From positions 62,001 to 126,000 of the forward strand of contig NIVC01002793.1 in NCBI GenBank assembly GCA_002269645.1: DNA of 64,000 nt. The letters run 5' to 3'. Positions 1 to 64,000 of the stretch are shown in pieces. Each line of letters starts with the position of its first letter. Position 1 is the stretch's first letter. The notes under the pieces were generated by a model that ran no database searches, was not told the DNA's origin, and saw only the letters and a program-made list of their open reading frames with translations. The stretch is from Macrostomum lignano. Taxonomy: Eukaryota. A program made the position numbers and the translations under genes.

Positions 1-217
1 AAGCACAAGTGTTATTACTTCGATAGCTATGGGACGGCAGTACCAGAAGAGCTAAGAAATTATATGAAGGGAAAAAAATAAAAAAATTTATCGCTCAGAC
101 TTTATTCTCCAAGGTCTTAGCAGTGATATTTGCGGTGAGCTGTGCATGACTGTTTTGTATGCAATGACCAAAACACGAAAGACCTACAAGGAAATTATTC
201 TTGGCTGTGTTTCATAG
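1..217 (+). CDS. Adenain-like (Polinton PRO) cysteine protease, C-terminal part, with a +1 frameshift in the A7 run at 72-78
   Basis: Frame 1 reads KHKCYYFDSYGTAVPEELRNYMKG. Frame 2 continues KIYRSDFILQGLSSDICGELCMTVLY to TAG at 215-217. YFDSxG and Q-x4-5-CG-x2-C are adenain-family motifs. Confidence 0.8.
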
Positions 218-220
218 GGT

Positions 221-935
221 TCATTGTGCATTTCTCGTTGTCCTTCTCGTTGTCCTTCTTTCCACATAATGTTGAAGAACTTTCTCGAGTTCATTTCTCA
301 GCTGACTCATGTCATCAGTACCGACCATGTTCAAGTTCATTCGAATTGATTGTTCATAAAGATCCTGAATGGTTTTGAACTCATCCTCTGAAATGAACTT
401 ATCCTCGATTGCCCTTGAAATGTACCCTATGATTGATGTGTGCACCCCTTTCTCTTTTACTTGCTTCTCCTGTAGCTGCTTTAGTTTTTTTCGCCTGTTT
501 CGCGCTAATGCTCCAGTAATTGCTGAAATAAGTCCACATGCAGCACCACAGAGCCGAGCGGATTGCGATTGGGGCTGTGATGGCTGGCAACACTGAGACA
601 GCTGCAGCAGACCCAGTTAGAACAGACACAGATCCTAGAATCATATTGCTGTAGTCAAAAAATTTACAGTGGCTGTCATAGCGCTTAATTTTCTTTGTGT
701 TGTGGAAAATATTTTTTTCAAGATCATCGCGCATTTTTTGAATCTCCACCAGTCGAAACTGTTGAGAGTTACAAGTAATGACGGGGTAGAGTTTTTGTTG
801 CTCATATTGGGGTGCATTCAGATTCGGTGCATTCAGGCTTTGTGTGTTCGAATTCGGTGCCATTGAGTTTGGTGCTGTCGGTATTTTAGGTTCAACGTAT
901 TGAGACTGATCGTATAGAGAATTTTGTTGGGCCAT
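221..935 (-). CDS. Uncharacterised viral protein with a central hydrophobic hairpin; frameshift at about 553-561 joins track ORFs 399..1019 and 221..445
   Basis: ATG at 935 in an AAAAAATG context. The hydrophobic segment ILGSVSVLTGSAAAVSVLPAITAPIAI continues in the shifted frame as LCGAACGLISAITGALARNRRKKL and then ISRAIEDKFISEDEFKTI. Confidence 0.7.
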
Positions 936-1029
936 TTTTTTCTCTAGAAAAAATAATAAAAAAATTATAAAACTATCCGGTTGAAAGATCTGTTTTCTTT
1001 TTGATAATTCCATCTGCACCGCCGGTTGT

Positions 1030-1838
1030 CTAGGCGGCTCTCGTGACGCCGGAGGATCGCGAGTCCAGCAGGCAGCGGCTGGGCGGCTGACGTTTGAGAG
1101 CGTGCCGGATTACTCCGGCGGGGTCCAGAGCTCCTTCTACTCGATCTGTAGACATGACCGGACGAGCAGCAGATTCTGCTTCATCAATAGCAATATCACG
1201 AAGATTGAGTGTTCTCTCCAGACGATTAAGCCTCCTTAGTATTTTACCCCAGAGCTATACATTCCGTTTAGATAGCTACTGTGTGATACATCCTTTCTCT
1301 TTAATGCTTCAAGTCTTTCTTTGATTCGATCATGCAACGATGTTGACTGAGTCATGAACTCTTCTAAATTCCTCACTTTACCTGTGTTGGTTGCGACGTT
1401 TTCTTTAATTCTATCATGCAACGCTGTTGACTGGTTCATGAACTCTTCTAAATTATTTACTTTAGCTGTGTTTGTGAAAACTCCTCCTTCGAGAATACGC
1501 ATCCGTCTATCAGTGGAATTTCCCAGAAGATTAACTGATGATCTCAAGCCGTTGATTAGCGAGACTATCGAAGTTATTTCTGACCTTAGTTCATTAGTTG
1601 CGTTTAACAACGGCACATAAAGCTTATCACTTTCAAACTTCTGCCTAGCTACTTTAAGCCTGAGATCTTCCATGTTGATTTGCAACTGGTGCATGGAGCG
1701 CTCTAGGGCTTTCAGTCTGTTTTTATTCAGTTTGATCTCTGGGATCTCTTCATCAATGTTAATGTAGCGCTTGTCAAGGAAGGAAGTTGTGAGAGTGCTG
1801 TTGCCTGTAGTTGACTCACCTGCAAAGTTTATCGACAT
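1030..1838 (-). CDS. Coiled-coil viral protein with a 28-aa internal duplication; probably extends to the stop at 1030 via a 1-bp indel in the C4 run at 1247-1250
   Basis: Track ORF 1236..1838 has two copies of TNT.KV.NLEEFM.QST.LHDRIKE. Adding one G gives SSGGKILRRLNRLERTLNLRDIAIDE..., which stays open to TAG at 1030-1032. Confidence 0.6.
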
Positions 1839-1854
1839 CTTTTAATAGCAAATT

Positions 1855-2655
1855 TTAAATTACAGTTCTTTTTTCTTTGCTGATAATCACAAACTGGTAA
1901 GGCTGATTCCACTTGTCATAGCAAAGATTAACGAATTCCTCTTGTGAAATCTTTCTGCTTGAGTTTTTTGTTGGATTTATGAAATAGGCAGGCGCAATGA
2001 CCTCATTGTAAAATCTTTTTAGCCTGTCCTGTGGAATGGTTGGAAACAGGAGAATCAGATTGCAGTTCCCACGAATTGTTTTGTTCGGGAGCTCGAACCA
2101 ATTCTGTGCAATGTAAATTACATTGCAATTGTTATGTCGCCCTCTTGTAAAATAGTTTTCTATCTGCTTCTGTGGGCCTGTCATACAATCATCAAAGACG
2201 ATCAAATGCTTTCTCCCCTTTTCTAGCTCATCTGGTTGGGGTAGAAGTTTGGTCTTTGGATCAGCCTGTGGATCTCCATAGGTGAACACTTTAATGTTCT
2301 GCCATTTTTCATTGTCTTTGAGGTGCTTTGCATATTCAGCAGCTACAATTTCAGGGTTACTGGGAAGGCTCATTTGGTTATTAAAACATGCAATAATGTC
2401 CTCTTTGTGCAGTTTGTTTTGCAATCCAGAAATCAACATTTTATACTCATCTTGATACAGTGTGGGAGAGTAGATGTGCAGAGTGTCATAGTCGATAAAG
2501 CCAGGTCTAAGAAGCATGTTAAAGACTCTGAATGTTTTACCTGAACCTGATGAACCAACAACAATGCATCTGAAGTGACTCGGAATTGACTCGTGATGAG
2601 AAAACTTAATCTGATTACGCGTCCAGTGAGGATTGAAGTCGTTTGAAAAGTCCAT
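1855..2655 (-). CDS. A32-like (FtsK-HerA superfamily) genome packaging ATPase, 266 aa
   Basis: Walker A GSSGSGKT, Walker B HLIVFDD and arginine-finger motif RGRHNN. The true start is MDFSND at 2655, after an AT-rich leader. Confidence 0.92.
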   Translation of the reverse strand: MDFSNDFNPHWTRNQIKFSHHESIPSHFRCIVVGSSGSGKTFRVFNMLLRPGFIDYDTLHIYSPTLYQDEYKMLISGLQNKLHKEDIIACFNNQMSLPSNPEIVAAEYAKHLKDNEKWQNIKVFTYGDPQADPKTKLLPQPDELEKGRKHLIVFDDCMTGPQKQIENYFTRGRHNNCNVIYIAQNWFELPNKTIRGNCNLILLFPTIPQDRLKRFYNEVIAPAYFINPTKNSSRKISQEEFVNLCYDKWNQPYQFVIISKEKRTVI

Positions 2656-2693
2656 TTTTTCTATGATGAAAAAAAATTTAAATAATAAATAAT

Positions 2694-2840
2694 TTAGATG
2701 TGTCATTTCGGGACTTAGATGTGTCATTTTGGGACTTAGATGTGTCATTTTGGTACTTAATTGTGTCATTTCGGGACTTAGATGTGTCATTTCGGGACTT
2801 AGATGTGTCATTTTGGGACTTAGATGTGTCATTTCGGGAC
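2694..2840. repeat. 21-bp tandem repeat x7 (TTAGATGTGTCATTTCGGGAC)
   Basis: Seven near-identical copies read directly between the ATPase start and the stop of the next gene. Confidence 0.95.
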
Positions 2841-2867
2841 TAGTCTTGTACCCTCGGAAAGTACCCT

Positions 2868-3257
2868 TTAGTCAAATTTGAAACCACTTCCTTTTTTAAT
2901 GCTAGCCCTCATCTTCTCATAGACTGCAGGGTCCACACTGTCTGGATTTGGGGCCAATGGAGCCAGCGGGGCCAGTGGAGGCTGAATCTCTTGTTTAGGT
3001 GTTACAGTATCCTTTATCTTTTTGGCTGCTGTGGCTACACTGCCAGCCGCTTCGGCAACGTTCTTGATGTTCTCTTTGTTCTCTCCAATGACCTTAAAAA
3101 TCTTGGCCCCCTGAGCGATCAAATCGGCAAGACCGTTCCCTGAGCGTTCTTTTCTTGGATAGTGGCCTGCAGGGAAAAGTCCAGATCCGCGTTTAATGAG
3201 ATTAAGTTCCTCTTTGTCATAGTATTTGTCCACGTCTTTCTCAAAAATAATCGGCAT
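2868..3257 (-). CDS. Small viral protein (129 aa) with three GxG motifs; candidate protease-processed core protein
   Basis: ATG at 3257 in an AAAAATG context. Motifs KRGSGL, RSGNGL and KKGSGF. Confidence 0.65.
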   Translation of the reverse strand: MPIIFEKDVDKYYDKEELNLIKRGSGLFPAGHYPRKERSGNGLADLIAQGAKIFKVIGENKENIKNVAEAAGSVATAAKKIKDTVTPKQEIQPPLAPLAPLAPNPDSVDPAVYEKMRASIKKGSGFKFD

Positions 3258-3273
3258 TTTTACTTGAAATAAA

Positions 3274-4492
3274 TTATTTTTTGTTGAACCGCGAAAGCAG
3301 AAGCTCTCTCGCCCGTTTGTCAATATACTTCTTTTCCATCATTTTGTCCAGGATGTTGACAAATTCTTTTCTATTTTCATCTTTCATTCCGGTCTTTGCT
3401 GCTCCTAGAAGAACCGCTACTCGCTTGTAGATTTCAGAAATTCCTTTTCCTGTTGAGGGCGGTTGGTCTTGGGTTGTGGAGTTGGTTGGGCTTGTAGCTG
3501 CTGGGGAGGTGATGCAAAAGACTGCTCACTTTCAGAGATGGAACTGTCATGTGGTGCCTGTCTTTGTTGAGGTGTGAAAACTCTTTGCTTGATTCTGTTC
3601 ATTCGATCTGGAGAGTGTTGTTCTAAGTGTTGCCAGGCATCTGGGTGATCATTTTTATATTTAGCTACTTGAGTCGGATCTGCATTTTCCAGTTGCCTGA
3701 GTACTTCTGTGAAATGTTGCTGCTGCTGTGGTTGTGGTTGTTGTTGCTGTTGTTGTTCTAGATATTTTATGACTTCCGCCTGATCTGGCAAATCGAACCA
3801 TTGTTTAAAGTGCTTGTACTTTTTGAATTTAGTCAGGTTGACACCGCTATCGTACATGTGTTTCAAAACTTCTGGGACCTTTAGTATTTCTATATCTCTA
3901 ACAAGAGAAAAAGTCACTAGATCTCTATAGTTCTTTAGCTGTTTGTCCGAGATTCTCTCTTGGTTCTTGGTCATAAAAGTCAGTAAGGTTTCTGTGAAAG
4001 GAATGCTCTTAGTTTCTGAGCCTTTGACAACAGAAATATTTTCCTTATTTATGTCGATATAATATTCCACTGGTTCATTATAAATATTTTTTCTCCACAT
4101 ACTTATTCCAAATACATATTTCCCATCATGTTCGACACGCTCTACTGGTCCAAAAATGTTATCTGTCACTTTTAGTTGTGATTGATGTGGTTGTGATTGT
4201 TGTTGTGATTGTTGTGGTTGCGGTTGTGTCTGTGGTTGCGGTTGTATCTGTGGTGCTTCTGGAATTTTACCCAAAACCTTTTGCACTTGGGTTTCCTGTA
4301 TGTCGTCGATAGTTTCTTTGACCTGATCAATATTTTTCTTAGCTTCTCCATACCCGGGTTTATGAAACTCTGTGGCTGCTTGGACAAACTCATTGTAGGA
4401 TTGTTGCTCCTTATTTATTAGCCCGGTAACTCGTTTCTCTGCTTGTGCTAGCTTCTCCAATTCAGATATCTGCTGTGTACTTTTCGCTTCAT
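3274..4492 (-). CDS. Q-rich viral protein with a helical C-terminus; two 1-bp homopolymer frameshifts (T4 at 4481-4484, G4 at 3503-3506) flank track ORF 3417..4460
   Basis: Restoring one A gives the start MKRKSTQQISELEKLAQ. The shifted frame gives the C-terminus STGKGISEIYKRVAVLLGAAKTGMKDENRKEFVNILDKMMEKKYID, ending at TAA 3274-3276. Confidence 0.6.
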
Positions 4493-4522
4493 TTCTTATT
4501 TTATTTTATTTTTAGTTAAAAA

Positions 4523-5809
4523 ATGAACGACCCACTGACACCAGTTTTCTACAAGATTAACAAGCCTATTTTGAGTGATGATAGCACAATCAAAGCGACT
4601 CAGGTAAGAGTTCCCAGTCAGGAAAATCAGAATGAAACTAATCTTGGTCCTGGTCAAACACTGACATTTACATACAATGGATGTTCGTCTCTGGTTAGTG
4701 TGCACAGTCTTAAGAGCGGCTTCCATATGACATTTCAATTCAAGACAAAAGGTGGTGCGGATGCGGCTCGTGCTAACGTTGACAAGCATGATGCGGATGT
4801 GGCTCTGATCAGTAACTTTTGGGCGTACATGTTCAAGGAATTTAGTGTATCGAATGGGAGCACAGAGTTGGAGCGAATCGCCAACTTTGGAATTGTCTAT
4901 GACGCTCATTGTTTGATCGAGAATCCTGATTTTATTCAGTTGGGAAGTGGTGCGGGTTTTATTGCAGATGAAAAAGAAGGAGACATCAATGACAGTGGCT
5001 ATAAAAAGAGGAAGAAGAGATACAACTATGCATTGCAAGGTGCTGATGATGCTGCTAAGAACCCGCAGTATCGGTCTGTTGATGTATTTGTACCATTGAG
5101 ATTCATGAGTGGATTCTGTAATACATTTAATCGACTGACTAGTAACTTTAGCTACACCTTTAGGATGACTAGAGATGATCGCAGTAGAGTGTTGTGGACT
5201 GGGGCGGACCACACAAGGATGGAGGTGAAGCTAACCGGAATCGAGCTGTATTTGGAAGTCATTGAGCCAAAGACCGCACTAAAAGCAGACTATCTTAAGG
5301 CAATAGAGAAGGACATTGATGTTGCATACACGGCCTACATGTGTCGAGATGAGCGAAACGAAACTAGAACAAACATCTGCATTAAAGAGGGATCATGCAG
5401 CAATCCAAGGTATATCATTATTAATATGAGAAACCCAAATAGCATTATACGCTACATGCATGGAGACGTGCGGTCCATTCAGCATGAAATCAGTGATAAT
5501 CTTTACCCTGCACTGCCACAAAATGGAGATTTCAGTCAGAACAAGATTAGCAAATTTTACAGCGAGTTGGTCGACTTGGCTGTGAAAGAGAACAATGGAA
5601 TTGCTATCACTGCTCTTCAATATGGAACTCTATATCCGATGTTTGGCGCTGATGTGTCTGCCAGACAAATGCCTACTGATAACAGCCCTGTGAATATCGT
5701 GACTAACATTGAAAGGACTGCCGCAACACCCGTGGACCTGTACATTGTCTATGCATTTGAGAGGAAGGTGAAGCTTAACATGATCAACAATTCATCCAGT
5801 AAAGTTTAA
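4523..5809 (+). CDS. Major capsid protein (double jelly-roll, Polinton PY-type), 428 aa
   Basis: Intact beta-rich ORF of the expected size, next to the penton and ATPase. The N-terminal SDDSTI..TLTF and C-terminal NPRYIIINM and LYPMFGADVS segments resemble Polinton MCPs (recognised from memory, not by search). Confidence 0.82.
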   Translation: MNDPLTPVFYKINKPILSDDSTIKATQVRVPSQENQNETNLGPGQTLTFTYNGCSSLVSVHSLKSGFHMTFQFKTKGGADAARANVDKHDADVALISNFWAYMFKEFSVSNGSTELERIANFGIVYDAHCLIENPDFIQLGSGAGFIADEKEGDINDSGYKKRKKRYNYALQGADDAAKNPQYRSVDVFVPLRFMSGFCNTFNRLTSNFSYTFRMTRDDRSRVLWTGADHTRMEVKLTGIELYLEVIEPKTALKADYLKAIEKDIDVAYTAYMCRDERNETRTNICIKEGSCSNPRYIIINMRNPNSIIRYMHGDVRSIQHEISDNLYPALPQNGDFSQNKISKFYSELVDLAVKENNGIAITALQYGTLYPMFGADVSARQMPTDNSPVNIVTNIERTAATPVDLYIVYAFERKVKLNMINNSSSKV

Positions 5810-5831
5810 ATATTTTTTTTAGGACAAAAAA

Positions 5832-6695
5832 ATGGAAGCTATAGCCGAAAGACTAAATAACATTGTTTCACACTCTAAGGAGAGCATTCCTATTACAATA
5901 ACTGGGCGAATTAATGACTCAAACGGGATGTTTGTTGAAAAATTAGAGCAGGCGATTCGCCTGGATCCAGGCGCTAATTACCATGTCTATCTTAACGACT
6001 TCACTGGTTGGTCAAACGTTCCCAATGTGATGGCAGCAAATAATAAGTTTTATTACAAATGGAAAGGTGCAGCAGCAGACCCTGTGGTATTCCATGTGAG
6101 CACGCAAAGTGTGGATACCTACAATAACTTTCTAGAAAATGTCTTTACTAAGAGAGGCCATTTTGAGACACCTGATGCGAGTAAGCCAGAGAAGAAACTG
6201 TTCCCTGTCAAACTAACCTATGATCTCACTGTAATGAGAGTGGTCATGCAAGTTCACAAAGATGCGGAGGTTGAGTTTAAAGATGACACTTGGTATAGGG
6301 AACTGGGATTCGAGAAGAAAGTTTATAAGGCAGAATCCGCGGCGCGGACCGCCACTCAAGCATCGGGGACTGTTACAATGGTCCGGGAAAGTGTACGCGG
6401 TTTGTTCTTAGCACCCAATATAGCAGACATTGTAAAGGGTTTGAATATTCTAATCAGAAGCAATCTCAGTCTTGATTGGGTATTTAAGGGAAAGCGAACG
6501 AATATTTTGTACAACATCTCCAACTCTGTTGCTGGAGGACAGATGGTGGTAGAGAAACCAAATCCAGTGAAAAGAGTTGTATTGAGTAATAAGGAGATTC
6601 ACGAGATTGTGCTACAGTTTGAGACTGAAGATGGGATGGGTGTTGATTTCAACGGTGAAGAGTTTGTATTGACGTTGATCATTGAGAGAATGTAA
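5832..6695 (+). CDS. Minor capsid / penton protein (single jelly-roll, Polinton PX-type), 287 aa
   Basis: Motifs IRLDPGANYHVYLNDF..SNVPNVMAANNKFYY and ILYNIS..GQMVVEKPNP..IHEIVLQFETEDGMGVDFNGE match the Polinton penton pattern. It starts 22 bp downstream of the MCP. Confidence 0.85.
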   Translation: MEAIAERLNNIVSHSKESIPITITGRINDSNGMFVEKLEQAIRLDPGANYHVYLNDFTGWSNVPNVMAANNKFYYKWKGAAADPVVFHVSTQSVDTYNNFLENVFTKRGHFETPDASKPEKKLFPVKLTYDLTVMRVVMQVHKDAEVEFKDDTWYRELGFEKKVYKAESAARTATQASGTVTMVRESVRGLFLAPNIADIVKGLNILIRSNLSLDWVFKGKRTNILYNISNSVAGGQMVVEKPNPVKRVVLSNKEIHEIVLQFETEDGMGVDFNGEEFVLTLIIERM

Positions 6696-6699
6696 GAAA

Positions 6700-6939
6700 T
6701 CACAATTGCTTAATTATTTCTGCAAAGTTATAGTAGCTGTCATAATCTTTTACATAGGTTACTCCATACTTATGAAACCAATGTCTTTGGAGAGCTAGAT
6801 TAATATTAGGGACATTGATATCAACGTTGGGCCAATATTTTCTCATGTATTCGCTGCATTCAAGTTTGCATCGGTACTTACTCTTGTAATTAGGCTCGTG
6901 CGTTTTGTAATAAGAACCTGGAGAGACAACTGGAAACAT
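6700..6939 (-). CDS. Small Tyr-rich hypothetical viral protein, 79 aa
   Basis: ATG in an AAAAATG context. It is convergent with the penton and the stops are 4 bp apart, like the 217/221 convergent pair. Confidence 0.55.
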   Translation of the reverse strand: MFPVVSPGSYYKTHEPNYKSKYRCKLECSEYMRKYWPNVDINVPNINLALQRHWFHKYGVTYVKDYDSYYNFAEIIKQL

Positions 6940-7148
6940 TTTTATTGAGAATTTAATTTTTTTTAAAGGGTGAGGACCCTGCGCTGATGATTTAAAGTCT
7001 TAGGGATGTGGTAGCACGTTGCGGATTGAATGTGTGGAGAAGAATGCAGATTATTTTCTGATTGTTTTAGAAATGTTATGGGTGGATGTCAGTGGATTAT
7101 GTCAGTGTCAGTGAACATAACATGTGTTAGTGGACATCTGTTATGCAC

Positions 7149-7370
7149 TGATTCTGTCAGGGATAATATGGATGGATTTAATACGATTATGTTCGAAGTT
7201 TTCGGAGCAAGTGCGACCCCTCCACTTTTTCATGATTCTGTCGGGGATAATATGGATGGGTTTGATGGGATTATGGAGGACGTTTTGTGAGCGAGTGCGA
7301 CCCCCCTTTTTTTCTGATTTTGTCGGGGATAATATGGATGGATTTAATGGGATTATGGAGGACGTGAAAA
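7149..7370. repeat. About 83-bp imperfect tandem repeat (roughly 2.7 copies)
   Basis: TGATTCTGTC(A/G)GGGATAATATGGATGG recurs at about 7149, 7232 and 7315. Confidence 0.85.
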
Positions 7371-7514
7371 ATTTTGTCCTAGAAGCCCCCTCATGCATTC
7401 TACTTCTTCGTAATCTTGCTATTCCTTATCGTTTAAATCTACCTTACGCAGACGTCACCGTATAGCCGAACTTATAACATGCCCTCATCTTCAGTCTTGT
7501 TGTTAAAGGAGGAG

Positions 7515-9040
7515 GGAAGCCGGGGCAACCCGCGGATCAGCCCAGAGAAGGGCTCTGCCGCTATAGGATAGGGGCCATACTACCCGAGAGGCCCAGATTG
7601 GGACCAGGACTCAAGGCCTGGTGAAGCCTTATTGGATGCTACTAACCCAAGCTTATGGAATAAGACAAGCCTATGGACCTATGGACCAACCCATAGCAAG
7701 GCGAGTCTCCTATCAGGTAGGCCACCACATAGATCCTCCTATAGGGCTGCGAGCCTCAAGGCTTTTTTACTACTTAGCTCTGATAAGCCCAAGCCAAGGG
7801 GTTGGAGAGGAACACCAAGGAGCGAGGAGAAACCAGACTCAGCCGGTTTTCCCCGATTCGGGACGAACTCGTTCCCCAGGACCAGGACACCAATCCACTG
7901 TCAGAGATGAGAGCCAGACACAAAAGCAGAGAGACAACCAGACGAGCCAGCAGATGGACCAAGGGAGCAGATGGAATCACAGAGGCAAGATCTATCAACT
8001 CCTAATATTTGTGCCAGATAAAACCAAATAAAAGCAAGGGATACGAGTAAAACACAAAGAGGCCACAAAGGCTATGGAGGATCACACGACCTCTAAGGCT
8101 CAGCCGCAGGGCTGGCATCAACTGGGCTCTACCGTACACCTTTGTGAATGGTCTTCTTTCCTGCAGGGCAGGTGCGACCGGGGGCTCAAGTCCCGTTCTA
8201 GCCACACTGCAGTCCAGAGTATGCAGTCCAGAGTACACACTCACTCCAGGTGCACCCCCCCCCCCCTAAACCAAGGCCGAGGGCCAAATTGGATAGAAAT
8301 AAATAGGGTTATTTTTAGAACGGGCACAGCCCCTCCGGGGCGGACCCTTGGTGATTGGGCAAGAGAGAGCTAGGTCAATTGGATTGTTGTTGTTAAACGG
8401 GGGTGGGAAGCTGGGCTTACCCGCGGATCAGCCCTTAAGGGGGCTCTGCCGCTGCGGGGCACTTTCCAAGGGCACGGGGAATTCCGTGAACCCGAGATAC
8501 CCTCCTCGGAAGTCCGAGAACCAATTTAGTTGGGCCCTGACTAAGACCAGGGGAGGCGAGGGACTTCAAACCTATGGAACAAGACACCGCCAATCCAAAA
8601 AGTGGAATCAGGGACAGTGCTAGGACCGAGTCCACCCAGGCCACCCCCCCCCAGCAGACAAGTTCTCGGGAGTGCGCTTCAGAAATAGAATTGGAAATCG
8701 AAAAAGCGGTCCGAGAGCGGGGATTCCCCGATGTCTACGGAAAAGGCTTTACTATTGGAGTGAGTCTGGAAGGCTTGTTTCCGAGGGGGAGACTCCAGGC
8801 GGGAGACCGGCCGCCTCTATTGCTACCAACCCAAGGGCATCGCCTATCCAGCTCTAAACAGGGCCAGGCCAAGGGGGGAGGGGCACAAGGGGCAAGAGGA
8901 AACCGGACGCAGCCGGTTTTCCCTGATTCGGCACGAACATCCTTCCCAGGACTCCAATCCACTGTCAGAGATGAGAGCCAAGACACTTAGGCAGGGAGAC
9001 ATCCAGAGGAGCCAGCAGATGGACCAAGGACAGAGCACAA
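7515..9040. repeat. Diverged direct duplication of a GC-rich module of about 0.9-1.1 kb in the subterminal region
   Basis: Shared blocks CCCGCGGATCAGCCC..GGGCTCTGCCGC (about 7530 and 8420), CAGCCGGTTTTCCC, CCAATCCACTGTCAGAGATGAGAGCCA and GAGCCAGCAGATGGACCAAGG (about 7840-7965 and 8910-9030). Confidence 0.8.
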
Positions 9041-9145
9041 CCGAGAAATGCTATCTTCAGTCTTAGCGGTTTTTTCTGTTTAAAACTGCATGAATGCTCC
9101 CAACTTGCCTAAACTAACCATTCTTAACTATTTTGCTAACCGAAA

Positions 9146-9160
9146 ACTACTACTAGTAGT
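9146..9160. other. Candidate Polinton right terminus (ACTACTACT) and adjacent hexamer AGTAGT
   Basis: The sequence ACTACTACTAGTAGT is seen directly. GC-rich subterminal repeats lie to its left and AT-rich unique DNA to its right. Confidence 0.6.
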
Positions 9161-9622
9161 GTGATTGTACTATAAACGACCTACGATAGAATGAAAAGCT
9201 GATCTGTATCTCACCTGCTACAAATATCATCGAACAACTGCCCCCGGCCGTTACTCGTAATTTTATTGTTTTCAGATTTCCTTTCAGGCACATTTGAACT
9301 TGTCAAGCTTTTTAACAAAAAATATCAAACAATAAATGTAATGATATTTATTTAAGTTAAATAAACTCAAACGCTAAACAACTCAACGATTAACGAACAA
9401 TAAAACAAGGAAACAAAAGTTGACTATTTGCTGAAATGAATGGTGATGTCATGTAGAATTTTTTTGTGCTAAATTGGAGACTGAAAATATTTTGATATAA
9501 ATTGTCTAAAGAGCCAAGTAGGAGCAAATTCTGACTAGTCAAAAGACAAATTGATAAGAGGACTGTGGAAGAGTGACTGGACGAGAGTTCCATCATAGAG
9601 TGGCTTAAAGAGAATGAATGCA

Positions 9623-10354
9623 AGAGAGTGCCTATTGGAGAGTGCCTATCGGAGAGTGCCTATCGGAGTGCCTATCGGAGTGCCTATCGGAGTGCCTATC
9701 GGAGAGTGAGAGTGCCTATCGGAGAGTGCCTATCGGAGAGTGCCTATTGGAGAGTGCCTATTGGAGAGTGCCTATCGGAGAGTGCCTATCGGAGAGTGCC
9801 TATCGGAGATTGCCTATCGGAGAGTGCCTTTCGGAGAGTGCCTATCGGAGATTGCCTATCGGAGTGCCTATCAGAGTGCCTATTGGAGAGTGCCTATTGG
9901 AGAGTGCCTATTGGAGAGTGCCTATCGGAGAGTGCCTATTGGAGAGTGCCTATCGGAGTGCCTATCGGAGAGTGCCTATCGGAGAGTGCCTATCGGAGAG
10001 TGCCTATCGGAGTGCCTATCAGAGTGCCTATTGGAGAGTGCCTATTGGAGAGTGCCTATTGGAGAGTGCCTATCGGAGAGTGCCTATTGGAGAGTGCCTA
10101 TTGGAGAGTGCCTATCGGAGTGCCTATCAGAGTGCCTATTGGAGAGTGCCTATCGGAGAGTGCCTATCGGAGAGTGCCTATCGGAGAGTGCCTATTGGAG
10201 AGTGCCTATTGGAGAGTGCCTATCGGAGTGCCTATCAGAGTGCCTATTGGAGAGTGCCTATCGGAGAGTGCCTATCGGAGAGTGCCTATCGGAGATTGCC
10301 TATCGGAGAGTGCCTATCGGAGAGTGCCTATCGGAGATTGCCTATCGGAGTGCC
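9623..10354. repeat. Minisatellite of 14-bp (GGAGAGTGCCTATY) and 12-bp (GGAGTGCCTATC) units
   Basis: Direct reading; the array ends 8 bp from the tyrosinase stop codon. Confidence 0.97.
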
Positions 10355-10361
10355 GTCTGTC

Positions 10362-13300
10362 TCAAGTGGCAGCTCCCGGATGCTCAGCCAGGAAGCGCTG
10401 CAGCTCGTCCTCGAATTCGTGGCGGTGCAGGCGGTGCTGGGGGTGCAGGAAGCCGCGCTGGCAGTTGACGAAGTGCTTCAGCGTTGGCTTGGGCATCCGG
10501 CCCTCCTTCTGCAGCCTGCGCCGAACTGGCTCGCCGAATTCCAGCGTGTCGTATTCGTAGCCGAGAGAGGCGATGTCGGTAAAGACCTCCTCGTGCCGGA
10601 TTGGCGGGTAGAACCCGACCATGTAGCTCTGGCGGTCGTGCCCCGGCGACACGTTGATGTTGGCCATGTCCACCGGGTGGGGACGGTGGCGCAGGAACCA
10701 CATGTGCACCAGGCGGCTGATCTGCGAGTGGTGCATGAAGAAGATCGGATCGTTGGGTGCCGTGGCGGCGCAGCAGAAGCTGCCCATAACCGAATTGTGC
10801 ACCTGCGGGAGATAGGAGCATCATGCCTTCAGGTTCGATTGGTCACCTGGATTCGTTACTCGTTACAAAGAACATAACCCGTAGAGAGAACTGATACATG
10901 CTAACAGAATACAAGTTTTAAATTTTCTAGACAGTCACTTCCAAAGACTCTTGGAGAGTCATCTCTAATAGCCACTCCCGAATGGACACTCCTGAAGAGT
11001 CCCTCCTAAAAAGTCACTCCTGAAGATTCACTCCTAAAAAGTCACTCCTGAAGATTCACTCACTCCTGAAGAGTCACTTCTGAAGAGTCACTCCTGAAGA
11101 GTCACTCCTGAAGAGTCCTTCCTGAAGAGTCGCTATTGAAGAGCCACTCCCAATGAGTCACACACAAACGATCACTCCTAAAACGTTCCCCTAATTCCGT
11201 CACTCTCAAAAAGTTGCTAAATCGGTCACCCCACCCCAGCCGTCACCTTATTATGCAGGGTGCCAATTTTGCCATAGAGCTCCATGGGGCCGCAGTGACC
11301 CTCCAGGTATCTGGCGAAGCCACAGTTCTCCAGGTCCTGAGCTGGGCGGTTGAACTCCTCTGGATAATAGTACCGCGGAATGCTCAGGCCGTAGTTCACC
11401 TCGGCAGTGGTTGGCAGCGACAGGCTCGTCCACTGCCTGACGAGCTTGCCGAATCGTTCAGCGGCGTGGCAGCCGTAGCAGGAGCCGCCGCCCAGCTGCT
11501 GGCGGTCCTTGGCGGACGGCGTGGTGCAGAACTCGTCCCAGCCGCCGAAGGGGCTGGCCGGGTGCAGTCGCTGGCCGAAGTTGTCGCACTCGCCCGGCGC
11601 GCCAACGATGTCATTCTGGCAGACTTCGCACCAGGTGGCGTCGACCCAGTCCCAGTAGGGCAGGCCGAAGGTTGTCCAGTTGAACCTCTCCACCGCGATC
11701 TTGTGCAGCTCGCGCTCCAGCATCATGGTGTAGTAGCGGTGCCAGGTCATGAAGCCGGGGCCGCCATGGTTCAGGTCCAGGATGCCAAACTGCTGGCACT
11801 GCTTCGCGTCCGGGAACAGGGTGCGACGAGAGGCGTACCTGGGTAGGCGAAGGTGCGGGTGCGGGTAGTGGCGCACCGGGGAACAGAGGAAGCAGGAGAA
11901 TTGTGGAACAGGACCCGTTGAAAACGTTTTCCTGACAAGAATTGCTAAAGAGTCATTGCAAACAACTCACTAGTGACTCTAGCGGCTCTGAGGCGACTCT
12001 TGCGACATTTTAACGACTCAAACACGTCAAATGAGAGGCGGAGGCGACTGTTTAGTCACGAGCGCGTCACGTGAGTTGTGACTCTGATTCATAAAGCGAT
12101 GCAAATTCGCTTCAGACACAACTCATTGACTCTACAGCGACTCCAGCACGCCTCAGATAGGACTCTACGACCCCAGAGTCGTAAACAATAAAACGCTACA
12201 AAGTGATGCTTAAGTCAACATCTCGTCGGTTTAGAGTTGTTTGGAGTCACTGTTTTTCCTACATGCGTTACCTGCAACGACTCTGAAGCGATTCTGGGAC
12301 GCTTCTTGGCCTGGGTACCGTTTCCATGGGGGGGGGAGAAAAAAAGCAGGTAAAATAAATATTTGCAGGAGGTTTCGTCGACAAGTAGGAACTTCTAACT
12401 AAGAAGCGGAGGATGTCAGGGGTTGATGAAAGTTTGAGATATTACCGTGTTGATTTAAGATTAATCTAGCAACTAGTATAAAGCCGGCAGGTGTCAATCA
12501 AGGCATTAGCAGACGCACCTGTGCACATACACCAGCCAGTAGTGCACAGTGGCGGGCACGAACACTGGGCTCCTCAACGGGTCAGACTGGTTATTGTACT
12601 TTTCAATCAGCACAGAGTACGGCGACATCTTCACCCGCATCAGCCGGCTGATTTCCCTGTACTGGTCTCGCTCAGCCGGGCTCAGCGTAAAGATGTTGCG
12701 CCTCAGCCTCACGTCGCGCTGGTTGCAGCGGGGGCCGCGCCAGCCGAAGAAGCACTCGCCGCAGTCGGCGCCCCAGTAGCGCGAGTCGCACTGGCAGCCA
12801 AACTCGAAGAACCGGCTGGGCCACATCAGCCGGTCGTCTCTGCGGTTTAAATTGGAGCGAAAATATGCTTTGGTGACTAGTGATAATAGGATACACGTAA
12901 GTAGCGCATAACGCCTTGGGCATCAATATGCTGCTAAGGGGTATCCTCAGGGTGCTAATAGGTATTTGGAGGGTGCTAATGGGTATCTGAAATGTCTCAT
13001 GTGCATCTCAAAAGAAGCGTTGATTACTTGTTGGAGACTATGGGTATCTGAAAAGGACAATGGGTATCTGGAAAGGACAATGGGTATCTGGAAAGGACAA
13101 TGGGTATCTGGAAAGGATAATGGGTAATCCGAAAAGGACTATGGGTATCTGAAAAGGACAATGGGTATCTGAAAAGGACTATGGGTATCTGAAAAGGACC
13201 ATGGGTATCTGAAAAGGACCATGGGTATCTGAAAAGGACCATGGGTATCTGAAAAGGACCATGGGTATCTGAAAAGGACCATGGGTCTCTTAAAATAACC

Positions 13301-13948
13301 ATGGGGTGTCTGCATGAAAGGACCAGGAGTATCTTAAAATGACCATATGGGTATCTGAAAAGGACCATGGGTGTCTGAAAAGGACCATAGGGGTATCTGA
13401 AGAGGACCATGGGGTATCTGAAGAGGACCATGGGGGTATCTGAAGAGGACCATGGGGGTATCTGAACTGAAGAGGACCATGAGGTATCTGAAGAGGACCA
13501 TGGGGTATCTGAAAATGACCTGGATGTCTGAAAAGGACCATGGCCTGTGGGGGTATCTGGAAAGTACCATGGGGTACCGGAAAAGACGACCATGGGTATA
13601 TCTATAGGTGTCAAGGATTTTAGGAGTGTGCTATGATATTTAACAGCCATCCAAGCGCTATAATCAAGTGTCAGTCTTCAGTGACCAATTGTCCCTTAGC
13701 AACCCAGACCGGAGCCACGCGGACACCTACTTGACGAGTCCAGGATGGTAGTTCTCGAACTCCTGGTAGGCTTGAATTCTGACGCATTCGCCGCGGCCTC
13801 GGCCGCCGCAGGGCTGGCTGAAGCCCTTCGGTACGGGGCAGCAGACCGAAGCCTTGCTGGTTACGTTAGCAACGCAAACCGTTGGTATCAGGCCCAGAGA
13901 CAACTGCGGCTGCTGCAGACTCAGCAGCATCAGAGCTAGCAACAACAT
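10362..13948 (-). CDS. Tyrosinase (type-3 copper protein), 4 exons: 13948-13731, 12839-12519, 11838-11247, 10802-10362; 523 aa
   Basis: Signal peptide and Cys-rich N-terminus (CCP..PCGG.GRGEC, DDRLMWPSRFF, CQC..YWGADCGEC). CuA motifs VYVHRY..HGGPGFMTWHR and LPYWDW; CuB motif LHNKVHNSV..NDPIFFMHH. All introns are GT-AG with consistent phases, and the total of 1572 bp equals 524 codons. Confidence 0.95.
10987..11160. repeat. 14-bp minisatellite (GAAGAGTCACTCCT) in tyrosinase intron 3
   Basis: Direct reading; imperfect copies. Confidence 0.85.
13039..13600. repeat. 20-bp minisatellite (ATGGGTATCTGAAAAGGACC) in tyrosinase intron 1
   Basis: Direct reading; copies degenerate toward both ends. Confidence 0.93.
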
Positions 13949-14501
13949 CCCGAATGCTCAATCTTCGACTTTTAATTAACTTTATTGATGGCTCAGCCAA
14001 ATTTAACTGACTTTGACCTTGAGCTGATATTAAAGCAAAAGTTTACGCCTGTTCAATGAATTGCTAGATCACTAGTGAGTCCGTGTATTTTATTAATTTA
14101 AATAGGCCATTCTGAGTAATATAACCCAAATAACTCGTCTCTTAGCACCTGATTGGTTGGGGCCATCCAGTCAACAAGCCGATTTTAGTGTACACTGATA
14201 GGATGTACACACCAACCGCCCCACCCCACTCTATAACCCTGTTGTGATAAAGGCTTTCTCTAACCCCACCCCAACCTTTTGTCCGCGACAATCCGCTTGC
14301 AACTGGCTGTTTACCACACCCACCCCTGATTTCCTTCCCCTCTCACCAACCACCCCAGCCGCAGTCAGGAGTTGCCGGAGCAGCCAAAAATCATTAACTG
14401 AGAGATGTGTCAGATAGGGGGCATCGTAACTGAATCACATGTACTGCCTACAGTTGCTCATAGCTAGTTAGGAATTGGTCATGCAGAAGCCAGATAGGAG
14501 T

Positions 14502-14660
14502 GTGTCAGCTAGTCATGGCAGTGAGTGGGATATTTGTGTCAGCTAGTCATGGCAGTGAGTGGGATATTTGTGTCAGCTAGTCATGGCAGTGAGTGGGATA
14601 TTTGTGTCAGCTAGTCATGGCAGTGAGTGGGATATTTGTGTCAGCTAGTCATAGCAGTGT
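14502..14660. repeat. 34-bp tandem repeat, 4 full copies plus a partial copy
   Basis: GTCAGCTAGTCATGGCAGTGAGTGGGATATTTGT at 14504, 14538, 14572 and 14606. Confidence 0.93.
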
Positions 14661-15264
14661 CAGATATTGGTGTGCAGTGAGGCAGATACTGATGTCAGCT
14701 AGTCATAGCAGTGAGTCAGACACCTTATAATATTCATATAGGATAGTATAGTACATATAGTGTTAGGAACTTCCTGGGTAAATAAGCAATAAACCAAAGT
14801 TAGGAATCCATAACCAGCAACAAAATTATTTACCATTTGAAGGTACTTTCAATGACGCTCGTTAAGTTATTTGAAAATTTGAAAACCAGATACGCGGAAT
14901 AATTTTGTATTTCATACCGGCCACACCGCGGGGCAGTGTGCAATTAATAAAACAGACAGAATACGCCCCCGGTTGAACTGATAACAGCTAATTAATTTAC
15001 GTTATCGTAGTTTGACAGGAGCATACTACTATAAGAGACGCGAACATTAATAAAAGAAATGGGTCACAGAGCTAGAGCAGTCGCAGGCTAAAACTGCATA
15101 CAAAGACAGATGCGCATAGCGGATATAGCATGAAAGCTGACACTGTCAATCAAGAAGGTGAACTCGCGCTGAAATCCACTACTTACTTAAAAAACATACT
15201 TTACAGGGCCTATTGCATGAATGCAATTTCTCGTCTAACTTCTAATTTTAGTAACTAGCATTGC

Positions 15265-16568
15265 GATCCTGGGATTTGAGATGCTTGGATCCTGGGATTT
15301 GAGATGCCGGGATCCTGAAAGGTGAACCAACTGAGTGAATTGGGAACCAACTGAGTGAATTGGGAACCAACTGAGTGAATTGGGAACCAACTGAGTGAAT
15401 TGGGAACCAACTGAGTGAATTGGGAACCAACTGAGTGAATTGGGAACCAACTGAGTGAATTGGGAACCAACTGAGTGAATTGGGAACCAACTGAGTGAAT
15501 TGGGAACCAACTGAGTGAAAGGTGAACCAACTGAGTGAATTGGGAACCAACTGAGTGAATTGGGATCCTGGGATTTGAGATGCCGGGATCCTGGGATTTG
15601 AGATGCTGGGTTCTTGGGATTTGAGATGCCGGGATCCTGGGATTTGAGATGCCGGGATCCTGGGATTTGAGATGCTTGGATCCTGGGATTTGAGATGCCG
15701 GGATCCTGAAAGGTGAACCAACTGAGTGAATTGGGAACCAACTGAGTGAATTGGGAACCAACTGAGTGAATTGGGAACCAACTGAGTGAATTGGGAACCA
15801 ACTGAGTGAATTGGGAACCAACTGAGTGAATTGGGAACCAACTGAGTGAAAGGTGAACCAACTGAGTGAATTGGGAACCAACTGAGTGAATTGGGATCCT
15901 GGGATTTGAGATGCCGGGATCCTGGGATTTGAGATGCTGGGTTCTTGGGATTTGAGATGCCGGGATCCTGGGATTTGAGATGCCGGGATCCTGGGATTTG
16001 AGATGCTTGGATCCTGGGATTTGAGATGCCGGGATCCTGAAAGGTGAACCAACTGAGTGAATTGGGAACCAACTGAGTGAATTGGGAACCAACTGAGTGA
16101 ATTGGGAACCAACTGAGTGAAAGGTGAACCAACTGAGTGAATTGGGAACCAACTGAGTGAATTGGGATCCTGGGATTTGAGATGCCGGGATCCTGGGATT
16201 TGAGATGCTGGGTTCTTGGGATTTGAGATGCCGGGATCCTGGGATTTGAGATGCCGGGATCCTGGGATTTGAGATGCCGGGATCCTGGGATTTGAGATGC
16301 CGGGATCCTGGGATTTGAGATGCCGGGATCCTGGGATTTAAGATGCCGGGATCCTGGGATTTGAGATGCCGTGATCCTGGGATTTGAGATGCTGGGATCC
16401 TGGGATTTGAAATGCCGGGATCCTGGGATTTTAGATGCCGGGATCCTGGGATCCTGGGATTTGAGATGCCGGGATCCCGGGATTTTAGATGCCGGGATCC
16501 TGGGATTTGAGATGCTGGGATCCTGGGATTTGAGATGCCGGGACCCTGGGATTTGAGATGCTGGGATT
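15265..16568. repeat. Composite satellite: alternating blocks of a 20-bp unit A (TGGGAACCAACTGAGTGAAT) and a 23-bp unit B (GGGATCCTGGGATTTGAGATGCC)
   Basis: A blocks start at 15318, 15709 and 16040 with 12, 9 and 6 units. They are separated by two 147-bp B blocks and followed by a long terminal B run. Confidence 0.97.
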
Positions 16569-16761
16569 ACAAATGTAGGGATCTAGAATTTCGACTGTCG
16601 GGGTTTTGAAATTTTTAAATGGGATATGGGATGTGGTTTAAGCTGGCTGGGATTACAACTCGAATGGAACACTATTCTCTGGAATTTTATACTACAGAAG
16701 CGCAGCCCAGCCTGGAAGCAGTTCCCTGATGATGCCAGTCAGCCTAATTACACAATCAAAC

Positions 16762-17799
16762 TCAAAACACCCGGCCAGAGCCCTTGGAACCCGCGGCAGG
16801 AGGCGGCGGCGGCGGCGGCCCCCCGGCGGGTCGCCAGGGCGCCAGCTGGCCGGACCGAGACACCGAAGGCAGGCTGACCGGCACTCGGGGCATCAGCGGC
16901 GGAGGCGCCGCCGGCGGCATCAGCGGCGGCGGCGGACGCGACAAAGATGAAGATGTCGACACCGCGGCAACGACAGGCTGCTGGCTGCCGCTGCCGGTCT
17001 TCTTGGCGGCGCCAGAAGCCAGCTTGAACTGGCCCAGACAGGCACGCCGCTCCTCCAGCGAGATGTCCTCGTCGGGGTGGACCAGCTTAGCCTGCAGGCC
17101 GCCGGCCGCCGCGGCCGCATTGGCAGCCGAAGCCCACGGCTTGGCAACCCGAGGATAAGTGCTCAAATCCGAGCTCAGGCCCAGGTTTGGCTGCTTGTGC
17201 ACCGAAGACGAAGCGACCGAGGACGATGAAGGAACTGCCGCGGACGGCACCAGCGGATGCGGCGGCGGCGGGGGCGGGAAGTGCGGGTGCTGCACGGTGG
17301 TCGGAGCCGAGAACGGCTGCAGCAGCGGCGGAGGCGGCGGAGGCGGCGGCACGGATGAGCCAAACGGCATGGCCACGGGCGGCGGGGGGAACGGCAGGCC
17401 TGGCGGAGGCATTGGGATGTTCGGCGGCAGCCAGGCGGCCTGATCCTGCGGCTGCTTTTTCTTCTTCTCCGGCGGCTGCTGCTGCTCAGCCTCGGGATCC
17501 TGGCCGCGCTTCATCAACCGCCTGGCCTCCTGGTCCTCCTCTGGCACGCCCTGCATACCGTAGATTTCAATTTCTACGCTAGTCCTACCTTGCACAGCGT
17601 TGGGGATCTGCTCCACCTTCTCCTTGTGCACCTGGCCGCAGTGGATGACCAGGCCCGGCCCAGTGAACAGCTTCCTGTGGCACACGTGGCATTTGAAATG
17701 CTTCGCCTTCTGGTGATCGATGAGGATTTTCTCGTCTTCGAACTCGCGATTGCAGTACCAGCACCAGGGCTTCAGCTGCTTCTTCTTTTTGCGGCCCAT
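16762..17799 (-). CDS. ZNF207: BUB3-interacting GLEBS-motif zinc finger protein (BuGZ), intronless, 345 aa
   Basis: N-terminus [61 protein letters not shown] motif [16 protein letters not shown], and a Pro-rich low-complexity region. Confidence 0.96.
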
Positions 17800-18043
17800 C
17801 GCGCCAAGTTCAGACCTGCTTTTTAGCTAGTGAATACTCGCTAGGGTCAGGCAAAGTGCTCAGCCAGACTCACTGATCAATGCGTTTGCTCAGGGGCAGC
17901 CGGCAGCACGCGGGTTTAAGAGACAGCAGGTCGCGCCTGGCTGATCTGGAATAGTGGGACGGCGATTGCTCATTGGTCAGCAAGTTCGGGCTAAGTCTGC
18001 CTGGGACCAACTGGGGGACAACTACGGAACACTGACGGTGAAT

Positions 18044-18569
18044 GAAAACCAACTGAGTGAATGAGGAACCAACTGAGTGAATTGGGAACCAACTGAGTGA
18101 ATTGGGAACCAACTGAGTGAATTGGGAACCAACTGAGTGAATTGGGAACCAACTGAGTGAATTGGGAACCAACTGAGTGAATTGGGAACCAACTGAGTGA
18201 ATTGGGAACCAACTGAGTGAATTGGGAACCAACTGAGTGAATTGGGAACCAACTGAGTGAATTGGGAACCAACTGAGTGAATTGGGAACCAACTGAGTAA
18301 ATTGGGAACCAACTGAGTGAAAGGTGAACCAACTGAGTGAATTGGGAACCAACTGAGTGAATTGGGAACCAACTGAGTGAATTGGGAACCAACTGAGTGA
18401 AAGGTGAACCAACTGAGTGAATTGGGAACCAACTGAGTGAAAGGTGAACCATCTGAGTGAATTGGGAACCAACTGAGTGAATTGGGAACCAACTGAGTGA
18501 AAGGTGAACCATCTGAGTGAATTGGGAACCAACTGAGTGAATTGGGAACCAACTGAGTGAATTGGGAAC
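18044..18569. repeat. 20-bp unit A satellite (about 26 copies), same family and orientation as in 15318-16163
   Basis: Direct reading, including the same AAAGGTGAACC variant units. Confidence 0.97.
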
Positions 18570-21444
18570 TAAATGAGCAGCCAATTGACTGTAGAAACGA
18601 TAAATTTTGGAAAATGTTTTTAATAGTAAAAATCCAAGTGCCATATGATGAGAAATAGATTGAATGCAGAGTACGGAGCCAGGTGTAGCCCAGAGACAAA
18701 GGGATTGATTCAATTTACATGATTTATAATTTAAATAAGCTGAGACCATTGACATAAAATAGAATCAATATACTAATTTAATTAACTAATCAGTTAGCTT
18801 ACTGCTCTCACATAATTATTGTCAAAGATGAAGTGTTTTGCGGGAGGTGACACTCTACGAAGATTCCCACACTGCAAAGAGTATATCAGTTATGAACATA
18901 ATGATTAAACTGTGTTTCCAATGCAAAACACAATAAACTCTCACCAGAACTGATCTTCCAGCCTCGTCTACATGAGCAACTCCCTGATTACAACGGCTGT
19001 GCGATTTACTTTTTGATAAAAAATGTGACTTACCTATGAGAGAAACCTAAGCAAAAGTTTAAGTAATTTTGGGCAAACGGCAGGAGTAACTAAGAATATA
19101 TTATTAAGGCTAAATACCTCGTCATCCAATTAGCACTACGGCCATATTTTTTCAGTGGCATTTTTGCAACTTACCTCGGCTAGGCCAGGTGTGGCGCACA
19201 TATGTTTAAGGAGGAACTTACCAGGACAAGCAGCCTGTGGGTCAACTTCCTGGTTCAGAGAAATTCATTCACCTACTAATTAAGAGAGTCACCTTAAGAT
19301 TAAGAAGAAAAGTCCTAATGAAAAAATGATTTCTAGAGAATATTAGTCTTAGAACTAGAAAAAGTTGAAGGGATTAAAATTTTTCATATTAGGCAAGATG
19401 AGGATGCAAACTTTTGCAGGGATCCAAGGATTTCTGTGTTATGGGAATGGGGTTGAAATTTTTATGTAACATGTAATATATTGAATAAGCAATATAGAGA
19501 TGGGATAGAAGAAAAATTCATGAAACTCATAAAACAAAACCTTAATGTCTATTGCAGACTCAAATGAGAATACTATTTCAAATTGAATCTTTCACTTACA
19601 TTAGTATCCTTTCTTAACTGTCACAGATTGAAAACATCATATTAGTGCCACCTGTGGAAGAGAATGTGTTGGCAAAACATTTAATAAACCTAGCCTAATA
19701 TTCAAGAGCTAAACTTGAACTAAAAGTTTTTAAATAGTTTATAAGGACAAACAAAGAGCATATAATTTTAGTTGACTATAGAGTTTTAAGACCAAAAGCC
19801 ATGACTTTTGACTTGATAAAAGTTGAATTTCATAACAAAGTAGAAAACTTCTTGATTATAGGCTAAAATATATATTTAAAACTAGGGATTGACTGACTGT
19901 GATTTTTGTGCATGATTGGAACTAGACCATGCATGACTGTGAATTTTTATAACATACACTTTAATTTAAACACAGAACTATTAGTATTAATACTACCAAG
20001 TCTAGTAATTTTTATTGATTTTTAAGCTTTGTTTTATCATGTTTACTTCTTGACTATATTTTATTATGTGACTTTGTTACATCTGCACTGATTTGTTGCA
20101 ATTTTGGTTTGCTTTTCACAATTGTATATTTCAGTATGTTGTGCTATGACTTAGAAAAGTAAATTTTAAGTCATAAAATTCATGAACTGTGATTATGGTT
20201 GATCTAGTTCAAACTAATTATAGTTACTAAAAATTTATAGCACTTATAGTCATAAAAATGATTGTTTTGTAGTACCTAGCTATGTTTGAAAAGAAAGTGC
20301 TTTTTCTCTTGATGATATATTATTGCTAACATTAATTTGTACCCAGGAAATTTCTTTTTTTGATAGCTCTTTTTTTCTCCCTAAAAACCCACAATGCTAT
20401 GATTATGATAGGTCTTTTGCCTATTCTGAGAGCATAAGTATATGTCTAGCCACATCTCAGTGTATTATTGGCCTAAGCAGTGTACTATGTATAAGTAGTA
20501 CAAATGTATTACATTCATTTTTTGCTAGACTTAGGCATTATCTCCCATCTTACAGTCCTATCTTCTGTCTTAAGGATCAGGAATACATATAAAAGAGTAC
20601 ATATAGTAGAAGTACATGCTAACAGCAAGTGCCATGACCCTCTAATCTTAGTAATGCCCAGATTAGAGAAGTAGTAAATATACCAATAAGACCACTTAGG
20701 CTACTAAGAATGCTACTACAATGCTACCAGAACACTACTAGAATGCTACTTAGACTCATACAAAGAAAGGATAGAATATAGCAATGGGATTATTAAAAGA
20801 GAAGTTTAGCACCAGTACAACTTTGGTGGCCTTAAGGAGATTAAATTAAAGGCCTGCAGCTGTGAAAGATAGGGGAAAAAGACCTATTACAATATATAAT
20901 ATATTTAAATATTCTTGGAATCATTTTACTTTATATCTAATATTTTAATTTCTTTTTAAAGGCCTAATAATTACCTTTGAACTATTATTTTAAGCTAGGT
21001 CTAAGCTACCTAACAAAAATATTAGGCCTAACTTTAGCCTTTAGAAAAAAAACATATATATTTTTAAATTTTATTTGTCAACTTTATTATTTCACATAAT
21101 TTTAATAATATATTATATTAATTTTTTGGTGTTTAATAATAATATTAATGGTTTCAATCCACTTTGGCAAAATAATTTTTGGCAAAAGTCAATAATAGCA
21201 AAAAAAATACTTTTATAGCAACTAGCTATTTTGGCAAACAATTTGTTGAGATTGATCTAAGCTTCAGCAAAGAGCAAAGTCTTACTGTTTTAGAAAAAAA
21301 GTCAGAATAAAAAAGACAAACTCTAAAGACTATTTTTGCTATCCATTTTTATTCTATGGCGATTTTATTATTAGGTACTGTTCCTATGTGATCCATTATA
21401 GAGGGATTTCAAAGTACAATTTAGGAACTAGAACTTTGAATAAC

Positions 21445-21616
21445 CATGCTTGGGCGCAACCTTGGGATTCACCCGGCCGCTTCTATTGGCAACACACACA
21501 TGTAAGTCGCTATTGGCTGAGAGCAGTCATGTGACTACTATTCTGTCCAATAGCAACACACATGTGTGTGTTGCCAATAGAAACGGCCGGGTGATTCCCA
21601 AGGTTGCGCATGTATG
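21445..21616. mobile_element. 172-bp MITE with TIRs of about 60 bp and an 8-bp TSD (P/hAT-type)
   Basis: TGAATAAC at 21437-21444 and 21617-21624. The arms GCGCAACCTTGGGATTCACCCGGCCG and CGGCCGGGTGATTCCCAAGGTTGCGCATGTATG are near-perfect inverted copies. Confidence 0.88.
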
Positions 21617-22185
21617 TGAATAACCACAGTCATCCCTAATCCATTTATTACACTTTGCATATATAACATAGCTACTGGCTAAGTCATGAGTTTTTTACTT
21701 CCTAATATACTAAAAATGGTCTTTATAAACTGAAAATATATGCAAAGAAGTCAATAAGTAATTTTTTAAAAGCTATAATCACAAAAATCATATATTTGCA
21801 ATTGTTATAAGTAGCCTATTTTAATTGTAATAGGGTTTCTTAGAAAGTTTCAATCCAAACTTGCGCACGAAAAATGTGTTGTTTTACTTTTCAAAATATT
21901 CTCAAATAATAGTCTTTTGTTAAAATACACTTGTTTCAGTTAGTATAAATAGGAGCAAAGTTTAGGGAAAAAGATTCAACTTGCTCTCACAAATTAAATT
22001 GTTTACAGCTTGTTCAATACTTATTCTCAGCTCATTGCTTAAAGAAGTATTAAGAGTTGGGAATCAGGGATTCATGCAAAGAGAGTACTAAAAGTAATCG
22101 CTATGACCCTCTAACCTTGGTAACACCCAGACTGGAGAGAGAAAGTATATATACCACTACCAGTAAGACGGCTCAGGCCATATTC

Positions 22186-22370
22186 TAAGAATGCTACCAG
22201 ATCACATACTAAGAACGCTACTAGATCATATACTAAGAATGCTAACAGACCATATACTAAGAACGCTACCAGACCATATACTAAAAACACTACCAGACCA
22301 TGTACTAAGAACGCTACCAGACCATATACTAAAAACGCTACCAGACCATGTACTAAGAACGCTACCCAGA
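22186..22370. repeat. 24-bp tandem repeat (TACCAGACCATATACTAAGAACGC), about 7 copies; a related degenerate copy lies at about 20625-20760
   Basis: Direct reading; the 8-aa periodicity of track ORF 22191..22379 reflects the unit. Confidence 0.85.
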
Positions 22371-25300
22371 ACTATATGAGATTCTAAGAAACAGTTAAAA
22401 ACATTAAGGCAAGATTAAGTGTCAGCAGTAGAAATTTAAAAGAGGGAAATCAAAAGCCTATTACAACTTAACAACTTTGGTTGGATTTAAAGAGAGCCAG
22501 AAAATGCCTGTGACAACTTGGTGGCTTAACTGGGATTGAAATATATAGAGTAAGAAGAAATACATCTGTCACAGCTGGTGGCAATTAGTAGGATAGTTGG
22601 AGGACAGAAGTAAGCCCTACAACAATCTTTTTGCTAAAATGTATATCTTATCTATCTAAATATACTTAAATTTTAAACTAAAAATCCACTTTTACTAAAG
22701 TATCTTTTGCTGAAAATTCCTTTGCCAAAATGGACTGCACCTATACTAACACTAAATAGCCATTTATACAAATTTTATTCAATAAAAATATCTTGATAAG
22801 GGCATAAGACCAAGGCCTAAGCCCCCCGACTCTAGAAGGTTACATGTATACTAGATAATTCTGGTATAAAAATGACCCCCTTCAAATTTTGTGTATAAAT
22901 TTTGGCATAAAAATTCATGCCAATTATTTCAACATACAAATTCATGCAGTTTTTTGGCATACAAATTTTAATGAGCAAACTAATGCTAGGAAAGAAAAAT
23001 TTAATGTAAATAAATATGTTTATGCAAAAAGGGAAATTTATATATTCCAGAAAGACACTCATAAACTTTTTGCTTTTTTAACAGTTGGGCCTAATATAAA
23101 ACAAAACTAATAAAAATTATTGCTAAAAACTTAAGTTAGGCATCATTTTTTATAGGTATGATTTAATTTTGTTCAAAATGAAAATATTTATAGTATTTTA
23201 AAAGGTGCATGGACATTTCATCTGCTGCCTTTTTTGTTTGCCAGCCAAAAAAAGATTTTTAAAAAGAAAATGAGAATTTAGATACTTTAGCTTATAAAGC
23301 TAACTTTTCATGAGATATTACAAGTCATTCAAAAGGAGTTATAATTAGATGTCATTATTTGTAAATGTAATTTTGTTTAATACAATATTTTAAAGAAATA
23401 TTATATAAAATTTAAATATCCATTAAGAAAAGAAGAGTTATAAGCTGCAGTTGAATTTGCCAGATTTTATGAGCATTGTTATTAGCCCTATCCAATGATG
23501 ATAATGCATTTGCTTTTTCTATTTCAAAATTTATTCATTTTAAACAAAAAATTAATATATATGCATAGACAACATTAATATAACCTATATTATAGGTCAA
23601 AATTTTGGTCACTTGGGAAAAATCTATATTTTTAGATATGTGTTGTGTATGCTTGTGCTTCTAATGTAATGAGTTCATTATCTTTACTATAATATAAACT
23701 TTTTAAGATATACAGATATCACCTGTATAACTTTCGCCGACACATCCTCAGACAGGTCCTCCGACACTTTTTGCGACAAAAAAGTGTCGCAAAAAAGTGT
23801 CGCAAAAAAGTGTTGGAAAATCTGTCTGAAAATGTGTCGGCGAAAGTTATACAGGTATAATGTAAGTTAACATTCACTGACACATTTTCCGACACCTAAA
23901 TTAATGCTGCAGTGTCTGATGCTTTACTTCTGCCAACACATCTTCCAACACTTAAAATGTCACTTCTTAGAGCGAGGTCATGTACATGTAGCTTGTACTA
24001 TTCATGTTAGCTTCATGTAGGTTTGTTAAGGTACTGCAAAAGACTGCAGTGTTGCACATCATTTAGTTGCATTAATTGATATACATGTACATGTAATAGT
24101 TGGCATTTTCTGATTACAAACAGTATGTATTGTAAATGAGGGCATGATATTTTCAGTGTTAAATTTATTTGCAGTCTAATTAATAAAATGCTATAAATTA
24201 CTAGGTACATGACAGATTCATTCAAATTAATCTTTAGTTGATCAGATAAATACAGTATATCAAACCATTAAATGTAAGTTTGTGATTTGAGAAACAGTTC
24301 TTGCTCTTTCAAGGGATCTTTTAAGATTCATGCATGTAAGAAGACTATACTACTACATATGTACATGTACATAATATATAGCAACAGATCACAAAAGTCT
24401 CCTATAGCAAAATATAATTGCAACTTTTTTGTTATGAAGCTTGCAACCCCAGTTGTGTTCTGCATATACATGATAGTTGTTCACATACATGATAGTATAA
24501 TAGAGGTGCATGATGTAACCCTATAACACCAATAAGGACCATTGCAGCATATATTACCCATGAATAGCTGTGTTTAAACATGTATATTTATATACATGTG
24601 TATCTAAATCAACGCAATTAAATTTTAAGTCAAGTCAAAACTCACTTTATATAGCTCCCAGCTCTTTTTGTATTGTATAACAAAATTTTGTGAATCTAAG
24701 CAAAAATACATGGGGGCAAAAATACAGGGGGATTTGGGGTCCCGAGTCCCGGGACTTAATTTTCATTATTATATTTATATTTTTACAAAAAAATTTTTTA
24801 TATGAACCATAATTAGGCCCACAAAAGTAGTTTATTATACTGCGCTAATGTCTGTTAATTGCCTCACGCTGCATGGCGCCTTTTTAAATGGACCACATTG
24901 CAGATTTTAATGTGAAATTTATTCCAATGTAAATGCAAATTTTGATAATATTATTTTCTTCTTTGTACTACTAATTACTACTTTTTAAACTAAATACATT
25001 CACATACAAACAAATTAAAACCCCAGCCACGGCCCTAGAAGTTTTCTTTCAAACCTCCCCAACCTCAATCTGTTTAAAAAACAAACTTATGGATGGAAGA
25101 GCCTGCAGTTTACGAATTTTTAAGGCAGAGATAGAGTTTGCTGTTAAATATGAGCCTGATCTTATGAACTATGAACTTAAACTATAGATAGAGATTTTAT
25201 CATTTTAGTAAGGGCAAGTCCAGGGTCCCTACTCTATTCCCAGGGGCCTACTCCTTACTGACTGTCCTTTGACTTACAATCATGCAAAAGACAAAGTGGA

Positions 25301-25769
25301 AAAAGTTGTTTGCAAATTTATAGGCTTATCTGGTTCAGGAAATTACAGAGACTAAAAAGCTAATGAAGAATTATTAAAGAAGGGAAAATATATTTTTATT
25401 AAGCCTAGAAAAGAACTTATGTAAGGGCATGAATATATGAATATATCTAGGCCTAGTTTTTGTTGGAGAAAAGTTTCAATGAATTTTTTTAGGATTAGGC
25501 CTAGGAATAGGTATATATTTTTTTATTTGTCTAATGACTAGGCAAATAGCCTTTTTGCTAGGCCTAGACTATTTGTCTAGGCCCTCCTAGTTAAATTGCT
25601 AACACAAGTGACAAGTATCTATTTTTTTAGTGATGAATATATTCTAGATTCTTAAGACCTTTCTTATATCCTGATTAATGTTTCGTTATATACTAATCAC
25701 TAATGCAAGCAAAGCAGGTATTTGTAATGTGTAATACAATTTGGCATAGGCCTAATTTGATATATAAGA

Positions 25770-26481
25770 GATATAGAGTCTGGCCTTTGGCTGTAGCTCA
25801 GGCGTTGCATCAGCATCAACTCATGATTGTCAACATTTGATGTTGACATACAGGTACCACTTTTCATTGCTTATAATTATGGACTTCAGCCAGTTGTGTA
25901 TGCACCTATAGGAGAGGAGAGAAGTGGCCACCTTAGCCCTGCACTCCTTGTCTCGATCTGACAATTTGTGGGATATCCATTGTGCTAGCTTGTACACCTT
26001 GCCCAGCTGATGCAAATGACTGATAACCATTTTATGGTCTACATCAAAGACTTGCACTAGCTCAAGCATGGTTTGCCGTGGGTCAGCCTTTACAAGTGTG
26101 TGTAGCCAGTCGTCATTAACCTGAGAGGGACGACCTGACAGGGCATATCTTTGAGGTTAAAATTTCCCTAGCAAAACCATGCAAACTAGTCCTGGGCAAT
26201 GCGTTCAGACATAATACCTGCACCAAATGTAGCGTTGATGCGGCGGCTGGATTCTGCGGCTGACAGTCCAGATTCGAAGTTGTAGAGCAGGAGACTATGA
26301 ATATAGGCTCGAGAGAGATCCATAATGTTGGTGACTAGTGAGTAATCACTGGTTTAAATAGTATATTAGAATCATACATACCTACCTTCAATATATACCC
26401 ATATAGCCAGGATCTGGAATGTTGCAGAAAGTTCTTAGACGGAAAGTTTTAGAAACTGCGAGAACTTTTTTGCCAACCAAA
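25770..26481 (-). pseudogene. Decayed, 3'-truncated mariner transposon
   Basis: TIR-like TTTGGTTGGCAAAAAAGTT at the 26481 end. Translation shows LLYNFESG..SGRPS..LGKVYKLAQWISHKL..SNEKW with several stops. Confidence 0.85.
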
Positions 26482-27069
26482 TATATCTTTAGCTTTAGTA
26501 TATCTTTGCATAATATAAAAGTATATTATATCATGCAAAGCAAATAAAATAATGTCTTTATACTTTAATGAATGTTTGTTTTTTTATTACTTAAAATTAA
26601 AACTTTGACAAAATCTGTTATCTTCTTTATAGGCTAGTAGGTTAGCTTAGTTATCACTACATAGAAGCAATTTTTTTATTTAGTCAAGATGCTAAATTAT
26701 TTAATCATAAGTTTATAGAAATAATGAAATTAGAACAAATTTTTAAGGTTTAATAAATGTTTAAATAAGTTTCTTTGGAATCTTTTGCCATAATAATAGG
26801 ATTGCAATATACTTGTAAAATAGGTTTTTATTTAAATATAGTTACCAATTAATAATCAAAATGCTAATTTTTTTACTAGTAAAAATATATTATTTATACT
26901 TAAAATCTATGTATTCATCAAAATGAAGCACTTTGACCTAATTTCCTTTTAAGAACAATAGACAGAAGTTTTTTTGATACTATAGCCATAGGCATTGGTA
27001 TGACCTATGCAAGATTACGGTAGAGAAGCACTCTTAACAGATAATAGTAAGACAAAACTCAATATTACT

Positions 27070-27107
27070 TGCGACGCGTTTCGGCCAAAACTAGCCATCC
27101 TCAGGCA
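27070..27107 (-). ncRNA. Minimal type I hammerhead ribozyme motif
   Basis: Minus strand UGC-CUGAGGA-U-GGCU[AGUUUU]GGCC-GAAAC-GC-GUC-GCA, with core, stem II, palindromic stem III, GUC site and 3-bp stem I. Confidence 0.7.
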
Positions 27108-27224
27108 CTATCGAACAGAATTACAGATCTGTACATTGATCCTTTAGTCCTTTTATATCTTTTCAATACCTGATTTTGTCGTCTACACAGTATTTAATAG
27201 GTTGAAATAAATTCTGTTCGATAG

Positions 27225-27262
27225 TGCCTGAAGATGGCTAGTTCCAGCCGAAACGCGTCGCA
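27225..27262 (+). ncRNA. Minimal type I hammerhead ribozyme motif
   Basis: UGC-CUGAAGA-U-GGCU[AGUUCC]AGCC-GAAAC-GC-GUC-GCA; predicted cleavage after C27259. Confidence 0.75.
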
Positions 27263-27847
27263 AACAATATTGAGTTTTGTCTTACTATGCAAGATTAGGT
27301 CTAGAATTATTTTATATAGTATATAGCTATCAATTTGCCTTTTTGGCTTTGCTTTATAGGTAATAATTTAAGGTCTTATTAATAGTGTATAAAATATATT
27401 AAAATTTGTTGAAAAATTGCAATAAATTCCCAAAAGTTATTGCAACTAAGAATGCTTTTTTGTATATACTTATATGCCCAATACCCAGCCAGCCAGGTGG
27501 CAAGAGGTGTTGCCAAGTTAAGTGCAAAAATTTCAACTTAAAAATTGGACAAAGAGGAAGGGGATCTTAGCACGAGGGTGCTGCTTTTCTGATGCATTAT
27601 GAAGTTGACCTACTTTTTCATGGAGCTGAACATCATTATACTGCTGAATTGCTAGAAAAGCTGCAACATGTAAGTATAATTAAGTATGAATTCTATGAAT
27701 AGTCTTTAGCTTTGGTCTTTCAAATAACATTACTGTTCTTTTCTGCTAAGGCTGCGTAACGGGAGCAGATGCAATAATATTCCTTGCGAATAACAAAGCC
27801 ATTTTTTAACATTATGATGTACCTTTGGGAATGTCTTAAGTCTAGTA

Positions 27848-29652
27848 CATACATGCGCAACTGCTGGCCAACCTGGCCAATCCGGCCACCGTAAATCGTG
27901 GCTGACCAGGGGTAAGTCGCAAAATTGAGTCAACCAAAAACAGAAAAACACAAGAACCAAGAAAGGCAAGAGGAAAGCGAAAGAAAGAGCAGTTCAGGGA
28001 AAATGGTGAAGCAAAAGAAAAACAATTCGCAAAAGAAGCAAACTAAGTTGTAAAAATAATCAGGTAAGTTGCAAAAAGGATTAGGTAAGTCACAAAAAGG
28101 ATTAGGTAAGTCGCAAAAAGGATCAGCTAAGTCGCAATAAGAGGGAAGTAAGTCACAATCAGAGGCAATCAGGGGGTAGTAGGTGCAAGTGTGGCAGGAG
28201 AGCAAAAACAGAATAGAAGCCTTCAACAACAGACAAGATCTTTGAAATCAGAAGCCCGCGTCAACAGTTTCCCATTGATTTCTTAAACTCTGGAGCAGGG
28301 GTTGGCAAACTCCGGCTCGCGAAGCCCCTCTATCTGGCCCTCGCCCCTCGGGTTCTTTGAAACTTCCTAACTACAAGTAGCAAGGTTGGTGTCTCTTCAA
28401 CTCTCATCTCTCTCTTCTTCCCTACCTTGCCTCCCCTCTTCTCTCTCTCCCCCTTTTCCCTCTTCTCTCTCCTCTCATTTTTACTCTCCTCTCTTCTCGC
28501 CCTTTCTCTCTACCCTTTCTCCTCAATGCCCTCTTCTCTCCTCTTATTTTCAGCAAAAATATGTGCATATTTTCTTACTTCAAAGTAGAGGGAATAGAAG
28601 ATTAGAGATAAGCAAACAGAGGAGAGGCGAGCGATGCGATGGGAGAAAAGATAGAAGAGGAGAGAAAAGCTAAGGGAGGAAAAAGATATGAGAGAGAAGA
28701 GGAGATGAGAGGAAAGAGGAAAGAAAAGATGATGGATGAGATCAGAAGAGAGGAAAGAGGAAAGAGGAGAGAGTAGATGAGAGAAGAGAGGATAAAGAGA
28801 TGAGAGGAGAGTGAAGAGAGGAGAGATGAGAGAGTAGAAAAGAGAGGAGAGATAAGATGAGAGAGTAGAGTGGAGAGAGAGGAGAGGGAAGATAAGATGA
28901 GAGAGTAGAGTGGAATGGAGAGAGACGAGAGGAGAGATAAGAATGTAGAGAGGAGACAGAAGAGATAGGAGAGAAGAGGAAAGAGAGGAGAGAGGAGAGG
29001 AAAGAAAGAAGGGATAAGGGATGAGAGAGAAAAGAAAAAGAGGATAAGAAGATTGAGGAATGGAGAGAATTTGCAAAGGCCTCAAATCTTAGTTTAACAT
29101 GCATTACTCCCATCTTTGCCTTTTTCCTAACTGTTAACAAGTTTTTGTTTGAGCATGACTTCAAATTTAGAATCTATGCAAAAATAGTTCCAGGAATTAG
29201 AATTCAGTGGTTTAAAAATCTGTGGGTTTTCACAGCTTGTATCTCTACTGGATTCGTATTCTGCATCTGATGAGCCATCTGAATCAGGGCTCTCATCTTC
29301 CATGCCAAATTGTCTAGCAAATCGTTCTTGAGCTATAGGTCGCACTGTATTCACTTCACTTACTTCTGGACATTCATGAATCATGACTTTTGTAGTATGC
29401 TCACTATACTGTTCTGACAATTTACTAATTGCTTCATGCCGCCACTAGATGACATACTGATTAGCTGTTATAAAAACGCGAAATCTGCACGCAGCACTAA
29501 TTAGCTGGCGAGGCATTTAGCTTTAAAATATGGTTATAGTTACTCCTGCCGTTTACCTAAAGTTTTTGCTTGGCTTTTTTATAGGTAAGTCGCAATTTTT
29601 ATCGAAAACTAAGTCGCACGGCCAGCGTAATTTCAGAAGTTGCGCATGTATG
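27848..29652. mobile_element. 1.8-kb non-autonomous DNA transposon with 15-bp perfect TIRs and an 8-bp TSD (P/hAT-type), in a Ulp1-PHD intron
   Basis: CATACATGCGCAACT at 27848 and AGTTGCGCATGTATG ending at 29652. GTCTAGTA at 27840-27847 and 29653-29660. Confidence 0.9.
28405..29065. repeat. CT-rich followed by GA-rich low-complexity tract
   Basis: Direct reading. Confidence 0.85.
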
Positions 29653-32626
29653 GTCTAGTATGTTGGTACTGAGTAGCCTAGTTATATAACCAATTGCATT
29701 TCTGCTATATTTTAGGCGAAGAAAGCGATTATTGGTACAATTTATCAAAATGACCATTTTATGCTACTATTTGTTGACCTGCAACAGCACTATGTAGTAG
29801 TTGTAGATCTGGTGATGTCATCTCAGCAACTTGACCTTACATTCTGTTGTAACTTTAAGTAAGTAGGCTGCTTGAGCCACCTGATGTGTTTTAATAGTGA
29901 GCCTATACAATTATGTATTCCTCCTTTCTCCTTGACGTGCTGCAGTACCCGACCCAAAGTTATTGCCTTGTAAAAAGTGGTAATTGTGCCAATTTTGCCA
30001 AAACTGTGCCCTTTGGTGCAGTTATAAATGTATTTGACTGTCTTTTTGGCACACTTGGCACAATTATCCATTTTAACTTAGTTGCCATTGAAATCCATGA
30101 AAATTCTTAATACCTAAACACAGCAACTATAATAACGCATTAAAAGGTACTTTTATACATGAAATTTAACTGCTTCAAATGGCAAATTTATTCATTAGGT
30201 GCGATGAATGAATCATTCCTTTGGTTTACAAGCACCGCAGAAAGTGACGACCACCAATTTAGAGAAAAGACTTTCAACACGCTTTGACAATTATTTTGCT
30301 CTTTGTTTACAATGGTTTTGTTCTGTCTGGAAGATTACTCCTTTTTTATAAACTATGTAGCTGATCAGACGCTAAACTATTGTTTGCATGTTAAGTATTG
30401 CATATAATTGTTTTATTATACTAATTTCCTTTCATTATACCCTCAGCTCTATTTGACACTGCTTTGGCTAGCACGAGATGCATACTAGTACTATAAAGCA
30501 TTCTATTCAGCAGGACAGTAATAGCTGCGGAATATTAGTGTGCATGTTTGCTGAGTTGCTGCTGTCAAACAGGTCACTTAATGTAAACTCTGCCCCAAGA
30601 GTAATGTCACAGACTCATTTGAAGATGTGACAAAATTTGCTCCTCAAGGCACCTAAAAACGAAAATTTATGTTGGAAGTGTGGTGAGGAGGAGGCGGCTT
30701 CGCATGATAGTAACCCACGATGACTAGGTAAGTAGTCAGCTTTGACTTTTTTGTTAAGGTTATAAGGCATATATATCCTTTGAACATAATATCTTGCTAG
30801 TTTAGGTTTGAAAGGTTCGAAACTTGCTAGTTTAGTTTAGGTTTGTAGCTTAAAGTTTACCATGGATAAGTAAGTAAACTCATCACAGTAACAATGAACA
30901 ATGAACAATAACAATAACTGCCAACCTACAGCTACTAACCCAAAGGTTTTTGAAACTAAGTGAAAATTAAGTGAAAATGCAAAAAAAACATAAGAAAAAG
31001 CGGCAATGTTTTAAAAAGAAATGCCGATCATTTATTATTCTAGCTTATAATATCAAATGTTGTTCATTATACTTTTAAAATTCTTACAACAATTTTTGCC
31101 CATTGAAGTAGCTATTTTAAGACATTCCAACCACTCATTTTCATTGCATATTCCTTTTCAGATAGAGTGCGAAACTTGCTCTCTCTGGTTTCACAAAGTG
31201 TGCGTCCAACAGTCCAGCACCCTGAGTTGTTTTTATTGTAGGATTCTGACTTAATTTCATTTTCTGCAACTATGCTACAATATTTAGTATTTAGTATTTA
31301 GTATTTAGTATTTAATATTCAGTATTCCAACTGTAATTTTCTACCACATAGGAACCATATATGCGCAACTTCCAAAATTCGGTTTTTTCTTTTGTCGATT
31401 TTTTTCATTCGCAGCCACATGATTTTTTTTCTTTCAAACTCTTTACCAAAGCTGTCTAAACTTTAGCCAACTTTTTGGCAAAACACACTAAATTTGATAC
31501 CAGTGCATTTCATTGCCCTTGCTTTTATGTATACATTTAAACATATTCAACTATTTTTGCTATTTACAGTGTCAAATTAACAGCACTTAATTAGCATTTA
31601 AATATGGTTGGTAATTGGTATGTTTCTCTCACTGCTATGATGGGTTTTATGACTTATATACTTTAAAGGCAGTAAATGCGGTTAAAATACTATCGTAATC
31701 TTGCTGTTGTTGGAAAGTGGCTTTATCACTCTATTTTATGGTGTGAGAATCATTTCATTTAATAAACTAGTTCAACTAATTCATACTATCTCAATGGGAA
31801 ACAATTGAAAGAGACACACAGAGGATGAATGACAAAAATGTTGGCTTTTCAGTGTTGTGCTCCTGGTGTCCAGTCTGTTTGCATAGCCAACAGTCCTCAT
31901 TTAGGATATTAGGAATTTGATCAGCAAGAGCATTGGAGCCTAGAGCACATGGGTGGCCCAACCAAGGCAAATCAGAAAAAATTTGGACTGTGCTTCAAAC
32001 TGCTCAACCTAGTTGTAAACGATCATCTCCTTTACCTCACTAGCCCCATTAAGAGTGACTAAATCGGCATGTATCATTTAAATGCCTAAACGATTGTTTA
32101 AATGCCAAGCTTCTAAGGAATTGAATTAATCACACACTGTCTTTCCTTTGATTGCACGTCGTCTGTGGTGGACAAACAAAATAATTGGTTTCCAATTTTG
32201 CTTAAAATGTGTAAAGCACTGTATTATAAATCGAAATTCTCAGTTAAAGTTTTAACAGTTTCCATGAATGTGAAGTTTAAGACTTATGCTACACCTCTCG
32301 TATTTAAATAATTACACTAAAAACAAATTTTCATTTCTTCCAGAACTTTTGGTCCTTTTTTCGCTCTTTTTAGTGGGATAATTGTTTAAATGATACTTGA
32401 TATGCATAAATTATCTTTGCTTTGCAAATTCTGCCATATGTATCCAGGGCAAATAAAGTACTCATAAATTTACAACAAAGACGATTGCATTTTTATATCA
32501 ACTTGCTTTTTTAACGGATAAAGTAGACCAGGCATGCACTGCACCTGGTAGTCAGCCAGCTTGCACAGTGCCAGTACATGTAGCTACATGTATGCACAAA
32601 GTATTTCGAAAAAGTTAGTATCTGTA

Positions 32627-33919
32627 CGAGGGGCACTATTAAAGTTCTGAGCCTGACCAAGATCTTATAGTGGCAAAGTGTTGAAACTTTAGGCTCTAAA
32701 AGCGCCACATGTTAATAGTCTATTGTCAACTTTTCAGAATTTTCTGCATTCCCTAAGTCCCACTGCACCATTTTATTTCCAGCACCCCATGGCATTTTCT
32801 CAAGAATTGAAGCTTGAGCACAGGGCAGTGATTAAATTTCTGACTCTGGAGGGCTCAAAGCCTGCTGAAATTCAAAGCCGCATGGCTAGTGTGTACGCTG
32901 ACGCTGCCCCCTCATACGCCACCATAAAGCGCTGGGCAGCCAAGTTCAAGCGTGGCCGCGACTCGCTCGAAGATAACCCCCGATGTGGACGACCCCGGAC
33001 TGCTGTCACTGCCGACAACATCCAGCGCATCCAGGCTCTGGTTGACAGTGACCAGCGGGTGAAAGTCAGGGAACTTGCGGCAGACACTGGACTCTCTGAC
33101 CCGCAAGTCATTGAGATCCTGCACCAGCATCTTCATCTGTCCAAGGTTTCTGCCAGATGGATCCCACGAATCTTGACAAGGGACCAAAAGACCGCACGGG
33201 TGCAGTACTCAAAGCTTGTCCTGGACTCCTACGATCCGGACCCTGCCAACTTTCTGTCCTGCTGCGTGACCGGGGATGAGACGTGGATCCATCACCACGA
33301 TCCCGAGTCCAAGCAGGAGTCCAAGCAGTGGCTGCCAGTTGGTTCACCTGCACCACTGAAGGCACGGACTGCATGCAGTGCGGGCAAGATTATGCTCACC
33401 GTCTTCTGGGATGCCAAGGGCCCGCTGCTGCTGGACTTTCTACCGCACAAGCAGACAGTCACAGGCGCCTACTACACTGACCTGATCGCCCGTCTGCGCG
33501 AAGCAATCAAGGAAAATAGGCGAGGGATGCTGAGCCAAGGTGTTGTGCTGCTGCACGACAATGCACCGGCCCACACTAGCAGGATTGCCAAGGCTGCTGT
33601 CAGTGTCGCAGGGTTTCGAGAGCTGCCGCACCCAGCCTATTCACCAGACCTAGCCCCGAGCGACTTCCACCTGTTTCCACATCTCAAGCGGGCGCTCCGT
33701 GGACAGCGATTTGACACTGATGATGCGCTGAAGGATGCTGCAACTGCTTGGTTTGAGGGCTGCTCGGTGCAATTCTTCCAGAGTGGCATTGAGGCGCTGC
33801 GATCAAGATGCCATAAGTGCATCTTGGTTGGGGGAGACTATGTTGAGAAAAGCTGATCTCACTTTGCCCATATCTCCTCTCTTTCATATTAAGGCTCAGA
33901 ACTTTAATAGTGCCCCTCG
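32627..33919 (+). mobile_element. Intact 1293-bp mariner transposon
   Basis: Perfect 28-bp TIRs CGAGGGGCACTATTAAAGTTCTGAGCCT, TA on both sides, and an intact transposase. Confidence 0.97.
32789..33856 (+). CDS. Mariner DD34D transposase, 355 aa
   Basis: HTH N-terminus, GRP, WIPRIL, TGDETW, HDNA and YSPDLAPSD motifs; probable start MAFSQELK at 32789. Confidence 0.96.
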   Translation: MAFSQELKLEHRAVIKFLTLEGSKPAEIQSRMASVYADAAPSYATIKRWAAKFKRGRDSLEDNPRCGRPRTAVTADNIQRIQALVDSDQRVKVRELAADTGLSDPQVIEILHQHLHLSKVSARWIPRILTRDQKTARVQYSKLVLDSYDPDPANFLSCCVTGDETWIHHHDPESKQESKQWLPVGSPAPLKARTACSAGKIMLTVFWDAKGPLLLDFLPHKQTVTGAYYTDLIARLREAIKENRRGMLSQGVVLLHDNAPAHTSRIAKAAVSVAGFRELPHPAYSPDLAPSDFHLFPHLKRALRGQRFDTDDALKDAATAWFEGCSVQFFQSGIEALRSRCHKCILVGGDYVEKS

Positions 33920-35243
33920 TAACGTTAGAAAATTTGGACATTAATTAGATCGAGCTTTTGATTCGAATTACTTTGGAGTGCCATACTACGATTATCTGAT
34001 ATTCTGATTTCACTGGCATTTAGTATTACATATTTACTTAGTAATTATAGCTAGCATTTTGTATTAATTTGACTGCAAATAAATTTACCACTGAAAATAT
34101 CATGCCCTCATTTACAATACAAATTGTTTGTAATCAGAAAATGCCAACTATTACATGTACATGTATATCAATTAATGCAACTAAATGATGTGTAACACTG
34201 CAGTCTGCTGCAGTACCTTAACAAACATACATGAAGCTAACATGAATAGTACGAGCTATATATATGACCTTGCTCTAAGAAGTGACATTTTAAGTGTTGG
34301 AAGATGTATTGGCAGAATTAAAGCATCAGACACTGCAGCATTAATTTAGGTGTTGGAAAATATGTGTCGGTGAATGTTAACTTTTACAACACCTTTTCCG
34401 ACACTTTTTGCGACATTTTAAGGATCATAAAATGTGTCGGAAGATCTGTCTAAAAATGTGTTGGCAAAAGTTAACCATTGCGACACTTTTTGCAACACTT
34501 TTTGCAACATTTTTAGTGTTATAAAATGTGTCAGAAGATCTATCTAAAAATGTGTCGGCGAAAGTTAGGCCTAACTGGTGTGACACTTTTTTTGACACTT
34601 TTTGCAACATTTTAAGTGTTGCAAAAGAGTGTTGGAAAATCTGTCTGAAAATGTGTCAGCGAAAGTTATACAAGTATAATGTACTAGTGTTATACTTAGT
34701 CTTAATATTCTGTGATAGAAAAATGATTGCATCATATTTTTGCTAACGAAAGAATAGCAGACAAACTAGCAGTAAACAAAATGACCATCAATCTTTAAAA
34801 AAAACCTTTAGGCTTATAAAACCTTTTTTTTAAACTCAACTTATGAAAACCTGATGACCTATGGCTATACAATTTATTGAAATTTTTCATTTTTGGTATA
34901 TACTGGCATAGGCCATACATTTAGCTAGGATAGGATTTTTGTTCTGGCATACACTACTATACGATCCAGTCGAGACCCTGGTTAAGCCCCTAGGCCTAAT
35001 TAATAAATTTATAAAACTTAAATATTAAAAGTATTCATCATAGGGCCTATAAAAGTTTACTTTTTCTGCTATTTCAATTTTTAATTTGCCTTGCTACTAT
35101 CGTTTGATCTACACATCTATGCAACTTAAGAATCATGAGATTTAATGGTTAGGCCTATGGCGAAGTTGGCTGGCTATTTCAGTTGTAGCCTAGGCCCCTA
35201 ATTTAAATAGGTTTCTAATAAAACATTGTGAATTTGATTGATG

Positions 35244-35816
35244 GGCAATCCTACACTTCCGTTCGGTAAATTGTTTTGACACTGAATTTTGAACAGGCGT
35301 GTTAAATAACAATGTAACCAAACAAAACTGAAACAGTGGAACATGGTAGCAGTCTGTTAGAGTGCATAGTCACTTAGAGTGTGTCTGCAGGTCATTAAGG
35401 TGTCTATAATGGATAGTAATGTCCAATCCAGTACAGGATAGCCCCAAATGGACATTGGGGATATAGTCTGACTATAGACAATGCCAGAGGAATTCCTCAA
35501 TGTGTGCATTGAAGAGAGCATCGCTCGTGCTATGCATGTTGCAGATCTTGCACTTTGCGTGGGCCTATGTGCCCTCCACGGTGTTGGTGTGGACTGTTGG
35601 GTCTGCTGGATCTACGAAGTGCAGCCGATGGGAAATGAGAAATTGAAGCTCAAAAAACAAGCAGCTCACAAGCAACAGCTCCCTTAAACTGACACCCCCT
35701 TAAACTCTGTTCGCTCAAACTTTTGGCCATAGACACATTGCCAATTGACGTCATTTGACTCGGTGGTACGAATTCAAATGTTAAAATAATTTACCGAACG
35801 GAAGTGTAGGATTGCC
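35244..35816 (-). mobile_element. 573-bp Merlin (IS1016/ISXO2-like) deletion derivative
   Basis: TIR GGCAATCCTACACTTCCGTTCGGTAAATT and 8-bp TSD GATTGATG. The minus strand 35470-35630 encodes HFVDP..VHTNTVEGT*AHAK..EEFLW. Confidence 0.85.
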
Positions 35817-36200
35817 GATTGATGATATGATATGAAAATATGTAATATTTATTATTTACTTAGGCCTACTCCCCACCTAGACTGAATTAGGCTTAATAAC
35901 GACACTTGCTCACACAAGTTCTCTCTCGCACAAGTTAAATAAGAGCAAAAGCTAGACTTGATACAGCAAAAACACAAACAGCAACACATGCTTTTGCCAT
36001 CTCATTAATTAAAATCTGCATTTAGATTTTACCTGCCTGCTTTTCAGCTGGTGTTAATCATATCTTTAAATAGGCCTACACCTTTGTCGCATCATTTTTG
36101 TGTTGGAAATGCTTCTAGGTAGGAAATAGGAATTAGTTATGACCTGCGTCCTGCACTGTCCTGTCTGACAAGTTATTTACGATAATTACCGATTTAAACT

Positions 36201-38959
36201 GGGTGTGTATAAAAGCTGGCACTGGCACATTGGACACATTGGACACCCCTTTTTATAACAAAATTAGATATGAAAATGCAAAATAAACTTGCGGAGATAC
36301 TTTTAAATAATTTAAAAAATTGATAATAATAGAAATGACATCCTTGCTTTCGTGATAGATGATTTGTTAAATATTCTTTGTATTATCGTTTTTTGTACAT
36401 GTTTAATTTGGCATTCGATTTTTTAAAATAATCGCACATGCAAAAACTGCAGCTTGCAATGCTATTACACTGTGATTTTACTACCCGAAGGTTCTGTACT
36501 ACAGGCGTACCGATTTAATGCTAAATATGCCTGATATATGAAATGATCAAACTAATAGTCAGAACTCAATTTTCCATAAAATGATGAAGCATTCTGCTCT
36601 TATCAAAAAACCACAACTTATTTTGTTAGGATTACTTCATGAAGAACGAACTTTGGATATTCCAAATTGCAAGTATTTCTATATTAAAAAAGTTAATACA
36701 TTGGCAGATTATTTGATGAAAAAATTGCACCCAAAAAGTTTTTTTTACTTTGTAAGATGATGATTAAATTAATAATTTCCAAGCTTCTTCTTTTATTAGT
36801 TCAATTACTTTTTGTATGATTTCAACCAACAAAAAAAGGAATAGCTACTCAGTGAAAGTTCAAATTACAGTCTCTTCTTTATATACAATCCTTTTAAGAA
36901 AACATTATTATGAATAATTTGCCAAGTCATGATATTTAAGAAATTGTGCTAATCATTTAAATTATGAGTTAAAAAATGCAAGCATATAAGTAAAAAATCT
37001 ACCTCACAGACCAAGAAGTCTTTTTACTGAAAGTTTATATGTGACGCTTTGAAAAAACAACATATAAACCATCTTCACATAACATTTATTGTCATTTATT
37101 TCAGACCTAAATCCTTTAGCACATAAATATTCTGCACGTATGTTGCAGGGTATACTTCCTTCTTCTAAAATCCTACAAATGCCACAAAGTTTTAATAGGC
37201 AAATTTATTCGTATTGTTTATATTAATATTTCTATATTTATGAGAAGTTTTCCAATAAGAACAAGTTCCCAATCAGTAAAACACTATATTTTAATTCTAA
37301 TGTCCAAAATTATGGCATTCTAAGGGACCAAGTGATAGGTTTTAAGCTACTATTAGCACCTGCATGATTTATTTATTTAATACCTACACATTCCTTAATG
37401 TCTATAGTTCGCCTAATTGCCTAATTGCTAACCCTAATTCTAGCCTTCTTGGCTTACAAGTTTGAGTCTTCACAGCATATTATTCAATTCAAGCCCTACT
37501 AATTTTATTAGCCTCTCTTAATTTTATAAAATAATAATTTTCTTTAGTGTAACTGCTCCAAAAATTTCAACTTTAATTTAAGTGGTGTGCCGAAACACCA
37601 CTTGCACCATTACAGCCGTCTATAATTTTTTTGTGCTAATTGGTTGACCACTTTCAATAATTTTCTTGGGTCAAGAGTGTGATATATGCATATTGCAGCA
37701 TGAATTTTTTAAAGAATCCCTAATTTTATACAAGGAATCATATATATTTATAGAAAGTTAGCTCTTAGAGTAGAGATAAAGTACATAAGACTATTAATAG
37801 CAACTTTTCATACAATTGCTTATGGTAATGATTTCTATTGTTATAAAGTTACAAATAAATAAAAAGTTACATTGCATTTAAACTGTACTTTATGAGTTGT
37901 AAGCCTTTCAACTCAGAGTGCACTTCAATTGCTTTAATATACATTGCTAGATGTTATTTAGCATTTCTTTGTTATTTATCATTTAACTCATTGCATTGTT
38001 TAATTGCTAATTTCATTTGCTCGGCTGCAATATTTATTACTTTTTATTAATGCCAATGTTTGTAATACTTTTTCTCCCCATTTTTAGTGTTTGTGGTATT
38101 CTTTTGTCAAATTTTAATTTTCCGCTGTATCTATCTTTACAAAAAATTGTACCTGTAAACTTATGGTTTTTTGCTTACAATGGTACTGTACTAAATTATA
38201 TTTATTTCCTTGTTAGATTCTCTAAATTGAAAAAGTAATGCACTGCTTTATTATCATGCATATTGAATATTAAGGATAGTTAGTATTCCTTCCTTGAAAA
38301 AGATTCTAGAGTTGGATTCTATTTGATAAGAGAATAAATAATTTATTGAGTTTAAATGTTTTTAAAACATTAATTAATTGCATTTTGATGGAAATCACAA
38401 CTTAAAAAATTATTCGTTTTTTTATTTAAGACACGGGGGATTTTAAAAATCCATATTAACAGCAAATCAAACATTAACATTATGGGAGAGAGAGAGAGAG
38501 AAGGATTAGATTCACTTTCACCATTGCTGTTGATTTATGGAAAGGCAGTAAACAAGCCAGAGCAGCTGCAAATAGTCAAATATGCCATGTCCGGCAATAA
38601 AATTCTGCAACTAGTCTGCTGCTCACTTTTTCCAACGTTTATTGAGGACAAGAAACGGCATTTAATGTTTCTATGTTTTCTGTAAGTGCACCAACTAGGT
38701 AAATGAAAATGACGTACCGAAAGTAGTTCGACAATAAAGCAAGATAAGAAATGAATTTAAATGTAGAATAAAACTTGTTGATACTACCAATCTCATGGTT
38801 GTTAGAAGTATATGAAAAAGTGCAATTATAAATAAATATTTACATTTTTATTCGAAAGCCAAAGTATATTTATTCAAACAAAACAACGATCAAAACTCGA
38901 TTTTTGTTAACATAAGGGGTGTCCAATGTGCCAATGGTGCCCTGCTTTTATACAGACCC
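36201..38959. mobile_element. 2.76-kb non-autonomous MULE-like element
   Basis: GGG...CCC termini, imperfect TIRs of about 55 bp, and 9-bp TSD ATTTAAACT at 36192-36200 and 38960-38968. Confidence 0.75.
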
Positions 38960-40539
38960 ATTTAAACTGACTTCGTACATGTTGCTCAATATTATAACAC
39001 AAATGGTACACTAATTAACACAAAAACGCATTAAACTTAGCCACTTAGGTCGTTCTTTTTTTACATCTAATGCTTATTCAGTTGAATTAACTGTCTCAAT
39101 ATCATACATTTAAATACCGAAAAAATGAAAAACGCTACAAAAATTAGCAAGTCAATTGTCTTGATGAAGCATGCATGGGATCAATCAAGATATTGAATAT
39201 TTCTGTGAACAAATAGGCTTACTTCGATGGACTTTATTTCATGGAAAATGACCATGCCTTAATTTCTAGTTTTCCGTTGAAATTTAAGTCTATTTATCTC
39301 TAGTACATGCGCGCTCGTGTGGTGTACATGTACATGTAACTAATACCACATTTATTCTATATTAGTTTTGAATTTTGATTTATATGCATATATGCATTTT
39401 CACGTATACACAACGCATTTTTGCCCTTACATTCACAGTTTCACTGGAAGACTCGAAGAATTGAGTGTGATTTTCTGAATCAGTCGATCGTTTTTCGGCT
39501 ATACATGTACATGACACGGTACGTTGCATGCAAGGACCATTGAAGTAGACAGTGGTCCTCTACAGATGGTGCTTGGTTGCATGTGCATGTCTTGGACAAC
39601 TGGAGCAGATTATCTTTTAGAAATGAGCTTAAAGCCGGTTATACACTTTATTCGTATCTCTATAGTGCATTTTAGTAAGCTATATTGTAGCTCGTATAGC
39701 TGTCAAGAAATCGGCCGGATTCTTCTAGCGCGAACATGTTGATCGTCGTTTCACCCGACGTTTTTGTCAGTGGGAGAAGCCCCATTAAGCTCTCTACAAT
39801 TCGCTAGCATACGAAATTCATTATAGTGATACGACAAATAATTCACACGTCCCTACCGGCCTCCAGCTCATTTAAGAGAAAATCCAGTAGTGTATACATG
39901 CATGTCGCGTCCTTCTAAAATGTACTTTTCAGGAGTCCATACGGTACATGTACATGTAAACCTATAGCTGTACTACTGTACAATGTATCATGAGAACAAG
40001 GGCCGACTGTAGTACAACTACAGTTTATACTGTATATTATTCCACAGTGGTCTTTGTGTGAGAATTTAGCTGCACACCCAGTAAGTCCGAATTTTATAGC
40101 TTCAACTGTATCGTGCAGTGTGTGAGCACGCGAGCACAAAGCAGCGTACACCAGAATTTTCCATGGAATTAAAATTAAATGGAAAATTAGAAAAACCCGC
40201 CATGTGTTTCGGCTTAAATTGTACATTCATTCCATTTAGTACTGTCTACACTGCAACATGGCCCGGCACCGACAAATTAATACTTCTGCAAGTTCTTAAT
40301 TGTACATTTCCTTTATCAGATCATTATTATTTCATGTTGAAAAGTACAGCCTTTCTGCTTCACTCAAGCACCGGCCTACTTTTGAACATGCAGGTTTTAT
40401 CGTTCCCGAAGATTGAAAAGGATTTACAACACATGTTGCATTCAAAAAGCTGCATAAATAGGTCCATCTTCTTCAAAGCTCATTCCAGCTGTTTTTGCAG
40501 CTCCTCTCCAGAGGCATCCTTCAAGTCTTGACCTTCTCT

Positions 40540-40720
40540 TACCTTTTTAGCGCACCACGGACACACGGGACCAATGCGGGACGTCCTTTCTCAACCGGAT
40601 AGTTTGGGTGGCGCGCAGGCGCGTCCGCCTTTGCAGGCATCGCTACGAAGCTACGCAGCAGGAGGTGGGTTTTGTTCTGCGGGTAGGGGGCGGAACGGTC
40701 TGTGAGAACTCCGCACTGAC
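40540..40720 (+). promoter_or_regulatory. CpG-rich putative promoter region of the GPCR gene
   Basis: Abrupt change from AT-rich DNA to CpG-rich DNA, with CCAAT (about 40573) and GGGGCGG (about 40687). The TSS is not determinable. Confidence 0.35.
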
Positions 40721-41997
40721 TGACGGAGAAAACTGTCCCAGCCCCGAGCGACCCTGAGCTCTCCTGAACTGCACAGCACCATCCTCAATTCCCTTCTCTA
40801 CCTTCTTTTTCCCGGCTCCTCTCTAATCCATTCAGTCGTATTTCTGTCTCTCGACGCGCAAACCATGCGTCTATCCGTGACATTCACTCCTGCCTGCCCA
40901 CGTCTCCATTCTCGCAAAAATTATATTCCCCTCCATATACTGCTGCTCCCTGTCCACTTCCCACACACCAAAGCTCTGGCGGAGAAGCCGGTGCAAAGTT
41001 TGGCTCTATTTGGCGGGCGCACGAAAAACCGACAGTAGGAGAGAGTGCAGTGTAAGCAACTGTGCAACCAACTCACGCAAACTAACTTGCGCTTATACCA
41101 CTCACTCCTCTCTCTTTCTACAGCCGTATGTGCCAATTCTCAGTCCTCGCTATAAACCATATACTTTCTAGCACATTTATTTCTTAAGCTGACCGAGTAA
41201 AATCCCCAAGGGGATCGCCAACACAACGTTATTACTAAGAAGGCGCTGTTACCTTTCTGCTGGCTGTGGCTGAGGAAATCCCGGGGAGACATTCTGTAAA
41301 AGCAATCCGAGAAGAAAAAGGAAGTGCAGAAGACTGAGACGCAGGAGGCCGAGGTTCCGTGGGAGGGAGACGGCGGGCTCCTGAGTGGGAAAGGATACGT
41401 GGAGGAAAAGTGAGTCCGGAGGGAGTAGAGGCTTGGCGTTGCAGCTGCCTGATCCCTTCTCTCCCTATTCGCGCCTCCAAATCTCGCTTTCATCTCCTCT
41501 TCCATTATGTCTCCTGAGAGCGACCCCCTCAGTCTAAATCCTTTTTACTGCTTCTCCCCTTTGGCAGACGGTTTTTTCTGACACCCTATTGCTTCTCATT
41601 TTGGCTATATCCTCGAGCTAACAAGGAATCTCTGAAGATTATCCATACATTTATCCTCTTACCCACCCCACTAGCTTTTTTCCCGTCTCCTTTTCTTTCC
41701 TGCCTAGACTGCACTTCTCCACCCTTCATTTTTTGCTTCCTCTACCCCCCGCTTATATCTGCTGTCCAATCCTTCATCGGCTCGGTCCTATAGGCAGAAT
41801 GGGAAGGAAGGATAGAATTACCCCGCGGCCGATTCAAAACCTGGACCGTCACTAAGAAGCCCCCCATCCGGGAGGAGAGAGAAAAGAGAATCAGCTTAGA
41901 ACAGGACCTGGCAGGAACCCCGACAAGAATTGCTAATTGATAGCCGGCTCGTGTCTGTTATCCAACTAATTTTTGCCAGAATTTCCAAGACAGGTGC

Positions 41998-57991
<15,994 letters not shown>

Positions 57992-59419
57992 CAAAGACAC
58001 GAGCTGCGGTTAAAAATTCTTTGCTTTTTTGTCTTTTTTCGGTCTTTTTTAACTTTTTGATACATCAAAGGTATGCATGTGGAATTTTTTATGATGTCAC
58101 TTCAACCCAGATCTCAACCCAGTTGGATTCATACAGATATTTTCCCGTCAGTATGTCGATCCCACGCAGCTATCGACGTCGCTGGAAAAATGTACTTTTA
58201 GATTGCAGCGAAGTTTTGCCGACGCATTGCCGTCATCATCCTTTCGAACAATGTAAAAAAACGATTTATATTTACCAGCAACGTCAATCAACGTAGGTTA
58301 CCTCGGCGGATGTCATAAGGTTGCACTGGAATTTGCGCCTGCCCAAATTGTCACGTGTTTTATTTTTTTGTCTTTTGGAGATTTGAAGCTACGTTTAACT
58401 TAACTTTTTAATTAAAATTTTAATTTTGAAGTTAATTTCATGCAATGTTTGCGATTTTAGTTTCATTCATGTAGATTCAGAAGGTTTCACTGGTCTTCAG
58501 GATTTTCATCCGAATGTGTTATTACTGGCTACTTTTTTCAATTTGCACACGCACAATTCAATGATAGTGACTTTATATTCGAGCTATATAAATGTCGTTT
58601 TTTATATTCGGATTTATTTATCTGACATTTTGTAACTGCGCGGATATTTTGAAAATCAGTTCTTAAAATTAGGCATAGCGACTTGCGCCGTCAGTACAAA
58701 TTATGGTAGTTTAATGTTTAATTGTTTATACTTAAAATTTTATTTTCAAAATCATTAAGTCTCGCCTTTCGTTTTTAAGTATAGGGTTGAATCGTTTTGA
58801 ACGGCTTGTTCGCTTAAAAAGGAACTCCTACGCTTTAGTTGGGATCAAATCATAGCTGTACCGCCACAATTTGAAGAAAACCTCTAACTGACACGCAGTG
58901 AAGCTGTCTTGCATTCCTTACTATCTGTCTCCACTAGTCAGACTAAAGTCATCGAATGTATTTGATACCTGTTAGCCCCGATAACAGGCACGCAGTGTTC
59001 AGCAGCTCACTGCAACTGTGAATTAATAAATAAATAAAAGCACCAAGCTGCCGACCTGCGAATTCTGTCGTTGCAACATCAGTGACTGGTTCTGCAAATA
59101 AATATTTTATTTCGAGCTACTTTTGGACTCGATCATTATTCAGCCAAGACTTGAGGTTTCCAGTTGTAGTTGAAAGTTAAGTGCCAGGTGTGCACAGTTT
59201 CTTTATTTATATTTTAGTCACCTTAGAAAAACTACACGATCGGTATATTAAAGAGCCAGAGATATCACGTGATCAATAATACATTATCCAGATTATTTAT
59301 CAACTACTCTACTGAAAGTAGCAGTATAAGTAAAAGACAAGAATAATATTAGTATAGTTAGCATTTACGTTGTACCATAATTATACGAGCTAGTAGAAAC
59401 ATCAGCGTAACAATATTAT

Positions 59420-61376
59420 CATCAAGTTGACCCTTTAAGTTACGACACAACATCTTACTCCTATCCAATTGAAATCACCAGCCGTAGCGCTGCAGAGGAC
59501 GTCGCGGACGAGTGGACCGTCGCAGAGCCCGAGCCGGTGGTCCATCGGCTGGACCAGGAGTCGGTGTTCGAGCCTTTCCTCCTCCGTCTTGCGTTGCCCA
59601 CTCTTGGACATCCACGAGAGGATCAAACTCGCCAGCCGCAGATGCCTTGTAGTTTAGTCGCAGAGATGTCGGCACCAGCGCTTGCTGGTTCCAGGTGCTG
59701 CCGTCCGCCAGTCGACAGGCCGCCTTGACGATCTGCAGCGGCGCAGAGAGCCGGCTGCCGAGCTTGCCAGGTCGTGTTGGCCGGCGGATCCGGACCCAGT
59801 CACCGGTGCGTAATGTCGGCTGCCGGGCTCCACGCCGTTGGTCGGTGTACGCTGAAGTCCGCTGTTGACGCTGCTGAATACGTTCGGCGATATCAGACTG
59901 CGCAGCAGTGCCCTTCTTGACCGGAGCGAGTAGAGACATGGGCGTGCGCCAACGGCGACCCAACATCAGTTCGGCCGGGCTCTTGACAGTCAGGGCGTGC
60001 GGCGTGCTGCGGTAGCTCTCGAGAAACTGCAACAGCGCGTCCTGCATCGGCACGTTGACGGCTCTAGACGCTCGAATGCTGTCCATCAGGGACCGTTTGA
60101 GCCGCTTGGTTTGACCGTTGGTGCTCGGACCGTACAGACAAGTCTTTAGGTGTTGGATGCCCCGCTCTTGAAGGAACCCGGTAAAGGCGTCGCCGAACTG
60201 AGGTCCGTTGTCGGCAAGGACCTTCTCGCAGAGGCCCCAGCGTGCGAACAGGTTGCGTAGCACCTTACAGACCGTGTCGGTGGTGATGCTTGAAGTCGCG
60301 AAGACCTCCAGCCCCTTGCTGTGCAGATCCGTGATGACCAGTAGGAATCGTGACGACGCCGGCGCTGCCTGCAGTTCACCCACGATGTCGATGGCGATCT
60401 CTGTCTAGTGGCACTGGCAGGGGCTGCAGCGGAGCCGATCGCAGCTTGAAATTTTTCTCCACAGTCTCGCAGGCGCCGCAGTCTCTGACGAACGTCTCGA
60501 CGTCGGCGTCCATCCTCGGCCACAAGGTGAACTCGCGAAGCTGCTGCTTGGTACGCACCGCCCTCGGATGTCCCGCATGCGCGGACTTCAGAAGCTCACG
60601 CCGCAGGTCCTGTGGGATGACGGCGCGGTCTTGGAAGGCCAGACAGGAGCCGTCTTGCCAGGTGCTAAAATGCTCTCGGACTTTTAAGTACGGCTGCAAC
60701 TCCGTGTCCTTGGCCAAACTCCAGTTGCCGGTGGGAACTCGCTGAATGACTTCGCGCAGGATCGTGTCCTCTGCTTTGGCCGTCGCTAGCCGCTGTGGCG
60801 TGACGATTCGGAGTCGAGGCATTGCGGTGTCTGGCAATTGGATGATGTTCATGTCGGACCCGCAGCTCCACCTGGACAGCATGTCGGCCACCAAGTTGCG
60901 ACTCCCCGGGAGGTAGCGCGCATGAAATTCGTACTGCTGAAATCGGTCACACATCGGTGAATGCGCAGCAGATTGCCGCTTTAAGCGCCTGGAAGGCTCG
61001 CTCGCATTCAGCTGTCCATTTGAACTCGGCATCGCCCTTGAGCAGAGGCCTCAGCGGCGTTGTGACCTCGGCAAAGTGGGGCACGAACCGCATCAGATAG
61101 TTTGCCGATCCAAGGAACGCCTGCAGCTCCTTGCTCGTCGGCGCGCGCAGCTCATTGAAAGCCTTGGTTTGAGACTCGGACGGCCGGATGCCCTCCGCCG
61201 AGAAGACAAAGCCGAAGAACTCTAATCTCGGTCTGCCGTAGCTCGCACTTGTCCTTGTTGGCGGTGAGGCCGGCGTCCTCCAGTCGCTTCAGCAGAGCTC
61301 ACAGCATCGAGTCATATTCGGCCTCAGTTGCTCCGAAGACATCCAGTCAGTTGACCCATCAAGTTACGACACAACA
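59420..61376 (-). mobile_element. Internally deleted Ty3/Gypsy LTR retrotransposon (RT tail, RNase H tail, integrase); the 3' LTR extends below 59452 to an undetermined end
   Basis: RT thumb ELQAFLGSANYLMRFVP, RNase H end YLPGSRNLVADMLSR, H2C2 HAGHP..CGAC, and rve DNGPQF..YRSTPH. The polypurine tract at 59453-59466 is followed by TGTTGTGTCGTAAC; the same LTR start recurs at 61376. Frameshifts and stops are present. Confidence 0.88.
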
Positions 61377-62036
61377 AAAAGTATCTAATTAATTGAATGG
61401 GTAGATTCCAAGTGAACAGTGACAGACAATACAAAAAACAAGCACACTGACACACGCGTATTAATGGGTGCATTGAGAACAAATTACCAACAAGATCAAG
61501 CCACAAACAAGTCTCTAAAGTGGTATAATGTTCATAAATTTGTTCCTGACATCAGCTGATTCATTTCGTGCAAATGTCATGGCTGCTACCAGTATAGTTC
61601 AGGGCTAAGCGATTTTCTTTGACAATTATTTCTTTAAATCAAAATCTTTTTTAAATTTCAAGGCAATTGTTTCTGCGCAGTGAAAGAAGTGTCTTGTGAT
61701 CCATTGATAACCTTTTTCCAGTCTTACCGCGCTTAAATTTGTGTGAAAAATGAGACTGGCTCCGATAGCTAACGAAATTCAAATTTTATGCTGTTGTTGT
61801 TAATGCCAATTGAGTTTGCGTCATCGGCGCTGTCAGACTAAATACCACTGAGTCACGCAATTAAAAAACGTATATGGTTTTTACTACCACACTCAGTTCC
61901 AAACCATAGGAGCCGTCGCAACGAATATAACCCAAAAATTATTTTCGGAGAGGCCAGAAATAAAATTTCAATTCTTTTCTGAATTTTCAAACTCATATTT
62001 TAAACGACGAATGCAGTAAATTTACTGCAAATTGTA

Positions 62037-64000
62037 ATGGCAAGTTGGGGTGAGTGTGCTTGTAGCATTCATATAATAATGGGCCGTTGTTACGGTCGAA
62101 AAGTAGTTTAAACCAAACAAAATAATTGGTCATTTTTAGCGCCCTGGAAATTCTTCGTAGTCCTGGTTGCCACTCAGGTGTGCTTGGGCAGCGGTGAAGT
62201 TAGCAGTAAGTTACACGTGAATATTTTTAAACGTCACAATCTTTAGCTTATTTTTTGTGACAGAAGGCACTGTAGCTGTAGGCTTTACTATAAGACTTCT
62301 TTATTATGGCAAACAGTTTTAAGACACAATAATACGTGTGCATGCACTTGTTCTTGAGTTGATTGCCACATTGTTATCATAGATATAGCGTCATTGTTAG
62401 CAAAACCCTGGAACCGTAGTGTTACAAACGCATCAAGGTACAAACAATCTAGTAAAAATTCAACTAACTTAACTCGAGAAGGTACGAGAGAGGCATGAGA
62501 AAGAGTCCGCCGAGATTTTCCTGCAGGAGATTTGCCAGTCAGCTCTGAATATCTACATGTAAGGGTTGTTACAGAGTGTTGCTCATGCAGGAGCGTCATC
62601 TACCCAGATAGTATTCCGTGTTTGAACGTGGCATCCATGAATATGTTGTTATACAAGTGTATTGTTGCGCTGCTGGCGCAAAATCTATCAAGTTGTTCTC
62701 ACTTTTTGTTTCAGATTGTCCAATATTTCAACTTCTAAATGTTAGCACTCATGGTGCCATTGAAAGCCACTCGAACACTGATGATTACCTGAGCAGTTTG
62801 GCCTGCACCTGGCAGATCAACGCTCCTAGAGGCAAGAAAATTGCGGCCTGGTTCGATTTTGTTCATCTCAGTCCAGGAAATTATTCGTCCGTGACCGTAA
62901 TCGACGGAGAGAAAGGGTCGCGAGCGATTGGCAGAGTCGATGGGCGTGACGGTCGACACTTCTTGTCGCCAAAGTACATCTCTACTGGAAACGTTTTGTT
63001 AATCTATTTTCAAAATCCTGAAAGTAAATTTAATAGCGGTTTTCGACTTCACTACGAGGTTTCGGAAAGCTGTAAGTTTGCTAACTTGGTTTGATCTGTT
63101 AGAGATCACCGGACAAAAGCTATTGGTCAAAACCTCTGGAAAAATGCTGTTAGAGCCTTGGGTTTGCTCATCTCCACTAAATTCCGCTCCTCCTGTGGAT
63201 AGACAGCCTGTCCTGAAAAATCCTAACTGCTGATGTTTTTAGTGTATTGGGCGGAAGGGGATATGACTGGGTCAAAAATACTCTGTAGTACAGTTACTGC
63301 TTGCACCAATATTTATGGAGGGGTTTGCAGGATCTCCGAGGCTCTGGTGTCAGTCGCAGCAGTCTACTCCAAGAGGCAAGCGGACTGCTCGAACTTTTGC
63401 ACAATCTCGGAAAACAGTGGCGAAATCGCGAGCCACTCCAACGGCTGCAGCCGCCAGCGCTACGGCAATAATTTGGTGTGCAGCTGGCGGATAGCTGTAG
63501 CCCGGGGCAAGAGGGTGATGGCCTGGTTTGCTTACGTCGACCTAGAAGAAGCTTTTGACTGGGTCGCCCTGCTGGACGGTGACGGCGACAGTAAGTCAGG
63601 GCTGGTCGTGAAAGTCAGCAAATCTGCAGCTGCCAGATTCCAGTCGCCGATTTACGTTTCAACCGGTAGCAAAATGCTGGTAAAGTTCAAATCCGACTCC
63701 AGCGTTTCAGGGTATGGATTCCGGATGCACTTCAAAACTACCGAGAGTAGTGAGTACAATTAAAAAATTTTAATCGAGAAAATATGCTTGTCTCTTGACG
63801 CTAGTTCAATAGACCCTGGAAAGACGGGACAGGCGGTTCCAAAAATATTGATAAGCTATTTGACTGATTGACACAAGCAGGTTTTCATAGCTCTGTTTGC
63901 TTTTTAATCAAACAGCAAGGCAATTCTTGGTGCTCTTTGTTTATTTTTATCAGCTTCAAACGGCTCGTGCCTGGAAAAGTCGTGGCTGGATGCAGGGCAG
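62037..64000 (+). CDS. Secreted/membrane tandem-CUB-domain protein, 5' part: exons 62037-62049, 62140-62205, 62715-63071, about 63360-63749, and 63954 to beyond the window end
   Basis: Signal peptide MASWAPWKFFVVLVATQVCLG and two CUB domains (CTWQINAPRGKKI..F, YGNNLVCSWRI..FKSDSSVSGYGFRMHF) on phase 1-1 exons. The acceptor of the second CUB exon is ambiguous. Confidence 0.8.

Follow-up and report, generated by a model that had tools for sequence, protein, structure and literature searches.

A young Polinton/Maverick family in Macrostomum lignano that probably still formed particles during its recent spread

Introduction

Animal Polintons (Mavericks) are described as carrying pPolB, an rve integrase, an ATPase, a protease, a major capsid protein (MCP) of double-jelly-roll fold and a penton, within 12.7-24.6 kb bounded by terminal inverted repeats (TIRs) of 46-1,447 bp, and as having 6-bp target-site duplications (TSDs), variable accessory regions beside the TIRs and core genes under purifying selection (PMC8097293, PMC4028283). 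In one of these reports, purifying selection on the morphogenesis genes is taken as evidence of virion formation; particles of animal Polintons are said not to have been observed, and virion formation is treated as an open question (PMC8097293). The family described here, from Macrostomum lignano, shares the features listed first, with a 16-kb element and TIRs of about 700 bp. It differs in its gene order, in its gene-level mosaicism, in a pPolB that is just 28-37% identical to its database relatives and in an MCP with nine relatives at E<=1e-3 in a word-index search. Its copy number, about 250 elements' worth of ends, is comparable to the highest vertebrate totals quoted (172-287), but the vertebrate elements behind those totals are described as defective, whereas many capsid genes here are open (PMC8097293, PMC4028283).

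Two further systems are close. Alpha adintoviruses, as far as described in PMC8502044, combine a PLA2-like gene and an adenovirus pX-like domain with PolB, integrase, hexon and penton. The present family has similar contents, and those relatives of its pPolB that are named belong to insects, a coral and a mollusc. In place of one fused PLA2X it has two genes, PLA2 and pX, and the likeness to the clade is one of gene content and named relatives. With mavirus and the entomopoxvirus-associated elements the family shares pPolB plus rve integrase, mosaic genomes and compact AT-rich gene starts (PMC11296320), and by Foldseek its predicted penton fold is nearest to the mavirus penton. Unlike mavirus, whose proteins are 10-13% identical to those of the family, the present element has no known helper.

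Results and Discussion

Extent and class of the element

The window analysed here is a stretch of 64,000 bp, which begins within the element. The Polinton is 16,108 bp long (G000:C2793:53297-69404), with its left end 8.7 kb before the window and its right end at window position 7404 (Table 1). The left 8.7 kb contain the left TIR, accessory ORFs, PLA2, the rve integrase, a pX-like gene, pPolB and the start of the protease. Polintons/Mavericks end in 5'-AG...CT-3', and the TIRs of the window copy, which are 93.8% identical to each other and have the ends AGTAG...CTACT, follow this rule. The original prediction had placed the right boundary at 9154. That boundary moves to 7404: positions 7405-9400 had no match in any other fetched Polinton stretch, and 7450-9150 belong to a separate, unrelated repeat family.

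Table 1. Features of the right part of the element and its flank, in window coordinates
Feature	Position	Strand	Remarks
Right 7.4 kb of Polinton	1..7404		remaining 8.7 kb precede window
Adenain/Ulp1-type cysteine protease, 3' part	1..217	+	start 181 bases before window; spread over three frames
ORF with hydrophobic stretch and basic helix, function unassigned	221..935	-	split over two frames here
Coiled-coil ORF	1236..1838	-	200 aa here; frame break near 3' end
A32/FtsK genome-packaging ATPase, 266 aa, open	1855..2655	-	PF04665 27.4 bits (cut-off 22.8)
21-bp tandem repeat	2673..2862		between 129-aa ORF and ATPase start
Conserved 129-aa ORF, open	2868..3257	-	dN/dS 0.12 among copies, purifying selection
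Long Q/P-rich ORF	3274..4492	-	frame-broken near both ends here
Double-jelly-roll MCP ORF (predicted model)	4523..5809	+	PF21738 E 3.4e-5, below cut-off
Single-jelly-roll penton with insertion domain, 287 aa, open	5832..6695	+	model pLDDT 78.6
79-aa ORF	6700..6939	-	inside TIR, hence one copy at each element end
Right TIR, ~700 bp	6702..7404		internal 82-84-bp repeats; ends ...CTACT
Right-flank hexamer TCTTCG	7405..7410	+	matches left junction of another copy (G000:C1241)

The element had been called a Polinton-like virus, with pPolB, integrase and a matching TIR to be sought to its left. All three are there, and because pPolB and the rve integrase are both present the strict label fails; the majority of Polinton-like viruses in the strict sense are reported to be without that pair (PMC5499653). 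The element is a true Polinton/Maverick with four virion-assembly genes, and the family belongs to an already known kind of element.

pPolB matched PF03175 at 37.9 bits (cut-off 25.8) and carries the motifs DxNNLYG, KxxNNSVYGK and YTDTDS; as assembled in the window copy it is spread over three frames, and its profile found no match among PDB sequences. The integrase is open (345 aa; PF00665 at 37.5 bits, cut-off 32.6) and is flanked by the PLA2 and pX genes, one on each side. PF08398 and PF05829 each matched an ORF of its own, in siblings as well as in the window copy.

Virion-assembly and accessory genes

Jelly-roll folds were found in the predicted models of both the capsid and the penton genes. 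The MCP model, although of low confidence (pLDDT 53.8, pTM 0.44), matched PBCV-1 Vp54 (E 6e-10) and Sputnik (E 9e-10) by Foldseek, and the faustovirus MCP by VIA (Z 10.1, rmsd 7.4, 327 aligned). The penton model matched the mavirus penton by Foldseek (E 1e-9), and by VIA both PBCV-1 chain a6 (Z 12.3, rmsd 3.2, 132 aligned) and the mavirus penton (Z 12.2, rmsd 9.5, 234 aligned). On these models a double jelly roll for the MCP and a single one for the penton are confirmed. The suspicion that the proteins are divergent was right: the MCP and penton models are 10-13% identical to their best PDB matches, and sequence patterns found no close MCP relatives in viral_contigs or metagenome_contigs. The packaging ATPase has a Walker A motif, GSSGSGKT, and a Walker B motif, LIVFDD. 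The protease ORF of a sibling matched PF00770 at 21.6 bits (cut-off 21.3), and the protease is 132-133 aa long in 10/26 two-ended siblings.

The virion-assembly module had been described as complete, with five further ORFs and no substitution stops. All four genes are present and so are the five ORFs, and no frame ends in a clearly substitution-born stop. Completeness does not hold for the window copy, whose protease lies in three frames and whose hydrophobic, coiled-coil and Q/P-rich ORFs are frame-broken when set against sibling copies. In 10/26 siblings the coiled-coil ORF has 241-317 aa, and the Q/P-rich ORF, which stands head-to-head with the capsid gene with 31 bp between the start codons, has 394-415 aa. 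An atlas search gave no usable match for the Q/P-rich ORF, and the 129-aa ORF had no Pfam family. The atlas clusters closest to the hydrophobic ORF consist of viral and mollusc proteins without names (a lead only), and a weak relative occurs in IMG/VR contig L169.

Frameshifts and mismatched flanks in the window copy

In its assembled form the window copy is damaged: the protease, the polymerase and three unassigned ORFs are frameshifted. In this error-prone assembly pPolB was uninterrupted in none of the 26 two-ended copies (longest 896 aa), and protease, ATPase, MCP and penton were all at modal length in only three of them. Both counts weigh against recent particle formation, and the original suggestion that the lineage may be reactivatable stays hypothetical. 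When two assemblies of one insertion were compared, their first 2 kb showed 19 gaps but a single mismatch. In the integrase, 81 private frameshift indels were counted over 25 copies, compared with 1 stop. The frameshifts of the window copy are probably mostly sequencing or assembly errors.

A 6-bp TSD, which the original prediction had also asked for, was found in the family but not in the window copy. It was exact in 19/26 two-ended copies, one further copy differed by one base, and five had plainly unrelated flanking hexamers. The window copy has TGAGTC on the left and TCTTCG on the right, because its ends come from two different insertions: its left flank recurs on contig C3908, there with a proper TSD, and the partner of its right flank lies on C1241, a contig that breaks inside the element. 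Assembly has likely fused two sibling insertions into the window copy, and its mismatch therefore does not count against the family. A contig from one run spans the right junction without differences but reaches just 29 letters into the TIR, short of the tool's minimum of 31. Ectopic recombination between two insertions could instead have truly joined two chromosome regions. The family does recombine, and the five copies with unrelated hexamers would fit such events, but the proper TSD on C3908, the break within C1241, which is the pattern expected of a mis-join, and the richness of the region in indel errors make a real join improbable. The case warns that frameshifts and absent TSDs in such repeats may be products of assembly.

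Copy number and age

The Polinton family is large and, as had been proposed from the window alone, young; copy number, low MCP divergence and exact termini all bear this out. Searches with 18-mers found 253+251 = 504 exact termini in the assembly (control 0), a number that overstates independent insertions because some were fetched two or three times and the assembly contains host genes, too, in multiple near-identical versions. MCP identity was 98-100% in 40/40 scored matches, these being the best 40 of 345 candidates and chosen by similarity to the window. Among 54 copies the median pairwise MCP distance was 1.8%; a set of 13 chosen by terminus rather than by MCP gave 2.5%. Left and right TIRs differed by <=0.8% substitutions in 9/19 TSD-matched copies, and of the 96 MCP matches with the highest scores 93 were free of internal stops.

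Retention of CpG had been offered as a further sign of youth. The observed/expected ratio is indeed higher in the element (0.67, 1-7404) than at 18-39 kb (0.44), but it does not exceed the values of 0.69 at 7.4-18 kb and 0.87 at 39-64 kb. There was no excess of private transitions at CpG, with 0.089 per site there and 0.077 at the remaining C/G, and CpG retention is therefore uninformative on age here.

Selection, recombination and particle formation

Variants shared between copies show constraint on the capsid genes. By crude counting, with no tree and multiple hits uncorrected, dN/dS for shared variants was 0.11 in the MCP (183 synonymous, 77 non-synonymous), 0.17 in the penton, 0.09 in the ATPase, 0.15 in the integrase and 0.30 and 0.09 in two pPolB segments, and there were no shared stops among them. 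Within the set of at least 98% identity the MCP value was 0.06. Singleton variants were nearer neutral (0.23-0.61), as expected after insertion. With its capsid genes under purifying selection, the family was, until recently, likely a real virus in its mode of spread. This young Polinton/Maverick family integrated many times with 6-bp TSDs, and we consider it probable that it was still forming particles in that recent period. As in known Polintons, replication of the element would be protein-primed at the TIR ends and yield a linear molecule. Its DNA would be packaged by the ATPase into capsids of MCP and penton, which the protease would mature; PLA2 and pX may help in entry and in condensing the DNA, and the integrase would insert new copies.

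Spread could also have been that of an intracellular, self-synthesising transposon, moved by pPolB and integrase in the germ line only, with the capsid genes as passengers conserved from an earlier viral phase. Short, internally deleted derivatives keep both termini, and three of the five fetched have an exact 6-bp TSD, so mobilisation is possible without capsid genes; the singleton dN/dS of the MCP, 0.61, points the same way. Moreover, an older exogenous phase can leave behind low dN/dS in shared variants, which recombination then reshuffles. Against this, copies <2% apart share 53 synonymous and 12 non-synonymous MCP variants, constraint on the MCP equals or exceeds that on pPolB, and whole alternative capsid and penton alleles (82-83% amino-acid identity) are likewise open. 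Spread as a transposon alone is, on balance, unlikely, and particle formation remains our preferred reading.

Recombination is evident from four-gamete incompatibility, which rose from 10% at <100 bp to 62% at >5 kb (550 sites, 19 copies). The copies are gene-by-gene mosaics in which alleles about 20% diverged, likely swapped between co-resident molecules, sit on a nearly uniform polymerase backbone. Part of this mosaicism, and of the five unmatched TSD pairs, could be due to errors in assembling a repeat of 16 kb. Hundreds of termini, open capsid genes, selection among copies <2% apart and allele swapping make the family a good place to seek particles, episomes and transcripts.

Gene starts and a possible helper

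The genes of the element share a start signature. At least 75% AT over 32 bases was found in 14/14 gene starts and an A-run directly before the ATG in 13/14, compared with 3/19 and 0/19 distinct host control starts, which were limited to two gene families (histone H3 and beta-tubulin). In two divergent gene pairs the start codons lie just 30-31 bp apart. The pattern also occurs in the related IMG/VR contigs L162, L166 and L169, where the counts are lower bounds because the automatic first-ATG rule also picks shadow ORFs; by that rule the window copy scored 6/12, as against 13/14 by hand.

Such starts resemble poxvirus-type initiators and are compatible with dependence on a helper virus: poxvirus and yeast linear-plasmid promoters are reported to carry TAAAT/TAAAN initiators (PMC6211774), and Maverick-related elements to occur in entomopoxvirus occlusion bodies (PMC11296320). 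The element might then live like a virophage: a co-infecting large DNA virus would supply the RNA polymerase for its genes, and only such an infection would wake the integrated copies. However, TAAA lies within 4 bases of the ATG in only 9/14 starts, and AATAAA, a host Pol II signal, is present in the element. The initiators are putative and predicted from sequence; the AT tract may be a terminator, and the A-run may be no more than a context for translation initiation. We regard helper dependence as quite unlikely. We are just as doubtful of the fuller picture of an animal virophage, in which a helper large DNA virus would read the ~30-bp AT-rich promoters, of poxvirus type, of a recombining population of integrated Polintons, and hundreds of germ-line copies would form an inducible antiviral reserve. 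A search of assembly G000 for helper footprints (PF04947, PF04451) gave no match, but neither did its controls, so the outcome carries no information. The start signature offers a cheap test of host versus helper-virus transcription.

The idea that each ATG follows a splice or trans-splice acceptor was rejected: the AG is missing from most genes and is not conserved across alleles (penton 16/56, hydrophobic ORF 19/47).

Element structure and gene content

The element is a Polinton of 16,108 bp that starts with AGTAGAA, ends with TTCTACT and lies between a xanthine dehydrogenase-like host gene (left) and a tyrosinase gene (right). The pPolB carried a weak endonuclease VII match, as did 22 of 23 aligned pPolB sequences. 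The predicted MCP model was weak (pLDDT 53.8, pTM 0.44), and all of its top Foldseek and VIA matches were double-jelly-roll capsids; the penton model (pLDDT 78.6) matched the pentons of mavirus, Sputnik and adenovirus. Jelly-roll folds and a left-hand pPolB, integrase and TIR, whose absence was to have told against the original prediction of an integrated virus, were thus all found, and that prediction was not refuted. Its right end, placed at 9154, was wrong: the element ends at 7404, and window 7450-9200 matches a separate dispersed repeat (best 40 of 714 candidates scored). Window 7405-9400 had no match in any other fetched Polinton stretch.

Every defining Polinton feature tested at family level was found. 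As pPolB and an rve integrase are both present, the earlier name of Polinton-like virus does not apply in its strict sense. Alpha adintoviruses differ from the Macrostomum element, in which PLA2 and pX are unfused. Insertions of Orthopolintovirales are reported in many invertebrates (bioRxiv 10.1101/2025.04.19.649669). A search of published papers returned no description recognisable as this family, which may nevertheless already be annotated, for instance in supplementary data or Repbase.

Features of the element, its relatives and its surroundings (L-numbers, fetched stretches)
Feature	Location	Details
TIR pair	window 6702-7404; 8.0-8.7 kb left of window	~700 bp, 93.8% identity
PLA2-like gene	left of window	PF08398
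rve integrase	left of window	PF00665; open
Adenovirus pX-like gene	left of window	PF05829
pPolB	left of window	PF03175 above cut-off
Protease, end part	in window	
A32 ATPase	in window	
Major capsid gene	in window	Foldseek and VIA on predicted model
Penton gene	in window	predicted-model matches
Accessory ORF	L115:6354-7028	225 aa (3 copies)
Accessory ORF	L127:6354-7166	up to 271 aa (5 copies)
Accessory ORF	L039:7350-8966	repeat-derived 539-aa frame (2 copies)
LTR-retrotransposon ORFs nested in two Polinton copies	L116:3926-5380; L121:638-1348	
Xanthine dehydrogenase-like gene and non-LTR reverse-transcriptase fragment	L012:2751-4895; L013:89-1156	gene has long exons; fragment adjoins left TIR
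Dispersed repeat, two diverged copies	window 7450-9150	~650 bp, non-coding; at least 40 relatives elsewhere, 77-95% identity
Long tandem array, directly downstream of tyrosinase gene	window 9570-10350 and 10362-11966	array of 10-12-bp units; tyrosinase PF00264, two coding segments
Tc1/mariner transposase frame	window 32693-33856	387 aa, open; in 18-39 kb region first called decayed
Gypsy-type integrase pieces	window 59475-61050, minus strand	H2C2, rve
CUB-domain segment	window 63227-63763	

State of the window copy

The predicted 6-bp TSD was not seen at the window copy, whose flanking hexamers are TGAGTC and TCTTCG. On another contig, C3908, the left flank is identical and TGAGTC stands at both sides. 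The only junction found for the TCTTCG terminus is on contig C1241, which ends within the element; the window copy's right flank occurs once in the assembly. Judged from these junctions, the simplest reading is that the window copy joins two insertions, mis-joined across the repeat. Real ectopic recombination would also give mismatched ends, and we consider it unlikely.

The assembly module had been described as complete. The ATPase, MCP and penton are indeed open, as are a 129-aa ORF, a 79-aa TIR ORF and the integrase; compared with siblings, the reading frames of the protease, pPolB and three unknown ORFs are broken. Most of these breaks are probably assembly errors, because the window copy and C3908, two assemblies of one insertion, differ by 1 mismatch and 19 gaps over the first 2 kb, stops are far rarer across copies than private one-base indels (1 versus 81 in the integrase), and within several of the broken genes the contigs of four public runs are longer or shorter than the window. 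Tempering this reading, when counted from N-terminal tags, such that an altered tag scores zero, pPolB was whole in 0 of 26 two-ended copies and all four assembly genes had modal length in 3.

Family size and age

Exact matches to an 18-base terminal motif numbered 253 and 251 in the assembly (control, 0). Because these counts take in short derivatives and insertions that were assembled more than once, there are fewer than ~250 independent insertions. We sampled 37 stretches covering 38 of the 39 other top MCP matches, and 19 more chosen via termini or junction search. Among the 26 two-ended copies, TSDs were exact at 6 bp in 19, one base off in 1, a shorter overlap in 1 and unmatched in 5. 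The median pairwise MCP distance was 1.8% (54 copies), or 2.5% among 13 terminus-picked copies, with a maximum of 22%. CpG retention, first read as a sign of youth, gives no date. The capsid stretch was found in 20 of 24 listed runs (9 studies, a single organism label); the best-matching run may be the assembly's own source.

Five short elements, 0.6-3.8 kb long and carrying both termini (L098, L099, L100, L103 and L104), are likely non-autonomous derivatives. L098 and L099 have one flank and an exact TSD in common; L104, also with an exact TSD, keeps only capsid-side sequence.

Selection, recombination and spread

Variants were counted against the commonest codon per column and split into shared and singleton; long ORF and protease rows, out of frame in one count, were excluded. 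Shared-variant dN/dS was 0.11 for MCP, 0.17 for penton, 0.09 for ATPase, 0.15 for integrase, and 0.30 and 0.09 for two pPolB segments, with no shared stops among the variants counted in these genes. Singleton values were 0.23-0.61.

In a set of 19 copies, made up of the window copy and 18 others with matched TSDs, pPolB lay within 3.9% of the window copy's, and the presence of ~20% diverged alleles varied by gene (ATPase 3/19, long ORF 3/17, MCP with penton 1/18). Four-gamete incompatibility grew with distance from 10% to 62%, part of which mosaic signal could come from assembly mixing. The accessory ORFs adjoining the TIRs also varied and had no trusted Pfam match. Nematode Polintons are described as exchanging polymerases (PMC10748475), and elements associated with entomopoxviruses as being mosaic (PMC11296320).

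Integration with 6-bp TSDs, recent multiplication, virion-gene constraint and mosaicism were observed, and recent spread via virions is probable. By analogy with the Polinton family, whose pPolB generally carries terminal-protein and vOTU domains (PMC11161782), replication would be protein-primed; virions would be packaged and then mature, and PLA2 may aid entry (PMC8502044).

Gene starts

AT content over 32 bases was 75% or more at each of the 14 core gene starts, 13 of which had an A-run ending at the ATG. In a host comparison set of 19 distinct starts from H3 and beta-tubulin genes (from 32 of 64 pattern matches), 3 were AT-rich and none had the A-run. The pattern is kept across alleles; our search of published papers found no account of it in Polintons. 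Its likeness to the initiators of poxviruses and yeast linear plasmids (PMC6211774) would suit a virophage-like element, which we nevertheless regard as improbable.

A-run starts also occurred in related IMG/VR contigs (L162, 8/12; L166, 5/11; L169, 5/11; internal ATGs, 1-4 of 68-81) and, among 19 such contigs, were absent from several, L164, L172 and L180 included. On this distribution, the pattern reads as a clade trait not limited to the Macrostomum family. L162, L166 and L169 are public viral contigs of 15.6-17.6 kb whose pPolB, ATPase and MCP are related to those of the element (21-25% identity); L162 and L166 also carry a related penton.
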